From positions 11,046 through 75,045 of the forward strand of contig JBDRRP010000086.1 of assembly GCA_043825735.1 (NCBI GenBank): DNA of 64,000 nucleotides, given 5' to 3'. Positions 1 to 64,000 of this stretch are shown in pieces. Under the pieces are notes generated by a model. That model did not search any database. It had not been told where the DNA came from and saw nothing but the letters and a program-made list of their open reading frames with translations. This stretch comes from Pseudomonadota bacterium. Its GTDB lineage: Bacteria; Desulfobacterota; Desulfobacteria; Desulfobacterales; JBDRRP01. Within the stretch, counting starts at the first letter, position 1. Each line of letters begins with the position of its first letter. The position numbers were made by a program, and so were the translations under genes.

Positions 1-79
1 CCTGCCGCCGGTGGCTTGGATGCGCCACAATAGCCAAAACCTCTCCACGACGTCCACTTTTTGCTTTCTGTTCTTGTCG

Positions 80-140
80 TTCTCTGCGCCCCTGCGTCTC
101 TGCGCGAGAATGGTTTTTGGGTTGCGGCGATGCCGCGCGA
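80..140. repeat. Arm of a dispersed palindromic repeat (ctctgcgcccctgcgtctctgcgcgagaa...ttgcggc)
   Basis: Near reverse complement of 1384-1443. Related copies at ~14965-15010 and ~57265-57310. Confidence 0.7.
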
Positions 141-174
141 GGGGCTTTGTGATGAGCAACCATCCGTAGGAATT

Positions 175-1362
175 ATGAGCGAGCGATTCATTATCCATAT
201 CAACGTGGCCGATTTTGCCGTTGCCGTGGCGCGGGCGATGGACGCCCGTCTGCGGGATCGACCGGTCATCGTGGCGCCGGGCGCCGCTTCCCGTGCGGCG
301 GTCTACGATATGAGCGAAGAAGCCTACCGCAGCGGGGTGCGAAAGGGCATGCTGCTGCGCCGGGCGCTGGGGAGCTGCCCCGATGCCGCGGTGGTGCCCC
401 TCCACCCCCACCGCTACGCCCAGGCCATGGACCGGCTGCTGCATCATGCCGTGCCGTTTTCCCCCCGGATCGAGGTGTGCGATCACCAGGGGCATCTCTT
501 CGTGGACGTCAGCGGTACCGGTCGGCTGTTCGGGCCGCCGCAGGATGTGGCGTTGCGCATCCGGCGGGACGTAAAGCGCGACATGGGCATCGATCCCATT
601 TGGTCGGTGGCTTCCAACAAGCTGGTGGCCAAGGTGGCCACGCGGATCGTGAAACCCGTGGGAGAGTATGTCGTTCGGGCCGGTGACGAAGCCTCGCTGC
701 TGAGCCCGTTGCCGTTGTTTCTGGTGCCCGGCGTGGAGACGGACGACGTGCGCCGTCTGCGGGCCTACCACCTCCGGCTGGCCGGTCAGGTGGCGCGCCT
801 GTTGCCGGAGCAGTTGGATGTGATGTTCGGCCCGCGTGGCCGGGATCTGCACGCGGCGGTCCGCGGCATCGATGCCTCCCCGGTGCGGCCGGTGGGGGAA
901 GCGCCCCCGGTGGTATGCCGGGCGCACGATTTCGGTACCGACACCAATGATGTGGCAGCGGTGGCGGCGGTCGTGTTTCAGATGGCTGAAGCGGCCGGGG
1001 CCGCACTCCGCCAGCGTCGGCAGGCGACCGGAAGCCTGCGGGTGTCCATTCAGTACACTGATGGCGGCATCCGGGAAAGCCGCGCGCGGATGAAGCCGGC
1101 CAGCGCCGTGGACCGGATCCTCTACGCCGCCGCCTGCGAGGCCCTTCACCGGGCATGGTTTCGGCGCACCCGGATCCGCCGTCTGGCGCTCACCTGCGAG
1201 GCGCTGACTTTTCCTCCGGCCCAGCAGGCGTTGTTTGCCGAGGACCGCAAACAGCAGCAGAACGACGAACGGCTCACCGCAGCCATGGATGCCGTGCGGC
1301 GACGGTTCGGGAAAACGGCCATTTCGGTGGGGCGGGGGATGATGTCTCCGGTTGAAGCGTGA
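175..1362 (+). CDS. imuB: Y-family DNA polymerase-like protein, ImuB/DinB type, probably catalytically inactive
   Basis: DinB-like motifs (IIHINVADFAV, SEEAYRSGVRKGM, SNKLVAKVA, DAVRRRFG). The usual DMDAF and SIDEA acidic residues are replaced. Lies directly upstream of a DnaE. ATG at 175 chosen over TTG at 61. Confidence 0.82.
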   Translation: MSERFIIHINVADFAVAVARAMDARLRDRPVIVAPGAASRAAVYDMSEEAYRSGVRKGMLLRRALGSCPDAAVVPLHPHRYAQAMDRLLHHAVPFSPRIEVCDHQGHLFVDVSGTGRLFGPPQDVALRIRRDVKRDMGIDPIWSVASNKLVAKVATRIVKPVGEYVVRAGDEASLLSPLPLFLVPGVETDDVRRLRAYHLRLAGQVARLLPEQLDVMFGPRGRDLHAAVRGIDASPVRPVGEAPPVVCRAHDFGTDTNDVAAVAAVVFQMAEAAGAALRQRRQATGSLRVSIQYTDGGIRESRARMKPASAVDRILYAAACEALHRAWFRRTRIRRLALTCEALTFPPAQQALFAEDRKQQQNDERLTAAMDAVRRRFGKTAISVGRGMMSPVEA

Positions 1363-1383
1363 TTATCACCACGGGTTATCCTA

Positions 1384-1580
1384 TCGCGGCATAGCCGCAA
1401 TCCAAAAACCATTCTCTCGCAGAGACGCAGAGGCGCGGAGAAACCCAAAGGCACTTGAACCACGAAGCGCTCGAAGGACACGAAGGAAAGCAAAAAAGTT
1501 TCTCGTGACGCGGGTAGACTTTTGTTGCTGTTCTTGGCGTTCTTTGCGGCTTGGCGCGAGAACAGGGTTTTGGCTGTGTC
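1384..1580. repeat. MITE-like palindromic element built from ~9-bp units (cgcagagacgcagag ... cttggcgttctttgcggcttggcgcgag)
   Basis: Mutually inverted arms filling the imuB-dnaE2 spacer. Similar arms recur elsewhere in the window. Confidence 0.65.
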
Positions 1581-1628
1581 CGCTGGGGTTCGATATTCCT
1601 GCATCAGGAGGCCAACTGGAGCAGTGCC

Positions 1629-4600
1629 ATGATTCCTCTCGTCGTTCGATCCCATTTTTCCCTCATGTGGGGCACCGCTTCGCCGGAGGCGGTGTGCCGC
1701 ACGGCCCGGGCGCACGGCTACACCCGTCTGGCGCTCACCGATACGGACAATCTTTACGGGTTGTGGCCCTTTTTGGCGGCCTGCCGGCGCAATGGCATTG
1801 GGCCGGTGGTGGGGGCCGAAGTGACGGATCCGGCTACCGACGATCGGGCCGTCTGTCTGGTGGAAAATGCCGCCGGGTACCGGAACCTGTGCCGCCTCAT
1901 CACCCGCCGCCATTGCGACGGACAGTTTTGCCTTCTTGGGGATCTGCCGGCGCTGGCTGATGGGTTGACGGTGCTGACCCGTTCGGCCGCGGCGCTCTGT
2001 GCCTGGCACGACGCCGGCGTCTTCGTGGCGGCGGCAGCCCCCAGGAAACCCACCGGGGCGGCGCTGATCCTGAAGCGGCTGGCCCGGGAGCGCGGGCTCC
2101 CGTTTGCGGCGGTGCCGGGCAGTTTTTTTCTGGAACCTGCGGATCTGCCCGTTCACCGGATGCTCCGAGCGATTGATCTTAACACCACCTTGTCGCGTCT
2201 GGGGCCAGTCGATACGGCACCCCCGGATGCCTGGTTGGCACCGCCAGGGGTTTACGCCGAGCGTTTTGCCGTATGGCCCGAGGCGGTTTCCGAAACGGCG
2301 GCGCTGGCCGAGCGGCTCGCTTTTGACGGCCCTTCCCGGGATCTGGTCCTGCCCCCGTGGCGCAGTGCCGCCGGCCGTTGCGCCGACGAGGCGCTTCGCC
2401 CGGCCGCCTATGCCGGCGCCCGGCGCCGTTATGGGCCGGATCTGGCTGAAAACGTGGTGGACCGCCTTGAGCACGAGCTCGCCATCATCGCCCAAATGGG
2501 GTTTTCATCCTACTTTCTCGTGGTGCGAGACATCGTGGCGCGCTCGCCGCGAACCTGCGGCCGGGGCAGCGGCGCGGCATCCCTGGTGGCCTACTGCCTG
2601 GAAATCACCAACGTGTGCCCGGTGAAGCACAACCTTTACTTCGAGCGGTTTCTCAACCCGGGCCGCACCGATCCGCCCGACATCGACGTGGATTTCGCCT
2701 GGGACGAGCGCGACGCGGTCCAGGCCTCGGTGCTGGCTCAGTACCCCGGACATGCCGCCATGGTCTGCAATCACGTGGGCTTCAAACCCCGGATGGCGGT
2801 CCGGGAAGTGGCAAAGGTCTACGGCCTGACGGACGCCGAGATCGGCCGGGTATCCAAACGGTTGCCCTGGTTCTGGCATTCGGAGGAAGACGGCGACGAT
2901 CTTCTTGGGGCCATCCGGGGCTTGCCGGTGATGCGCGGGGTGGATTTTCCGCCGCCGTGGCCGGACATCATGGCCATGGCCCAGCGGATTGTGGGTATTC
3001 CCCGCCACCTGTCGGTGCACTCCGGCGGGGTGATCATCACCCCGGCGCCGGTGGATACCTATGTGCCGGTGGAGATGGCGCCCAAGGGGGTGCCCATCAT
3101 CCAGTGGGAAAAGGACGGCACCGAAACCGCCGGACTGGTGAAAATCGATCTGTTGGGAAACCGGAGTCTTGGCGTGATCCGGGACGCACTGGCTAATATT
3201 CGTGATAACGGCTCAAAGATCGACGAGGGGTGCTGGGAGCCCGAGAATGACGCGGCCACCCAGCAGGCCGTCGCCGCCGGCCGCACCATGGGCTGTTTTT
3301 ACATCGAAAGCCCGGCCACGCGGCTTTTACAGCAGAAGGCGCGGGTGGGAGATTTCGAGCACCTGGTCATCCACAGCAGCATCATCCGGCCGGCGGCCAA
3401 TGAATTCATCCGGGAGTATATCCGCCGCCTGCACGGCGGCCCTTGGGAGCCGATCCACCCGCTGCTGGATGACGTGCTGCGCGAGACCTACGGCATCATG
3501 GTCTACCAGGAGGACGTCTCCCGGGCGGCGGTGGCGGTGGCGGGTTTTTCAGCGGCCGATGCCGACGGACTGCGCAAGGTGATGGCCAAAAAGGACAAGG
3601 GCCGGCGCCTGACGGACTACCGGGCGCAGTTTATTGCCGGCGCCCGGGAAAAGGGACTTTCCGAGGAGGAGATCGAGCGGATCTGGGCGATGATGATGAG
3701 CTTTAGCGGCTACAGCTTCTGCAAACCCCACAGCGCCAGCTACGCCCGGGTTTCCTTCCAGGCGGCCTATCTCAAAACCCATTTCCCGGCCGCGTTCATG
3801 GCCGCGGTGATCAGCAACCAGGGCGGGTTCTACAGCGCCTTTGCGTACGTGTCCGAGGCCCGGCGCATGGGCGTCACCGTGCTGCCCCCGCATGTCAACG
3901 AAAGCCGGACCCACTGGAAGGGCAGCGCCAGCGCCATGCGGGTGGGGTGGGTGTCGCTGAAGCATTTGGGAGCGGCCACCCGAGAGCGCATCCGGCGCGC
4001 GCGGCCGTTTACCGGGCTTTCCGATTTTCTTCGACGCATAGGGCCGGATGAGACCGAGGCGCGGAGCCTGATCCACGCCGGGGCCTTTGACGGGCTGCAC
4101 CCCGGCGTGAGCCGGGCCCAGCTGCTCTGGGAACTATCCGCTTGGCTGCGGCGGCGCCAGCACGCCGCGGCAGGCGCGCTCTTTGGCGATCCCGGCGCCG
4201 TGCCCCGGCCGGCGCTGCCTCCCGAGCCGGAAATGGAACGTCTGCGCCAGGAGTTTCGGGTGCTGGGGTTTTTGTGCGACCGCCACCCCATGGTGCTGTT
4301 CCGGCAAGCACTGGGGCGCCGGCGGGTGGTGACGGCCGAGTGCCTGCCGTCACTGGTAGGCCGTGAGGTGCAGGTGGCCGGGATGCTGATAACGGGAAAG
4401 TCGGTCTACACGAAAAAAGGCGATCCCATGCAGTTTCTGACCTTCGAAGACGAGACCGGACTCGTGGAGGCGGTGTTTTTCCCGGAGGTCTACCGGCGCT
4501 ACTGCGCCATCATGTCGCACCACCAGCCCTACGTGATCAGCGGGCAGGTGGTCTCCGATTTCGGCGCGGTCACGCTCACCGCCAGCCGGGCCGTGGCGTT

Positions 4601-4646
4601 GGAGCGGCCGCCTTCGTCGGGTGATCAGCTCAAAGCGGCCGGATGA
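1629..4646 (+). CDS. dnaE2: DNA polymerase III alpha subunit, error-prone DnaE2 type
   Basis: Degenerate PHP start (RSHFS, LALTD), GRGSGAASLV, FERFLNP, catalytic PDIDVDF, HLSVHSGG, KIDLLG, YSFCKPHS, and a C-terminal OB fold (FLTFEDETG). Adjacent to the ImuB-like gene. Confidence 0.9.
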   Translation: MIPLVVRSHFSLMWGTASPEAVCRTARAHGYTRLALTDTDNLYGLWPFLAACRRNGIGPVVGAEVTDPATDDRAVCLVENAAGYRNLCRLITRRHCDGQFCLLGDLPALADGLTVLTRSAAALCAWHDAGVFVAAAAPRKPTGAALILKRLARERGLPFAAVPGSFFLEPADLPVHRMLRAIDLNTTLSRLGPVDTAPPDAWLAPPGVYAERFAVWPEAVSETAALAERLAFDGPSRDLVLPPWRSAAGRCADEALRPAAYAGARRRYGPDLAENVVDRLEHELAIIAQMGFSSYFLVVRDIVARSPRTCGRGSGAASLVAYCLEITNVCPVKHNLYFERFLNPGRTDPPDIDVDFAWDERDAVQASVLAQYPGHAAMVCNHVGFKPRMAVREVAKVYGLTDAEIGRVSKRLPWFWHSEEDGDDLLGAIRGLPVMRGVDFPPPWPDIMAMAQRIVGIPRHLSVHSGGVIITPAPVDTYVPVEMAPKGVPIIQWEKDGTETAGLVKIDLLGNRSLGVIRDALANIRDNGSKIDEGCWEPENDAATQQAVAAGRTMGCFYIESPATRLLQQKARVGDFEHLVIHSSIIRPAANEFIREYIRRLHGGPWEPIHPLLDDVLRETYGIMVYQEDVSRAAVAVAGFSAADADGLRKVMAKKDKGRRLTDYRAQFIAGAREKGLSEEEIERIWAMMMSFSGYSFCKPHSASYARVSFQAAYLKTHFPAAFMAAVISNQGGFYSAFAYVSEARRMGVTVLPPHVNESRTHWKGSASAMRVGWVSLKHLGAATRERIRRARPFTGLSDFLRRIGPDETEARSLIHAGAFDGLHPGVSRAQLLWELSAWLRRRQHAAAGALFGDPGAVPRPALPPEPEMERLRQEFRVLGFLCDRHPMVLFRQALGRRRVVTAECLPSLVGREVQVAGMLITGKSVYTKKGDPMQFLTFEDETGLVEAVFFPEVYRRYCAIMSHHQPYVISGQVVSDFGAVTLTASRAVALERPPSSGDQLKAAG

Positions 4647-4817
4647 CCAGCCGCGAAAAACGCTTATTTGCGGGTTTATATGTGCGCACTTGACACTAAC
4701 ACAAATAAAGGCAATCGTTTTCATGAATGAACGGCGCCGATTGATCCGGAAGGATCGCGTATCGTGCCTGCTGTCTGAAGGGCTGCCGGAGGAATGATTC
4801 GATAAAGTGGTGTCCAT

Positions 4818-6365
4818 TTGAAAACAAAAAAACCAAATAACGGGCTTGAGCAACTGGAGATGGCGTTAAGGGACGGGTCTCCGAAGGCCAAGGCTTTTAT
4901 AGAGATCTTTGACAACATCTTCGGATCCGTTCGTGAATCGCTGCTCGTGCTTGATCATCAGCTGCAAATCGTCAAGGCCAACCGGTCTTTCTGCCGGACC
5001 TTCAACGTAACGCCCGCTGAAGCAGAGGGCACCCTGATATACCATCTTGGCAACTGCCAGTGGGACATCCCCCGGCTCAGAGAATTACTCGAAAACATTC
5101 TTCCGCAGAATTCAGAGTTGACTGACTTTGACGTGGAGCAGAACTTCGAAGGTATCGGTCGGAAGATCATGCATTTGAATGCCAGGCGCATCTACAATGA
5201 AGAAAACCAAACGCAGTTGATCCTTCTGGCCATCGAGGATGTGACAGAGCGTGAATACTATAAACGGGATCTTGAAAAGATCGTTGAAAAGCGAACGGCT
5301 GAACTCACCGCTGCCAGGGTTGAGGCGGAAATCAGCAAGCATCGGGCCGAAACCTCCCTTGAGGAAATACAGTGGTTAAAAGAGAAGCTTGAAGCCGAAA
5401 GGGCCTATCTCAAGGAAGAGATCAAGACGGAGTACAACCACGAGAACATCATCGGTCGAAGCGATGCCATCAACTATGTGTTTTACAAGATCGAGCAAAT
5501 TGCCGCCACCGATACCAATGTTCTGGTTCTTGGAGAAACCGGCACCGGCAAAGAGTTGGTGGCCCGGGCGATTCACGGATTGAGCCTGCGCAAGAACCGG
5601 GTATTGGTTAAAATGAACTGTGCCGCGCTGCCGGCAACCCTCATCGAAAGCGAACTGTTCGGCCATGAGAAAGGCGCCTTTACCGGCGCCCAATCCAGGA
5701 GATTGGGGCGATTCGAGATTGCCAACGGGGCGACCCTGTTTTTGGATGAGATCGGTGAACTACCCTTGGATTTGCAGCCCAAGCTGCTCCAGGTGATACA
5801 AAACGGCGAATTTGAGCGTCTGGGAAGCTCCTTCACCATTAAAACCGATGTGCGCATCATTGCCGCCACCAACCGTAATCTGGAGGCGGAGGTCAGAAAG
5901 GGCCGATTTCGCGAGGATCTCTGGTACCGGCTCAATATTTTTCCGATTACGATGCCGCCACTCCGGGATCGCAAGGAAGATATTTCACTGTTGGTCAATT
6001 TCTTTGTTGATAAGATCTCTAAGCGGCTGGGCAAAACGATCGAGGTGATCCCAGCGAGTCTGATGGATTCACTGCAGCAATATCACTGGCCCGGCAACAT
6101 CCGCGAACTGGAAAACGTTCTCGAACGGGCAGTAATCAATTCATCCGGGCCCAAACTGCGCCTGGTGGATGAGCTGAAACAATCGCGCAAGAACCATCCA
6201 GCGGCATCGCGTACGCTGGCCGACATCGAGCGGGAATATATCCTTCGGGTGCTCGATCAGGTGAACTGGAAAGTGAGCGGCACAAACAGCGCGGCCGAAA
6301 TCCTGGGCCTTGACCGCAGCACGCTGCGCGCTCGCATGACCAAGCTCAATATTCGAAAAGACTGA
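4818..6365 (+). CDS. PAS-domain sigma54-dependent transcriptional activator (NtrC/Fis family)
   Basis: N-terminal PAS and coiled coil, Walker [42 protein letters not shown]-terminal HTH. Start could be ATG 4860. Confidence 0.93.
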
Positions 6366-6422
6366 TTCATTTCCGTCCCCGCCAGAGCCAGCCCCCCATC
6401 CAGTGTCTCACAGCGCGAACAA

Positions 6423-6467
6423 GATTTGCGGTCATATTTGACCAACGGACAAATATGACCGCAAATC
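6423..6467. promoter_or_regulatory. 18-bp perfect inverted repeat made of two GGTCA-N4-TGACC-like sites; candidate enhancer (UAS) for the sigma54 activator
   Basis: gatttgcggtcatatttg-N9-caaatatgaccgcaaatc, just downstream of the activator gene and ~430 bp upstream of a -24/-12 motif. No U-tract follows. Confidence 0.55.
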
Positions 6468-6895
6468 GATGTGCTTCCCTAAGAGGATTGTGCCAGGGAG
6501 TGCAAACTCCTCGAAAAAGTACAGCTTTTTCAGACCTCACGGAGGAATGCCAATTGATCGGCGGGTTTCGACATCGCCGAAGAACTGAGGGTGGCCACCC
6601 ATGCCGGGTATGGCTGATTCCATCCGACAAGCGGATGAAAGATCACAGGAATGGGTTGGAGGCATCATGGGCATCCTTTGATAAGGGATTGAATAGTCGC
6701 GAATAATAAAAACAATCATCCTCATTCAATATCCCACCGAAAAAATAAAAATTGGTCATAGATGACCACTGGTGAAATACGACCATGTTTCGGTTCGATT
6801 TCATCCCCCACCAATCCAGAGCGCTTCAAGAAATACCCTATACACTTCAATACGATAGGCAGCAAAAGGCAGCACACAAAACAGTGTCGGCCGCT

Positions 6896-6911
6896 TGGCA
6901 CGAGTATTGAA
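6896..6911 (+). promoter_or_regulatory. Sigma54 (-24/-12) promoter candidate
   Basis: TGGCACG-agta-TTGAA matches TGGCACG-N4-TTGCW with one mismatch and the correct GG-N10 spacing. Confidence 0.65.
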
Positions 6912-7312
6912 TCCTTAAGAAGACAGCGAAATACCCCTTACGTCGTGATCGGTGTCTATATCCGAGTTTCTGTCTTTAAGCTCCAGGTGGCAAAATCGGA
7001 TCTGAGGCAAATGAACGGAAAGTGCGAACATGATTTGTTCGCCGTGCAGATACTCCGAAAAGAAAGACAGACCTTAAGGAGCATTGTGCTGAAACGGAGA
7101 AAGTCCCCATGTGTGAAATTGAAAAATATAGGGAAAACATAAGGTCATTGCTCGAGAAATGGAATGCAGAGGTGGACTTCTGTGGGATGATTCAAAAAGA
7201 TACGGATAGTGAAAACGCACTGAAAGAACTGAAAAGGAGACTTGAAAGCTCCTGCAATGCACTTGGACAATGCTTTTGACACGCCGACTTACAATTTAAA
7301 AAGGAGACGCTG

Positions 7313-7462
7313 ATGTTATATACGATTGCAGTAGTACTAATCATTCTTTGGCTTCTGGGTTTTGTGAGTAGTTATACGATGGGCGGGTTCATCCATATCC
7401 TGTTGGTGATCGCAGTTATCGTAGTGCTGGTCAACGTCATTCAAGGTCGAAGACTTTCATAA
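7313..7462 (+). CDS. 49-aa two-helix membrane protein, lmo0937/DUF5670-like
   Basis: AAGGAG RBS, then MLYTIAVVLIILWLLGFVSSYTMGGFIHILLVIAVIVVLVNVIQGRRLS. Below the ORF-track length cutoff. Confidence 0.88.
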   Translation: MLYTIAVVLIILWLLGFVSSYTMGGFIHILLVIAVIVVLVNVIQGRRLS

Positions 7463-7525
7463 ACAGCTAATTGAACAGAATTAACAAGGCCGAGAATAAA
7501 CGGGTTTTACCGGGAGGTATTCGAA

Positions 7526-7816
7526 TTGAAAACCAAACGAAAAGAATACGAAGAGAAGCTCGATGCGCAGTACGAGAAATGGAATGTCCAGATCGCTATG
7601 TTCAGGGCCAAAGCCGAGAAGGCAAACGCGGGCGCGAAGATCGAATATTTCAAAACGATCGACGCGTTACAGAAAAAGCAATCAGGGGCCGCGGCAAAAC
7701 TGAACGAACTGAAGACTTCCGGAAATGAAGCGTGGGAAGATTTGAAAACAGGCGCAGAAAATGCCTGGGGTGAAGTCAAATCGGCCTTTCAAAGCGCGAC
7801 AGAAAAATTCAAATAG
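7526..7816 (+). CDS. Small coiled-coil stress-associated protein (sll1863-like)
   Basis: GGAGG RBS with TTG start; pattern YEEKLDAQ..W...AWEDLKTGAENAW. Confidence 0.8.
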   Translation: MKTKRKEYEEKLDAQYEKWNVQIAMFRAKAEKANAGAKIEYFKTIDALQKKQSGAAAKLNELKTSGNEAWEDLKTGAENAWGEVKSAFQSATEKFK

Positions 7817-7832
7817 GCAAGGAGAAACGGTT

Positions 7833-8147
7833 ATGAATTCGAGACGTAGGCTTATTGGCTATCTGACCCTGATTCTGTTTGTCGCCGCTATTGTGGCCTG
7901 CGGATCGACAGCCAAGCAGGAAGGCACAGGGGAATATGTTGACGATTCGGTCATCACGACCAAGGTTAAATCTTTGCTGGCTGCTGATGATTTTCTCAAG
8001 TCATTTCAAGTCGGTGTTGAAACTTTCAAGGGTAATGTCCAACTGAGCGGGTTCGTTAACTCTCAGCAGGCGGTTGAAAAAGCGGGTGAAATCTCACGTA
8101 GCGTCAAGGGAGTAAAATCCGTAAAGAACGACCTGATCGTGAAATAG
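7833..8147 (+). CDS. BON-domain lipoprotein (OsmY-like)
   Basis: AAGGAG RBS, lipobox IVAC, DDSVITTKVKS, GNVQLSGFV, GVKSVKNDL. Confidence 0.9.
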   Translation: MNSRRRLIGYLTLILFVAAIVACGSTAKQEGTGEYVDDSVITTKVKSLLAADDFLKSFQVGVETFKGNVQLSGFVNSQQAVEKAGEISRSVKGVKSVKNDLIVK

Positions 8148-8252
8148 GCGGGTGTTGGATTTCAGGGGGCCTGTAGTGCCCCCGGAAAGAGAGCCGACAT
8201 GAAGCGGGTCTTAACAATATCGGTCGACTAATTCAGAAGAAAGAGGTTCGCC

Positions 8253-8594
8253 ATGGAAAACAACAGCAGTGAGAGCATTTCGGCTGCACTGAAGATTCTT
8301 GAGGAGGCAGCCAAGCAGAAGAAGGACGAGTTGAAAAAGATCATGTCAAATAAGTACAAGAATCTGTCCAGCCTGTTCATGGAAAACGAAAGCAGTCTTA
8401 AGGAATCGTTGAGCACCGCCAAAGATCATGTGTTCGATGCGGCAACTCATGCCAAAGAGGCCGGCGTCGAAAAGGTCAGTGATATGGCTCGTGAGGTGGA
8501 CAACGGTGTGCATCAGAGTCCGTGGCCCTTCATCGCAGGATCTGCGATGTTCGGTGTGTTACTCGGCTTCATCCTGGGCCGGAGTAACAAGTAG
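8253..8594 (+). CDS. YqjD/ElaB (DUF883) family membrane-anchored protein
   Basis: Helical N-terminus followed by the VHQSPW...GVLLGFILGR tail anchor typical of DUF883. Confidence 0.82.
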   Translation: MENNSSESISAALKILEEAAKQKKDELKKIMSNKYKNLSSLFMENESSLKESLSTAKDHVFDAATHAKEAGVEKVSDMAREVDNGVHQSPWPFIAGSAMFGVLLGFILGRSNK

Positions 8595-8615
8595 CCCCGT
8601 CCAACAGGAGGACAT

Positions 8616-8999
8616 ATGTTCGCGAATTTGACCAAGGGCCTTCTTGCTGCAATTGCGATCAAGCAGATAGACAACTGCCGGCGTTTGTCGATTCAACTGC
8701 TTAAGATCGAGGCCGTGACGGGCTATTTGCATGGAGTACAGATGGCCCGCTTGACCGTAATCGGGCTGATGCGGATGGGGCTCTTAATCGGTTTCATCGG
8801 TTTTGGGATGTTGTTATTGCATGCGGGTCTGTTCATTTTGCTGCCGTGGTCGGTGGAAACCAAGGCGGTTCTCGGTATTTTTCTTGGGTTGGCCTACATG
8901 ACCATTGGTAGTATTGTGCTTCATTTGTCCGTGGATGAGAAACGGTGGATGAAGAAATCAGGTGTCGCGGAGATGCTGGAAAAAGTAACCACTCAATGA
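8616..8999 (+). CDS. Two-TM membrane protein (possibly YqjE-like)
   Basis: AGGAGG RBS, two hydrophobic helices, position directly after the DUF883 gene. Confidence 0.65.
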   Translation: MFANLTKGLLAAIAIKQIDNCRRLSIQLLKIEAVTGYLHGVQMARLTVIGLMRMGLLIGFIGFGMLLLHAGLFILLPWSVETKAVLGIFLGLAYMTIGSIVLHLSVDEKRWMKKSGVAEMLEKVTTQ

Positions 9000-9173
9000 G
9001 CTGGTGATACATTTCGCGGAAAGCCGCCCATCGTCGGCGGCGTATCACTCGTTGGTGGCATCCTGCTGCTGGCAATCGGAAGAAGAAAAGCGTGACTTGC
9101 ATAGGGGCGGAATCAATAGCGGTCGAAGTCGGATATATCAAGGAGAATTTGGTCCCACAGAGAGGGGGTCGAA

Positions 9174-9509
9174 ATGGTCGTCGTTAGAATTATCATGAAC
9201 GTGCTTCCGGAAAAGCAACTGGAGGTAACACAGACGCTTCTTTCCATGATCGAACCGACGACTAAGGAGGCGGGCTGTCTGAGTTATGCCGTATTTTGCG
9301 ATATCGAAGACCCAAACCGTTACAGTCTGATTCAGGAGTGGGAAAACCGGGGGGATTTGGATCATTATTTTGCCTCTCATCGATTCGGCATCCTATTAGG
9401 GACAAAGGCCCTTTTGTCTGAAAATTTGACGATTCAAATCCAAACGGTGCTGCGAACGGAAGGGTTAGATGCCGTTGAAGCGATTCGGAAAAGAATCAGT
9501 AGAAATTAG
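9174..9509 (+). CDS. Antibiotic-biosynthesis-monooxygenase (ABM) family protein
   Basis: EPTTKEAGCLSY...DIEDPNRYSLIQEW...HF pattern. Confidence 0.82.
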   Translation: MVVVRIIMNVLPEKQLEVTQTLLSMIEPTTKEAGCLSYAVFCDIEDPNRYSLIQEWENRGDLDHYFASHRFGILLGTKALLSENLTIQIQTVLRTEGLDAVEAIRKRISRN

Positions 9510-9585
9510 CCGTCGGTGACGGGGACGGCGCTGAATTGCGGTGAAGTGATACGCATCGCCGAAAACCACTAAAAAGGATAACCAG

Positions 9586-9864
9586 ATGAAACAGGACATG
9601 AATTCAAAAAATATCAGCCAGCTTTTGAGAGAAGCTGATGAACTGATCCAGAAAATGGAGGCTGATGCCTTCGGCGATCTCCAAGAGACTCAGCAACTCG
9701 AGTTTGAGGCGCACGCTCAGAAGCTCAAAGAAATCAAAGCGATGGTACAGGTTCAGGACGCAGACCATTCGAAGCAGGAAATCAACACCGGTGCCGATGG
9801 CATGCACCGGGCAATTGATGAAATTGTGAAATCCATGCAGGAGCTGACGAAAAAGTTTTTCTGA
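9586..9864 (+). CDS. Hypothetical helical protein
   Basis: AAGGA RBS, ATG start, co-oriented with the cluster. Confidence 0.65.
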   Translation: MKQDMNSKNISQLLREADELIQKMEADAFGDLQETQQLEFEAHAQKLKEIKAMVQVQDADHSKQEINTGADGMHRAIDEIVKSMQELTKKFF

Positions 9865-10133
9865 TAGCCTATTTAAAATACTTCAGCCGTGCACTGATGG
9901 GTGTCCCCTGTGCGCTTCAGCTAACCCATTATCCGCATCAATCTGCATGACTACTTCATTTCAACCTGTCATCACCGACAAAACAGAATCTTGGGATTTT
10001 GAAAATGGCATCAACCGGGAACAAAAATCCGATTAGCAGTTGGATCGGAACATTTGGCGCCTTTTTAGGCATTGACTTCTATTCGCAACACATGAACACT
10101 ATCGAAGCAAGTAGTTGATAGGAGCTTCTGGAC

Positions 10134-11711
10134 GTGGAAAAAATCGCGATTCAGTATGGTTCCAGTGCAAGAGAGAAGATGCTTAGCGGGATAAATACGT
10201 TTACCGATGCCGTGAAAGTGACTCTCGGGCCGAAAGGACGCAATGTCCTTATCCATCAATCCTCGGGTTACCCGTTAATCACCAAAGACGGCGTTACCGT
10301 CGCCAAGGAGATCGTCCTTGAAGACAGGTTCGAAAACATGGGCGCACAGATTATTCGGGAAGCTGCCATCGAGACCTCCGAGGGTGCCGGAGACGGCACT
10401 ACGACGGCAACGGTCCTGGCAAGGGCGATATTCCGCGAGGGTGTCACACTGGTAGCGGCAGGCGCAAATCCAATGTCAATCAAACGCGGTATTGACAAGG
10501 CGGTTTGTCTGCTGGTGGCGAAAATCAAAGCCATATCCAAGCCCATAACCGACCGGAAAGCGATTATTCAGGTCGGCACCATTTCGGCCAACAACGATCC
10601 CGCCATCGGCGAGATGATCGCAGCGGCCATGGAAAAGGTGGGAAAAGAGGGCGTAATTACGGTGAGAGAAGGCAACACCTCGGAAACGATCCTCGAGGTC
10701 GCCGAGGGGATGCCGTTTGATCAAGGATACCTGAGCCCCTTCTTTATAACGAATGCCGTAAAGATGTCGGTGGAGATGGAAGCGCCCTATATCCTGCTGC
10801 ATGAAAAGAAAATCAGCTCTGTGAACGATCTGCTCCCCGTGTTGGAGAAGGTTTCCAAAGCCGGCCGGTCCTTGCTGATTATTGCGCCAGATGTGAGCGG
10901 AGAGGCGCTCGCCACCCTGGTAGTGAACCAGGTAAAAGAGACCTTACAGTGTGCGGCGGTGAGGGCACCGGATTTTGGTGAAAGCCAGAAGGACATTCTG
11001 GCCGACATCGCTGCACTGACGGGGTGCCGGCTCATCAGTTTAGATCTGGGGGTCAAACTGGCGGCGATTTCCCTGAGCGATCTCGGCACCGCCAAGCGGG
11101 TGACAATCGAAAGGGGCAAAACAACGATTATCGCTGCGGTCGGCACGGACAATGCCCGCAAAGCACGTGTAAAACAGATCCAGGCGCTGATTGCAAAGCC
11201 TGACAGCAGCGATGATGAAAAGTCGCGGCTTCGGGAACGTCTGGCGAAATTGACCGGTGGCATTGCCGTCATCAGCGTGGGCGCCGCCACCGAGACTGAG
11301 ATGCGCGAGAAGAAAAAAAGAATCGAAGACGCCCTCAGTGCCACCCATGCCGCTGTGGAGGAAGGCATCGTTGCCGGGGGTGGTGTCGCCTATATTCGCG
11401 CTGCTGCTGCGATTCAAAGTATCCGGCTCGCCGGCGAAGAACAACTGGGCGTTGACCTCATAAGCCGCGCCCTGGAAGAGCCCCTGAGGCAAATCGCCGG
11501 CAATGCCGGTTTCGAGGGCGCGGTGGTGGTTCGCCACGTTCTGGAAGGTACTGGGAGTTACGGATTCAATGCCGAAACAGGGAGATATGAAGATTTGATG
11601 AAAGCCGGCATTGTTGATCCCGCCAAGGTCGTACGGTCGGCACTTCAAAATGCCGCTTCCGTGGCCGGTCTTCTCATCACGACAGAGGCGCTGGTCGCAG
11701 TAAAAAGATAG
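10134..11711 (+). CDS. groEL: Chaperonin GroEL paralog (no adjacent groES, no GGM tail)
   Basis: [62 protein letters not shown] with GTG start. Confidence 0.95.
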
Positions 11712-11762
11712 AAAACCAACCATCGATTTTCATCATTCCATCTGAAGACTGATACAAGGGAA

Positions 11763-12971
11763 ATGGCTGCTGTGGGCAAAATGATTCCTGACAATCAGAT
11801 CACGCTGCTGAGAAACGGTGAAGACTATTTCCCGGTCATCGAAGCGGCGCTGGACCAGGCGGTGCGTGAAATTTATCTGGAAAGCTACATCTTCGAAAAT
11901 GACGCGATCGGACAGCGAATCGCTAAATCGCTCATTCGTGCCGCCACTCGAGGCGTAAAAACGCATGTGGTGATTGACGGTTTCGGTTCGAAGCGGTTTC
12001 CGAAGACAATGGCCGATGGTTTTGAATCGGCGGGTGTAATGTTTTTAAAATTCCGACCTAAAACATCGCCCTGGACCTTGCGGCGCCGGCGCTTGCGTCG
12101 CCTGCACCGGAAAATTGTGGTCGTCGATCGCAGGATCGCATTTGTCGGCGGGATCAATTTTATCGACGAAATGGACATGACGGGTCATGCGTCGCCTCGT
12201 TATGACTATGCTGTCCGTGTGCAGGGGCCGCTGGTGAAAGAAATCCATGATTCCTGCCGCCGCGTGTGGTCACGATTGACCTGGGCCCGCCGCCGCCCAG
12301 GATGGCGATCGCATGACTCAATAAACATTCAGCCAACCGGGCATCCGGGTGACATGACCGCGGCTTTTTTGGTCCGCGATAACTTTCGCCATCGGCGCGA
12401 TATCGAAAATGCTTATCTGGAGGCGATCAAACAGGCGCAATCCGAGATCATTCTGGCAAACGCCTATTTTTTACCAGGGGCGAAGTTCCGTCGTGCGCTT
12501 ATCAATGCCGCCGGACGCGGTGTTCGGGTGGTTTTATTGCTGCAAGGCCGGACGGATCACCCATTGCTGCAGCATGCCTCGCGCGCCCTTTATGGCAGTT
12601 TTCTCGATGCAGGAATCGAAATTTACGCTTACCAAAAGAGCCAGATGCACGCAAAAGTGGCCGTGATCGACGGACATTGGGCAACGGTGGGCTCATCCAA
12701 TCTAGACCCTTTCAGCCTGCTGCTTGCACTCGAGGCCAATGTCGTTGTTGACGATGTGTCTTTTGCCAATGCGTTACGGTTAAGCCTGGAGCAGGCAATC
12801 AGGATCGGAACGCGTCGGATTATCAGAGATAAATGGATATCGCAGCCTTTGAGGCTGCGTCTGATCAGTTGGCTCAGCTACAGTCTGGTGCGATTTATGA
12901 TCGGCATTGCGGGATACGCGCCCGGAAAGCCGGCAGCACCTCCCTTGTCGCGTTCTGCCAAAAGAACATGA
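11763..12971 (+). CDS. clsB: Cardiolipin synthase ClsB (phospholipase D family)
   Basis: Two HKD motifs (LHRKIVVVD, MHAKVAVID), RDNFRHRRDIE, ANAYFLPG, and no N-terminal TM. Confidence 0.9.
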   Translation: MAAVGKMIPDNQITLLRNGEDYFPVIEAALDQAVREIYLESYIFENDAIGQRIAKSLIRAATRGVKTHVVIDGFGSKRFPKTMADGFESAGVMFLKFRPKTSPWTLRRRRLRRLHRKIVVVDRRIAFVGGINFIDEMDMTGHASPRYDYAVRVQGPLVKEIHDSCRRVWSRLTWARRRPGWRSHDSINIQPTGHPGDMTAAFLVRDNFRHRRDIENAYLEAIKQAQSEIILANAYFLPGAKFRRALINAAGRGVRVVLLLQGRTDHPLLQHASRALYGSFLDAGIEIYAYQKSQMHAKVAVIDGHWATVGSSNLDPFSLLLALEANVVVDDVSFANALRLSLEQAIRIGTRRIIRDKWISQPLRLRLISWLSYSLVRFMIGIAGYAPGKPAAPPLSRSAKRT

Positions 12972-12994
12972 CGGGGATTGGTTTGTGGTGGCGG

Positions 12995-13417
12995 TCAGGC
13001 CCCGTCATCCACGGGCACCAGCCAGACCTCGATCCGACCGGCCTTTCCGGGCGGGGCGGGCTTCACGCAGTCGGCTTTAGGGGGGATAAACAGGGTGCCG
13101 CTGCCCATGCGCCGGGTGATTTCGAGATTGAGTCCAGCGGCGTCCGAACAGGTGTCGAAGCCGACGATGAACAGCTGATAGTAGCGGTTTTCCTCCAGTG
13201 TGAGCACAATGATCAGCTCGGTGATGCGGGCCTCCGTCTCCCGATCAAGTACCTTCCCCTGAGTTTTGAGCTGCAGGTTTTCGAAAATCAGCCGGCCGTT
13301 TTTGGTGGCGGCGGTGTATTCCGTCATATCTATCGCCAGGGCGGCCCTGCCGGGCAGAAGAAGGCATACCGTCACGGCGAAAACCGTGCATAGGCGGCGA
13401 AGTTGATGTCGAGTCAT
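12995..13417 (-). CDS. Exported hypothetical protein
   Basis: Signal-peptide-like N-terminus ending AALA. Confidence 0.6.
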   Translation of the reverse strand: MTRHQLRRLCTVFAVTVCLLLPGRAALAIDMTEYTAATKNGRLIFENLQLKTQGKVLDRETEARITELIIVLTLEENRYYQLFIVGFDTCSDAAGLNLEITRRMGSGTLFIPPKADCVKPAPPGKAGRIEVWLVPVDDGA

Positions 13418-13645
13418 GTCATAATCCCTTTTGTTGTGTTGATTACGGACCTTTGAACATTATCGACATCCCGTCCGGTAACTTGAGTCGATGAGCGTCA
13501 TTTATGACGGTGCTGTCTTTTCATCCGTTTCTCCGGTACCGGCGGTCAGCAGGCAAGCGAGGGGGCTGACGGCAGAATTTGGCCGGGTTCCGCTCGGGCG
13601 ATGCGCGTGTTCCGTGATTTCGCCATGTTGGTTTTTATGGGCGCA

Positions 13646-14443
13646 TCATCGGTTTGCCGACCCGGCGCTGTCCATCAGGCGGCGTGCGCTGCCCGGGGAT
13701 AACTGCAGCGTATCCTGAAGGGCCGCCGCATCGTCCCGGGAGCCGTAACCCCCGAGTAAGCCGTTGATGCGGGCGGTTGCCGTGGCATCGGTGATTGCCC
13801 GCGGGCTGTCGAAGCGCGCCTGAATTTCCCGGTAGATGTCGTGGGAGCCCTTGAGGAAGTATTTCTGATGGTAGTCCTCGGCCAGTGTGAAACCCGAGAA
13901 CGGCAGTATGCGGGTGTAGAGGGTTTTTCCGCGGCGTCGGGCCGTTTGCTGCATGCTTTCGGCAGCCAGGCGCAGCTGTTCATCATCATGGGTGAAGATC
14001 GCCGACATGTATTGGCGCGACCAGGACCGGCGATCAGGTTGGTGCCCATCCCAGAAAACGGCCAAAAGGTCTTCGAAAGTGATAATGGCCGGATCGTAAT
14101 CGACCTGCAGGGTTTCGGTATGGTCGCCGATGTTGCGGTAGGTGGGCTCTGCGGTGGTGCCGCCGGCATACCCCACCCGGGTGCTGATAACGCCGTCAAT
14201 GACCCCGAACCGGGCGTCAGGGCCCCAGAATCACCCCATGGCAAATGTTGCGGTTTTAATTGATGTCGGCAGTCGATCGTCTGTGGTCATCGCTGAACTC
14301 CTTTTCTCCGGGCCCTTCGCGGCAGTTCCGGCCAGAGCGTTTCCCGGTAGGCTGGTAGCCAGTATGAGCAGCCATGTGCCGGCCATCATCAGAGTCCTGA
14401 GTTGTCGGTGAATGTCGTTTTCATTGTGCCTGATGATCGTCAT
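13646..14443 (-). CDS. msrA: Peptide methionine sulfoxide reductase MsrA, selenocysteine-containing (UGA at 14233-14231), with signal peptide
   Basis: ORFs 14231-14443 and 13646-14176 are in frame. Read-through gives TATFAMG-U-FWGPDARFG..GVISTRVGYAGG..PTY..IGDHTE..AEDYHQKY, so UGA replaces the Cys of GCFWG. Exact start uncertain. Confidence 0.9.
14200..14219 (-). promoter_or_regulatory. Candidate bacterial SECIS hairpin
   Basis: mRNA UGAC-G-CCCG-GUU-CGGG-GUCA begins 11 nt after the in-frame UGA and has a G-containing apical loop. Confidence 0.6.
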
Positions 14444-14469
14444 GGGACGGTACCTTCTGAAAGTGGAGG

Positions 14470-14525
14470 CATCTTTGCCGATTGCGGGAGTGGGTAAACC
14501 CCTCCCCTACGAAACAGCCAGAATC
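14470..14525. repeat. GTAG-type REP-like repeat; near-identical inverted copy at ~33316-33372
   Basis: catctttgccgattgcgggagtgggtaaacccctcccctacgaaacagccagaa compared with the reverse complement of 33316-33372. Confidence 0.7.
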
Positions 14526-14664
14526 CCAACTTGAGTATTGCTCAACACCGGTTAAAACGGTTCTGAACTGGGAAATATTACGAACCCATTACAGCCCATT
14601 GACTGAGTCGGGCAGAAAGGGATTTCCTTACATGGGCGCTAAGCGGGTGGGGGCGTAGAAACGG

Positions 14665-14910
14665 TCAGGGCAGGTCGTCTTCGGGGGAATCCGGGTGCTT
14701 ATAATAAACGAGCTCCCAGACCTGGGTCTCCATGTCGTTTCGGATGATGTACTGCGCGCCGTCTTCTCCCTGCACCTTGAAGTAGCGGTGATCGGGTCCG
14801 GTCCACCGGTCGTCGATCCGGGCGACACCGATGGTGTTGTTGCCCATGACGATCCGTCGGGGGGATTCTTCCCCGCGGTAGCCGGCATAACAATCGACGC
14901 GGATGATCAT
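14665..14910 (-). CDS. Conserved small hypothetical protein (IRVDCYAGYRGEESPRR)
   Basis: Compact beta-rich ORF with DRWTGPDHRYFKV; pattern familiar from deltaproteobacterial hypothetical proteins. Confidence 0.72.
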   Translation of the reverse strand: MIIRVDCYAGYRGEESPRRIVMGNNTIGVARIDDRWTGPDHRYFKVQGEDGAQYIIRNDMETQVWELVYYKHPDSPEDDLP

Positions 14911-15141
14911 AAAATTCAAAGGCCCACCCCGGCGGCCACGCCCCGGTCTATGGGAAAGCCGATTGGGGTTTCTCTGCGCCCCTGCGCGAAAACGGGTTTT
15001 GGTTGCGGCGGCTCCGAATTGGGTTATTCGCTAAATGACACAAGCGCCCGGCAGCCTCAAGCATTTCCGTTGACCCTCTATCGGCCGGCTGATATTCGGG
15101 AAATATCATTTTGCATAACAAACCGTATGAAGGAGTCTCTC

Positions 15142-16248
15142 ATGGCGTTTCAGCTGCCCGCATACCTCGCCCCGGATTTTTCCAAAAAACCGTTTACTGA
15201 TGCGCCGCTGGCCCGTTTCGAGGCCGTCGAGAAAGACGGCGTCGCCCCCGACGGCTACCACGGAACCTCGGTATTTCCCGAATACCTCCAAGTAGCCAAA
15301 GGCGACTGGCGGCTGCTCACCGAATCCCGGATGGACAGCGTTGTCGTTCTCGACAAACAGGACCGACTGGAGGTGAAGGAATTTAGGCGGCTTAAAAAAG
15401 GTGACCTTGTGGCTGTCGGCCGAAAAGAAAATGCCGAGGAGGGGATCTATGTCCATACCGGCGCGTTCCGGTTTGAAGGTCAGGAAGGGGAAAAGTTCGC
15501 CTTCCGGTCCAACCGAACCCGGGAGACCTCCTTCAGCATCGATTACGATGAACTCTACGATCTGCTCTGCCATGAGCGCGACAACGGTTTCATCCTCTGG
15601 GTCCTGGGGCCGGCGGTGGTTTTTGACCACGACGCCCGGGAGGCCTTTGCCGGTCTCATTGGCGAGGGGTTCGTCAGCGGGCTCATGGCGGGCAATGCCC
15701 TGGCGACGCATGACATCGAGGGGGCGATCTACGGCACGGCCCTGGGGCAGGAACTCTACAACAAGCGGGCCGCCGAACAGGGGCACTACAAACACCTCGA
15801 CGCGCTCAATCGCATCCGCGCTGCCGGCTCCATCGACGCGGCCATCGACAACGGGATGATCACCAACGGGATTATGCGTTCGGTGCTGGCTTTCGACATT
15901 CCTTATGTCCTGGCCGGCTCCATCCGGGACGACGGCCCTCTTCCCGAAGTGGTCGCAAACGTATACGACGCCCAGGACCGGATGCGGATCCTGACCCGGC
16001 GCGCGACCACGGTGATCGCGCTGGCCACGCAACTCCACACCATCGCCACGGGCAACATGACCCCGTCCTACACCGTGAGCGCATCGGGGCAGCCCCGGCC
16101 GGTTTATTTCTATTCCGTGGACATGAGTGAATTTGCCGTCAACAAGCTCTCGGACCGCGGGTCGCTTACGGCCAAATCGATTCTCACCAATGTGCAGGAT
16201 TTCGTGGTGACGCTGTCGCGGGGGTTGACGCGGCGCTGCGGAAAATAG
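15142..16248 (+). CDS. LOR/SDH-associated domain (TIGR00300-like) protein; possible NAD-dependent ornithine cyclodeaminase
   Basis: DGVAPDGYHGTS, RMDS, LGPAVV, AGNALATHDIE, YVLAGSIRDDGPLPEV, KLSDRGS. AAGGAG RBS before ATG 15142. Confidence 0.8.
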   Translation: MAFQLPAYLAPDFSKKPFTDAPLARFEAVEKDGVAPDGYHGTSVFPEYLQVAKGDWRLLTESRMDSVVVLDKQDRLEVKEFRRLKKGDLVAVGRKENAEEGIYVHTGAFRFEGQEGEKFAFRSNRTRETSFSIDYDELYDLLCHERDNGFILWVLGPAVVFDHDAREAFAGLIGEGFVSGLMAGNALATHDIEGAIYGTALGQELYNKRAAEQGHYKHLDALNRIRAAGSIDAAIDNGMITNGIMRSVLAFDIPYVLAGSIRDDGPLPEVVANVYDAQDRMRILTRRATTVIALATQLHTIATGNMTPSYTVSASGQPRPVYFYSVDMSEFAVNKLSDRGSLTAKSILTNVQDFVVTLSRGLTRRCGK

Positions 16249-16284
16249 CAGCCGGCCTGAAAAGCGCGGAAATGTTCAATGATC

Positions 16285-16575
16285 AACGCTGATGAACCGG
16301 TAAAAAGTCGGAATCTCTCGCAAAGCCGCAAAGATCACAAAGTTAACATGCTGATATTAAATAATATTTTCTTGGCGCGCTTGGCGTCTTAGCGAGAAAA
16401 TTGCTTTTTTACGGGTTTGTCAACGCTGATGGCCTTGTAAAAGTTCCTACGCCCGTCACCCCGGCGAAGGCCGGGGTCCAGAAGTGCTTGAAATCACTGG
16501 ATCCCGGATCTCGTTTCACTCGTCCGGGATGACGAAAAAAGAATAAAACCGACTTTTTACGAATGCATCAACGCT
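16285..16575. mobile_element. Two tandem MITE-like units (16291-16421 and 16428-16569) with GATG..GTAAAA(A)GT / CTTTTTAC..(A/G)TC termini, separated and flanked by AACGCT direct repeats
   Basis: AACGCT at 16285, 16422 and 16570. Inverted termini are shared. A matching left end is at 48205 and a matching right end at ~39150-39200. Confidence 0.7.
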
Positions 16576-16651
16576 CGATGCTCAATTTTCAAGGTGGTGT
16601 CGCTGCACTCCGGCATTTTTTATAATAATAGATTGCCTTCCTGAGCGTCGA

Positions 16652-17695
16652 TCATTGAGCCTTGCTGTTTTGTCCTGTCTTGCCGTCTACGCCGGCGTGG
16701 AACCGTGTGAGGGTTTCTGAGGTCCACTGCGGCTGCTCCCCGTTGGCCGCTGTGCGCTCCTCACATGGATCCCGCGGGCATACCCCGCAGTCGTCGTCCT
16801 CGCAGGGGTCCATATGGACCACTACGGACGCGTACCCGTCAAAGCTGCCGATGAGGGCCGCCTCCAGCGCCTTGGCTTCGTCATGGGCGGCCTCAAGCGT
16901 TACGTCTCGGGGCAGGGAGAGATGAAGATCCAGGTGCACGATGCGCCCGGACCGCCAGGCCCGGAGTTGGTGGATGTCGATCCAGGCCGGCCGGCGTGCG
17001 GCGGTGAGGACGGTGGCGATGCGCTTTAGAATCGCCGGGTCAGCCGCATCCATGAGCCCGGAAAAAGACTGGCGGATGAGCATAAATCCGGTCACCAGGA
17101 TGTTGAGCCCCATCACGCAGGCCACGGCCCCGTCCATCCACAGCCAGCCGGTGAACCGCACCAGGAGCAGCCCCAAAATCACCCCCACGGAAGTGTAGAC
17201 GTCGGTGAGCACATGCTTGCCGTCAGCCACCAGCGTGAGCGAATCGGTTCTGCGTCCCACCCGGATCAGTGCGATCCCCAGCAGCAGGTTTCCCACCGAC
17301 GCCCCTATCAGAATGAGCATGCCGGTATCGAGAGAGGGCAGCGGATGGGGTGTGGCGATTTGATGCAGGCCGACCTTGAAGATGCCAATGGCGGCAAGAA
17401 CGATGAGCGCCCCCTCGAATCCAGCCGAAAAGTATTCGATTTTTCCGTGGCCGTAGGGGTGATCCGTATCCGGGGGTTTGGCCGCAAGGATGATACTCAC
17501 CAGGGCGAATGCGGCAGCCACCACGTTGACGATGGATTCCAATGCGTCGGAGAGCACCGCCGCGCTCAGGGTGAGCCGCCAGGCACCGAATTTGAGCGCC
17601 AGCAGCACGAAGCCCACCACCAGCGAGCAGACGGCCGCTGAAATGCGGCTGCGGGTCTGCCGGCGATTGTCCTGTTCGAAGTCCGATGGCGTCAT
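16652..17695 (-). CDS. Cation diffusion facilitator (FieF-like) transporter
   Basis: LSDALES, PPDTDHPYGHGKIEY, ADGKHVLTD, C-terminal VVHMDPC with a Cys-rich tail. Confidence 0.92.
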   Translation of the reverse strand: MTPSDFEQDNRRQTRSRISAAVCSLVVGFVLLALKFGAWRLTLSAAVLSDALESIVNVVAAAFALVSIILAAKPPDTDHPYGHGKIEYFSAGFEGALIVLAAIGIFKVGLHQIATPHPLPSLDTGMLILIGASVGNLLLGIALIRVGRRTDSLTLVADGKHVLTDVYTSVGVILGLLLVRFTGWLWMDGAVACVMGLNILVTGFMLIRQSFSGLMDAADPAILKRIATVLTAARRPAWIDIHQLRAWRSGRIVHLDLHLSLPRDVTLEAAHDEAKALEAALIGSFDGYASVVVHMDPCEDDDCGVCPRDPCEERTAANGEQPQWTSETLTRFHAGVDGKTGQNSKAQ

Positions 17696-17916
17696 CAGCG
17701 GCTCGTTTTCCGGTTGTCGGTGGGTGCCCCGGGCGGCGCCGACCCCGGGAAATCAGCCACGCTGTTGAGCCCGTCCATCATGGATTCGTAGCGACGCTGC
17801 AGATCCGCCACCGCCGCCGCGAAACCGTCTTCTGTCAGGCGGCCGGTGTCGCGGCGGTGCTTCAGTGCGCTGTGCTCAATTTCGTACCAGCGCTCGGGGT
17901 CGAAATTATAGGTCAT
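17695..17916 (-). CDS. Small hypothetical protein
   Basis: Translationally coupled (1-bp overlaps) between mscS and the CDF gene. Confidence 0.65.
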   Translation of the reverse strand: MTYNFDPERWYEIEHSALKHRRDTGRLTEDGFAAAVADLQRRYESMMDGLNSVADFPGSAPPGAPTDNRKTSR

Positions 17917-18758
17917 TACTTGGATTCAACACAACGCTTCCCGTCAAGGATGCGAACCTCTCTTTGCGGGAAGGGAATGGCGATACCGGCTGCCCCAAGT
18001 GCCGAAAAGATGGCGGCATTGGCCCTGTAGCGCGTTTCAAAGTATTTATGGGTCGGGGCCCAGAAGCGGATGCCGATAGTGATGCTGCTGTCGGCGAAAT
18101 CTTGGATGCCGACCAGCGGCGGTTTGGTTCTGCTGACGTTTTCCGTCGTCTCAAGGGCCTGCCGAATCGCCGCAATGGCATCGTCGGGGTTGCTTTCGTA
18201 GGAAATTCCGACGGTTTCTTCGGCCAGAGTGTCCGTGTTTGAGTTGTGGATGATTTCACCAACGATGTGCTTGTTGGGAATGGTGATGCGCACATCGTCT
18301 TCGTCGCTGAGAACGGTGACGGCCAGATGGACTTCTTTCACCAGACCGGTCACGCCTTTCACTTCAATAGTGTCGCCCACTACGAACGGGCGGGTAAGAA
18401 TGATGTTCAACCCGGCGCCGTAGTTGGACAAAAGCCCTTGCACCGCGAGACCCGCGCCCAGAGACAGGGCGCCGATGGCAGCGATGAAGGGGGTGACACT
18501 GATGCCCAGCTTTCCCAGCGCGACAATCGCCACGGCGGCGATGATGGCCAGCCGTGCAGCGTTGGCGAAAAAACGGCTGAGGGTGATATCCAGCCCCTTG
18601 CGCTCGCAGAGCCTCAGGACGAGATTGCTGACCTTTCTCGCCACCAGCGCGCCGATACCCAGAATGATGAGCGCGCCGATGATCTGAAAACTGTAACTGA
18701 CGAAGAACTCGGTCACCTGCTGATAGACGGCCTTTGCCTGCGCTAGTTCCTGTTCCAT
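17916..18758 (-). CDS. mscS: Small-conductance mechanosensitive channel
   Basis: Three TMs, GLAVQGLLSNYGAG, RPFVVGD, IPNK, IPFPQR. Confidence 0.92.
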   Translation of the reverse strand: MEQELAQAKAVYQQVTEFFVSYSFQIIGALIILGIGALVARKVSNLVLRLCERKGLDITLSRFFANAARLAIIAAVAIVALGKLGISVTPFIAAIGALSLGAGLAVQGLLSNYGAGLNIILTRPFVVGDTIEVKGVTGLVKEVHLAVTVLSDEDDVRITIPNKHIVGEIIHNSNTDTLAEETVGISYESNPDDAIAAIRQALETTENVSRTKPPLVGIQDFADSSITIGIRFWAPTHKYFETRYRANAAIFSALGAAGIAIPFPQREVRILDGKRCVESK

Positions 18759-18827
18759 GTTCTTGCCTGATGCCTAACTGTTGAGGGATGTCATCACCGC
18801 CGCTCTCTCATGCGTAGCGCCGTCGCG

Positions 18828-18968
18828 TCAACCCCAATCAACCATTATATGCGCTAACTTTTCCTCACCCCGCATCACGGACTGGTATTCCGCCGTGGGG
18901 ATGTTCTTGCGGGTGGCCTCGTCGCGGGTGATGGTTTCGACGGTCTTGGGGGTCTTGTTTCCGGCCAT
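18828..18968 (-). pseudogene. N-terminal remnant of a type III R-M-like site-specific DNA methyltransferase
   Basis: MAGNKTPKTVETITRDEATRKNIPTAEYQSVMRGEEK matches the recalled RKNIPTAEYQSVM N-terminus of Mod-type MTases. Stops after 46 codons. Confidence 0.6.
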
Positions 18969-18993
18969 TTAGGGTTCCTTGTGTGTGTTTTGG

Positions 18994-19085
18994 TGATGGG
19001 TTCCGCTGCGCGCCACCCATCCTACGGTGTCTCTTCCGTGACGGCGTTTGCAGGCGTAGGATGGGTAAGCGGAGCGTAACCCATC
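18994..19085. repeat. Back-to-back pair of GTAG-family REP elements (cgtaggatggg...acccatc)
   Basis: Minus-strand copy at 18994-19026, plus-strand copy at 19055-19085. Confidence 0.75.
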
Positions 19086-19411
19086 GAATCCTTCCATCAA
19101 CGCCGTCACTCTCCGAAATCGCCTTCCAGATCCAAGTCTCCCAATTTTGTCCTTGAGGCATTTGGGGCATATTTGAGGCAAAACCTCGTCAATAATGATG
19201 GGGCAATAAGGTCATTTCTGAGGCATTCGACTCTTTAAAACATAATAGGAGCCCCTTTCCGCACCGTGTCGCAAGGCTACAGACTTTCGTACCAATTCAT
19301 CATTGCTTTGTCTGCCGTCGAGGCGCGCTGGACTTTCATCGTACCCCGGGATGCATCACCATTTCCTGCCCGGTGGTAAATAGGTTGTCTCTGTTTACTC
19401 GCGCTTGTCGC

Positions 19412-19798
19412 TTAGGTGATGACCGGCACATCATATCGAAGGAACAGGCGATCGGCGGTGACAATTGTAAGGCCATGCCGTTTTGCAGTGGCGATAATGA
19501 ACCGGTCACACGGGTCCTTGTGGATTTTCGGCAGTCCGACGGACAGCGCGGCAATATCGCCATCGATCGGTATCTCGGTGAGGGCGTGCTGGCTGAGGGC
19601 CCGCTGATACCAGTGCCGCGGTGGCAACGGCAATTGGATTTTTCCGCGGTCTGCCGTGTGCGCCACTTCGAATCCGGAAATCGACGACACGTAAGCCGCC
19701 CCGGCGGTGGCAATTCGCTCCAGCGCCTGCGAAGACAGCCGGTCGCTTCCCGTTGCGAGCCAGATCAGCGCACAGGTATCCAGCAGCACATCAGTCAA
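19412..19798 (-). CDS. vapC: VapC PIN-domain toxin
   Basis: VLLDTCALIW, VSSISGFE, HKDPCDRFIIATA, IVTAD. Confidence 0.92.
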   Translation of the reverse strand: MTDVLLDTCALIWLATGSDRLSSQALERIATAGAAYVSSISGFEVAHTADRGKIQLPLPPRHWYQRALSQHALTEIPIDGDIAALSVGLPKIHKDPCDRFIIATAKRHGLTIVTADRLFLRYDVPVIT

Positions 19799-20018
19799 GA
19801 TCCCAGTCCATTTCAGTCAGGGGGTTGGTGAGGTCGCAGTGGATTTTGACATCGGCCAGTACCGGGTCGATGTTCAGCCGGTTTTTGGGTGTGTGGGGAA
19901 CCAAGTCGGCGATGGGTTTCCCGTTGCGGCAGATGGTGAATTTTTCCCCTTTGAGTTCAATCTGCTGCAGTATGGCCGAAAGGTTCGTTTTGGTTTCATG
20001 TACATTCAGGGCTTTCAT
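19791..20018 (-). CDS. Phd/YefM-family antitoxin
   Basis: MKALNVHETKTNLSAIL..GEKFTICRNGKPIADLVP; overlaps the toxin start. Confidence 0.9.
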   Translation of the reverse strand: MKALNVHETKTNLSAILQQIELKGEKFTICRNGKPIADLVPHTPKNRLNIDPVLADVKIHCDLTNPLTEMDWDLD

Positions 20019-20072
20019 TGGTGGAAAACCTCCCAAGGCTCGTTGAGTATCCCCGTGTCTGACGGCATGCTC

Positions 20073-20101
20073 AAGTTAGTCCATTGGGTCCACCGTGTCA
20101 A
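20073..20101 (-). promoter_or_regulatory. Sigma70 promoter of the Phd/VapC operon
   Basis: TTGACA-17 nt-TAACTT on the minus strand, with repeated TGGAC in the spacer. Confidence 0.6.
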
Positions 20102-20236
20102 CGACCCCTTGTGCATGTTGATCCGGCCGGTGCGCGCGGATCTCTTGAGAGCCTGAATGGCGGGGGCAGGGGCGTCCATCGCGTGTCGTTAAAAAGCGGT
20201 TGTCTTCAGTCTTATCCAATGGTACGGCCATGCCCC

Positions 20237-21077
20237 ATGAAAAAGAATCCACCGGCCGACCCCACGGGTTTAGAAGGCATCGATCGCATCGAATTTCACC
20301 GGCATGGATTCGCCCTGGTCCCTGACACCATGTCGCCCGATGGCCCGGTCGCCGTCTGGATCGGCGCCCTCGGCCGATCCCCCGAGCAGCGTTTTTGCTC
20401 CTGCACGCGTTCATGGAATTCGGCGCTGCCGGGTGCCGGCTTCACCCGGAAATCGACCCCGCCAGCGGGCGGTTCACGCTGATGGGGAAAACCCATGATC
20501 ACGCGCGCCTTTTCACCCTGGCGGTGCCGCGGGAAAAGGTGCAGCGGGTCCTTGCCGCGATTCAACCGGCCTTGGCCGCCGAAAGCGCCTTTAAAATCGT
20601 GCCCGGCAGACTTTGGGCCTTTGGCAAGGTCATCCGGGAAGCCGTCGCGTCCCAGGGAAGAGGGCTGGTGGCGGCATTGGCGGATGAAGCCACGCCGGTG
20701 CCTTACATACATGTGTTCGCCCTTCTCAACCTGCTCAAGCAGATCTGCAACCACCCGGCCCTGGCATTGAAGGCGGCGGATCAGGCTGAGCGTTACGCGT
20801 CGGGCAAATGGGATCTGTTCACCGAGCTTTTGGCCGAGGGACTGGACAGCGGCCAGAAGATCGTCGTCTACAGCCAGTACCTGGATATGATCCGGATCAT
20901 CACCGCCCACCTGGCCGATTTGAACGTGGACTTTGTATCCCTGACCGGCGCCAGCCGCGGCCGCGGGGATACCATCGCGCGGTTCCAAAATGACGCGGCC
21001 TGCCGTGTCATTGTGTGCAGTCTGAAGGCCGGCGGTGTGGGAATCGATCTCGTCGCGGCCTCCATGGTGATCCATGG
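20237..21077 (+). pseudogene. Internally deleted, frameshifted SNF2-family helicase remnant
   Basis: N-terminal piece with FCSC (SWIM-like), then a frame change to LLKQICNHP, SGKWDLF, KIVVYSQY, FQND, SLKAGGVGIDLVAASMVIH. The ATPase N-lobe and motif VI are missing. Confidence 0.75.
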
Positions 21078-21125
21078 GAATTCGGATTGCAATTCCGAAT
21101 TTTCAGCGACGCTTACTGGAACACC

Positions 21126-21212
21126 ATGGTCCGTCAGCTTCCGCCGTGGTATGAGCACCTCGGTGAGTGCCATGTGAAAGCACCCAGGATCTACCTGAGG
21201 GATTCCATATTC
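21126..21212 (+). pseudogene. Short fragment resembling AAA+ ATPase/DUF4143 proteins
   Basis: MVRQLPPWYEHLGECHVKAPRIYLRDS resembles the recalled VRQLQPW.EN.GKR.VKSPKIYLRDSG segment. Confidence 0.5.
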
Positions 21213-21213
21213 G

Positions 21214-22464
21214 ATGACTATTATCAAAGATACCAGCCGTAGCGGGTTTAAGGAATTGTTCAGGCCCCTGGCCGCGGTGCTCTTCAGCCGGCTGGTGCTC
21301 AACACGGCCCGGCGCTTTGCCTACCCGTTCGCCCCGGTGCTCAGCCGCGGGCTCGGGGTGCCGCTGTCGGCCATGACGGCGCTGATCGCCGTCAACCAGG
21401 CCACCGGGGTGCTGGCCATATTTTTCGGGCCCCTGTCGGACCGCATCGGCTACCGGCGGATGATGATGATCGCGCTGACCCTGCTGATCCTCGGGATGGC
21501 CGTGGGCGGGGCGTTTCCGGTCTATGTCGCCGTGCTGGCCGCACTGTTTGCCGCCGGGATGGCCAAAAATGTCTACGATGCCGCGGTTCAGGCTTACGTG
21601 GGCGAGCGGGTGCCCTTTCACCGGCGCGGCGCGGCCATCGGGCTCATCGAGCTGAGCTGGGCGGCGAGCACCTTTATCGGGGTGCCCGTTTTGGGGCTCG
21701 CCATCGCCCGCTTCGGCTGGCGCTCGCCGTTTTTCATTCTGGCCATGGCCGGCATGGTGGGGCTGGCGGCCACCTTCCGGTGGATTTCGCCGGACCGTAG
21801 TGATGCCGGGGCTCCGGATATCGTCAGAAGCTCTCCGCTGAAAGCGGTTGTTGGGCTGTTTCGCCACCGAACGGCATTGGGGGCCATGGGGTTTGCTTTC
21901 TTTATCAGCGCGGCCAATGACAATATTTTCGTGGTTTACGGGGCCTGGCTGGAGTCGTCCTTTGACCTCGGGGTGGCGGCCCTGGGCATGAGCACCATGG
22001 CCATCGGCGGCGCCGAGCTGTGCGGTGAAGTGCTCACCGCCACCCTGGCCGACCGGCTGGGCCTGAAGCGCGCCGTCCTTTTGGGTACGGTTTTAACAGC
22101 CGCGGCATTTGTGCTGCTCCCCTTTGCCGGGGCGTCATTGCCGCTGGCGCTGGGCGCGCTTTTCATTTTATTTCTGTGCTTTGAGTTTACGATCGTATCT
22201 GCCCTGACCCTTGGCACCGAACTGATGCCCGAGGCCCGGGCCACTATGATGGCCGGTTTTCTGGCGATGGCCGGCATCGGTCGTTTCGTGGGCGCGCTGG
22301 CGGGCGGGGTGGCATGGACGTACGGAGGACTGCGTTTTACGGCGGTGCTTTCCATGGTTACGACGCTTCTGGCCCTTGCTTCATTGGCCTGGGGGCTGCG
22401 GCATTGGGAAAGGGAAGGGGCCGAGGGTTCAAGGGGCCCAGGGTCCAAGGAGACAACGACATAA
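21214..22464 (+). CDS. MFS transporter
   Basis: About 12 TMs; motif A GPLSDRIGYRR and its repeat LADRLGLKR. Confidence 0.9.
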   Translation: MTIIKDTSRSGFKELFRPLAAVLFSRLVLNTARRFAYPFAPVLSRGLGVPLSAMTALIAVNQATGVLAIFFGPLSDRIGYRRMMMIALTLLILGMAVGGAFPVYVAVLAALFAAGMAKNVYDAAVQAYVGERVPFHRRGAAIGLIELSWAASTFIGVPVLGLAIARFGWRSPFFILAMAGMVGLAATFRWISPDRSDAGAPDIVRSSPLKAVVGLFRHRTALGAMGFAFFISAANDNIFVVYGAWLESSFDLGVAALGMSTMAIGGAELCGEVLTATLADRLGLKRAVLLGTVLTAAAFVLLPFAGASLPLALGALFILFLCFEFTIVSALTLGTELMPEARATMMAGFLAMAGIGRFVGALAGGVAWTYGGLRFTAVLSMVTTLLALASLAWGLRHWEREGAEGSRGPGSKETTT

Positions 22465-22691
22465 CGGCAAAAACCGATTATCGCGCCAAGCCGCAGAGCG
22501 CGCCAAGGAAATCGAACTTAGAACTTCGAACGTCCAACGTCGAATGATGAATGAAAAGAAAAACGACGGAGTGGCATTAGATGGCTGTCGATGGGTTTTT
22601 CATTCGACGTTCAATGTTCAGCGTTCGATGTTGGACGTTCATCGGTTAAAGGGTTCAACGTTCAATATGACTTTTCGACCCCTTGGACTCT
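22415..22691. repeat. Nested inverted arrays of short tandem units (8-mer AGGG(G/T)(T/C)CA outside, 7-mer GAAC(G/A)T(C/T) inside)
   Basis: 8-mer arms at 22415-22450 and 22674-22691; 7-mer arms at 22511-22557 and 22597-22642. Confidence 0.7.
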
Positions 22692-22744
22692 GTTCACCGA
22701 TGGTCCATCGGGGCCACAATTTTTCAACGTGAAGACTGGAGCCA

Positions 22745-23740
22745 ATGAGCTATTCCATCCCTTCCCCCCGCCTCATTCTCGCCCCGATCCGGGGGATTAC
22801 CGACGGCATATACCGCAGCATCGCCGCCGAGTGTTTCGGCGGGTTCGATGCAGCCATGGCGCCGTTTGTCACCACGGTGTCGGCGGCGAACATACCGTCG
22901 GCTTTTTTGCGGGACCTGGCACCGGAGAAAAACACCGCTCTGCCGGTGGAGCCCCAGCTGTTGGGAAAATCCGCCGCCGATTTTCTGCGCATGGCAAAGC
23001 GGCTGTTCGATCAAGGATACGAGAGCGTGAACCTCAACATGGGCTGCCCCTTTCCCCGGGTGGCCAACAAGGGGCGGGGGTCGGGCATGCTGCCGGACCC
23101 GGACGGCGTGGCGCGGTTTCTGGACGAAACGGCCGCCCGCCTGCCCGGGCGCCTGAGCATCAAGCTGCGCCTGGGGCGCACCGATGCCGCGGAGATTATC
23201 AACCTCATGCCGGTGCTCAACCGCTTTCCCCTGGCAGCGCTGACCATTCATCCCCGGCTGGGCACTCAGATGTATGACGGCCGCCCGGACCTGGAGATAT
23301 TTGCCCGCTGCCTGGAGATGTCCCGCCATCCGGTCATCTACAACGGCGACATCAACGCCGTCGGCGACTGGGAGGTTTTGGCCGGGCGGTTTCCGACGGT
23401 GGCCGGCTGGATGATCGGCCGGGGTGCCCTGAGCGATCCGTTTCTGGCCTCGGCCATCAAGGCGGGCCCGGTGGCCTATCCCCCGGATCCGGCAGATGCC
23501 ATCCGGGAGTTCCATCAGGCGCTGCTGGATGCCTACCAGGAGCGACTCAGTGGGCCCGGCCACCTGCTCGACCGCATGAAGGGGCTCTGGCAGTACCTGT
23601 CGGTCAGGTTTGCCGACCGGGGCGCGCTGCTCAAGGCGGTGCAGAAATGCCGGCGCCTGGATCTCTACGAAGATGCGGTGGCACGGTTTTTTGACGGCCG
23701 CCCGCAGTGGACGCCCTTGCCGCCGGCCGACTGGCGTTGA
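22745..23740 (+). CDS. tRNA-dihydrouridine synthase family protein
   Basis: LILAPIRGITD, NLNMGCP, SIKLRLG, TIHPR, IYNGDI, MIGRGAL. Confidence 0.92.
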   Translation: MSYSIPSPRLILAPIRGITDGIYRSIAAECFGGFDAAMAPFVTTVSAANIPSAFLRDLAPEKNTALPVEPQLLGKSAADFLRMAKRLFDQGYESVNLNMGCPFPRVANKGRGSGMLPDPDGVARFLDETAARLPGRLSIKLRLGRTDAAEIINLMPVLNRFPLAALTIHPRLGTQMYDGRPDLEIFARCLEMSRHPVIYNGDINAVGDWEVLAGRFPTVAGWMIGRGALSDPFLASAIKAGPVAYPPDPADAIREFHQALLDAYQERLSGPGHLLDRMKGLWQYLSVRFADRGALLKAVQKCRRLDLYEDAVARFFDGRPQWTPLPPADWR

Positions 23741-23764
23741 CAGCCCGCAGATGGGTGCCATAAT
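23737..23764 (+). promoter_or_regulatory. Sigma70 promoter candidate for the rubrerythrin-like gene
   Basis: TTGACA-16 nt-CATAAT with an extended -10 TG. Confidence 0.5.
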
Positions 23765-23820
23765 GGGCTTCCTGGGATGTGGAATAAGTTAAAATGGGCG
23801 CCTCTGAATTCATTGGGAAA

Positions 23821-24038
23821 AGGGTCCGAGGGGTCAAGGGGCCAAGGGTTCAAGTGACGGCATTGGGCGTTATTCAGTAATCTTGCAGCCGGCAGCCGAT
23901 CCTCGCAGAATGTCAGCGGTGAGATCAAAGGGCACCCTCAATGCAGTTGGCCCAAAGCCTTGCTGTCCGCAGACTTATTTTGATGTTCTCTATTTTGTTT
24001 TTTACTCGACCCCTTGACCCCTCGGACCCTTGGCCCCT
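23821..24038. repeat. Inverted pair of 8-mer tandem arrays enclosing ~150 bp
   Basis: AGGGTCCG AGGGGTCA AGGGGCCA AGGGTTCA at 23821-23852; complementary array at 24004-24038. Confidence 0.75.
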
Positions 24039-24085
24039 ATTCATCGACCAACTCTTTGGTAGAGGATCCGGAAAGGAAAAGACCG

Positions 24086-24589
24086 ATGACACTCGAAGAA
24101 GCACTGCGCACCGCGCTGTCATACGAAACCCGCATCCGGGACATGTACCGGGATTCCGCCGGTGAACTTGGCGACCCCATCGGCAGGAAAGTCTTTCTGG
24201 CGCTGGCCGACGACGAGCAGCGCCATGTGGATTACCTGGAAAGCCGCCTGGCCATCTGGGAGGAAAAAGGGGTGCTCGACCTTGCCGCGCTGGAGACCAT
24301 CGTGCCGTCGGCGGAAACGCTGAAACGGGAAATGGCAAAGCTTGCGGCTCTAAAGCCGGGGAAAAGCCTGGGAGATGAAAAACGCGTGCTCAGCCGCGCA
24401 CTGGCCATGGAAGTGGAAACCAGCGATTTTTACCGATCGTTGACCCAAACACTGGAAAGCCCCGGCCGGGAGCTGTTCGCCCGCTTCCAGGAAATAGAGG
24501 ACGGCCACATCGCCACCGTCCAGGCCGAGCTCGATTACCTCAGTCACTCCGGTTTCTGGTTCGATTTTCAGGAGTTCGACATGGAATAA
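24086..24589 (+). CDS. Rubrerythrin/ferritin-like di-iron protein
   Basis: ALSYE..LADDEQRH..ALAMEVET..EIEDGH ligand pattern; AAGGA RBS. Confidence 0.85.
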   Translation: MTLEEALRTALSYETRIRDMYRDSAGELGDPIGRKVFLALADDEQRHVDYLESRLAIWEEKGVLDLAALETIVPSAETLKREMAKLAALKPGKSLGDEKRVLSRALAMEVETSDFYRSLTQTLESPGRELFARFQEIEDGHIATVQAELDYLSHSGFWFDFQEFDME

Positions 24590-24611
24590 AGCGGCGTGCC
24601 GCCGTTTTATA

Positions 24612-24941
24612 TTAGAGGGCGAAAAGACGTTGCAGGACGGAAAGGACTGCCGTCTGGGTTTCTGGGTCGATGGATCCGAGTTTTTTAATCAGCCGCGATT
24701 TGTCCACTGTTCGGATCTGATCCAATACGATCTGACCGTGTTTTCGTTTAAACCGGCAGGACACGCGTGTCGGATAATCCCTGCCGGCCGTGGTCATCGG
24801 CGCGATGATTACGGTTTGGATATGCAGGTTCATCTCATCGGGGGAAACGATCAGGCAGGGGCGTGTTTTTCTGATCTCGGAGCCGGCTGTGGGATCGAGG
24901 CTGACCAGAAACACGTCGAATCGCTTCGCTACCATTGCCAT
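24612..24941 (-). CDS. mazF: MazF/PemK toxin
   Basis: LDPTAGSEIRKTRPCLIVSPDE, APMT, DQIRTVDKSRL. Confidence 0.93.
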   Translation of the reverse strand: MAMVAKRFDVFLVSLDPTAGSEIRKTRPCLIVSPDEMNLHIQTVIIAPMTTAGRDYPTRVSCRFKRKHGQIVLDQIRTVDKSRLIKKLGSIDPETQTAVLSVLQRLFAL

Positions 24942-25183
24942 TCCGAGCTGTCCCATTCATTTGAAATGCCATCGGCCCCGTCAATGACGGCATCGTCGCC
25001 GGAAGCTGCCATGGATTGAAATGCCTTGTCCCAGCCGGCTCTCGGCTCTGACACGCCGTGGATGACAATTCGGTTGCCATCCACGGCAAGCTCGACATCG
25101 CCACTGATACCAGTCTGATCCAGCATCGCTTTTGGAAGGCGAATCCCCTTTGAATTTCCTATTTTTACAATGCGCGCGCGCAT
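24929..25183 (-). CDS. mazE: MazE/AbrB-type antitoxin
   Basis: IVKIGNSKGIRLPK; overlaps the toxin start. Confidence 0.92.
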   Translation of the reverse strand: MRARIVKIGNSKGIRLPKAMLDQTGISGDVELAVDGNRIVIHGVSEPRAGWDKAFQSMAASGDDAVIDGADGISNEWDSSEWQW

Positions 25184-25213
25184 AATGGGGCTCCATCAAT
25201 GTGTTGTGGGCAC

Positions 25214-25242
25214 ATTGTAATTACAATCCCAGGTTGCGTCAA
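25214..25242 (-). promoter_or_regulatory. Sigma70 promoter of mazEF with an overlapping palindromic operator
   Basis: TTGACG-17 nt-TACAAT; perfect 14-bp palindrome ATTGTAATTACAAT (25214-25227) over the -10 box. Confidence 0.72.
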
Positions 25243-25254
25243 GCGGGCTTTCGG

Positions 25255-26130
25255 TCAGATTTGCGCCGCCACATCCACCATTACCGACAGCTGGTGCACA
25301 CCGCCGCCCATGACAACGCCTTTTACCGGGGTCACATCGCCGTAGTCCCGGCCCCAGGCGATGGTGATATGGTGCTCGCCGGCCATGACGTTGTTGGTGG
25401 GATCCAGATCCACCCATCCGGTATCGGGTACGTACAGGGAGATCCAGGCATGGGATGCGTCCGCGCCCACCAGTTTGGGTTTTCCCGGCGGCGGCAGCGT
25501 TTCCAGATAACCGCTCACATAACGTGCCGCCAGCCCCAGTGATCGCAGACAGCTGATGGCCACGTGGGCGAAATCCTGACACACCCCTTTTCGCTCTGCC
25601 AGCACCTGCGCCACCGTGGTGTCCACGGTGGTGGCCGTCTTGTCGTAGGTGAATTCGGTGAAAATCCGCCCCATCAGATCCACAGCGCCGGCCAGCACGG
25701 GCGCCCCCGGCGGAAAAGAGCGCTGCGCATAGTCCCTGGCGCCGGGCAAAACCGTTACCAGCGGGCTGGCAAAAACAAACTGATAGGCATCGAGCAGCGC
25801 CGGGTGATGATGCGCGCAAAGCCTCTCGGCCACACGCTCCCAGGGTGGCGTGATCTCGGGTGCCGGCGGGCCGGGCGGACTCACGTCCACCTCACTGGTG
25901 GTGGTCATGACCAAATCGTTGTGTGGATGCTGCACCATGAAGACCTCGACGATGTTGCCGAAGTAATCGGTCCGGCGGTGCCGGTATTGGGGGGCCGGGA
26001 CAATTGTCAACCGGCTGTTGATCACCCGCTGCGTACCGGTCTCACGGGGGTGAAGGAACAGTTCGTTCTGGGAGAGCGAGGCCGGCTCGGAATAGCGGTA
26101 GGCCGTTTTATGGGAGATGCGGTATTTCAT
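25255..26130 (-). CDS. Transglutaminase-like protein
   Basis: YRISHKTAYRY N-domain; GVCQDFAH, ARYVSGY, SHAW, LDPTN (Cys-His-Asp triad). Confidence 0.92.
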   Translation of the reverse strand: MKYRISHKTAYRYSEPASLSQNELFLHPRETGTQRVINSRLTIVPAPQYRHRRTDYFGNIVEVFMVQHPHNDLVMTTTSEVDVSPPGPPAPEITPPWERVAERLCAHHHPALLDAYQFVFASPLVTVLPGARDYAQRSFPPGAPVLAGAVDLMGRIFTEFTYDKTATTVDTTVAQVLAERKGVCQDFAHVAISCLRSLGLAARYVSGYLETLPPPGKPKLVGADASHAWISLYVPDTGWVDLDPTNNVMAGEHHITIAWGRDYGDVTPVKGVVMGGGVHQLSVMVDVAAQI

Positions 26131-28655
26131 GGCGTGCGGCTATTGCGAATTATTGAAAAATGCGGCGTTTCCGGCACCCGGCTCAGGTAGTGGGCACTGA
26201 TCTGCTGGGAGAACGCCTTGAGCACGGTGGCCATGGATTCGAGAAACGCTGCCAACGGTTCATGTTCGACACCGGCCTCGCCGCATTCCAGGCCGGTGAG
26301 ATCCACCAGGCGCACGGCAGTGAGCATCTCAAGGGCCAGGCGCTCCTCGGGGCTGGAGAAGCGCCGGTCGCTTTCGCGGGGCAGGTGTTCCACGTGGGCG
26401 GCCAACTGGCTGAACTGGAAGGCCAACGATTTGGGGTTGCTCTCATCCATGAGCAGCAGGTCCAGCACCGGCGCCAGTTGAAATGCCGATCGGTAGCGGG
26501 CCCGGTAGGTCATGATGCTGTCAGAGACCTCCAGCAGCGCCTCCAGCGCGCCCCGGGATTCAACGCAAATCCGGGCCAGCCCGGTGCGGATCAGGCTGGT
26601 CTGGTTCATGGCCCGCTCAACACGGCGTCCCATGTCCATAAAGCGCCACCCCAGGCCCCGGGTCATGCTTTCCATGGCAAGGCCGCTAAAGGCGCTCAGG
26701 GTAAACAGCGTGTCGTCCAGAAGTTCCAGCGGATCGCTGACCGGGGCGTCGGCAAAGCCCTCCAACCGGTCGATCACACGCCAGGAGTCTAGGGAGAGTC
26801 GGTCTCGCACATTCCGGGCCGCCGCCTGCACTCGTTTGAGAATGGTCACCACGCTTTCAGGTCGATCCTTGCGGTACAGGGCGTCATTGAGCTGGGAAGA
26901 CAACTCCCTGTAAAGAGGGATGTCGTCATCGCCGTCGGAGACCGGGGGGATGGCTTTTTCCGCCCTGAGGAAATTGAGCAGAAACGATAGTTCAGGAATG
27001 TCCCCCGGGCGGGCTTCGCCGGAAAGACGGCGGAACACGGAGCGCAGCAGCCGGATCAGTCCTTCGGCGCGTTCCATGTACCGGCCCAGCCACAGAAGGT
27101 GGTCCGCCACCCGGCTGGGAAGATCGCTGCTGCGTCTAAACGCTGTCACCGCCTTGAGCCCGCCCATAAGACTGAACGGCGCCACCGGCTGGTCGGACAG
27201 CACCCAGATGTCTTTGCTCTGCTGCCGTTCCGGGCAGTCGTCCGTCAGGGTCTCGATATCGGCGGCGGTGATGGCAAGGCCGCCGGGCATCACGGCGAAG
27301 CCCTGCTCCGTGGCGCAGGCGAACACCCGCAGCAGGGCATAGCGGGAAGAAACGCCGCTTCGGTCCCAGGCGGGAACCGCCGCCGGACAGATCGCTTCTT
27401 GTGCCATGAAGGCGTGGGGACTGGACTGGATGGCTTCAGCGAGGGTCTCCGCGGCGGGGGTCACTGCTGACCGGTCCATGGCCGGGCCCACGCGAAGGCG
27501 CCCGAGATGCGCCAGGACGTGAGCCCGTCCCTCGGGGGCGCCGCACCACCAGGCCGGGTGATTTTCCAGCAAGAGGTCTTCCCCCATCAGTTGGCGGCAG
27601 AGTCCGGGCAAAAATACGGACAGGGCCGGCGTGTCCACGAATCCGCTGCCAATCGGGTTGACGATGTCGATTTTTTGTTCCCTGCAGGCCTGGATGAGTC
27701 CGGCCACGCCGGTTGCCGTTTCCCGTCGCAGGGCGAAGGGGTCGCTGCCGGCATCCTCGGTGTGCCGGAAGATGGCCTCCACCGGATCCAGGCCGGCCAG
27801 TTTTTTCAGAAACACTTCGCCGTTTCGCACGGTCAGGTCCTGGCCCTCCACCAGCGGATAACCCAGGTAGCGCGAGAGCAGGGCATGCTCGAAGTAAATG
27901 CGGCTGTCCGGACCCGGCGAGAGCAGCACGATGCCGGGGTCTTCCTGCCGAAGGGCGGCGCGCCGGATCAGCTCACTGTTAAAGATCTGGAACCATTGCG
28001 CCAGCCTGCGGATCTGGGTTTGGTGATACAGCTCGGGAAACACCCGAGAAATGACGATCCGGTTTTCCAGGGCGTAGCCGATACCGGCCGGATTGCCGCC
28101 GTAGTCTCGAAGCACCCGGAAGCGCCCGTCCGCACCCCGATACAGGTCGGCCGCGTAGTAGGTTAAAAACCGGTTTCCAGCCGGCTGGACACCGTGGCAT
28201 GCGTGCAGGAAATTGGGGTTGGCGAACACCAGTTCCGGCGGCACCTGGCCGCTGTTGAGAAGTTTCTGGGGGCCATAGGTGTCCGCCAGAATCTGGTCAA
28301 GGAGGCGCGCCCGCTGTATCAGGCCGGCTTCGAGTCCAGCCCATTCCCCTGCAGTCAGCGGCAGCGGGATCAGCTCCAGCGCCCAGGGGGTTCCGCCCCG
28401 GCCGGTGGGATCGTCAAAGGGATTGTAGGTGGCCCCATCCTCGTGTCGCATGCGCCGTGCCCGGTCCTGGCGATGCTTGAGCAAGTCAGGGCCCGTGGTG
28501 TCCAGCGCCGAGATGAGAGCTTGCCAGTGCTCACGAGGCTGTGCCGAGGGCATGAATGCCTCGCAGTAGGCATCGGGAGGAAACGCCACCGCCTCGAACA
28601 TGGATGCCGACGCCGGCGGATGTTCGCGCGGATCGGAAAGCTCTTTGTTGATCAT
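26127..28655 (-). CDS. Circularly permuted ATP-grasp type 2 + alpha-E (DUF403) fusion
   Basis: GYALENR, YFEHALL, LVEGQDL, VMPGGL, SKDIWV, then LWLGRYMERAE and GRRVERA. Confidence 0.9.
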   Translation of the reverse strand: MINKELSDPREHPPASASMFEAVAFPPDAYCEAFMPSAQPREHWQALISALDTTGPDLLKHRQDRARRMRHEDGATYNPFDDPTGRGGTPWALELIPLPLTAGEWAGLEAGLIQRARLLDQILADTYGPQKLLNSGQVPPELVFANPNFLHACHGVQPAGNRFLTYYAADLYRGADGRFRVLRDYGGNPAGIGYALENRIVISRVFPELYHQTQIRRLAQWFQIFNSELIRRAALRQEDPGIVLLSPGPDSRIYFEHALLSRYLGYPLVEGQDLTVRNGEVFLKKLAGLDPVEAIFRHTEDAGSDPFALRRETATGVAGLIQACREQKIDIVNPIGSGFVDTPALSVFLPGLCRQLMGEDLLLENHPAWWCGAPEGRAHVLAHLGRLRVGPAMDRSAVTPAAETLAEAIQSSPHAFMAQEAICPAAVPAWDRSGVSSRYALLRVFACATEQGFAVMPGGLAITAADIETLTDDCPERQQSKDIWVLSDQPVAPFSLMGGLKAVTAFRRSSDLPSRVADHLLWLGRYMERAEGLIRLLRSVFRRLSGEARPGDIPELSFLLNFLRAEKAIPPVSDGDDDIPLYRELSSQLNDALYRKDRPESVVTILKRVQAAARNVRDRLSLDSWRVIDRLEGFADAPVSDPLELLDDTLFTLSAFSGLAMESMTRGLGWRFMDMGRRVERAMNQTSLIRTGLARICVESRGALEALLEVSDSIMTYRARYRSAFQLAPVLDLLLMDESNPKSLAFQFSQLAAHVEHLPRESDRRFSSPEERLALEMLTAVRLVDLTGLECGEAGVEHEPLAAFLESMATVLKAFSQQISAHYLSRVPETPHFSIIRNSRTP

Positions 28656-28727
28656 GAAACGAATGCCTCGTGATCGCGGTTCCTGGAGCTGCCGGTGCGG
28701 CAGGCACCGGCAGCCGATTTAAACCGA

Positions 28728-31700
28728 TCACCGCCGCAAATCAAGGGTATAGGGAAAATAAGGATTGGTTTCCGTGGCCGGTAACGTTTCGCGGGTGCCG
28801 GGGGTGTGCCCACCGGGGACAAACCGCGCGTTGCGACGGCCTTCGGCTTCGTAAGCGTTGACCGAAAACACCTCAGGGTTGCGGCCGCCCGGATGCGCCA
28901 CGTGATAGGTGCACCCGCCCACGGCCCGGCCCGACCAGGTGTCGAAAAGATCGATCGTCAGCGGGGTGTGCACGCCGATGGTGGGATGCAGGCAGCTCGG
29001 CGGCTGCCAGGCCCGATACCGGACACCGGCCACGAAGACGCCGTCCACGGCGGTCGGCTGCAGGGGCGCGCGCCGCCCGTTGCAGGTGATCATGTGCCGA
29101 TCCCCGGTCATGCCGGAGACCTTGACCTGGAGCCGTTCCAGCGATGAATCCACGTAGCGGGCGGTGCCGCCGCCGCCGGGCTCTTCGCCCAGCACATGCC
29201 AGGGCTCAAGCGCCTGTCGCAGCTCGATCTCGATGCCCTGGCAGTCCACTTTGCCGTGGATCGGAAATCTGAACTCGAAATGAGGGTGGAAAAAATCCAT
29301 TGAGACCGGAAACCCTGCCCGGTTCAGTGTCTTGAGCACGTCGGCAAAATCATCGCGAACCGGCTCGGGCAGCATGAAGCGGTCGTGGAGCCGCGTGCCC
29401 CAGCGCACCAGGTCCCGGCGATAGGGCGCTTTCCAGAACCAGGCCACAAAGATCCGCAGCAGCAGCTGCTGGGCCAGGCTCATGCGGGCGTGGGGGGGCA
29501 TCTCAAAGGCGCGAAACTCCAAAAGCCCCAATCTGCCGGCGGCACTGTCCGGCGAATAGAGCTTGTCGATACAAAATTCGGCCCGGTGGGTGTTGCCGGT
29601 GACGTCCACTAAGAGGTGGCGAAACAGGCGGTCCACCAGCCACGGCGGGCAGGGACGATCCGGACTTGTTTGTCGCTCAAGTTCGGCAAAGGCGATCTCC
29701 AGCTCATAGAGGCTGTCGTGCCGGGCTTCATCGATGCGCGGCTGCTGGCTGGTGGGGCCGATGAAGAGGCCGGAAAACAAAAATGAAAGGGACGGATGGT
29801 TGTTCCAGAAGGTGACGAAACTGCGCAGCAGGTCCGGCCGGCGCAGAAAAGGGCTGTCCGCCGGCGTGGCGCCGCCGAGGATGACGTGGTTGCCGCCGCC
29901 GGTGCCGGTTTGGCGGCCGTCGAGCATGAATTTCTCAGTGCCAAGACGCGTCTGACGGGCCGTTTCATAAAGGGTGGTGGTGCAATCGACCAACTGCCGC
30001 CAGCTGTTCATGGGCTGAATGTTCACCTCGATGACACCGGGGTCCGGGGTGATTTTCAGGCACTCCAGGCGTGGGTCAAAGGGCGGGGTGTAGCCTTCGA
30101 TCACGACCGGCAGAGCGGTCTTTGCCGCGGTGGATTCGATGGCGGCCACCAGGTCCAGATATCCCTCCAGGACGGTTATCGGCGGCATGAACACGTGCAG
30201 CCGGCCTGCGCGGGGTTGCACGCAAAGCGCGGTGCGCACCACCCAGGCGGCCGATTCGCCGACCGTCGGCGTGGGATCTTCAAAGGGTTTGGGCTGGGTG
30301 CGCACAGTATCGCCAACGGCTTCTTCGGGCCGCCCCTGAAGGGCCTGCTGGCCCTGGTGAAGATCGGGCAGCGGCCCCCGGTCGGCCATCGGATCCAGGG
30401 GATGGTCAAACGGGAAGTCCTCCTTTGCGACCCAGGGCAACGATTCCAGGGGCAGGCGCAGCCCGGCAGGGGAATCGCCGGGCAGCAGGAACATTTGACC
30501 ATTTCGGAACGGCCATGGGCCGCTCTTCCAGGAGCCGTACTGCAGGGGCAGAATGTAGCTCACCACGGCCCCCAGCCCACGCTGGAAGGTGGCTGCCATG
30601 CGCGCCCTGGCTTCGGGATCGTCCAGCTTGGGGTCGGCGGGGTCCACATTCACCGGCAGCCGCTGCTCCTTGTAAAGATAATAATAGATGTCCTCGTAGC
30701 CTTCCCGGATAAAGCGACGGCTCACCGGCAGCGTGTCGGCCAGGGCTTCGATGAACACCTTGGCTTCGGCAGTGCCGAAGCCATAGTCCTTCGATACGTC
30801 GGCAAGCCATCGGTCGTCGGTCCACACCGGCTGGCCGTCTTTGCGCCAGTAGCAGCCCAGGGCCCAGCGCGGCAGCGATTCACCCGGGTACCATTTGCCC
30901 TGGCCATAGTGCAGCAGCCCCCCGGGAGTCCACTGCCCGCGCAGCCGTTTGATCAGGGTCTGTGCGAGCTGCTGTTTTTCCTCACCCAGTGCAGCGGTGG
31001 TCCATTGGGCGTCGTCCATGTCGTCGATGGAGACGAACGTGGGCTCGCCGCCCATGGTCAGGCGGACATCGGCTTCGGCCAGTTCGCGATCCACCCGGTC
31101 CCCCAGGGCCTCGATGGCCGTCCAGACCGAATCCGGGTAGGGTTTCGTGGAGCGGGGCGCTTCGCGAATGCGACGCACGCTCATGGCGTGGCTGAAATCC
31201 ACCTCGCATTCATCCAGCGCGCCGGTGATGGGGGCCGCACTCTGGGGCTCCGGCGAGCAGGCCAGCGGGATGTGCCCTTCGCCGGCAAAGAGTCCGGAGG
31301 TGGGGTCCATGCCAACCCATCCGGCGCCGGGGAGGTAAACTTCGGTCCAGGCATGCAGATCGGTGAAATCGGCTTCCGGCCCTGACGGTCCGTCCAGGGA
31401 TTTGACGTCGGGTGCCAGCTGGATCAGGTAGCCGGAGGCAAAGCGGGCGGCCAGGCCCAGATGACGCAGGATGTTCACCAGCAACCACGCCGAGTCCCGG
31501 CAGGAGCCACTGCCCACGTCAAGGGTGTGCTCGCAGCTTTGCACGTTCGGTTCCATGCGAATGAGATACCGGATGTCGCGGCTCAGTTTCAGGTTCAGAT
31601 CGACGAGAAAATCAATGGTGCGTCGGGTGCGCCCATCGATCTGTGTCAGGTATGCGGTGAGTTTTTCCCCCGCCGGCTCCCTGACCAGATAGGGCGCCAG

Positions 31701-32039
31701 GTCAACCTTGAGCGTGTCTTCATATTCAAAGGGAAAGCGCTCGGCAGCGGGTTCAAGGAAATAATCGAAGGGGTTGATGATGATCATCTCCGCCACCAGA
31801 TCCACCTCTACCTGGAACTCGGTGGTCTTTTCCGGAAACACCAGGCGCCCCAGGTAGTTGCTGAAGGGGTCCTGCTGCCAGTTGATGAAATGCGTTTCCG
31901 GGGTCACCGTCATGGAGTAGCTCAAAATCGGCGTCCGGCAATGGGGCGCCGGTCGCAGCCGGACGATGTGAGGCGCCAGGGAAATTCGCCGATCGTAGTG
32001 GTAGGAAGTCTTATGGTTCAGAGCAACATGGATTCCCAT
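28728..32039 (-). CDS. Transglutaminase + DUF2126 (putative amidoligase) large protein
   Basis: GSCRDSAW, DLHAWTEVYLPGAGW, LTMGGEPTF, PDPGVIEVN, GTGGGNH, EFRAFEMPPH. Confidence 0.9.
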   Translation of the reverse strand: MGIHVALNHKTSYHYDRRISLAPHIVRLRPAPHCRTPILSYSMTVTPETHFINWQQDPFSNYLGRLVFPEKTTEFQVEVDLVAEMIIINPFDYFLEPAAERFPFEYEDTLKVDLAPYLVREPAGEKLTAYLTQIDGRTRRTIDFLVDLNLKLSRDIRYLIRMEPNVQSCEHTLDVGSGSCRDSAWLLVNILRHLGLAARFASGYLIQLAPDVKSLDGPSGPEADFTDLHAWTEVYLPGAGWVGMDPTSGLFAGEGHIPLACSPEPQSAAPITGALDECEVDFSHAMSVRRIREAPRSTKPYPDSVWTAIEALGDRVDRELAEADVRLTMGGEPTFVSIDDMDDAQWTTAALGEEKQQLAQTLIKRLRGQWTPGGLLHYGQGKWYPGESLPRWALGCYWRKDGQPVWTDDRWLADVSKDYGFGTAEAKVFIEALADTLPVSRRFIREGYEDIYYYLYKEQRLPVNVDPADPKLDDPEARARMAATFQRGLGAVVSYILPLQYGSWKSGPWPFRNGQMFLLPGDSPAGLRLPLESLPWVAKEDFPFDHPLDPMADRGPLPDLHQGQQALQGRPEEAVGDTVRTQPKPFEDPTPTVGESAAWVVRTALCVQPRAGRLHVFMPPITVLEGYLDLVAAIESTAAKTALPVVIEGYTPPFDPRLECLKITPDPGVIEVNIQPMNSWRQLVDCTTTLYETARQTRLGTEKFMLDGRQTGTGGGNHVILGGATPADSPFLRRPDLLRSFVTFWNNHPSLSFLFSGLFIGPTSQQPRIDEARHDSLYELEIAFAELERQTSPDRPCPPWLVDRLFRHLLVDVTGNTHRAEFCIDKLYSPDSAAGRLGLLEFRAFEMPPHARMSLAQQLLLRIFVAWFWKAPYRRDLVRWGTRLHDRFMLPEPVRDDFADVLKTLNRAGFPVSMDFFHPHFEFRFPIHGKVDCQGIEIELRQALEPWHVLGEEPGGGGTARYVDSSLERLQVKVSGMTGDRHMITCNGRRAPLQPTAVDGVFVAGVRYRAWQPPSCLHPTIGVHTPLTIDLFDTWSGRAVGGCTYHVAHPGGRNPEVFSVNAYEAEGRRNARFVPGGHTPGTRETLPATETNPYFPYTLDLRR

Positions 32040-32209
32040 GAGTGGCCTTTCTGTTAAGAGCAAAATCTTCGTATTCTCTGTGAACGCCGTGGTTCAGAAC
32101 CGATTTACGAAATAGCCTGTTCGAGCCTTGCCAGGAACCAAAATCTACAGTTTCTGGATGGACACTAACGATGTGCACCGATTTGGCTGCATCGGGGCGC
32201 AGTTGCCTT

Positions 32210-33190
32210 CTATTGTTCAGTCTGTGACGCTTCCGACGACGGTTTGATGTTGAAAAAAGTGATGCCGATGGCCTGGTCCACCAGATTGAGCCGGGTTTGG
32301 AGGCTGTCCATGTACTCGTGCATGCCACTATCGATCACCTCGTCGATGTCGGTATATTCCAGATCGGCGGTGAGCCGGCCCAGCCGCTTTTCGGCGGGGC
32401 TGCTGGCCGATCCGGGCGGCGAGCCGGTGATGCGGTGAAGGCAGACCTGGGCCTTGGCGATGCAGTGGCGGATGGAGCGCGGAAACTGGCTGTCGAAGAT
32501 CAAAAAGTTGGCGACCTTGCGGGGGGTGATGTGGTGGTGCGTTTTGCGGAACATCTCGAAAGCGCTGGCGGATTTGAGCACCGCCGTCCACTGGATGTTG
32601 TCGATGGGCGTGTTCACCAGGTCCGCCTGGGGCAGCAGCATGAAGTATTTGACGTCCAGTATCCGTGAGGTTTTATCCGCCCGCTCGAGCATCATGCCGA
32701 TGCGGGCGAAGTTCCAGGCCTCGCCATGGCTCATGGTGGAGTCCATCAGGCCGGTGAACAGGTGACTGCGCATCTGGATGATCTTGAAAAAGCGGTGGGG
32801 GTCCTCCAGGGCCAGCTTCAGGCTCTGGGCATCTGCCAGTTCAAGGTAAAAATTGTTGAGATGCTCCCACATCTCCGAGGAGATGATCTCGCGGATGGAA
32901 CGGCCGTTTTCCCGTGCCGCCGCAAGGCAGGAGAGAATGGAATTGGGGTATTCCCGATCAAAGGTCAGAAATCGGATCACCGCCTCCTGCTCCTGGGTGC
33001 AGTCGGGGCATTTTTTTTCGAACAGCGCCTGGTCGCCGGTAATCATGACCAGCGGTTCCCAATGCTTGCCTTTTTCCGACGGCATGTCCAGCAGCAGATT
33101 GAGATTGACGCTGATGAAGCGGGCCACGTTTTCCGCCCGTTCGATATATCGGCACATCCAGTAGATCGAGTTGGCCACACGACTGAGCAT
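32210..33190 (-). CDS. Alpha-E domain protein (DUF403)
   Basis: MLSRVANSIYWMCRYIERAEN, LERADKTSRILDVKY, FPRSI. Confidence 0.92.
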   Translation of the reverse strand: MLSRVANSIYWMCRYIERAENVARFISVNLNLLLDMPSEKGKHWEPLVMITGDQALFEKKCPDCTQEQEAVIRFLTFDREYPNSILSCLAAARENGRSIREIISSEMWEHLNNFYLELADAQSLKLALEDPHRFFKIIQMRSHLFTGLMDSTMSHGEAWNFARIGMMLERADKTSRILDVKYFMLLPQADLVNTPIDNIQWTAVLKSASAFEMFRKTHHHITPRKVANFLIFDSQFPRSIRHCIAKAQVCLHRITGSPPGSASSPAEKRLGRLTADLEYTDIDEVIDSGMHEYMDSLQTRLNLVDQAIGITFFNIKPSSEASQTEQ

Positions 33191-33290
33191 CTATTCCTCC
33201 TTTGCAAGCCGGCAGGCGGTAACACGCTCCGGATATCTGCAATTTTATGCCTGCGGCGCCGACGGCGACTGAGAAGATTATATTCGGTGT

Positions 33291-33605
33291 CTGGTTATGC
33301 ACTATCCTTCAGCCGAGGTTCTGGCTGTTTCGTAGGGGAGGGGTTCATCCCCTCCCGCAATCGGCAAAGATGATCCCAATCATTTGTTTTTCACCCCGAT
33401 CACGGGCGGGGATCCTCCTTCGCCAAGGCTTCCGCCGCCGCTGCGCTAAGGCGGATAAAATGGCGGACAAGAAAACCCCGCACCCTACAAGGTTTAGTTG
33501 CCCTGGCGCCCGTATGGAATGCTGCGATGGGCGCTTCGGTGCAATGAAGGATTTTGTATGTTCATACAGCGCCTGCCCGTGCACTGGAGAATAGTGCATA
33601 ACCAG
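33291..33605. mobile_element. MITE-like insert bounded by a perfect 15-bp inverted repeat, containing a GTAG REP pair
   Basis: ctggttatgcactat (33291-33305) and atagtgcataaccag (33591-33605); cgtaggggagggg at 33331 and caccctac at ~33481. Confidence 0.6.
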
Positions 33606-33625
33606 GTTTCGGTGATAATATCATT

Positions 33626-35056
33626 TTAAAGCACCCAAGTATCCTTGCTCCCGCCGCCCTGGGAAGAGTTGACCACCAGGGATCCACGGGTCAGCGCGAC
33701 ACGGGTCAGGCCGCCGGGCTGCACATATATTTCCTTTCCAAAGAGCACGTAAGGTCGAAGGTCCACGTGGCGTCCCTCGATCCGATCGCCGACGATCGTG
33801 GGTACCCGGGATAGGGAAATGGTGGGCTGGGCCATATAGTTGCGCGGTTCCGCCGTGATCTTCTCGGCAAACGCCGCACGCTGCGCGTCAGTGGCGTGGG
33901 GGCCCACCAGCATGCCGTAGCCGCCGGACTCGTTGGCGGCCTTGACCACCAGCTCATCCAGGTGTGCCAGTACATAGGCCCGGTCGTCATCGCTTCGGCA
34001 GATATAGGTGGGCACGTTGGGCAGGATGGCATCTTCACCGGTGTAGTATTTGATGATCTCTGGCACGTAGGCGTAGATCACCTTGTCATCGGCAATGCCG
34101 GTGCCCGGGGCGTTGGCCATGGCGATGCGGCCCGCCTTGTAGACGCCGATGAGCCCGGTGACGCCCAGCAGGGAATCGGGGCGGAAAACTTCCGGGTCGA
34201 TGAAATCATCGTCGATGCGCCGGTAGAGGACATCCACGCGTTTGAGCCCCTTGGTGGTCAGCATGTGGACGAACCCATCGGAGACCACCAGGTCCTGGCC
34301 CTCCACCAGTTCCACCCCCATCTGTTGGGAAAGAAAAGAGTGCTCAAAGTAAGCGCTGTTGTAAATGCCGGGGGTCAGCACGCCGATCGTCGGGGATTGG
34401 ACGTGGTCCGGAGCCAGGTACTCCAGCATTTCCAGCAGTTTGGAGGGGTAGTCGTCCACCGGCCTGACGTGGGATGCCTCGAATACCTGGGGAAAAGTGC
34501 GCTTTAGCACCTGGCGGTTTTCAAGCACATAGGAGACGCCCGAGGGGCAGCGCAGGTTGTCTTCCAGCACGAAAAACCGACCGTCGCGGTCACGGACCAG
34601 GTCGGTGCCTGTCACATGGCACCAGATCCCCCGGGGCGGGGTGAACCCCTCGCACTCTCTGCGGTAGGTGCGACTGGTGAGGATCAGGTCTTCGGGGATC
34701 ACCTTGTCCTTGAGGATTTTCTTCCCGTTGTAAATATCCTGGATGAATTCATTGAGGGCGAAGATCCGCTGCTTGAGACCGCTTTCGATCTGCTGCCAGT
34801 CGCTGCCGGAGACGATGCGGGGGATAATGTCGAACGGCATGATCTTTTCGGTGCCCTCGTCGCGGCCGTAAACATTGAAGGTGATGCCCATTTTCAGCAG
34901 CATGGCCTCGGCCGCCTTCTGGCGCAGGGACAGATCCCCTGGCGGCAGCGACTCGATTTTGTCCACCAGCAATTGTGCACCGGGCCGGGGCTTGCCGTTC
35001 TCATCGATCAATTCATCGAAATAATCACCCGGATCATACGTTCTAAATGTTTCCAT
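33626..35056 (-). CDS. Circularly permuted ATP-grasp type 2 protein
   Basis: GITFNVY, PFDIIPR, LEDNLRCPSGVSYVLENR, YRRIDDDF, GIADDK, VVNSSQGGGSKDTWVL. Confidence 0.93.
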   Translation of the reverse strand: METFRTYDPGDYFDELIDENGKPRPGAQLLVDKIESLPPGDLSLRQKAAEAMLLKMGITFNVYGRDEGTEKIMPFDIIPRIVSGSDWQQIESGLKQRIFALNEFIQDIYNGKKILKDKVIPEDLILTSRTYRRECEGFTPPRGIWCHVTGTDLVRDRDGRFFVLEDNLRCPSGVSYVLENRQVLKRTFPQVFEASHVRPVDDYPSKLLEMLEYLAPDHVQSPTIGVLTPGIYNSAYFEHSFLSQQMGVELVEGQDLVVSDGFVHMLTTKGLKRVDVLYRRIDDDFIDPEVFRPDSLLGVTGLIGVYKAGRIAMANAPGTGIADDKVIYAYVPEIIKYYTGEDAILPNVPTYICRSDDDRAYVLAHLDELVVKAANESGGYGMLVGPHATDAQRAAFAEKITAEPRNYMAQPTISLSRVPTIVGDRIEGRHVDLRPYVLFGKEIYVQPGGLTRVALTRGSLVVNSSQGGGSKDTWVL

Positions 35057-35422
35057 CGAACCGTTTCCTCCGTGGCTGCGCGGGTCTGTGTTAAGAAAGC
35101 AAAAATCACTGCACTCAATTTTTCTCAGCGGTGCGCACCGTTACTGAGATCGCCCTGGGAACCCTGCATAAAGCGCAGGGCGCCAGGCGAAAGTGATCGT
35201 TGTCGAGGCAATGCACCTGACCGCAGGCTCTGGCCGCAACGCAATGCCGCCGGCTTTGTGGTGGGCGTTTACCCATACGTCCGGGGGGCCGGTGTGCCCG
35301 CCCATTTTATGAAAAACCAGAACATCTTGATATTCAATGGTAAAAAGAGATAAGTAACGCTTTTATGTCCGTGTTTCAGCAAGGCTGACTTTTTTACTAA
35401 AAAATAAGGTGTTCACATCCCA

Positions 35423-38400
35423 GTGCCAAAGCACATTCCACGATATCTTTTCGACCGCCGGGACTACAAGATGCTGTCCCTTGTCAACGAGGTGATCAGC
35501 AGCGGGCGAACGACGCCCTTTGCCCACATCGAGCTTTACGTTCATTTCCATCCCGAAGGCATCAAGGAGTTGGCCGAGTCGCGGGGCCTTCGCATCGCGT
35601 ACGCCACCATTTTATTGCTCCAGTCTTTGACCACGGGGCGGTTGGAGGATCGTCTGGGCGCCTTGAGCGCCCTGCGTGATGAGGTCATCGATACCGCCAT
35701 TGGCCCCATGCCCCGAAACACCGCCCGAGTATTGCTGCAGATCATGAAAGAGCTGGTGCGCGCCCACGGCGATCAGCGCCGGCAATTGGAGTTGGCTCAC
35801 GATTTCCGGGCGGCGGCCTCCGGTAAACCCCGGGTCATCCGCCGCCAGTTGCGGCAATACCACCTGATTGAAATGCCCGAGGCGTGGAACCAGGTCGCCT
35901 TTGACGACCACGTCCACGATGCCAACACCAAGGGGCGCAAGTCGCCGACGCATTTGATCATGGACGCCTGGATCAAGGGAATCCGGCGCCTGCGTGTCAT
36001 CTATTATAACCACATCTCTTCAAAGTCCGCCACCGAGCTGATACAGGCCGCCCAGATCATGGGGATCACCTTGCGAATGGGCATCGAATTTTCAGCCTGT
36101 TTCCGAGGCAAGTATGCCCAATTGATATGGGTGCCGCGAGGATTCCATGACGACCAGGCTTTTCTGTGTTTTCTGGAAGAGCCGGAAACCGTTGCGTTGA
36201 TGCAGGCGGGTGTCGACGTATCCGTCTATCAGGAAAAATATGTCTGCGCTCTGCTGCATGCGTTCAATGCCCGGCACCGGGATGCGTTCAACGCCGTTTA
36301 CGACATTGACCTGCCGGTTTTAGAGGAGACGGCGTTTTTGGCTTATGTGGCCCCGGGGCAGGCATCGCTGCTGCATCTGGCCAAGTATATTCATGCCCAA
36401 TTCCTGTCGCGGCTGCCGCAGGCGATGGCGCGCCTGCGGACGACTTACCAGGCCGCCGCCGATGCCACGGAACGATGCCGCATCGAAGCGCAGGTCGATC
36501 GGCTCAACCGGCTCAGTGCCGACACCATTCTCGACGATTATCTGAAACCGCGGCACAACCCTGAAATCCCAGACGTGTCCGTGCCGCATGACGACCCCCT
36601 TGCCCCGGCATTGCTGCAGCTGTCTCCCAAAGCGGTGATCGACAGATTGATCGATCTCAGGAGCGCCTATCGCATCACTTTGAATCTGAGCAATATCACG
36701 GTGGAGGATGCGCTGGAAATTCTTTATGACTGTGAAGGCAAAATCACCCGTCTTGAAATTTTCAATCTGAAAGATTACGCCGCCGGTCTCACCCATCACA
36801 TCCCGCCCATCATCGAACTGCAGCAGGCCATCAACCAGGGCAATGTGATCGCTTTAAAGCGCATCATCCGGCAAACCATCGTCCGTCTGGCACAGACCGA
36901 CCCGCCGGACACCGGCCGCATCGATCGGCTTTCGGCGATTTTGCATGATATCGTCTCGCTGAAGGCATTCTACGCCGGCATCCCACTGGTTTCCCGGATC
37001 GGCAGCGATTCAACCGGTGGTGCGCCCTATTCCCACGGGATGGGCTTGGTGGTGGACGATACGTTGCCCTGGCGCAGCCGCCGTGACATCCGCCGCAAAG
37101 ACAATGACCGTTTGAGGCTTCCCATCACGGTGTGCGTGTCGCCGGTAACGATTTACCGCCCCGGACACTTGACGGGGATGATGGCTGCCGTGCGCCGCCT
37201 GCCCGGCATGAGCCGGGCGGGTCTGCGGCGGGAAAACCACTGGGAGACACTGGAGCAGGATGTCCGCCTGGTGCCGGAAGGCAACATCGTGACCCTGGGG
37301 GGAATTCAGGGCGTGCCCGAAAATGGATTGCGCCTTTCCCCTCAGCCGGATACCGAAAAAAGCATTCGGCGTGCGCTCAATCTGAACAGTCTGCTGAAAA
37401 ACGGTTTGAAAGTGGCCATCGGATTCCTTCCTGCCTTTGCCACGTTCGCATTGACAAAGGACTGGTGGCTGCTGGCCTATGGCGGCGCCTTTATTTGGTT
37501 CGGCATTACCGGGCTTCGCAATATCGTGCAGTCGGTGCTTGGCGGCGGCGGATGGCGGCGCTCCCCGCTGCTCCGGTGGAATGATCTGATCAGTTGGGAG
37601 CGCATCACCGATTCGCTGCTCTATACCGGGTTCTCCGTGCCGCTGCTGGATTACGTCACCAAAACGGTGCTGCTCGAGCGGTGCTGGAATATCACCACGT
37701 CAACCCAGCCGGTGATGCTGTATACGCTGATGGCGCTGGCCAACGGGATTTACCTGTCCAGCCACAATATCTTCCGCGGGCTGCCCAGAGGGGCGGTTGT
37801 GGGCAATTTCTTCAGAAGTATTCTCAGCATCCCCCTGGCCATCGGTCTGAATGCCGGCATCGGTTTTATGGTGACCGGTATGGGATTCGGCCCGGCGGCG
37901 CCGATTCTGCAAAAATGGGCGGCCATCATTTCCAAAACAGCATCTGATGTCGTGGCCGGTATCATTGAAGGCGCCGCCGATCGGTTTCAAAACATCGACC
38001 GCCGACGCAGGGCCATCGGAAATAAGATCAAACAAATTTTGGATACGTATACCGAACTGGAAATACTGCTGCCTGAAGCACAAGCCATGGAGTATTTGCA
38101 GAACCCCGAAAAATTGGGCAAAGTGCCCGCCGATGCGCAGGACATGGCCAAACGCATGTATGTACATGCCCTTGATCTGCTCTATTTCTGGATGTACCAG
38201 CCGCGCGCGCGAAATGCCTTCAGAGCCTTGATCGAGGAATTGAGTCCGGATGAGAGCCGGATTGTCCTTCAGGCCCAGACGGTACTGTATCAGCAGCGCC
38301 CCATCAGTCAGCTATTCATTGACGGCATCCTGGGGCAGGGCTTCTCCAGGCCTCTGGCGTTCTATCTTGCCCAGTCACCGGCGTACCTGGCCGAGATTGA

Positions 38401-38548
38401 AGTGCTGATTGCCGAAAATGAAGCCGCTTATGCCGCCTGCTGTCAGGCACCGGTTGACCCCAAAGTCCTTGATGCCCTGCAAAGCAAGGGAAGCAAAAAA
38501 TTTTCCGCGGAGGTGCAGACAAGACAGGGGCGGACGGGCACGGCGTAA
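35423..38548 (+). CDS. Large uncharacterised protein with PHP-like motifs and C-terminal transmembrane helices
   Basis: FDDHVHD, MGIEF, RLEIFN and IGSDS resemble the PHP metal-binding motifs; hydrophobic segments at about aa 660-830. Confidence 0.75.
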   Translation: MPKHIPRYLFDRRDYKMLSLVNEVISSGRTTPFAHIELYVHFHPEGIKELAESRGLRIAYATILLLQSLTTGRLEDRLGALSALRDEVIDTAIGPMPRNTARVLLQIMKELVRAHGDQRRQLELAHDFRAAASGKPRVIRRQLRQYHLIEMPEAWNQVAFDDHVHDANTKGRKSPTHLIMDAWIKGIRRLRVIYYNHISSKSATELIQAAQIMGITLRMGIEFSACFRGKYAQLIWVPRGFHDDQAFLCFLEEPETVALMQAGVDVSVYQEKYVCALLHAFNARHRDAFNAVYDIDLPVLEETAFLAYVAPGQASLLHLAKYIHAQFLSRLPQAMARLRTTYQAAADATERCRIEAQVDRLNRLSADTILDDYLKPRHNPEIPDVSVPHDDPLAPALLQLSPKAVIDRLIDLRSAYRITLNLSNITVEDALEILYDCEGKITRLEIFNLKDYAAGLTHHIPPIIELQQAINQGNVIALKRIIRQTIVRLAQTDPPDTGRIDRLSAILHDIVSLKAFYAGIPLVSRIGSDSTGGAPYSHGMGLVVDDTLPWRSRRDIRRKDNDRLRLPITVCVSPVTIYRPGHLTGMMAAVRRLPGMSRAGLRRENHWETLEQDVRLVPEGNIVTLGGIQGVPENGLRLSPQPDTEKSIRRALNLNSLLKNGLKVAIGFLPAFATFALTKDWWLLAYGGAFIWFGITGLRNIVQSVLGGGGWRRSPLLRWNDLISWERITDSLLYTGFSVPLLDYVTKTVLLERCWNITTSTQPVMLYTLMALANGIYLSSHNIFRGLPRGAVVGNFFRSILSIPLAIGLNAGIGFMVTGMGFGPAAPILQKWAAIISKTASDVVAGIIEGAADRFQNIDRRRRAIGNKIKQILDTYTELEILLPEAQAMEYLQNPEKLGKVPADAQDMAKRMYVHALDLLYFWMYQPRARNAFRALIEELSPDESRIVLQAQTVLYQQRPISQLFIDGILGQGFSRPLAFYLAQSPAYLAEIEVLIAENEAAYAACCQAPVDPKVLDALQSKGSKKFSAEVQTRQGRTGTA

Positions 38549-38579
38549 ATAGATGACCATAGCGTTGCGGCCTCCCGCA

Positions 38580-38942
38580 TCACGACCACGGGCAGATGAA
38601 TTTTTCCCAATCCCGCAGTTCGGCTCTCAGCTTCTCCATGTGCCGCAGCGTGGCGATCTCCCGGTCGAAATCCGCCGATGACAGATTGAGCCGCTGCATC
38701 AGTTTGTCCGGCTCAATGCCACCGGTGTCTGTGAGAATCTGAAGGATATTTTCCTGCGTTGGAGACAATTGCGCACCCGTCCCGCCACTTTGGACGGTGG
38801 ATTTGGCGCAGTAGACCGCCCATGGATCGCAGGCCTTGGCCGGCGAAAGGGCGATCATGTAACAGTCTTCGCACAGGGTGCGTCCGTGAAGCGTGTTTTC
38901 TTCTTCAGCGGCAATGGGCACGCTGCATTTATCGCACTGCAT
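38580..38942 (-). CDS. Cys-rich (zinc-finger-like) protein with C-terminal winged-helix-like domain
   Basis: CDKC..LCEDC..CDPWAV, then LSPTQENILQIL..REIATLRHME; GGAGG RBS. Confidence 0.75.
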   Translation of the reverse strand: MQCDKCSVPIAAEEENTLHGRTLCEDCYMIALSPAKACDPWAVYCAKSTVQSGGTGAQLSPTQENILQILTDTGGIEPDKLMQRLNLSSADFDREIATLRHMEKLRAELRDWEKFICPWS

Positions 38943-39238
38943 GGGCTTCCTCCGCGTATAGAATCTCTCACAAAGAAATGGCGGCTTGAACGGCGATTTG
39001 AGTCGGCTGCTGACGGTCAAATCCTTTATCCCTGCGCCGGCGGCAGTGCTAAAGACGCCTTTTGGTGGCGGGGCCGAAAAAGAGGATGCCTGCGACGCTG
39101 CCGACTACGGGTAACCTTACTTATCGTAGATAATCCCGAGAATAGTTTTCTTTGCGTGCTTGGCGTCTTTGCGAGAAAATTGCTTTTTTACGGGTTTGTC
39201 AAGGTTAAGAGACCGGCTTCTCGCCGCGGCATCAGGCA

Positions 39239-39754
39239 TCAATCAGACGCCATAATCGCTGCGATCCGCGCCTCCCGCTCCCGTTGTGAGATATAAGGCA
39301 TCAGTTGAACATCGCGAATCTTTGTTTCGCGTCGGCGCTTGCGGGCCGCGGCGGCGGCCAGTTTTTCCATCAGGCGATCCAGATCGCAAGGCTTCATCAG
39401 ATAATCAAAGGCGCCCTGTTTCATGGCCGTGACGGCCAACGTGAGCGTGCTCTGACCGGTCAGCATAACGATTTCCATCAGCGGCCATTGGTGCTTGATG
39501 CGCGAAAGGGTTTCAAGTCCGTCCATGCCCGGCATGCCAACATCGAGCAGCACGACTTCAAGACTGCCCACCGCCTCCAGGCGGCTCAGTGCTTCCAGGC
39601 GGCTCAGTGCCTCCAGGCGGCTCAGTGCCTCCTGGCCGCTGAAAGCCGCGGTGACCGATAGCCCCCGCTGTTCAAGTCGCTGGGAGAGGGTCTCGACAAA
39701 TTCCCGTTCGTCGTCGACCAAAAGCAGTTGCAGCGGTGGCACCTCCTGATTCAT
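39239..39754 (-). CDS. Single-domain response regulator (receiver) with an internal EALSRL x3 repeat
   Basis: LLVDDE, LLDVGMPGMDG, MLTG, YLMKP; start overlaps the stop of the upstream gene. Confidence 0.88.
   Translation of the reverse strand: MNQEVPPLQLLLVDDEREFVETLSQRLEQRGLSVTAAFSGQEALSRLEALSRLEALSRLEAVGSLEVVLLDVGMPGMDGLETLSRIKHQWPLMEIVMLTGQSTLTLAVTAMKQGAFDYLMKPCDLDRLMEKLAAAAARKRRRETKIRDVQLMPYISQREREARIAAIMASD
39573..39632. repeat. In-frame 18-bp tandem repeat, 3.3 copies
   Basis: gc(c/t)tccaggcggctcagt x3 plus gcctcc. Confidence 0.9.
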
Positions 39755-40815
39755 CAATTCTCGCCAGCACCGCTCGACACGGTGACCGTTACGGCATGTT
39801 CCAGGACTCCGTTGTTGCCATAGCCCAGGGCGTTCCAGGATGCCTCCATGGGCTGCCGGCGGCCAGCGGCGTCGGTAGCCCGCGCCATGATGGTGTATTC
39901 GCCTTCTTTCTCCACAGACCACACGTACTGCCACTGCCGCCATGCAAAGGGTACGTCCGGGCCGATCCACTCCGCAACGTTCCATGTCTGTCCCGCGTCC
40001 GTCGACACATCGACTCTGATCACGCGATTTTCGCCGGCATAGGCTGCGCCCAGCACGGTGACGTCGCCTGCGGAAAGGCGGTCTCCATTCTCGGGCCGCG
40101 CGATGATGGACTTGAGACCGATTTCGGTGACGACTTCCCCGGTTTTTCGGTCCTGGCCCTTCTGGAATTTTCGATACACCTGATCCATGAAAAAGCCTTC
40201 AAAGGGTCGATCGAGAACGGTGATTTTCTTGAGCCACTTGGTGCAGTTGGCGCCCGTCCACCCAAGCGCGATGACGCGCATGGGATACCCCCGTTTCAGG
40301 GGCAAGGGGGCCCCGTTCATTTCATAGGCCAGCAGCGTGGAATCCAGCGCTTTTTCCAGGGGGATGCTCCGGATAAACGAAATCTGCGCGGATCCCCGCG
40401 GCCGGTCCATGCCTTCGAATGCCACGTGACGGGCGTTTGCTGTGAGCCCGGCCTTCTCCAGCACGGTTTTCAGCCAGACCCCGCCCCAGACGGCGTTGCC
40501 CACACCGCCGATGGTCCAGGTGTTGCCGGGGGCCTTTTCCTTCAACAGCGACCGGCCGTTGCCGGAGCACTCCAGGGTGGCGGCCGATATGGCTTTGGGC
40601 ATGCGCGATATCTGCTCGAAGCTGAGCTCAAGCGGTGTTTGCACCTCGCCGTCCACGGTGAGCTGCCATTGGGACAAGGCAATGGGCTCTGATGGGATTT
40701 CACCCTGATTGCGGTCGAAAAACACCTCTTCCGCGGTGATCCACGATGTGAGGCGCTCGTTCGGGGTCTCTGCGTTGAGTGGCACCTCGGTCATGACGCG
40801 CAACTTTTTTCCCAT
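39754..40815 (-). CDS. Sulfite-oxidase-family molybdopterin oxidoreductase (no signal peptide)
   Basis: FFDRN, TLECSGNGR, NAVWGGV, LAYEMNG.PL..GYPMR, KWL, and a dimerisation domain (RVDVS, ARATD). Confidence 0.9.
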   Translation of the reverse strand: MGKKLRVMTEVPLNAETPNERLTSWITAEEVFFDRNQGEIPSEPIALSQWQLTVDGEVQTPLELSFEQISRMPKAISAATLECSGNGRSLLKEKAPGNTWTIGGVGNAVWGGVWLKTVLEKAGLTANARHVAFEGMDRPRGSAQISFIRSIPLEKALDSTLLAYEMNGAPLPLKRGYPMRVIALGWTGANCTKWLKKITVLDRPFEGFFMDQVYRKFQKGQDRKTGEVVTEIGLKSIIARPENGDRLSAGDVTVLGAAYAGENRVIRVDVSTDAGQTWNVAEWIGPDVPFAWRQWQYVWSVEKEGEYTIMARATDAAGRRQPMEASWNALGYGNNGVLEHAVTVTVSSGAGEN

Positions 40816-40901
40816 TTCGTCACCTGCTTTCCGCCGATTGGTTTCAATCCGGTTTCTCAGGAAACAGTCACATCAAATAAAATACCCAAAGCGATGCCGG
40901 C

Positions 40902-41339
40902 TCAGCTCAAGTCGCGGATGGCGTTCCTATAAGCGGACTCGGGGTGGAGCCCGGGGAGGGCTTTCACGGGGCGCCCGTTTTTAAAAAACAAGACGTAGGG
41001 GATGGCGGTGATGCCATAGCGCTCCAGGACCGGGTTCAGTTTGTCCACGTCCACTTTGTAGGCATCTACCCGGTCTGCGTAGGTCACCGAGAGCGCATCG
41101 ATGACCGGCGTCAGCTGCCGGCAGGGCACGCACCAATCCGCGTAAAAATCGACCATTACCAGGTTTTGTCCGTTCGTTTTCCCGATAGCCGCGTCGAAAG
41201 CGGACAATGTTTCCAATGGCTTCACCCGCGTTTCGCCGGGGGTGCTGGCGGCGCCGGAGCAGCCGATGATTCCGGCGACCAGGACCGCTACTGCGATGCG
41301 TGGGATCAATCGGCGGTATAATGCCGGGTGTTTTCGCAT
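40902..41339 (-). CDS. Thioredoxin, lipoprotein-anchored
   Basis: Lipobox-like IIGC; VDFYADWCVPC; cis-Pro AIP. Confidence 0.88.
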   Translation of the reverse strand: MRKHPALYRRLIPRIAVAVLVAGIIGCSGAASTPGETRVKPLETLSAFDAAIGKTNGQNLVMVDFYADWCVPCRQLTPVIDALSVTYADRVDAYKVDVDKLNPVLERYGITAIPYVLFFKNGRPVKALPGLHPESAYRNAIRDLS

Positions 41340-41454
41340 GGGCCTTCTTTCTTGCCTGTAAACGCCGAGCCCCGTCCTGGCACGGCCGGGGCGGCAGCGG
41401 GAGGTAAGAATGGTGCCAATGGCAGCGCCGCCGTCGGTATTCATAGAGCCATGT

Positions 41455-42396
41455 CTAGTTGGGCGAATACCGTGAATTATAGATCGTGACCACATCCGCC
41501 TGGCTGAACTGGTAATGGGAGCTGCAATGATGGCATTGGATGTCAACGGGGAAGGGCCCGTTTTCCCGGATGTCGCGCAGATCATCCTCCGGCAGCATGG
41601 CCAGCATGTTTCGGATTTTCTCAAGGCCGCAGTGGCAGAAGAACTCCACCCGGTAGCTGTCCAGGATTTTCGCGTCGTGGCCGCGGAATGCATCAGCGAT
41701 GACGGTTTCCGCGGGGATGCCGCTTTCGAATGCTTCGCCGATCGATGAAATCCCCGCAACCAGGCTTTCCAAAGATGCGACGGTGTCTTCCGGGGCGCCG
41801 GGCAGGACCTGGAGAAAGAGTCCGCCGGCGCCGGTGACCGTCCCTTCGGTATCGAACTTGATGCTCAGATGAAAGGCCGAGGGAATCTGCTCCGAGGTCA
41901 AGAAATAATAGGCCAGGTCCTTGGCCAGGGATCCGTACATGAGGGCCACCCGGCCGGTAAAGGGGTTTTTTGCGTCTTCCAGAAACCGGGTTACCTCAAG
42001 CACACCGGCACCGAAAAAGGGTGACAGGTTGAAGCTTTCCAGCGGTTTGTCTACGGCAATGGGAACGGATTTAAGATGCCCCCGGACCTCTCCAAAGGCA
42101 TTGACCTCGACGGTCAGCCCTTTGATGGGACCGGTGCAGTCTACGGCCAGGCGGATCCGATCGTTGCCTTTGAGATGGGAGGTCATCAGCCCGCCGGCCA
42201 GGTAGGCGTGGCCCAGTACCAGGGTTTCCAGGATGCCCAGTCCGTGGTTGGCACGCATCTCGTTGACCATTCGGGTGCCGTGGAGGACGGCGCCGCGAAC
42301 GGTGCCGCCGGACAACACGAACCGGTGCAGCCGATCCAGCGCAGCGGCTTTCAATTGGGCTTTGATATCATCGCCGTAGGGGTGGTCTTTGATCAT
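41455..42396 (-). CDS. hslO: Hsp33 redox-regulated chaperone
   Basis: YFLTSEQIPS, GAGGLFLQVLP, C-terminal CHC...CHHC zinc centre. Confidence 0.92.
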   Translation of the reverse strand: MIKDHPYGDDIKAQLKAAALDRLHRFVLSGGTVRGAVLHGTRMVNEMRANHGLGILETLVLGHAYLAGGLMTSHLKGNDRIRLAVDCTGPIKGLTVEVNAFGEVRGHLKSVPIAVDKPLESFNLSPFFGAGVLEVTRFLEDAKNPFTGRVALMYGSLAKDLAYYFLTSEQIPSAFHLSIKFDTEGTVTGAGGLFLQVLPGAPEDTVASLESLVAGISSIGEAFESGIPAETVIADAFRGHDAKILDSYRVEFFCHCGLEKIRNMLAMLPEDDLRDIRENGPFPVDIQCHHCSSHYQFSQADVVTIYNSRYSPN

Positions 42397-42612
42397 GAAT
42401 TCGGAATCATCCTTATCGTCTGGGAAACCATTGCCGCATTAACCACGATGGCGCGCAAACTAACCATTGTTTGGAACAAGATCAACAATGGATCCGGTCT
42501 TTAGGAGATGATCGCAAAAGGTTCGTATTTGACAAGTCCACCGTGAGTGACGCACTATGACCCATAGCGGTTCAATAGGCCGCTCCAACTTGCAACACCC
42601 GCCGAGGCGATC

Positions 42613-43776
42613 ATGTCACCGTACGATCTTACCGAGTTTCTCCGTTTGTCATCAGCACTCAATTACAATCTTAGCGCCGCCTCGTTGAACCGCTACAATG
42701 TCATGCTGTTTATCCTTGGCGGCAAGCGGTTCGATGAAGACAACGCGGTGGATCGCGAAAAAAAATCGGTGGTGATGGAGGCGCTCAGCTATCTGTTTTG
42801 CGCCTATCGCGAGAAGCGGCGGCGTCTTGGCCCCATGGCCGTGCTTCACCCGCTCCGGGCCACGGCCATCTATGCACGCTCGCTGGATCGCATTTCACTG
42901 GTGGATCTTCTGTCGGCGCTTTTCCACGACATTTTGGAAGACATTCACCCCAATGATTTTGACGCTGAAACGTGGGCGGCGCTGGAGCTGCAGCTATACG
43001 AGCTGCTGGAGCGGCTCGATCCCGAAGACGAATGGCGGATCATGGAGCGTCTTCAGGCGCTCACGCGCTTTGAGAGTGAAAACTACTACCAGTATATCGG
43101 TCGGCTGCTGGAACGGGCGAGCGGCATTCCGGAGCTGGTTCAGGTGAAGCTTTCCGATCGACTGGACAATACCCTGGACATGCGCATCGACATCCAGGAC
43201 CCCCTGGAAGGGATCGATTTCTATGAAAACGTTTTCCAGCTATTGTTCGTCGGCAATTTCAAGGGGTTCGTTCCGGAAGTGGAACACCCGCCCACGGCAT
43301 CGCTCAACGGCGCCAAGCGTCTTTACCAGCTTTTCAAAAATGCCGTGCTGCTCTCTCTCATCCGGCAGAAAGGGAACATTTCCGGCGACCGGGTTTCCAA
43401 GTTCTTTTTCAACGCCGTCGCCTCCGCCAGTCTCAAGGAAGCCCAGCGCACCCTCATGCACGTGACGGGCTACCATCACCGGGACGTGGAAAATACCCGT
43501 GCCCTGCTGCTGAGTGCAATGGAGTATTGCTACGGGGGGCGCATCGACATGGTGACCAGCCCCGAGGACGGGTACATGCTCGACGGCCTGTTTTCCGGGT
43601 ATTTTGGATTGTCCGATTCCAAGGCCCGCAACGATCAGCTTGACCGGTTGTACAAGAACAAGCCCCTGATGATTCAGGCCTCCATCGCCTTCATCGTTAT
43701 TTTCCTCAGCTTTCTCAATAATCCCATCTTCTTTGTCCGGGGCATCGGCATCGACGGCGTGACGCCGTCGATTTGA
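42613..43776 (+). CDS. HD-domain protein with RelA/SpoT hydrolase-like motifs and a C-terminal extension
   Basis: HPLR, ALFHDILED, ALTR, VKLSDRLDN. Confidence 0.78.
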   Translation: MSPYDLTEFLRLSSALNYNLSAASLNRYNVMLFILGGKRFDEDNAVDREKKSVVMEALSYLFCAYREKRRRLGPMAVLHPLRATAIYARSLDRISLVDLLSALFHDILEDIHPNDFDAETWAALELQLYELLERLDPEDEWRIMERLQALTRFESENYYQYIGRLLERASGIPELVQVKLSDRLDNTLDMRIDIQDPLEGIDFYENVFQLLFVGNFKGFVPEVEHPPTASLNGAKRLYQLFKNAVLLSLIRQKGNISGDRVSKFFFNAVASASLKEAQRTLMHVTGYHHRDVENTRALLLSAMEYCYGGRIDMVTSPEDGYMLDGLFSGYFGLSDSKARNDQLDRLYKNKPLMIQASIAFIVIFLSFLNNPIFFVRGIGIDGVTPSI

Positions 43777-43918
43777 TGCTGAATGTGACTAATTCCCACT
43801 GAGAAGCGGATTTGCATCACGTGTTGGTCAGCGGCCTGAGGACAAGCAAGGCGGTGCGCCATGACAACCTTTTTCCTATTGAAATCAAACGGGTAGCGGC
43901 CCTATCAGGATTATTTTT

Positions 43919-44809
43919 ATGGATGGCGCGGCAATAGTGTTTGCCTTTCTGTCGGCGGTATTGATGGGCACGATTGGTGTCTTTTCAAAGATCACCGGAT
44001 TGCCCGCCGAGGTCATCACGTTTTTCCGACTTCTGCTCGGAGCCGGTTTCATGGCGATCTATCTTGTCGCTATACGAAAAGCGGATCTGCTCAGGCAATG
44101 GCCGTCATGGCCGGTCCTGATCAACGGCTGCTTTCTGGCCGGCTTTATCATTTTTTACGTGCAGGCGATGAATTATACTTCGATGGCAAATGCCATTATG
44201 CTCGTTTACCTTGCACCACTGGCCGCATCAATCGCCGCACATCTCTTTTTAAATGAGCGCCTTAATGTTCTGGGTGCCGGGTTGATCATACTGGCCCTTT
44301 TCGGATTTGCGATGATGATGGGCTTCAGGGTTGAGATTTCCAGGCAGAGTTCTGAGTTTATCGGTATCTGCTTTGGCTTGCTGGCACTGATCTGCTATGC
44401 CGGGTTTATCCTGTTAAACAGGATTATCCCGAAACAGATCCATGTGTATACGCGCACATTCTACCAGCTCCTGGTGGGTGCGCTTGTGATGTTGCCCCTT
44501 GTTTTGAATTCTATACAATCGGTTAAGACGGAACATGTCCCCTGGCTGATTGGCACCGGTTTTTTTCCCGGTTTTCTGGCCATTTTATTTGCCGTCATCG
44601 CGCTGAGCCGTCTTCCGGCTGCGGTGTTTGGCACCATTGCCTATATCGAACCGGTCGCCGTGGTCGTTTTCGGTTGGACGCTGTTCGGCGAGACCTTGAG
44701 TCCCCTGCAGATCGGCGGATGCCTGTTGATCATTTTGAGCGGAGCCGCAAAGACCCTGACGATGCGCCGAGCGCAGCCAGCGACAGCGCCGGCGTCTGCC
44801 AATCCGTAA
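43919..44809 (+). CDS. DMT/EamA family transporter
   Basis: About 10 TMs; FLNERL, YIEPV, LFGETLS. Confidence 0.9.
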   Translation: MDGAAIVFAFLSAVLMGTIGVFSKITGLPAEVITFFRLLLGAGFMAIYLVAIRKADLLRQWPSWPVLINGCFLAGFIIFYVQAMNYTSMANAIMLVYLAPLAASIAAHLFLNERLNVLGAGLIILALFGFAMMMGFRVEISRQSSEFIGICFGLLALICYAGFILLNRIIPKQIHVYTRTFYQLLVGALVMLPLVLNSIQSVKTEHVPWLIGTGFFPGFLAILFAVIALSRLPAAVFGTIAYIEPVAVVVFGWTLFGETLSPLQIGGCLLIILSGAAKTLTMRRAQPATAPASANP

Positions 44810-44939
44810 AATTGCCCTAAAGAAACCATTTGCGCTTCTCTATGAAGCTCCAGTTGTCGTCGATTCGTTTTTAAGGATATCCATAAAGCGCAATTGTGGC
44901 GGCAAACATCAATCATCAGCCGCCCGCCGTGGCATTAAT

Positions 44940-45098
44940 ATAGTGTCCGTCCATGGGAGGCTTGTTGCTCCCTCTCCCTTGATGGGAGAGGGCTGGGGAG
45001 AGGGTGACAGCCCACCGGGAACAAGAGATAACCTTATAACGACCCTCCCCCGCCCCTGTCCCCTCCTGCCAGGGGAGGGGTATTTATGAATGGACACA
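44940..45098. repeat. Palindromic REP/MITE-like element (CCCTCTCCC..GGGAGAGGG type) with tagtgtcc/ggacac termini
   Basis: Two GC-rich hairpins in inverted orientation between imperfect terminal repeats. Short atcgNN hexamer repeats follow at ~45191-45245. Confidence 0.6.
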
Positions 45099-45314
45099 AA
45101 TCTATGGCGCTGACCGCGTCTTTTGTCAGCATGCCGCCGCTGATAGCCATTGTCATAAATACATACCGTTTGCACAACAACGCCTGGTGAACATCGAAAT
45201 CGCTATCGGCCGTGGAAAACATCGATTTCGATCCCGACCCCGAGAGGATTTTGGCGTTGAAACCGAAAAGTATTCTTCCAAGTACGCTATCACAGGGGGG
45301 TCGTTGCCGGCAGA

Positions 45315-46751
45315 CTACAGACGGGTCTTGATGAACTTGGGCACAAGGTAGTCGAAAATCCCCAGAGCCCCGCCCTCCCGGCCCATGCCGCTTTCCTTGA
45401 TGCCGCCGAAAGGCGCTTCCGCACAGGCCAGCAGCACTTCGTTCACGCCGACCATCCCCACCTCAAGGGCTTCTGAGACAACGGCGGCCGTCTTCAGGGC
45501 CGTGGTGAACACGTAGCCTGCCAGACCGAACGGCAGGGCGTTGGCGCGGGCGAGGACGTCATCGGTATCGTCAAAGCCGGTGATGGGCGCAATCGGGGAA
45601 AAGGGCTCCTGGCTCATGATCAGGGCGTCTTCGGGCACATCGCCGAGCACCGTGGGTTCGAAGAAAAATCCCTTGTCGAAGGCCCCCGCACGCCGGCCGC
45701 CGGTGATCAGTATCGCTCCCCGCTTGACGGCGTCTGCGCACAGGGCCGTGCAGCGATCGAGGTTGCGCCGGTTGGCCAGGGGGCCCAGGGTGACCGCGGG
45801 GTCCAGCCCTGCGCCCAGGGTCAGGCCCTCGGCGTATTCGGCGAAAGCCCGGGTGAATGCTTCCTTGATGCGGGTGTGCACGTAAAACCGGCTGGGGGCG
45901 ATGCATACCTGCCCGCAGTTTCTGAATTTGGCCGCGGCCAGGGCGCGCGCCGCCGCCACGGGATCGGCGTCATCAAAGACAATGGCCGGGCCATGGCCGC
46001 CCAGTTCCATGGTGACTTTCTTGATGCCGTCGGCGCACAGGTGAAGGATTTTTTTCCCTACCGGCACCGATCCGGTCAGCGAGACTTTTCTCACCGACGG
46101 GGCGCCGATGAGATGCTCGGCGATCAGCGCCGAGGCGCCTGTCACCAGTCCGACGGCGCCGGCCGGCACCCCCGCATCGGCGAGGGCCTGAAAGAGCGCC
46201 ATGAGCGTTCCAGGCGCCTCTCCGGCCGGTTTGCAGATCACCGCGCAGCCGGCGGCCAGGGCGGCGGCGATCTTTCGTGACGGCAGCAGGGCCGGAAAGT
46301 TCCAGGCGCTGAAGGCTGCGCAGATCCCCACCGGCTGGTAGATCACCGCCATGCGAACGTCCGGGCTGCGGCCTTCGATGGTCTGGCCGTAAATGCGTTT
46401 GGTTTCCTCGGCGTACCACTCGAACTGCTCGGCGGCCGCCACGGTCTCGGCATGGGCTTCGGCCATGGGCTTGCCGGTCTCCAGCACCATCATGCCGGCG
46501 ATGGCTTCGATCCGGGCATGAATCATCGTCGAGACCCGGCGCAGCACCGCGGCCCGCTCCCAGGCCGGCGTGCGCCGCCACTTGTCAAAGCCGCTCTGGG
46601 CTGATGCCAGCGTCCGCGTCAGATCCTCCGACGTCGCTGCCGGTACCGCTCCGATGATCTCTTCGGTGGCGGGGTTGATCACCGGGAAAGTGCCTCCGTC
46701 CGATGCGCCCTGCCAGCGCCCGTCGATAAACAGTCCGTAAGGGGTGTACAT
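45315..46751 (-). CDS. NAD(P)-dependent aldehyde dehydrogenase (SSADH / alpha-ketoglutaric semialdehyde dehydrogenase-like)
   Basis: AWNFP, LTGS, MELGGH, FRNCGQVC, EPFSP, PFGGIKESG. Confidence 0.9.
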   Translation of the reverse strand: MYTPYGLFIDGRWQGASDGGTFPVINPATEEIIGAVPAATSEDLTRTLASAQSGFDKWRRTPAWERAAVLRRVSTMIHARIEAIAGMMVLETGKPMAEAHAETVAAAEQFEWYAEETKRIYGQTIEGRSPDVRMAVIYQPVGICAAFSAWNFPALLPSRKIAAALAAGCAVICKPAGEAPGTLMALFQALADAGVPAGAVGLVTGASALIAEHLIGAPSVRKVSLTGSVPVGKKILHLCADGIKKVTMELGGHGPAIVFDDADPVAAARALAAAKFRNCGQVCIAPSRFYVHTRIKEAFTRAFAEYAEGLTLGAGLDPAVTLGPLANRRNLDRCTALCADAVKRGAILITGGRRAGAFDKGFFFEPTVLGDVPEDALIMSQEPFSPIAPITGFDDTDDVLARANALPFGLAGYVFTTALKTAAVVSEALEVGMVGVNEVLLACAEAPFGGIKESGMGREGGALGIFDYLVPKFIKTRL

Positions 46752-46811
46752 GATCGGTTCCTTTGCTTGAGTCCGTCCGGGGCAACCGCCCCGAAGCATT
46801 CACATGGCATT

Positions 46812-48179
46812 TTATCGCGCTGGATCACCCGGCGGGGTTCCGGATTCCATCCGGCGGATGTCCTCCAGTATCTCGTGATACCGGGTTTCGTTGATGGGGT
46901 AGAAATACAGGGCCGCCAGCGCCAGCAGGAAAATGGCGGCGGAAACGGGGCCCAGGAGCAGCCGGATCCCCATCAGTGCCGAGGGGGCCTGCACCACATC
47001 CGGGACATAGCCGGAAAGTGACAGGACCCCGCCGGTGATGCCCAGGGCCACGGCCTGGCCGATCTTGAAACCGAAGGTCCATATCCCGTAAAAGGCCCCT
47101 TCGGTGCGTTTGCCGGTTCGCAGATAGTCGTATTCCACAGCGTCGGGCACCATGGCGTAAGGCAGGGCGTAGGTAAAGCCCATGCCGAGGCCGGCGACGG
47201 CCATCATGGCGATGGAAAAGGACGGCGGCCTGAGGTGGCCGAAGAAAAAAAGCACCATGATGGCGGCGGCAAACACTATCATACCAAAGCCATAGGCGGC
47301 CTTCTTGCCGAACTTGCGCGAGGCGGCCACGCTCACGGGGATGAACACCATGGCGGTGAGCAGCAGCACCAGCATGGCGGCGGTGGTCATCGCTTCGTTT
47401 CCGTGGACATACTTGAAGTAGTAGATGGCGATGCCGCTGACCACGGTCAGGGCCGTGACGTGCAGGGCATAGGTGAGCAGGATGAGAAGATAGGGCCGAT
47501 TGCCGAAGACATTCGAATAGGTCTTCCAGAAGCCTTCCCGGTGCACCGGCGCGGTGCGCTCAGGCTCGCTGACGGTGAACACGGTGACCATGGCCGTGAT
47601 CATCATGATGAAACCGAAAATCGCACCCATGACGCAATAACCGGTGTTCTTGTCGCCAAACGCGTTCACCAGCGGCAGTGCGGCCCCTGCACCGAGCAGG
47701 GTGCCGATTACAGCGAATCCGAAGCGGTAGCCGTTGAGGCTGGTGCGTTCGTGAAAATCGCGGGTCAGCTCCGGCGTCAGTGCGCTGTAGGGGATGTTGA
47801 CCACGGTATAGGCCCCGCAGAGCAGGCAGAACGCCACCGTGCCCCAGGCAAAAAGCGCCCCCTGGCTATGCAGGCGCGGGTTGGTGAACATGAGGATCAT
47901 GGTTAAAAACAGTGGGATAGAGCCAAAAAGAATATAGGGGCGCCGTCGGCCCCACCGGCTGCGGGTGTTGTCCGACAGGTAGCCCACCACCGGATCGGTG
48001 ACCGCGTCCCAGAATTTTCCCACCATGATGATGGCGCCGGCGAGTCCCGCGGAGACGCCTACCGTATCGGTGAGAAAATTGAGCAGCAGAAAGGCGACCA
48101 CGGTGAAAAAAAGGTTGCCGCCAAGATCGCAGACGCCATAGCCGAGTTTGACCTTGAGGGGAAGTCTGTCACGGATCAC
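46812..48179 (-). CDS. Glycoside-pentoside-hexuronide (GPH) cation symporter, MFS
   Basis: KLGYGVCD, WDAVTDPVVGYLSD.TRSRWGRRRPY, NIPYSAL..ELT, D.VEY...TG.R.EG. GTG start after AAGGA. Confidence 0.9.
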   Translation of the reverse strand: MIRDRLPLKVKLGYGVCDLGGNLFFTVVAFLLLNFLTDTVGVSAGLAGAIIMVGKFWDAVTDPVVGYLSDNTRSRWGRRRPYILFGSIPLFLTMILMFTNPRLHSQGALFAWGTVAFCLLCGAYTVVNIPYSALTPELTRDFHERTSLNGYRFGFAVIGTLLGAGAALPLVNAFGDKNTGYCVMGAIFGFIMMITAMVTVFTVSEPERTAPVHREGFWKTYSNVFGNRPYLLILLTYALHVTALTVVSGIAIYYFKYVHGNEAMTTAAMLVLLLTAMVFIPVSVAASRKFGKKAAYGFGMIVFAAAIMVLFFFGHLRPPSFSIAMMAVAGLGMGFTYALPYAMVPDAVEYDYLRTGKRTEGAFYGIWTFGFKIGQAVALGITGGVLSLSGYVPDVVQAPSALMGIRLLLGPVSAAIFLLALAALYFYPINETRYHEILEDIRRMESGTPPGDPAR

Positions 48180-48204
48180 GGGAGATGTTCCTTTTATCAA
48201 TAGT

Positions 48205-48260
48205 GATGGCACCGTAAAAAGTCCTTTGCGCGTCATGCCGGCGAAGGCCTGCATCCAGCA
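48205..48260. repeat. Truncated copy of the GATG..GTAAAAAGTC MITE with a CGTC-type REP half
   Basis: gatggcaccgtaaaaagtc...cgtcatgccggcgaaggcctgcatccag resembles 16428-16480. Confidence 0.55.
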
Positions 48261-48295
48261 GTCTTTCCGATGAGCCGCTTGTGGCCGGGCCAGTC

Positions 48296-49795
48296 TCAGA
48301 TGCCAAAAGCCGATCGCAGCTTGAGACCGTGCTCGGCCTTTCCGGAGAGTTTGAGCTGGCCCTGGAGCAGGGCCGTTTCGATGCGTTTTTTCCCCAGCAA
48401 AATGGCGGCCCAGGTGCCGGCCGGAACCCGGATGACCAGATCGGCCGCATCGGTCCACCCGCCGGCCGTCAGTTGCGCCCGCCCGTCACCCACGTCGAGG
48501 CGGTAGCGCATTTCCGGCGTGCTGCCCTGGGCGGTGAGATGCAGCCCCACCTGTACCTGCCAGCCCTGCACGGCCGAACCATCGAAGCGATCGACGAGCG
48601 CCTCGGTGAGCGTGCGGGCCTGCCCGGCGAGCAGCGCGTCTTTTTTCCCCAATCCCAGCAGGCTCCCCAGAGAGCGGCCCGGCGAAGCGGCCCGCCGCTC
48701 GCGGCAAATCCGCCGCCGGGTGTAAAACCAGGGCCACCGGGCGTCGAGCTCTTCGGTGTAGACCTCGCGGCGCAGGCGGGCGGACCGGGATATGGCCAGG
48801 TTGAGCCGGAGCATCTGCCGGCCCTGTTCGCCGGAAAGCAGCGGCGGGGCCTCGCCCCGGATGGCCGCGATGAAATTGGCGGTGGCGCCCGTGAAACCCT
48901 CGCCCCAGTCGGTGGCCACATCTGCAAAATCGCGCCAGCGGTACCCGTCGAAAAGCCGGACTCCCGGCCCTGGACAGATGTCGCCGGTGCACCGGGTAAT
49001 CAGCACGATGCCCCGGGTGCCGGTCACCTCGATCCATTCGTCGTTGGCATAATAGGTGGAGGGGATGTGCATGTCCGCCGCGTGGGCGTACTCGCACATC
49101 CCGTAGCAGGCGCCGCGGTGGTACTTCCACATGATGGCGGCCGGGCTGTCGACGATGCCGTCGGCCGAGTCGATCCAGGCGCTGACCCGCGTGATCTCCC
49201 CCAGCAGGTGCCAGGCCGTGGTCCACAGGTGGTGGCCGTGGTCGAATGTCTGCATGCCCCGTCCGGCGGCGTTTTCCGCAAGGCGCCAATCCCAGGCCGT
49301 GGCCGGCACTGCCCAGCCGCCGCTGCCGCCGCTGATCATCTTGATGCGCAGGTTGGATGGGGTGCCGATGGCGCCGTCGTCGATGAGTTTTTTTGCGAGG
49401 ACGATGGGCGGATAAAAGACATAATTGTCGGTGATGCGCAGCACCACCCCGGCTTCGGCCACCGCGGCCAGCATCCGGTCGGCGCTGGCAAGGTCGATGC
49501 TCATGGGTTTTTGGACGGCGATGTGCTTTCCGGCCCGGGCCGCATCGATCACCATGGCTTCGTGGAGGCCGTGGGGGGAGAGAATCTCCACGGCGTCGAC
49601 ATTCCCGTCCCGCAGCAGGTCGCGGTAGTCGGCGTGGGCGGTATCGGCGCCCCAGTCGGCTTTTCGCCGTTCGGCCAGGTCCCGGTCGGTGTCGCAGACC
49701 GCCGCAATGCGGGCGTTGGGCGACCGGCGGTAGCCGGGAGCGTGCAGATCCGAAATGCGGCCGCAGCCGATGATGCCGACATTGATCTTGTCCAT
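48296..49795 (-). CDS. Gfo/Idh/MocA oxidoreductase fused to a C-terminal SCP2 (sterol/lipid-binding) domain
   Basis: VGIIGCGRI, GKHIAVQKPM, DHGHH; C-terminal ADLVIRV...W..ILLG...TALLQGQLKLSG SCP2 signature. Confidence 0.85.
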   Translation of the reverse strand: MDKINVGIIGCGRISDLHAPGYRRSPNARIAAVCDTDRDLAERRKADWGADTAHADYRDLLRDGNVDAVEILSPHGLHEAMVIDAARAGKHIAVQKPMSIDLASADRMLAAVAEAGVVLRITDNYVFYPPIVLAKKLIDDGAIGTPSNLRIKMISGGSGGWAVPATAWDWRLAENAAGRGMQTFDHGHHLWTTAWHLLGEITRVSAWIDSADGIVDSPAAIMWKYHRGACYGMCEYAHAADMHIPSTYYANDEWIEVTGTRGIVLITRCTGDICPGPGVRLFDGYRWRDFADVATDWGEGFTGATANFIAAIRGEAPPLLSGEQGRQMLRLNLAISRSARLRREVYTEELDARWPWFYTRRRICRERRAASPGRSLGSLLGLGKKDALLAGQARTLTEALVDRFDGSAVQGWQVQVGLHLTAQGSTPEMRYRLDVGDGRAQLTAGGWTDAADLVIRVPAGTWAAILLGKKRIETALLQGQLKLSGKAEHGLKLRSAFGI

Positions 49796-49863
49796 GATGC
49801 GCTCCTCAAAGGTCCGCGATGTCCATTGCGGGCGCCGAAAACGGCGTTTCGCACAACGACGGT

Positions 49864-51555
49864 TTACAGAAAATCGAGATCCGCACCGTCGCCGGCCTGA
49901 AGCACATGCGCTGCATAGAGCCTGGCCCATCCCCGCGCCGGCGCCGGGGGTGGCGTCCATGCTGCCCGCCGGCACGCCAGTTCGTCGCCGCCGACTTCAA
50001 GGTCGATCCGCCCGGCGGCGACATCGAGGGAGATCTCATCCCCGTCGGCCACCAGGGCCAGAGGCCCCCCGGCGGCGGCTTCCGGAGCGCAGTGCAGCAC
50101 GACTGTCCCGTAGGCCGTTCCGCTCATGCGCGCGTCGGAGACGCGCACCATGTCGCGCACCCCCTGGGCGGCCAGGTACCTGGGGATGGGCAGGGAGCCG
50201 GCCTCGGGCATGCCCGCCCCGATGGGACCGGCGTTTCTAAGCACCAAGACATGAGCCGGCGTCAAGGCCAGGGCCGGATCGTCGATCCGGGCGGCGGCAT
50301 CCTCGGGCGATTCGAAGACCGCGGCCGGCCCCCGGTGCCGCATGAGCGCCGGTGTGGCGGCGGCCGCCTTGATGACGGCCCCATCCGGGGCCAGGGTGCC
50401 GAAAAGCGCGACGATGGCGCCGGCGGTCCGAAGCGGATCGTCGATGCGTCGAATGGTGGACTGCCAGTCGCCGGGCCCGGCCGCGTTTTCGAGAAGCGCT
50501 CCCAGCGTGTCCCCGGTGACGGTCATGGCCTTCAGATCGAGCATCGGTGCCAGCGTCTTTAAAAGCACCGGCATCCCGCCGGCGTTGTGAAAATCTTCCA
50601 TGTAGCCGGCGCCGGCCGGTTTGACGTCCACCAGCACCGGTGTTTTGCCTGAAAGCGCGTTCAGATCGCTGTAGCTCAGGGGCATCCCGGCGCGACGGGC
50701 CATGGCCATGAGATGGATCACTGCGTTGGTGGACCCGGACAGGGCAAGGAGCACGGTCAGGGCGTTTCGAAAGGACCCGGGGGAGAGTATTTTCGACGGT
50801 CGGAGATCGGAGCAGGCCAGCGCCACGGCACGCCTTCCTGAAGCCGCGCAGTGGCGCAGCCGCTCACCGGTGGCATGCGGCGGCGTGGCGCCGCCGGGCA
50901 GCATCAGGCCGAGGGCCTCCATCAGGCAGGCCATGGTCGATGCGGTTCCCATGACCATGCACGTGCCGCCGGTGGCACACAGCGCGGCTTCGATCTCGGC
51001 GATGTCGCTTTCTGAAAGCCGGCCTGCGCGGTATTCCGTCCACAGGCGCCGGCAGTCCGTGCAGGCGCCCAGGCGCTGGCCCCGCCAGTGGCCCGCCAGC
51101 ATGGGGCCGGCCACCACGTGGATGGCCGGAACATCCGCCGATATGGACGCCATGGCCTGGGCCGGGACGGTTTTGTCGCAGCCGCCCACGAGGACCACCG
51201 CATCCATGGGCTGCGCCCGGATCATCTCTTCGGTATCCATGGCCTGGAGGTTTCGAAAGAGCATGGTGGTGGGCGCGGTGAGGATCTCGTTGAGCGAAAT
51301 GGTAGGGAACGCCAGCGGGAGCCCGCCGGCCTCCATGACCCCGCGCTTGACCGCCGCCACCATCTCGGGCATCTGCCGGTGGCAGCTGTTGTAGTCCGAG
51401 GATGTGTCGACGATGCCGACGACAGGACGCGCCAGATCCTCCCGGTCATAGCCGGCCGATGTGAGAAACGCCCGCCTCAGGTACCGGGAAAAATTCCGGT
51501 CGCCGTACCGGGTGAGGTTACTGTCCATGCCCCTGGGGGCCTTTGGTGTGTTCAT
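49864..51555 (-). CDS. IlvD/Edd-family dehydratase (sugar-acid/dihydroxy-acid dehydratase)
   Basis: YNSCH, GGCDKT, CMVMGTASTM, GSTNAVIH, SDARMSGT. Confidence 0.92.
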   Translation of the reverse strand: MNTPKAPRGMDSNLTRYGDRNFSRYLRRAFLTSAGYDREDLARPVVGIVDTSSDYNSCHRQMPEMVAAVKRGVMEAGGLPLAFPTISLNEILTAPTTMLFRNLQAMDTEEMIRAQPMDAVVLVGGCDKTVPAQAMASISADVPAIHVVAGPMLAGHWRGQRLGACTDCRRLWTEYRAGRLSESDIAEIEAALCATGGTCMVMGTASTMACLMEALGLMLPGGATPPHATGERLRHCAASGRRAVALACSDLRPSKILSPGSFRNALTVLLALSGSTNAVIHLMAMARRAGMPLSYSDLNALSGKTPVLVDVKPAGAGYMEDFHNAGGMPVLLKTLAPMLDLKAMTVTGDTLGALLENAAGPGDWQSTIRRIDDPLRTAGAIVALFGTLAPDGAVIKAAAATPALMRHRGPAAVFESPEDAAARIDDPALALTPAHVLVLRNAGPIGAGMPEAGSLPIPRYLAAQGVRDMVRVSDARMSGTAYGTVVLHCAPEAAAGGPLALVADGDEISLDVAAGRIDLEVGGDELACRRAAWTPPPAPARGWARLYAAHVLQAGDGADLDFL

Positions 51556-51615
51556 GGCGCTGAATCCTCCGCCGAGTCTGTAGGACCGAAGCCTTTTCCG
51601 GGCGCTCCTGCCGGT

Positions 51616-53502
51616 TCACAGGCCGATATCGTGCCTCAGGGCCTGGGTGTCCGCGCACCAGCCGCCCACGTTCCACCGGCCGAACACCCCCATGCCGCCG
51701 AGCGGGTCGTCGCCGAAATAGACCGGCACGTGCACCAGGGACAGCCCCCCGCGAGCACGGGCGCTGTCCAGGGCGTGAGTCAGCGAATCTGGGCAATCGC
51801 CGCCGTCAAAGGCCGCCACGCCGGCGACGGACCGGGCCCAGGCGAGGTAGTCCACCGGCACACCGTCGACCGTGGCGAACGCGGCGCCGTACTGGGCGGC
51901 TTGCAGACCGCTGATGGCGCCCATGCGCCGGTTGTCCAGGATCACGATCACCCCGGTGGCGCCGTGGGCGATACCGTCGATGAGAATCTGGGGATTCATG
52001 GTAAAGGAGCCGTCACCGCTCAGAGCCATCGCGTAAAAGGGTGTGGTGGTCATGGCCGTTGCCAAAACCGCAGAGGCGGCGAATCCCATGTAGCTGGCGC
52101 CGGTCTCGGTAAAGGTCCGGCCGGGGCGATCATCTTCGACGATCTGAAATCCGTTGGCCTGGACGTCGCCGGCATCGAAAAAGGTGACCACATCGTTGGC
52201 CCGGGCCCAGTCCGTGGCGGCTTTGATGGCGGCGGGCTGGGTGAGCACCGGCTTTTGCCACAGGGCGTCATGGAGCTGCGGGGTGTCGTAGCGCGCCTTT
52301 CTGAAGGCATCCCACCGGCTGCGGCTGTCCTGGCAGCGTGCCAGCCAGTCGGACGGTGCGGCGCGCTGCGGGCCGGTGGTTTCCTGGAGCGCCCGGTTGA
52401 GCCCGTCCAGGGTGCGCGGGATGTCACCGATGAGAGCGATGGTGCTGCGGTAATGGGTGGCTGCATCCACATCGCCGTTGATCGCCACCACCTGCCGGAC
52501 ATTGGGATAACCGGTCCTGGAGCAGTCGGACTGACAGACGCTCCGGGTGCCCACGGCGATAAGCAGGTCGGCTTCGGTCATGGCGAAATTGCCGCTGATG
52601 GAGCCTTTGGATCCGCCCACCGTCATGTTGCGCGGATGATCGAAGGGGATCACCCCGGAGGCGATGGGGCTGGTGACGGCAACCGCATCGGCCAGCGCCA
52701 GCAGGGCGTCGATCTGCCGCCCGGCGGTTCGGGCCCCGCCGCCGGCTTTCACCACTACCTTGCCGGCACCGGCAATGGCTTTGGCGGCCCGGGCGTAACG
52801 GCCGTCGTCGGCGGCCGGTCCCAGCGGCGGCGGCGGCGCGGCGGGCAGCTCGGAGAGGTTGAAGCGGGAGATGACCACGGGCTGGGTGTTCATGGGCAGC
52901 AGCAGGAAAAAGGGGCCGGGCCGGCAGGGGTGCTCCGTCGTGTTCAGCCCGCGGCGCAGCGCCGTGCCCACCGCCGCCGGGGTGTGCAGCTTGTAGGTGT
53001 TTCCCATGGCAGAGAAAAGCCTCAGAAAGCGGTCCTGTTCACTGCCGGGAATCTGCTGCATGTTGGGGCCTTCGTCTTCGGTGGTTTCGTCCCCGAGAAG
53101 GAACCAGACCCCGATGCCGTCGCTGGCCGGCGCCAGGGCGCCGGCCAGCGCGTGCAGTGCACCGGGCCCGATGGAGGTAAACACCGCCGCCTTTTCCCCG
53201 GTCACCCACCGCAACGCCGTGGCGGCATGCACCGCCTCGGTTTCGTGTCTGACCGCAAAGGTCCGCAGTAAACCGGCCGTTTCGTACACCCGCAGTACCT
53301 CGCCGATGTCGGTGGTCCCGTGCCCGAAAACGCCCACAAAACGGCTGACCCCCTGTCGCAGCAGTCCCAGGACCACCACCTCGGAGAGTGTCAGATCCAT
53401 TCTCCCGGGCAGTGCGCCGGCATCAAGTGCCGCCGCCAGCCCTCCGGCCGCTGCAATCGCCTGTGCCCGTCGCAGCCGTTCGGCTGCCGTCTGCCGCGCC
53501 AT
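51616..53502 (-). CDS. ThDP-dependent enzyme related to IolD (cyclic dione acylhydrolase)
   Basis: VFGHG, HETEAVH, TSIGPG, SYMG, GDGS...ILDN ThDP motif. Confidence 0.82.
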   Translation of the reverse strand: MARQTAAERLRRAQAIAAAGGLAAALDAGALPGRMDLTLSEVVVLGLLRQGVSRFVGVFGHGTTDIGEVLRVYETAGLLRTFAVRHETEAVHAATALRWVTGEKAAVFTSIGPGALHALAGALAPASDGIGVWFLLGDETTEDEGPNMQQIPGSEQDRFLRLFSAMGNTYKLHTPAAVGTALRRGLNTTEHPCRPGPFFLLLPMNTQPVVISRFNLSELPAAPPPPLGPAADDGRYARAAKAIAGAGKVVVKAGGGARTAGRQIDALLALADAVAVTSPIASGVIPFDHPRNMTVGGSKGSISGNFAMTEADLLIAVGTRSVCQSDCSRTGYPNVRQVVAINGDVDAATHYRSTIALIGDIPRTLDGLNRALQETTGPQRAAPSDWLARCQDSRSRWDAFRKARYDTPQLHDALWQKPVLTQPAAIKAATDWARANDVVTFFDAGDVQANGFQIVEDDRPGRTFTETGASYMGFAASAVLATAMTTTPFYAMALSGDGSFTMNPQILIDGIAHGATGVIVILDNRRMGAISGLQAAQYGAAFATVDGVPVDYLAWARSVAGVAAFDGGDCPDSLTHALDSARARGGLSLVHVPVYFGDDPLGGMGVFGRWNVGGWCADTQALRHDIGL

Positions 53503-53546
53503 AATCCGATTCTCCCGTCCAAGACGTTGTCTTAAATGCAATGGTA

Positions 53547-53561
53547 TTGCGCTATATGCAA
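53547..53561. promoter_or_regulatory. Imperfect palindrome TTGCGCTATATGCAA; candidate IclR operator next to a minus-strand TTGACA
   Basis: About 45 bp upstream of the first catabolic gene and downstream of the IclR gene. Confidence 0.45.
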
Positions 53562-53765
53562 CACGCTTGATTCAATTTGTCAACCCCCCGGCATCCCAAA
53601 ACCCTGAGCGTGTGAGGGCATGTCACAGCACTTTAAGGATTATTGAGTTCATTGGATGGCGTAAATTACGGGACAGACAAAACCCCAACTGGAGAATAGA
53701 GCATAACCAGATTACGGACCGAAGCGCTGCGGTGCGGCCGGAATGCCGTTACGCTTCCAGAGTTA

Positions 53766-54527
53766 TCACTCAGTGAACCCCAAGCGCGCGGAAAGCTGTG
53801 CGCCGGCGTCTTTGATGATCCGGCCGAACTCGTGCGCATGGGGCTTGATGGCGTCGCTGAGCCCGGAAATGCCGACGGCATAGCGGGCCTGCTTCAAATG
53901 ATCAAAAACGGGTGCGGCAAAGCAGACAATGCCCCGGCGGTATTCTTCGTCATCCATGGCAAGGCGGTCGCTGCGCACCTGGATCAGGTAGCGTTCCAAG
54001 GCTGCGGCCGTGAGGACGGATTTGGGCGTGTACTTTTTGAACTCGATTCCGGAGAGAAAGCGCTGCCGCTCGGTGTCGGGCATAAAGGCGATGAGCGATT
54101 TGCCCAGGGCGGTCACGGCAGCGGGCTCGCGCGTGCCAACGGTGATATTGAGGCTCACCGCCGACTGAGGCTGATCGACGGTGATGAACACCACTTCGGT
54201 GCCGTCGAGGATGGCCAGGTGGGTGTTTTGCCCGGTTCTTGCGACGATGTCGCCCATGACCGGCCGGGCGAGCGCATCCAGACCGAACTGGCTGCCGGCC
54301 GATCCGGAGAGCGCCAGCACGCGATAGCCGATGGCATATCGTTTGGTCCCGGGATCCTGCAGGACGTAGCCGCATTTGACGAGTGTGCTCAGCAGCCGGA
54401 ACACCGAGGAGCGGTCAATGGGAAAATGGGCGGCGATCTCGCCCAGCAGCAACGGCCGGCCTGCCTTTCCGAGAATATCGAGAATCGTCAATCCCCGCTC
54501 CAGGGACTGGATGGTGGCAGTCTTCAT
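53766..54527 (-). CDS. IclR-family transcriptional regulator
   Basis: IQSLERGLTILD, SSVFRLLSTL, TALGKSL, DDEEY..GIVCFAAPVFD. Confidence 0.95.
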   Translation of the reverse strand: MKTATIQSLERGLTILDILGKAGRPLLLGEIAAHFPIDRSSVFRLLSTLVKCGYVLQDPGTKRYAIGYRVLALSGSAGSQFGLDALARPVMGDIVARTGQNTHLAILDGTEVVFITVDQPQSAVSLNITVGTREPAAVTALGKSLIAFMPDTERQRFLSGIEFKKYTPKSVLTAAALERYLIQVRSDRLAMDDEEYRRGIVCFAAPVFDHLKQARYAVGISGLSDAIKPHAHEFGRIIKDAGAQLSARLGFTE

Positions 54528-54594
54528 GTTGGATGACTTCCCTTGGTGAGATGGTCCGTAAAAACCACAGATACCGACTTAAGGCAACGGTAAT

Positions 54595-56034
54595 TCAGAA
54601 TGCGGCAACTGGCGGGTTGGCCGCCTGGAGGTCTACCACCCGGAAGGGGATATTGGCGGTGCCGACATGGTTCTTGTCATCCACGGCATAGACAAAGAGG
54701 CGATAGGCACCGGCCTGGTCCGGAACGCTAAGCTTCAGTTCGGGCGCCGAGGAGTACCGGACCCGGCCGACGGTTGGGGGGCGGCTTTCAGGCGCGCCGC
54801 CGAACCCCACCGCGGTCGGCTCTGCCAGGATTTCCCAAACATAGGTCAGCGGCGCTGATTCCGGGTCCCGGGCTGTAACCACAGCGATGATCTGCGTTTC
54901 GGGCCCCAAGGCCACGCCGTCTTTGGCGTGGAATCCGTTGATGGAGAGCTGTGAGACTTCCGGGGCCCGGTTGTCAGGCCAGGTGCCGCTCCAGTTGTAA
55001 CTCATCACGTCCACGGCGGGACTGAACAGATGCTGGCCTTCAAAGCCCGGCAGGTTTTCGATGAGCAGGCTGTACCAGGTGGGCGTGCGCTCCTGCTTTT
55101 GTCCCCAGAGAAACACATAGGATCCGATACAGCGGTCGCTGTTGGCCAGGATATCCTGGACATAGTAGCGCCGGATCATGGACGCTTTGGCGGTGCTCGG
55201 CGGCTCGATCGGCCGGTCCCAGTCCGTGCGTTCAGCTTCCCAGTGGCCTGTCACACCCCATTCGGTCACAAGATAAGGCCCCGAGTAGGCGGACGCCTCC
55301 ATGGCTGCACGCAGTTTCGGCAGGGCGCCGTAGGCATTCACGCCCACCGCATCGAGGCTCGGCGCGAAGCGGGCGATGCGGTCCAGCGTTTCGGGGGTGA
55401 AAGCGATCACCGAGATGACAGGGTGCCCGGGGTCGAGGCGCTTGATCAGCCGAGCCAGCGTATCCACGAAGTGCCAGGCTTCCGGGATGTCGGCGCCTTG
55501 CAGGTTGATCTCGTTTCCCAGCGCCCACATGAGCAGGGCGCTGTGGTTCCGATACTGCGCCGCCAGCGCCGTCACCTCTGCGGTTTTCCGGGCCATGTAG
55601 GCCGGGTCCCGGTAATCCGAGGCGCGGTGACTGAGCCAGATGCCGAGCAAAACGCTCATGCCGAGCGCATCGGCTTTTTCGAGCACGGCCGCGCCGTTTT
55701 GCGCCCCCCAGGTACGAAGGGAATTGGCGCCGAGCACCCGCGCTGAGGCAAGCGCCTGGGTGCCGCCCACGCCTTTGATGAAATAGGGCTCACCGCCGCG
55801 GTAAAGACGGTACCTGCCAGCGTCGGTGCGGATTTCGACCGAGGTGTGCGCCAGGTTTGGGGCGGGGACGAATGCGCCGGCGTCCTCGGGTGAATCCGCT
55901 GACGGGCGATGCTGGCCGCGGATGTCCGGGAGAAAGGTCGGGGCCGCACCGGCGTTGCGTATAGATCCGGCGAAACTCCCCAGGAGGCTGATGAGCAGGA
56001 TACTTATGACGGTTTTGACGATAATCTGTGGCAT
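54595..56034 (-). CDS. Secreted clan GH-A (GH2-like TIM barrel) glycoside hydrolase
   Basis: Signal peptide; PYFIKG, GANSLRTW, WALGNE (acid/base), LVTEWG (nucleophile), WGQKQERT. Confidence 0.82.
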   Translation of the reverse strand: MPQIIVKTVISILLISLLGSFAGSIRNAGAAPTFLPDIRGQHRPSADSPEDAGAFVPAPNLAHTSVEIRTDAGRYRLYRGGEPYFIKGVGGTQALASARVLGANSLRTWGAQNGAAVLEKADALGMSVLLGIWLSHRASDYRDPAYMARKTAEVTALAAQYRNHSALLMWALGNEINLQGADIPEAWHFVDTLARLIKRLDPGHPVISVIAFTPETLDRIARFAPSLDAVGVNAYGALPKLRAAMEASAYSGPYLVTEWGVTGHWEAERTDWDRPIEPPSTAKASMIRRYYVQDILANSDRCIGSYVFLWGQKQERTPTWYSLLIENLPGFEGQHLFSPAVDVMSYNWSGTWPDNRAPEVSQLSINGFHAKDGVALGPETQIIAVVTARDPESAPLTYVWEILAEPTAVGFGGAPESRPPTVGRVRYSSAPELKLSVPDQAGAYRLFVYAVDDKNHVGTANIPFRVVDLQAANPPVAAF

Positions 56035-56265
56035 GCGTGTCGACCGGGCAATGGTTTGAAACGCTGCGCATCAATGATGCCGCTTTTAAAGATTATGATC
56101 GGCAACAAGCAAAATTGCTTTAGGCGCAGTGCGGGCCGGAGAGCGCGCTTCCAGTTGTTGAAGGCCGTCCGGCAATGTCGATGAGTGACATAAAATTCAA
56201 ACTCGCAACCCCATTTGTCAATGACCGTCGGCCCATTCCGTATGCTGGACGGGGCCGGCGCCGAT

Positions 56266-56631
56266 TCAGCGGCGCCGGTTGTGAATCACCAGGATGACAT
56301 AGATGACAACGTTAAGCAGGAGCACCGCACCCCCCAGCAGGATCTGGTGAGACCGCGTGAGCCCCTCGGGGTAGACGACGGGGTTGAGGAGGTGTTCGAT
56401 GAAGCCGCCGCCGTAGTATTCCAGTCCAGCCTTGATGCGGAAGTGGTTTTCAAGATGGGTCAGCGGGCAGCGCCAGCCGGCGCATTCCACCGCGCCGGCC
56501 CAGGCGACCGCCGGCAGGTGGAGCCAGGCGGTGCGGGGGCGGCGCATCACCAGCAGACCGCCGAAAACGGCATAGACGATGAACGCCAGGTGAAGCACCA
56601 GCACGGCGTCGGCCAGGAGCCGGTAGCCCAT
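56266..56631 (-). CDS. DUF2784 membrane protein
   Basis: LADAVLVLHLAFI, WLHLPA..W, CPLTHLEN, GFIEH. Confidence 0.88.
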   Translation of the reverse strand: MGYRLLADAVLVLHLAFIVYAVFGGLLVMRRPRTAWLHLPAVAWAGAVECAGWRCPLTHLENHFRIKAGLEYYGGGFIEHLLNPVVYPEGLTRSHQILLGGAVLLLNVVIYVILVIHNRRR

Positions 56632-56644
56632 TGCGCTCACCTGA

Positions 56645-57205
56645 TCAGTTCCGACCGGCAATGACCATGGGCGCGGCCACGCCCTCGGCGTGATCGCGCC
56701 CAAACAGCATCGCCACCAGTTCGAGGGCGAACTCGAGGGCCGTCCCCGGACCGCGGCTGGTGGCGCAGCGGCCGTCTACGACCACCCTGGCGGTGTCGGC
56801 TCTTTCCGGCGAAAGCTGATCCATGAAATTGGGATGGCCGGTGGCGCGAGTGCCTTCCAGCAGTCCGTGGGCTTCCAGTACTACTGCCGGCGCAGCGCAG
56901 ATGGCGCCATAATAGCGGTTTTCGTCTTTTTGCCGCCGGAGCAGGGTTTTCAGCTCGAGGGAATCCCGCAGGTGTTCGGCGCCGGGGATGCCGCCGGGAA
57001 GAACGATGAGATCGAAGGTGTCATCCATGCACTCAGCGATCAGCCGGTCGGCCACGATTCTGACCCCGCGAGAGGCGGTGATCTGAAGGTCCCCCACCGA
57101 TGCGACAACGACATCGGCCCCGGCACGGCGCAAGACATCGATGATGCAGACCGCCTCGATCTCTTCGGTGCCGTCGGCGATGGGTACGAGTACTTTGGGT
57201 GTCAT
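56645..57205 (-). CDS. DJ-1/YajL (ThiJ) family protein
   Basis: GTEEIEAV..DVLRRAG, LPGG, AICAAP, TSRGPGTA. Confidence 0.92.
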   Translation of the reverse strand: MTPKVLVPIADGTEEIEAVCIIDVLRRAGADVVVASVGDLQITASRGVRIVADRLIAECMDDTFDLIVLPGGIPGAEHLRDSLELKTLLRRQKDENRYYGAICAAPAVVLEAHGLLEGTRATGHPNFMDQLSPERADTARVVVDGRCATSRGPGTALEFALELVAMLFGRDHAEGVAAPMVIAGRN

Positions 57206-57264
57206 GGGCGTGCCTCCATGTAATGGTTATGAGAACCACGCACAACTCAAACAGTCGAATCTAA

Positions 57265-57495
57265 AACCAAAACCAGTTTTCGCGCAGAGACGCAGGGGCG
57301 CAGAGAAAAATTGAACCTCTCAAACCGGCGTCGGCCTGCGGCAGCGCTGGATGCCGGATCAAGTCCGGCATGACAGACCGGAGGGCTTACAGTCTTTGAC
57401 CGGACACCCGGAGGCGGCCCAAAGGGCAAATATCACGGTTTTCTCTGTGCCCCTCTGCGATCTCTGCGGTTCAATTTGATTTTTACGGTCTAATC
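57265..57495. repeat. Cluster of repeat remnants (9-mer arms, CGTC-type hairpin, MITE right end)
   Basis: cgcgcagagacgcaggggcgcagag, ctggatgccggatcaagtccggcatgac, ctctgtgccctctgcgatctctgcgg, gatttttacgg. Confidence 0.55.
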
Positions 57496-57507
57496 AGACT
57501 TTATCCT

Positions 57508-59202
57508 TTAAAACGGCAGCCCTCCCTTTTTGAGAAGTCCCCCGCCAATGTTCAGGCGTTTTTCGATTTCCGCCTGAATGCCGTCAAATCCGGCAAGCTG
57601 CCCCTTTGCCTGGGCGCTCTGACCCGATACGTCGGCGGTGATGCGCTGGTTGAGCTGCGCTTTCAGGCTGGCCGTCTGGTCGGCGACGACATTGCTGAGC
57701 GACTGCGAGAGCATCTGGTCCATATCCGAGCGGATTGAGACGGTGTAGTCGGACAGGGTGCCTCGGGCATCGGCGGTTGCACTGAATTTGGAGACCGAGG
57801 CCAGCGCCGAGGACAGCGCTTTGGCCAGGATGTCGCCCTCGGCCGGTTTGCCTGTGCTGATGGCGACATCGGCCATACTGGCCGTGGCCGTCGTTTTGAT
57901 GGCGTCGTCCATCATGTCCGCCGTGAAGTCAATGTCGGCCATCGCTTTTGAAAGCATCACCGGAAGACCGGCGGTGCCGGGTATTTGATAATCGGTGAGT
58001 TTGAGACCGCTGATCTTGCCGGAAAGATCCATTTTGGTTTTGCCCGCCGTTGCCAGATCCAGCAGGCCGTTGAGCCCCAGATGCGTGATACCCCCTACGT
58101 CCCGACCGTTGAAGGCCATGGTCATGGGCGCACCCACCCTGGCGGGCTGGTTGGAGATGTTTTTGACGGTGCCATCGATGGTGCCTTTAGCCAGTTCCAT
58201 GCTGGCGGCAGTGTTTTTCACCCAGACAAACACACCGGATCCGCCGTCTGCCGGCGGGGCGCTATCCTGATCTTTGGATGTTTTGCCCTTCGCAGGGCCC
58301 TTGAACCGTTCGTACCAGTCGATGGCCTTGGTGACCCACCCGCAATAGGCATCACCGAAAAGGGCCTTGCTCATGTTTTTCAGCCCGTCGCCGGAAAGGG
58401 CGTACTTGCTGGCCAGGCGGGAGACATCCGCTGCGATCTGGCTGCTCGTTTTCTGGATGTCCTCCTGCAGCCGGCTGACTTCCTGCTGCACCTGCTGCTG
58501 GGCGCTGTTGAGGCTTTGGAGGTCTTTTTCAATGTCTTTCTGAATGCTTTGGATCTCATTGGGCGCGCCCAGCAGGGCGCCGAAACCGGCCTTTGCGCCG
58601 CCACCGGTCAACTTCTCGATGCGCTGCCGATACTGGTCGAAGGTTTGCTGGTCGGGCAGGGTATCGAGCAGTTTCTGCTGCCGGTCCTTTTCGGCGGTGA
58701 TCCGGGCGCTGAGTTGCTGCACGTATTCCGAGGAGAGCAGTTTTTCCTTGCTCAGGATGTCTTTGACATCGGGCATGGAAAGGGGCGGCAGCGACATCCC
58801 CTTGCAGCCGCCGGCTTCTTTTGCCGGTGGCGGGGCGACCCCCGGCACGGCGCCGGACGCTTTTCGGGGGGTATCGAGGCGGATGCCGGTCATGGCCATC
58901 TGTTCCACGATGACTTCCTTTTTCAGCAGCGGCATCACGTCCAGGGCAAAGGAGATCTGCTTGACAGAAACGGCGTTGGTCATGGGCGCGGCGGGGTCGG
59001 TGACGTCAAGACCCGAGAGCGTCAGCCCCAGGGGAAAAAACGATAAATCGGCGGCGGCCAGATCCACCCGTGCCCCGACGGCCTTCGTGCCGTATTTTTC
59101 GATCTGGTTTTCGATGATGCCGTCGATCATGAAAACGAAGACGACCAGCAATAGCGCCAGAATGCCGGTGGCAAAGGCCAGAACGCGAACGATAGATTTC
59201 AT
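57508..59202 (-). CDS. TIGR03545-like (AsmA-related) membrane-anchored protein
   Basis: N-terminal TM, GARVDL..ADLS, DP..PMTN, central coiled coil, beta-rich C-terminal half. Confidence 0.75.
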   Translation of the reverse strand: MKSIVRVLAFATGILALLLVVFVFMIDGIIENQIEKYGTKAVGARVDLAAADLSFFPLGLTLSGLDVTDPAAPMTNAVSVKQISFALDVMPLLKKEVIVEQMAMTGIRLDTPRKASGAVPGVAPPPAKEAGGCKGMSLPPLSMPDVKDILSKEKLLSSEYVQQLSARITAEKDRQQKLLDTLPDQQTFDQYRQRIEKLTGGGAKAGFGALLGAPNEIQSIQKDIEKDLQSLNSAQQQVQQEVSRLQEDIQKTSSQIAADVSRLASKYALSGDGLKNMSKALFGDAYCGWVTKAIDWYERFKGPAKGKTSKDQDSAPPADGGSGVFVWVKNTAASMELAKGTIDGTVKNISNQPARVGAPMTMAFNGRDVGGITHLGLNGLLDLATAGKTKMDLSGKISGLKLTDYQIPGTAGLPVMLSKAMADIDFTADMMDDAIKTTATASMADVAISTGKPAEGDILAKALSSALASVSKFSATADARGTLSDYTVSIRSDMDQMLSQSLSNVVADQTASLKAQLNQRITADVSGQSAQAKGQLAGFDGIQAEIEKRLNIGGGLLKKGGLPF

Positions 59203-59548
59203 GCAAGGACTCCTATTGAGCGGTTTCGGAATTGACCGCCCGCGGGAACGGGTGGATGAATCAAACTATGGTACAGACGCGTGCTTCAGTCAAACTCGTT
59301 GTATTATTTTTCGTCGGTTTTAAACATTCAGCAAATTGTGGCCGTGGCCACCGGAAGGCGTTGGAACAGACCGTTTGTATGCGCCGCCAGCATTCATGGA
59401 CCCGGTCCACGATTATCATCTTGACAGGAGCGTTCCATACTTGGATCATGTTCAGTGACGATGGGGCACTGGCCGGTGATTTTCGCGTGGCGTGTCCCCC
59501 GGGGCGACATATCCACGGGCTCATATCCGTTACGGCGATCACTTTGAT

Positions 59549-60409
59549 ATGACCGCCGCGGGAAAAAATACCGAGAACCCAATGGGAAAAATGGCCATGC
59601 GCCGTGATGCCGGTCGTCACCAGTCCCTGCTGCTTCAAGTCGCCCGTGATGCGGCGTCCCAGTCTCTTTTGCTGGAGCATCTCGAATCTCTCGCGACCAT
59701 CGATGACGGTATTTTGCAAAAGCGCGTGCTCAAAGAGGTGATCCGCAGCTATGTCTCCCTGGAGCGGCGCGTTGACGCCCTGCTGAAGAACACCCTGCCC
59801 GCCAGCGTTGCCGAGGCCATCAAATTCGAAGGACGCTTTGTGCCGCGCCGGTATCGGTGCTCCATTCTGTTTACGGATTTCGTGGGATTCACCCATATTT
59901 GCGAAGCCGTTTCCAGCGATACCACCGTCGAGATGCTGGGCACTGTGTTCACCGCATTCGATGATATCGTCTCCCGGCATCACGGCACCAAGATAAAAAC
60001 CATCGGAGATGCGTACATGGCCGTCTTCGGCGCGCCCGAAAGCCGTCCGGACCATGCGGTCTGCGCCATCCGGGCCGCTCGGGACATGCTCTCGTTCATG
60101 GCTGGGTTTAACCGGAACGCCGCGCATCCGTTTCACATGCGTGCGGGCATTCACAGCGGCGAAGTGACCGCCGGCGTGGTGGGGCGCGAGCGCATGCAGT
60201 TTGATGTCTTCGGCGACAATGTGAACATCGCCGCCCGATTCGAGGCGGCGGGCGCCCCGGATCGCATCAATGTTTCGGAGGATACTCATTTGGCTGCGCA
60301 ATCTGATTTTGTATTTGAAGCCAGAGGGGAGATTGCCCTTAAGAACAAAGGGCGGATGAGGGCCTATTTCGTGGCGGAGGAACACCGCCCGGACAGCGGC
60401 ACATCCTAA
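59549..60409 (+). CDS. Soluble class III adenylate cyclase
   Basis: ILFTDFVGFT, KIKTIGDAYM, RAGIHSG, FDVFGDNVNIAARFE. The Lys/Asp pair indicates ATP specificity. No TM. Start uncertain (59492, 59549 or 59582). Confidence 0.9.
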   Translation: MTAAGKNTENPMGKMAMRRDAGRHQSLLLQVARDAASQSLLLEHLESLATIDDGILQKRVLKEVIRSYVSLERRVDALLKNTLPASVAEAIKFEGRFVPRRYRCSILFTDFVGFTHICEAVSSDTTVEMLGTVFTAFDDIVSRHHGTKIKTIGDAYMAVFGAPESRPDHAVCAIRAARDMLSFMAGFNRNAAHPFHMRAGIHSGEVTAGVVGRERMQFDVFGDNVNIAARFEAAGAPDRINVSEDTHLAAQSDFVFEARGEIALKNKGRMRAYFVAEEHRPDSGTS

Positions 60410-60419
60410 GGGAGGGGGC

Positions 60420-61229
60420 ATGGATAATGGCGAACGGTACGCACGCCCGATTCCGGTGGCCGAGGACATCTTCTGGGTCGGCAGCCGGGACGGCGGAGAC
60501 GGGTTTACCTGCAACCCCTACCTTGTCATCTCCGGCGACGAGGCGGTGCTCATCGACAGCGGCAGTCGAACGGATTTTGCCGTGGTGATGATGCGCATCC
60601 TCCAGGCCGGTATCGATCCCCGCCAGATCGTGGCGTTGATTTACCACCATTACGATCCGGATCTGTGCGGGTCCATGGCCAACTTCATCGACATGTGCGA
60701 CAATCCCGAATTGAAGGTCGTCTCCGAGCACCGAAACAACGTGTTCATTTCCTACTATATCCCGCGCGACTACTATCACCTGCTGCGTTCGGTGGAGGAT
60801 TACGACCACTGTTTCAGCCTTGGGACGCGCCGTCTTCAATTCGTGCCCACGCCGTACTCCCACAGTCCCGGGAGTTTTGTGACCTATGATCAACGGACTC
60901 GGACCCTGTTTTCGAGCGATCTATTCGGCAGTTTCGGAACCGCCGGCGACCTGTTCATGAAGTTGTCGCCCGCGTGCCATACCTGCAGCGATTTCGACCA
61001 CTGCCCCCAGCAGCGCCCGGTGTGTCCGCTCAAGATGCTCGCCCGGTTTCACCAGCAGGTAATGCCCTGTCAGAAGGCCCTGCAATATGCCATCGCCCAG
61101 TTGCGGCGGCTGGACATCGCATGCATCGCCCCGCAGCACGGACCGATCATCGCCGAACGGCGCGACATCGAGCATGTCATGACGCGCCTGGAACAACTGG
61201 AAGCAGTGGGCATTGACGGCATTTGTTGA
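60420..61229 (+). CDS. MBL-fold oxygen-binding di-iron (ODP-like) protein
   Basis: CNPYL, LIDSG, HHYDPDLC, PYSHSPG, LFSSDLFG, FHQ..MP, IAPQHG; no flavodoxin domain; GGAGG RBS. Confidence 0.85.
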   Translation: MDNGERYARPIPVAEDIFWVGSRDGGDGFTCNPYLVISGDEAVLIDSGSRTDFAVVMMRILQAGIDPRQIVALIYHHYDPDLCGSMANFIDMCDNPELKVVSEHRNNVFISYYIPRDYYHLLRSVEDYDHCFSLGTRRLQFVPTPYSHSPGSFVTYDQRTRTLFSSDLFGSFGTAGDLFMKLSPACHTCSDFDHCPQQRPVCPLKMLARFHQQVMPCQKALQYAIAQLRRLDIACIAPQHGPIIAERRDIEHVMTRLEQLEAVGIDGIC

Positions 61230-62177
61230 ATGAAAAATGGAGGCATGATCATGGCATTGAAGCCTTATCAGCAGAAAATTCTCGAACTCTACGAAGATCA
61301 GGAGCGCCAGCTGGCCATGCTTTACAGCTGCTTCGGCCGGCAGTTTCCAAATGACAACGCCTTCTGGGGGCAGCTGGTGCGGGAAGAGGAAATGCACGCC
61401 CGGCTCATTTCCAAACTGAACGCGGCTGTAGACACGGGGGCGTTGCTGTTTGACGAGGGAAAGGTGAAAACCTATACCCTGTCTGCCATGATCGAGCGTC
61501 TGGACGTATTGCGCCGCAAGGCCGAGGCCGGGCAAATGGACCGCCGGGGGGCTTTGGCCCAGGCCCTGGATCTTGAGTCGGCCCTCATCGAAAAGGGGGT
61601 GTTCACCCATTTCGAAGCCCTCAACGACAAGGCCCGCGTCGTCTTGAAGCGCCTCAACGGTGAAACACTCGATCATGTGGCCCGGGTGCGGCGCATGCGC
61701 GACGCGGACGCCGACGCGCCGAGGGCATCTGTCCTGTCGGGGGATCGGTCACCGGCTGGCCAGGCCGCCACTGCCGTGCTCGAGTGGACCCCGGCGCTGT
61801 CGGTGAACGACGATCGGCTGGACAGACAGCACCAGCTGCTGTTTGCCATTATCAACGATCTGGCCGACCTCCGGGCCAAGGGCGGTGAGCGCCGCGGCAT
61901 CATCGACCTCATCACCCGGATGATCGGGTTTTCGGACGCGCATTTTGGTTGCGAAGATGAAGTGATGCTCGACGCCGATTTTCCTTTGTTTGCCAGCCAC
62001 CGGCGGGAGCACCAGCAGTTCATGGAACGGGTGGGTCAGTTTTTGGAAGGGTACCAGCAGCGCACCCAGGATTTGACCGGCGAAATGATGGCGTTTCTCC
62101 AGGCGTGGTGGCTCAACCACACGGCCGAGTCGGACCGGCGCTACGCCAGGTGGATCCAGAAACGTCAATCCGATTAG
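61230..62177 (+). CDS. Ferritin/rubrerythrin-like domain fused to bacteriohemerythrin
   Basis: N-terminus: E..LY, EEEMH, LE, ETLDH. C-terminus: W...LSV...LDRQH, HFGCE, HRREH, NHTAESD. Start may be 61245 or 61251. Confidence 0.85.
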   Translation: MKNGGMIMALKPYQQKILELYEDQERQLAMLYSCFGRQFPNDNAFWGQLVREEEMHARLISKLNAAVDTGALLFDEGKVKTYTLSAMIERLDVLRRKAEAGQMDRRGALAQALDLESALIEKGVFTHFEALNDKARVVLKRLNGETLDHVARVRRMRDADADAPRASVLSGDRSPAGQAATAVLEWTPALSVNDDRLDRQHQLLFAIINDLADLRAKGGERRGIIDLITRMIGFSDAHFGCEDEVMLDADFPLFASHRREHQQFMERVGQFLEGYQQRTQDLTGEMMAFLQAWWLNHTAESDRRYARWIQKRQSD

Positions 62178-64000
62178 ACGCGGCCCCCCGCCTCAGCATT
62201 TATAAGCATCCAGTGACCGATCGATTCGCTGACGCGCAGCCGCTGGCCTCCCAGCGACAGCGCCGGCACCGGGCCCATCAAAGCATTGGTGACGAAAACA
62301 CCGTCGGCTTCGAAAAGATCTTCTGGCATCACCGGCCGCGTTTCGACGGCCATCCCTTTTGACAAAAGATGGTCGCAGGCGATCTTCTCCATAATTCCGG
62401 GAAGCACCGCCGCCGAAGCGGGGCGGATGATGCGTCTCCCCCGGACGATGAGGATGTTGCCGGTGTTGGTCTCTGAAACCGTACCGCCGGGGTTCAAGAT
62501 AACGGCTTCGTCGGCCTCGTTGGCGGCGGCCCACTGGCCGGCCAGGTGGTAGTAAAGGTAGTTGAGGGTCTTGTGGTTGGCCAGGGGGGTTTGCCGGGGT
62601 TCGGGGTAGAGCGCCAGACGAAGGCCCTTCAACGGCGTGGTCTCCAGCCGGTGGCGGTAGGCGCGGGCCGTGACGATGATCCGGTGGTCGAAAGGGGCGC
62701 AGCTCCGGCTGCCCCGGGTGGCCAGCAGCTTTACTGCCGCCACGGTATCGGCAAGGCCGTTTCTTTGCACGACTTCACCGATGATGTCCTCCCAGGTGAC
62801 GTCCGGCAGCGGTGATGGAAACAGCGCCTGCCATGCCGCATAAAACCGCTGCAGGTGATCGCCGAGGTGGCGGATGCGGCCGCGTTCGACGCGGATGGTT
62901 TCAAAAAACCCGTGTCCGTACTGCAGACCCAGATCGCTGATCAAAACGGCGGCGGTATCCGCGGGCTTGAATATGCCCGAGTCCCATGCCCACGCGCCGG
63001 CCGCCGGTTCGGCGCCCGCGTGCCCGCCGAAGACTTCCATCAGCGTGCGGCCTTTGTGAAGCGTTTCGTCGAACTCGTCGGCCGGGTCCGAGTCGAAGAC
63101 GATGCCGCCGCCCACCGAGAAGGTGATGCGGTCGTGACTGATCGTCGCGGTGCGGATGGCGATGGAAAGATCCATGGTGTCGTGAAAGCTCACATAGCCG
63201 ATGGCGCCGGTGTAGATGTGACGCCGGGTCGGCTCCATCTCGTCGATGATTTCCATGGACCGCACCTTGGGGCACCCGGTGATGGAGCCGCCGGGGAAGG
63301 TCGCCCGCAGGATGTCCACGCTGTCGTACTGGGGATCGCGCCGGCCTTCCACCACCGAAACCAGGTGCCAGACGTTTTTATAAGCTTCCACGCGCTTGTG
63401 CTCGGCCACGCGCACCGACCCGCCAACGCAGACCTTGCCGATATCGTTTCTGAGAAGATCCACGATCATGGACAGTTCGGCATCGTCTTTTTTACTGGCG
63501 GCCAGTTCTTCCCTGAGCGCCGCGTCGGACGCGGCCGTTTCCCCGCGGGGTCGGGTGCCCTTGATGGGCCGGGTTTCCACCCGCTCGCCTTCCCGCTGGA
63601 TGAAGCGCTCCGGTGATGTGGACACGATATGGTGGTCGCCGGCGTTGACGTAGGCAAAAAACGGGGCCGGGTTTTTACGGTACAGCGCGGCAAACAAAGC
63701 CCACGGGTCCCCTGAAAAATCCATCTGAAACCGCTGGCTCATGTTGACCTGATAGACATGGCCTGAGGCGATGTATTCACGGATGCGGCGGACGGCGTCG
63801 AGGTAGTCGCCGCGCTCAAAATTGGACCGAAAACCGCGGCGGTCTCCGGAAAAACCGCCGGGTGCCGGCGGCGGGCTTGTCAGGCGGTCGCGGACGGCTG
63901 CCATTTCGGCGCGCACGGCGTCATCGTCGTCGGTGTCGAACCGGGGGCGCAGCATGCGGGTTTTGCTCTCCCGGATGTCGTGGACGATGACAACGGACGG
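62174..64000 (-). CDS. pabB: Aminodeoxychorismate synthase component I fused to a class IV aminotransferase/ADC lyase (5' end outside the window)
   Basis: YQVNMSQR, SPERF, TRPIKGTRPR, MIVDLLRND, FPGGSITGCPK, then YGHGFFET, HKTLNY, VLPGI. The frame is open to the window edge. Confidence 0.92.
   Translation of the reverse strand, partial: PSVVIVHDIRESKTRMLRPRFDTDDDDAVRAEMAAVRDRLTSPPPAPGGFSGDRRGFRSNFERGDYLDAVRRIREYIASGHVYQVNMSQRFQMDFSGDPWALFAALYRKNPAPFFAYVNAGDHHIVSTSPERFIQREGERVETRPIKGTRPRGETAASDAALREELAASKKDDAELSMIVDLLRNDIGKVCVGGSVRVAEHKRVEAYKNVWHLVSVVEGRRDPQYDSVDILRATFPGGSITGCPKVRSMEIIDEMEPTRRHIYTGAIGYVSFHDTMDLSIAIRTATISHDRITFSVGGGIVFDSDPADEFDETLHKGRTLMEVFGGHAGAEPAAGAWAWDSGIFKPADTAAVLISDLGLQYGHGFFETIRVERGRIRHLGDHLQRFYAAWQALFPSPLPDVTWEDIIGEVVQRNGLADTVAAVKLLATRGSRSCAPFDHRIIVTARAYRHRLETTPLKGLRLALYPEPRQTPLANHKTLNYLYYHLAGQWAAANEADEAVILNPGGTVSETNTGNILIVRGRRIIRPASAAVLPGIMEKIACDHLLSKGMAVETRPVMPEDLFEADGVFVTNALMGPVPALSLGGQRLRVSESIGHWMLINAEAGGRV

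Follow-up and report, generated by a model that had tools for sequence, protein, structure and literature searches.

How oxygen sensing feeds into the second-messenger networks of strict anaerobes is poorly understood, and to our knowledge almost nothing is known about the control of the many minimal class III cyclases of the Desulfobacterota. Stand-alone H-NOX sensors are encoded beside histidine kinases or diguanylate cyclases, and we know of no docking tag that is conserved across all H-NOX partners. Muok et al. are said to have described, in PNAS in 2019, an ODP that works with chemoreceptors lacking a sensor, in Treponema denticola (TDE2498/TDE2496) and in Thermotoga maritima. As portrayed in later papers, ODP acts in trans as an O2/Fe(II) sensor for sensor-less chemoreceptors and has been recruited to other signalling pathways too (PMC7319448, PMC7666581, PMC6978683); the founding ODP paper, by the summary given in PMC7319448, reported ODPs in operons with various signal-transduction genes. 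That an ODP can serve signalling proteins as a sensor in trans is already published. Our literature search, which reached the founding paper through the papers that cite it, found no ODP-cyclase system, and this agrees with the earlier note on this DNA, whose author knew of no characterised system of such composition.

The window (the whole stretch of DNA that was analysed, 64,000 nucleotides) contains three co-directional + strand ORFs, 59492/59549-60409, 60420-61229 and 61230-62177, which we confirm as genes, the first for a class III adenylate cyclase lacking a sensor, the second for a di-iron protein of the ODP family and the third for a ferritin-like-bacteriohemerythrin fusion. As in T. 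denticola and T. maritima, the gene of a stand-alone di-iron protein adjoins that of a signalling protein without its own sensor domain; PF19583 is common to both, and no PDB entries match better than the solved ODPs. The output here, by contrast, is a class IIIa adenylate cyclase and not an MCP, the partners carry a 38-residue module, a ferritin-like (plus hemerythrin) third partner is added, and the ODPs of the window's clade have a Cys4 insertion and low identity to the solved ones. There is a likeness to H-NOX as well, in that a separate small gas/redox metalloprotein is encoded beside a sensor-less output, works in trans and serves several outputs as one family, but ODP is a di-iron protein (with a possible Cys4 site) rather than a haem protein, its fold is unrelated, and its outputs include adenylate cyclase and PP2C. 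With a probability of roughly 0.6, we propose that state-dependent docking of the ODP on the N-terminal module of the cyclase switches cAMP synthesis and that the third protein is an accessory.

The cyclase gene (59549..60409, +) probably begins at ATG 59591, which gives 272 aa; its orthologues are about 260-270 aa long, from which this start is the likelier one, and conservation begins at around residue 50. The protein matches PF00211 (Guanylate_cyc) at E 2.2e-52 and no further Pfam or NCBIfam family at E≤0.01; it has neither a sensor domain nor a TM segment, as had been claimed for it. Among solved structures it is closest to mammalian tmACs and to mycobacterial Rv1625c-type Cya (E 7e-57 to 6e-42). 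All of 48 orthologues have the same six residues, K150, D219, D110, D154, N226 and R230, and these align with their counterparts in C1 and C2 of mammalian AC8 and AC5; we take D110 and D154 to be the metal ligands, K150 and D219 to be the ATP-specifying pair that had already been noticed, and N226 and R230 to be the transition-state residues. Directly 5' of the catalytic domain is a helical linker, RVDALLKNTLPASVAEAIK (59768..59824, +), the counterpart of what is known in class IIIa cyclases as the cyclase transducer element (CTE). Its L78, L79, N81, L83, P84, V87 and A88 are invariant in the 48 orthologues, LLKNTLPxxVA is nearly invariant, and the helix preceding C2 of AC8 and AC5 aligns with it (AC8 residues 930 onward). 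The class IIIa tmACs and Rv1625c thus share with the window's cyclase both an LLxNxLPxxVA helix before the catalytic domain and the K/D specificity for ATP; unlike them it has no membrane anchor, HAMP or other sensor, and carries the ODP-associated module instead.

This 38-residue N-terminal module (59654..59767, +; cyclase aa 36-73 counted from ATG 59549) is common to ODP-adjacent cyclase, PP2C, HK, GGDEF and PLD-like outputs. When an HMM trained on 34 cyclase N-termini only was run on the 2,573 ORFs of 80 loci, its next matches after the cyclases were ODP-adjacent outputs, including 17 of 17 PP2C proteins (E 5.7e-8 to 6e-4), four of four GGDEF proteins and one of five histidine kinases below 1e-3 (the other four at 0.018 to 3.5); a truncated ORF in locus L115 matched at 1.7e-6, and the best unrelated ORF stood at E 4.1. 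The 75 modules align without a gap. Within the phylum, the module profile matched 10 of 401 genomes, once each, and all ten matches adjoin an ODP gene; in the window's own genome the module occurs in the window's cyclase only. A search of 1.84 billion representative proteins gave 62 matches at E≤1e-3, and a family scan of 26 of these (all 22 of at least 150 aa and four shorter ones) returned PP2C in eight, HK in four, cyclase in three, GGDEF in two, a PLD-like enzyme, FliK and an ODP fragment in one each and no family in six, the FliK match being probably due to chance. ODP-HisKA-HATPase fusions also exist, and in these the ODP domain runs straight into the second half of the module. Of the 457 long ODP proteins, the 120 listed include no ODP-cyclase fusion; Rosetta-stone support is therefore confined to the HK and GGDEF outputs and does not extend to the cyclase. 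The module is a candidate ODP-docking and transduction element. The logic of the earlier proposal, that the ODP is the trans sensor of a sensor-less output, is backed by the PP2C, HK and GGDEF pairings, the shared module and the ODP-HK fusions.

The ODP-family protein itself (60420..61229, +) is a metallo-beta-lactamase (MBL)-fold protein of 269 aa that matches PF19583 over profile positions 1-194 of 194 (E 3.2e-51, 174.4 bits against a cut-off of 27.2) and the generic MBL family PF00753 at E 1.7e-14 and 54.6 bits. Its best PDB matches are the two solved ODPs, 6qrq/6qwo and 6qnm/6r9n (E 1e-15 and 7e-13). H77-x-D79-x-D81, H148, D167 and H240 align to both solved ODPs, 81 of 81 relatives retain them, and the stretches HHYDPD, SHS, SSD and QHG align with HQDPD, LHS/MHS, SGD and QHG of 6qrq and 6qnm. 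These are the columns that we take to bind iron; such roles, like those given for the cyclase residues, are read from alignments and the literature rather than from a bound-metal structure. Its MBL-fold di-iron domain is shared with flavodiiron proteins (FprA / rubredoxin:oxygen oxidoreductase / NorV), but the ODP has no flavodoxin domain, has HxDxD in place of HxExDH, and is found in a context of signalling rather than of electron transfer. Identification of the gene as a flavodiiron protein was considered and rejected: the 269 aa comprise the MBL core only, the motif reads HxDxDL and not HxExDH, and NorV models reach 32-38 bits where their cut-offs are 635-711.

Inserted in the ODP is a Cys4 motif, C186-x2-C189-x5-C195-x6-C202-P (60975..61025, +), that is invariant in 81 of 81 ODP relatives. 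Both solved ODPs lack Cys at these positions, where HMMER places gaps, and among the 120 fused ODPs listed the motif occurs only in the three ODP-HK fusions. We regard it as a candidate metal site, of the Fe-S, Fe(Cys)4 or Zn kind. Neither this motif nor the shared module figured in the first reading of the locus.

We surveyed the loci of the best 80 of 342 ODP relatives, found among 185,579 species genomes. A class III cyclase is present in 50 of the 80 (tblastn), and in 36 of those 50 Pfam identifies it in the co-directional gene directly upstream. In the 47 cyclase-ODP pairs tabulated most gaps are -4 to +30 bp and 4-bp overlaps are frequent, which shows that the gene pairing is conserved and often translationally coupled. 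The earlier note had offered to give up its proposal if the cyclase and the ODP were not linked elsewhere; with a cyclase adjoining the ODP in 50 of 80 loci the linkage is conserved, and because the pair recurs so often in related loci, the arrangement is far beyond chance. The other ODP partners are a minimal PP2C/SpoIIE protein (17 loci), HisKA+HATPase (5) and GGDEF (4), the remaining four loci being cut or unclear, so that an adjacent minimal output enzyme is present in 76 of 80. On a quick tree the ODPs cluster according to the type of output that they adjoin; those without a cyclase partner come together in a single group (SH-aLRT 96) and the cyclase label requires 2 changes as compared to 23.9 in shuffles, statistics that overstate independence because the rows of the tree are related.

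The third gene (61251..62177, +; longest ORF from 61230) encodes a two-domain protein, a rubrerythrin-like four-helix bundle followed by a bacteriohemerythrin. The latter (61779..62156, +) has the complete H/HxxxE/HxxxH/HxxxxD ligand set, with H201, H238/E242, H257/H261 and H297/D302 nearly invariant in homologues; aa 184-309 match NF033749 at 102.8 bits (cut-off 84) and TIGR02481 at 97.6 bits, and structures of DcrH-Hr and bacteriohemerythrin match at E ~1e-9, with a TM of 0.80 to 4xpw. DcrH, a Desulfovibrio chemoreceptor, and hemerythrin-GGDEF proteins provide a further parallel, since the C-terminal domain of our protein matches DcrH-Hr (E 9e-9) and both place a hemerythrin of an anaerobe in a signalling context. 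As compared to DcrH-type sensors, however, the hemerythrin is here fused to a ferritin-like domain and not to an output domain, and any signalling by it would therefore have to go via protein-protein contacts.

The 180-aa N-domain (61251..61745, +) has no Pfam match of its own, and its assignment as ferritin-like, of the di-iron-carboxylate type, is based on predicted structure and an invariant ligand set. Its model (pLDDT 91.9) aligns in VIA-align with 1vjx at Z 15.9 and rmsd 2.5 over 143 of 149 residues, and the proteins that VIA-align lists are ferritin-like or belong to related four-helix bundles. Foldseek gave no match at E≤0.001 for either the full-length or the N-domain model, so VIA-align is the one structural comparison behind the fold; in PDB sequence and profile searches nothing significant was found for this domain, symerythrin appearing at E 0.32. 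E18, Y25, E46, H49, E109, E114, T139 and H142 are invariant in 28 sequences, and the candidate ligands are E18, E46-x-x-H49, E109, E114 and H142; the fourth-helix Glu, E138, is not invariant. PF02915 is matched by 8 of 10 close homologues (best 5.4e-6), with no match at E≤1 for the window's protein, and some stand-alone relatives exceed its cut-off of 22.8 bits. There is no rubredoxin domain in the protein, and the N-domain should be called rubrerythrin-like, not rubrerythrin. Of the ferritin-hemerythrin fusion previously proposed, the hemerythrin half stands and the other half becomes a domain that is ferritin/rubrerythrin-like by fold and not a ferritin, while all three predicted di-iron sites are retained, the ODP, ferritin-like and hemerythrin ligand sets each being present.

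Whether this protein belongs to the system is the question on which the most viable alternative turns, namely that the cyclase and the ODP are a real sensor pair and the third gene is an unrelated O2-binding or iron-handling neighbour outside the signalling. Homologues of the ferritin-like domain are encoded in 32 of the 80 loci, 31 of them of the cyclase type and the other L058, which is cut upstream; the position and strand of the gene vary, and it is absent from 19 of the 50 cyclase-type loci (some at contig ends) and from G027, the nearest-but-one relative, so the triad is not obligatory. The hemerythrin fusion is rarer still, with about ten sequences in 5.8 billion proteins, all from near relatives of the window. 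The proposal of a three-gene system is consequently to be narrowed to a conserved cyclase-ODP core, the third component of which, where there is one, is usually a stand-alone ferritin-like protein. Against a mere neighbour, on the other hand, are the restriction of the ferritin-like gene to cyclase-type loci and its persistence, despite rearrangement, in Desulfobacterales, Syntrophales, Desulfobulbales and Riflebacteria-type genomes, as is typical of functional coupling; gene 3 is moreover single-copy in its own genome, and a hemerythrin was recruited independently in three Syntrophaceae-type loci, as a separate gene upstream of the cyclase. We consider this alternative unlikely. The ORFs of 788 and 908 aa with a ferritin-like domain in L081 and L082 were set aside, as they match no Pfam family and are probably over-extended.

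In the reading that we prefer, the locus encodes a system resembling two-component signalling, in which a sensor protein acts on an enzyme that bears a receiver tag. The ODP would be a free-standing sensor in the cytoplasm that responds to O2 and/or the Fe(II)/redox state and is equipped with its di-iron site and the clade's extra Cys4 metal site, and the cyclase a homodimeric, ATP-specific class IIIa enzyme whose sole regulatory element would be the 38-residue helical module together with the transducer helix. The ODP may dock on the module depending on its own metal or oxygenation state, altering the packing of the helical stalk and thereby switching cAMP synthesis, and the cAMP might be read by some of the many cNMP-binding proteins of the genome. 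The third protein would be an accessory that only the cyclase version of the system has, most likely a second O2, peroxide or iron input, or a redox partner that resets the ODP. We infer from the sequences the binding of ODP to cyclase, the direction of the effect on activity and the signal sensed (which may be O2, Fe, NO, H2O2 or redox), and likewise what the third protein and the Cys4 site do. Prediction of the complex, which the earlier note had recommended as a check, lends weak support: two cyclase chains with one ODP scored 0.36, within the range up to 0.60 that holds only 18 of 157 solved complexes plus both passing mismatches, as compared to 0.04 for the best control, and no interface was returned. 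The mark for such scores is reached by 116 of the 157 solved complexes and by 2 of 215 mismatched pairs; the runs agree in at least 85% of contacts, with partner pLDDT of at least 85.

Alternatively, the locus might be an oxidative-stress detoxification operon, with the ODP reducing O2/NO in the manner of an FDP, the ferritin-like domain working as a peroxidase of the rubrerythrin type and the hemerythrin buffering O2; the cyclase would then be merely co-transcribed or otherwise regulated. Rubrerythrin-like and hemerythrin proteins are a typical O2 defence of anaerobes; the ODP is homologous to the flavodiiron catalytic di-iron domain, the Cys4 motif could serve as an electron-entry site, and a DJ-1/PfpI gene is located 2.3 kb upstream. 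However, the ODP has the MBL core only and lacks the flavodoxin domain of FDPs, the ferritin-like protein has no rubredoxin domain, loci of the PP2C, HK and GGDEF types are devoid of a ferritin-like gene, and the minimal signalling enzyme beside the ODP in 76 of 80 loci, the module beside ODP genes in every one of the ten module-bearing genomes and the ODP-HK fusions would all go unexplained, which makes detoxification quite improbable to us. That the ODP is instead an MBL-fold cAMP phosphodiesterase, forming a synthesis-degradation pair with the cyclase, would make a logical operon; some cyclic-nucleotide phosphodiesterases have this fold, PF00753 is matched and ODPs adjoin GGDEF enzymes too. 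This reading is nevertheless very improbable, as the metal motif is the H-x-D-x-D-L of the solved O2-binding ODPs and not the hydrolase H-x-H-x-D-H, the ODP family outscores generic MBL by 174 to 54.6 bits, and PP2C and histidine-kinase partners and a shared module do not fit it.

If docking of the ODP on the cyclase is indeed the switch, a defined source of cAMP gains an input that can be tested directly (O2, Fe or redox via the ODP), a short docking module allows an ODP's partner to be predicted in any genome, and the ODP paradigm widens beyond chemotaxis to cAMP, c-di-GMP, phosphorelay and Ser/Thr-phosphatase signalling. Both the module and the Cys4 site offer a hold for mutagenesis and perhaps for engineering O2-responsive synthetic switches. 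The design of sensor and docking helix, which recurs with other signalling enzymes, suggests a portable route from O2/iron status to cAMP in anaerobes. A bolder version, that a clade of ODPs with a di-iron O2 site and a Cys4 site (possibly an O2/NO-labile Fe-S cluster) signals through a portable 38-residue receiver helix on at least five unrelated outputs (adenylate cyclase, PP2C, histidine kinase, diguanylate cyclase and a PLD-like enzyme), joined in the cyclase version by the ferritin-like protein with up to four metal centres setting cAMP as an oxygen/iron alarm in strict anaerobes, is tentative and, taken whole, somewhat doubtful; it would constitute a previously unrecognised architecture of one sensor and one tag.

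The spacing of the genes is also to be amended. The gap of 10 bp between genes 1 and 2 is as first described, with GGGAGG directly 5' of ATG 60420 as the RBS of the ODP gene, but the gap of 0 bp reported between genes 2 and 3 holds for the longest ORF only: the Met that matches ATG 61251 is the start in nine of nine homologues and GGAGG is located 7 nt 5' of it, so 61251 is the most likely start of gene 3 and 21 bp the most likely gap. A promoter-like site 5' of the cyclase, TTGACA-17-GATCAT (59421..59449, +), agrees with 10 of 12 consensus positions; it is a pointer only, because a scan for promoters and terminators gave no excess over shuffles (2 promoter-like sites as compared to 1.4). The genome of the host (6.8 Mb), a sulfate-reducing bacterium, has 11 cyclase matches and 26 cNMP-binding matches, and the presence of dsrAB is consistent with the anaerobe that had been supposed. 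A second FDP-like gene, a 403-aa frame, is located elsewhere in the same genome.

We observed that a large clade of oxygen-binding di-iron proteins (ODPs), including the one in this operon, is encoded beside minimal output enzymes that have a dedicated module in common, and that class III cyclase is the commonest of these partners. Scanning 185,579 species, each represented by a single genome, yielded 342 relatives of the ODP, and the best 80 of the 342 were analysed; a class III cyclase was present in 50 of these 80 loci, and in 36 of the 50 it was the Pfam-confirmed gene immediately upstream of the ODP on the same strand. Among 47 tabulated pairs, gaps were mostly of -4 to +30 bp. The other 30 loci had, directly downstream of the ODP, a PP2C phosphatase (17), a histidine kinase (5) or a GGDEF enzyme (4), and the last 4 were cut by a contig end or unclear. 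In a quick maximum-likelihood tree the ODPs with non-cyclase partners formed one group (SH-aLRT 96), and the cyclase label required 2 changes as compared to 23.9 in shuffles, a type of statistic that related rows inflate. Closer to the window, an ODP orthologue of 44-70% identity was found in 7 of 40 genomes of the same order: one (G018) had the full triad, one (G027) had cyclase and ODP without the third gene, three had a SpoIIE/PP2C phosphatase partner and two a HisKA-HATPase kinase.

The partner enzymes are all minimal, with the output domain following after 60-120 residues, and a side-by-side comparison of their N-termini revealed a common motif, which in the cyclase is a segment of 38 residues (59654..59767, + strand). 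A profile trained only on this segment, taken from 34 cyclases and stopping short of the transducer helix, was run against 2,573 six-frame ORFs, all from the 80 loci. The cyclases ranked first, followed by the ODP-adjacent outputs: 17 of 17 PP2C proteins (E 5.7e-8 to 6e-4), 4 of 4 GGDEF enzymes, one of the five kinases below 1e-3 (the other four at 0.018 to 3.5) and a truncated ORF in locus L115 (E 1.7e-6), with the best unrelated ORF at E 4.1; 75 modules aligned without any gap, and module positions A14, D18, L26, L29 and Y33 are nearly invariant. Among 55,192 ORF pieces of the window's own genome, the module was found only in this cyclase (E 3e-12), with nothing else at E<=10. In the reverse direction, the profile matched 10 of 401 sampled genomes of the phylum, once each, and every match adjoined an ODP gene (seven cyclase-type, two kinase-type and one with an unnamed output).

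Among 1.84 billion representative proteins the module gave 62 matches at E<=1e-3, of which many are short fragments. A family scan of 26 of these, comprising all 22 of at least 150 aa and four shorter ones, assigned eight to PP2C, four to kinases, three to cyclases, two to GGDEF, one to an ODP fragment and one to FliK, probably a chance match; six had no family. The remaining protein, P0297 (286 aa), carries the module ahead of a PLD-like (PLDc_2) domain and may represent a fifth output class of the ODP sensor system. Long proteins with an ODP domain numbered 457 at E<=1e-15; among the 120 of these that were listed, most were REC+GGDEF or GGDEF fusions (33-40% identity), none had a cyclase domain, and three were ODP-HisKA-HATPase fusions (43% identity). 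Of the 120, only these three had the four-cysteine (Cys4) motif of the ODP clade studied here, and their ODP domain is directly followed by the second half of the module. Based on the adjacency of module and ODP in both directions, and on these fusions, Cys4-type ODP and module travel together, as neighbours or fused.

Within the window, ORF reading places the three genes head to tail on the + strand: the cyclase (PF00211) at 59549-60409, with a longer GTG frame from 59492; the ODP (PF19583) at 60420-61229, with GGGAGG just before its start; and the ferritin-like protein with a C-terminal bacteriohemerythrin (NF033749), for which the longest ORF is 61230-62177. The genes on either side, TIGR03545/AsmA-like upstream and a convergent PabB-PabC fusion downstream, are on the opposite strand, and the triad is therefore a unit of its own. 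The earlier note gave a gap of 0 bp between the second and third genes; since GGAGG lies 7 nt ahead of ATG 61251 and nine of nine homologues begin at the matching Met, this ATG is most likely the true start and the gap 21 bp. Similarly, because the cyclase as annotated is conserved in its orthologues only from residue ~50 onward, and these are 260-270 aa long, ATG 59591 is its likelier start. The fusion gene downstream (62174-63955, - strand) joins aminodeoxychorismate synthase component I (Chorismate_bind, E 5e-92) to a class IV aminotransferase/ADC-lyase-like domain (E 2e-48), and its stop overlaps the end of the third gene by 4 bp. The opposite strand upstream of the triad (56266-57205 and 57508-59202, both -) encodes a DJ-1/PfpI family protein, a DUF2784 membrane protein and the TIGR03545/AsmA-like protein; the DJ-1/PfpI gene could be related to oxidative stress, but the relatives showed no conserved linkage between it and the operon.

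The proposal that the cyclase is without a sensor domain or transmembrane segment was borne out: the one family that it matches at E<=0.01 is PF00211, the class III catalytic domain, which covers aa 122-295 of the long frame (E 2.2e-52), and in the N-terminus, read by eye, no hydrophobic stretch of membrane-helix length was seen. Among solved structures it is closest to mammalian membrane adenylate cyclases and to the Rv1625c-type Cya of mycobacteria (E 7e-57 to 6e-42), and it can accordingly be assigned to class IIIa. Residues D110, D154, K150, D219, N226 and R230 do not vary in 48 orthologues and line up with their C1/C2 counterparts in AC8 and AC5. We take D110/D154 to be the metal aspartates, K150/D219 the substrate pair, in agreement with the ATP-specifying Lys/Asp noticed earlier, and N226/R230 the transition-state pair; the residue signature is that of a homodimeric, ATP-specific enzyme. 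Directly before the catalytic domain lies a nearly invariant helix, LLKNTLPxxVA, which aligns to the helix ahead of C2 in the mammalian class IIIa cyclases AC8 and AC5 and corresponds to the cyclase transducer element.

The second gene scores 174 bits against the ODP family (PF19583, cut-off 27.2), with the generic metallo-beta-lactamase model weaker, and its nearest solved structures are the ODPs 6qrq/6qwo (E 1.2e-15) and 6qnm/6r9n (E 7e-13), followed by flavodiiron proteins. The columns H77-x-D79-x-D81, H148, D167 and H240 correspond to HQDPD, (L/M)HS, SGD and QHG of the solved ODPs and are present in 81 of 81 relatives. The family and the predicted di-iron site given in the earlier note stand, but the note lacked the motif C186-x2-C189-x5-C195-x6-C202-P (ODP aa 186-202, window 60975-61025), likewise present in 81 of 81 relatives; C31 and C83 are found in 80 of 81. 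Both solved ODPs, in contrast, have no Cys at the Cys4 positions, in a stretch that HMMER aligns with gaps. The C-x2-C-x5-C spacing resembles [4Fe-4S] motifs of other protein families, and the Cys4 motif may form an Fe-S, Fe(Cys)4 or Zn site, a fourth metal centre of the system. In an alignment of ODPs, those paired with PP2C or kinase (L034-L038) have a C-terminal tail of 15-25 residues after VGIDG, which cyclase-paired ODPs lack, and in L034-L038 the ODP gene precedes the partner gene, whereas with cyclase it follows.

The third gene had been described as a ferritin-hemerythrin fusion, and its hemerythrin half is clear: the C-terminus scores 102.8 bits against NF033749 (cut-off 84), its ligands are complete (H; HxxxE; HxxxH; HxxxxD) and it superposes on bacteriohemerythrin with a TM of 0.80. 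The N-terminal 180 residues have no Pfam match of their own, and here the description can be restated as ferritin-like or rubrerythrin-like, based on a model of this domain alone (alignment of 28 relatives, pLDDT 91.9). Foldseek returned weak ferritin-like matches with this model, and a Foldseek-independent search, in which the listed rows were ferritin-like or related four-helix-bundle proteins, aligned it to the ferritin-like di-iron-carboxylate protein TM1526 (1vjx) with Z 15.9 and rmsd 2.5 over 143/149 residues. Even in relatives of as little as 15% identity, residues E18, Y25, E46, H49, E109, E114, T139 and H142 do not vary; PF02915 (Rubrerythrin) matches 8 of 10 close homologues and not the window's own protein, and a rubredoxin domain is absent. 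Given conserved ligand motifs in all three domains, the three di-iron sites suggested for the two partners are reasonable at the motif level.

An iterated HMM search of the 80 loci with the ferritin-like domain found a homologue in 32, namely 31 cyclase-type loci and L058, where the upstream side is cut, and none in PP2C, kinase or GGDEF loci. Almost all stand alone at ~150-170 aa, and the gene may follow the ODP, precede the cyclase or be found on the opposite strand; its retention despite such rearrangement argues for a functional tie to the cyclase version specifically. It is possible that the third gene is a passenger, as it is missing from 19 of the 50 cyclase loci, but so exclusive a tie to cyclase-type loci, kept through rearrangement, speaks against this. 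The hemerythrin fusion is rare, being seen only in the window, in its closest relative and, across 5.8 billion proteins, in some ten clusters; independently of it, a separate hemerythrin gene lies just upstream of the cyclase in three Syntrophaceae-type loci. Of the cyclase-ODP-hemerythrin linkage whose conservation the earlier note proposed to check, the pair is conserved, the ferritin-like part less widely so, and the hemerythrin part rarely.

According to published ODP work (PMC7319448, PMC7666581, PMC6978683), ODP binds iron and O2, contacts a sensor-less chemoreceptor in a conformation-dependent manner and has been recruited into other signal-transduction pathways. We propose that the ODP would bind the cyclase dimer at the module, as dictated by the ODP's metal and oxygenation state, and that the docked ODP would switch cAMP synthesis by way of the transducer helix next to the module. 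For the ferritin-like/hemerythrin protein, the likely roles are those of an additional input or of a redox partner by which the ODP is reset. The candidate signal could be O2, Fe(II), NO, peroxide or redox, each of which the sequence fits alike. When one ODP was modelled together with two cyclase chains, the complex prediction lent weak support to binding: the score was 0.36 as compared to 0.04 for the best control. Among solved complexes 116 of 157 reached this mark, and among mismatched pairs 2 of 215, with scores <=0.60 held by only 18 of the 157 solved complexes and both passing mismatches. The runs had at least 85% contact agreement and a partner pLDDT of at least 85, and returned no interface. 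The window's genome has dsrAB, 11 class III cyclase matches and 26 cNMP-binding matches, and therefore a rich cAMP network able to read the signal.

Alternatively, the operon might serve detoxification, with an FDP-like reductase, a peroxidase and an O2 buffer. This fits the families of the gene products, but the ODP is without a flavodoxin domain, and the obligatory signalling neighbours, the common module and the ODP-kinase fusions would be left unexplained. A role of the MBL-fold ODP as a phosphodiesterase is contradicted by its HxDxD motif and by its PP2C and kinase partners.

The role of ODP as a trans sensor, its occurrence in operons with signalling proteins and its fusion to them are already published. 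We did not find in the searchable literature a cyclase as dominant partner of a Desulfobacterota-centred ODP clade, a receiver-like module common to ODP outputs, the invariant Cys4 site or the ferritin-like/hemerythrin accessory, some of which the 2019 ODP paper (Muok et al.) and its supplements may cover. ODP-cyclase pairing offers a concrete, testable input for cAMP signalling in anaerobes, and the module, if it is indeed where ODP docks, would be a predictive docking tag for ODP partners.

Further signalling genes adjoin some loci. In the closest relative (L032, G018:C74), a 7TMR-DISM/PAS histidine kinase (2511-4949) lies upstream of the triad and a response-regulator receiver protein (7972-8733) downstream, neither with a counterpart in the window. 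In the cyclase-ODP loci L127, L128 and L136 (genomes G359, G188 and G365, which belong to other families within the phylum), the gene immediately upstream of the cyclase encodes a GGDEF domain, which hints at cross-talk of cAMP and c-di-GMP at one locus. In the kinase-type loci L036 and L037 (G017 and G014), one kinase is fused to REC and the other has a separate REC gene after it; both loci continue with an MshE-like T2SSE ATPase that carries an MshEN domain, suggesting an output in pilus function or secretion.
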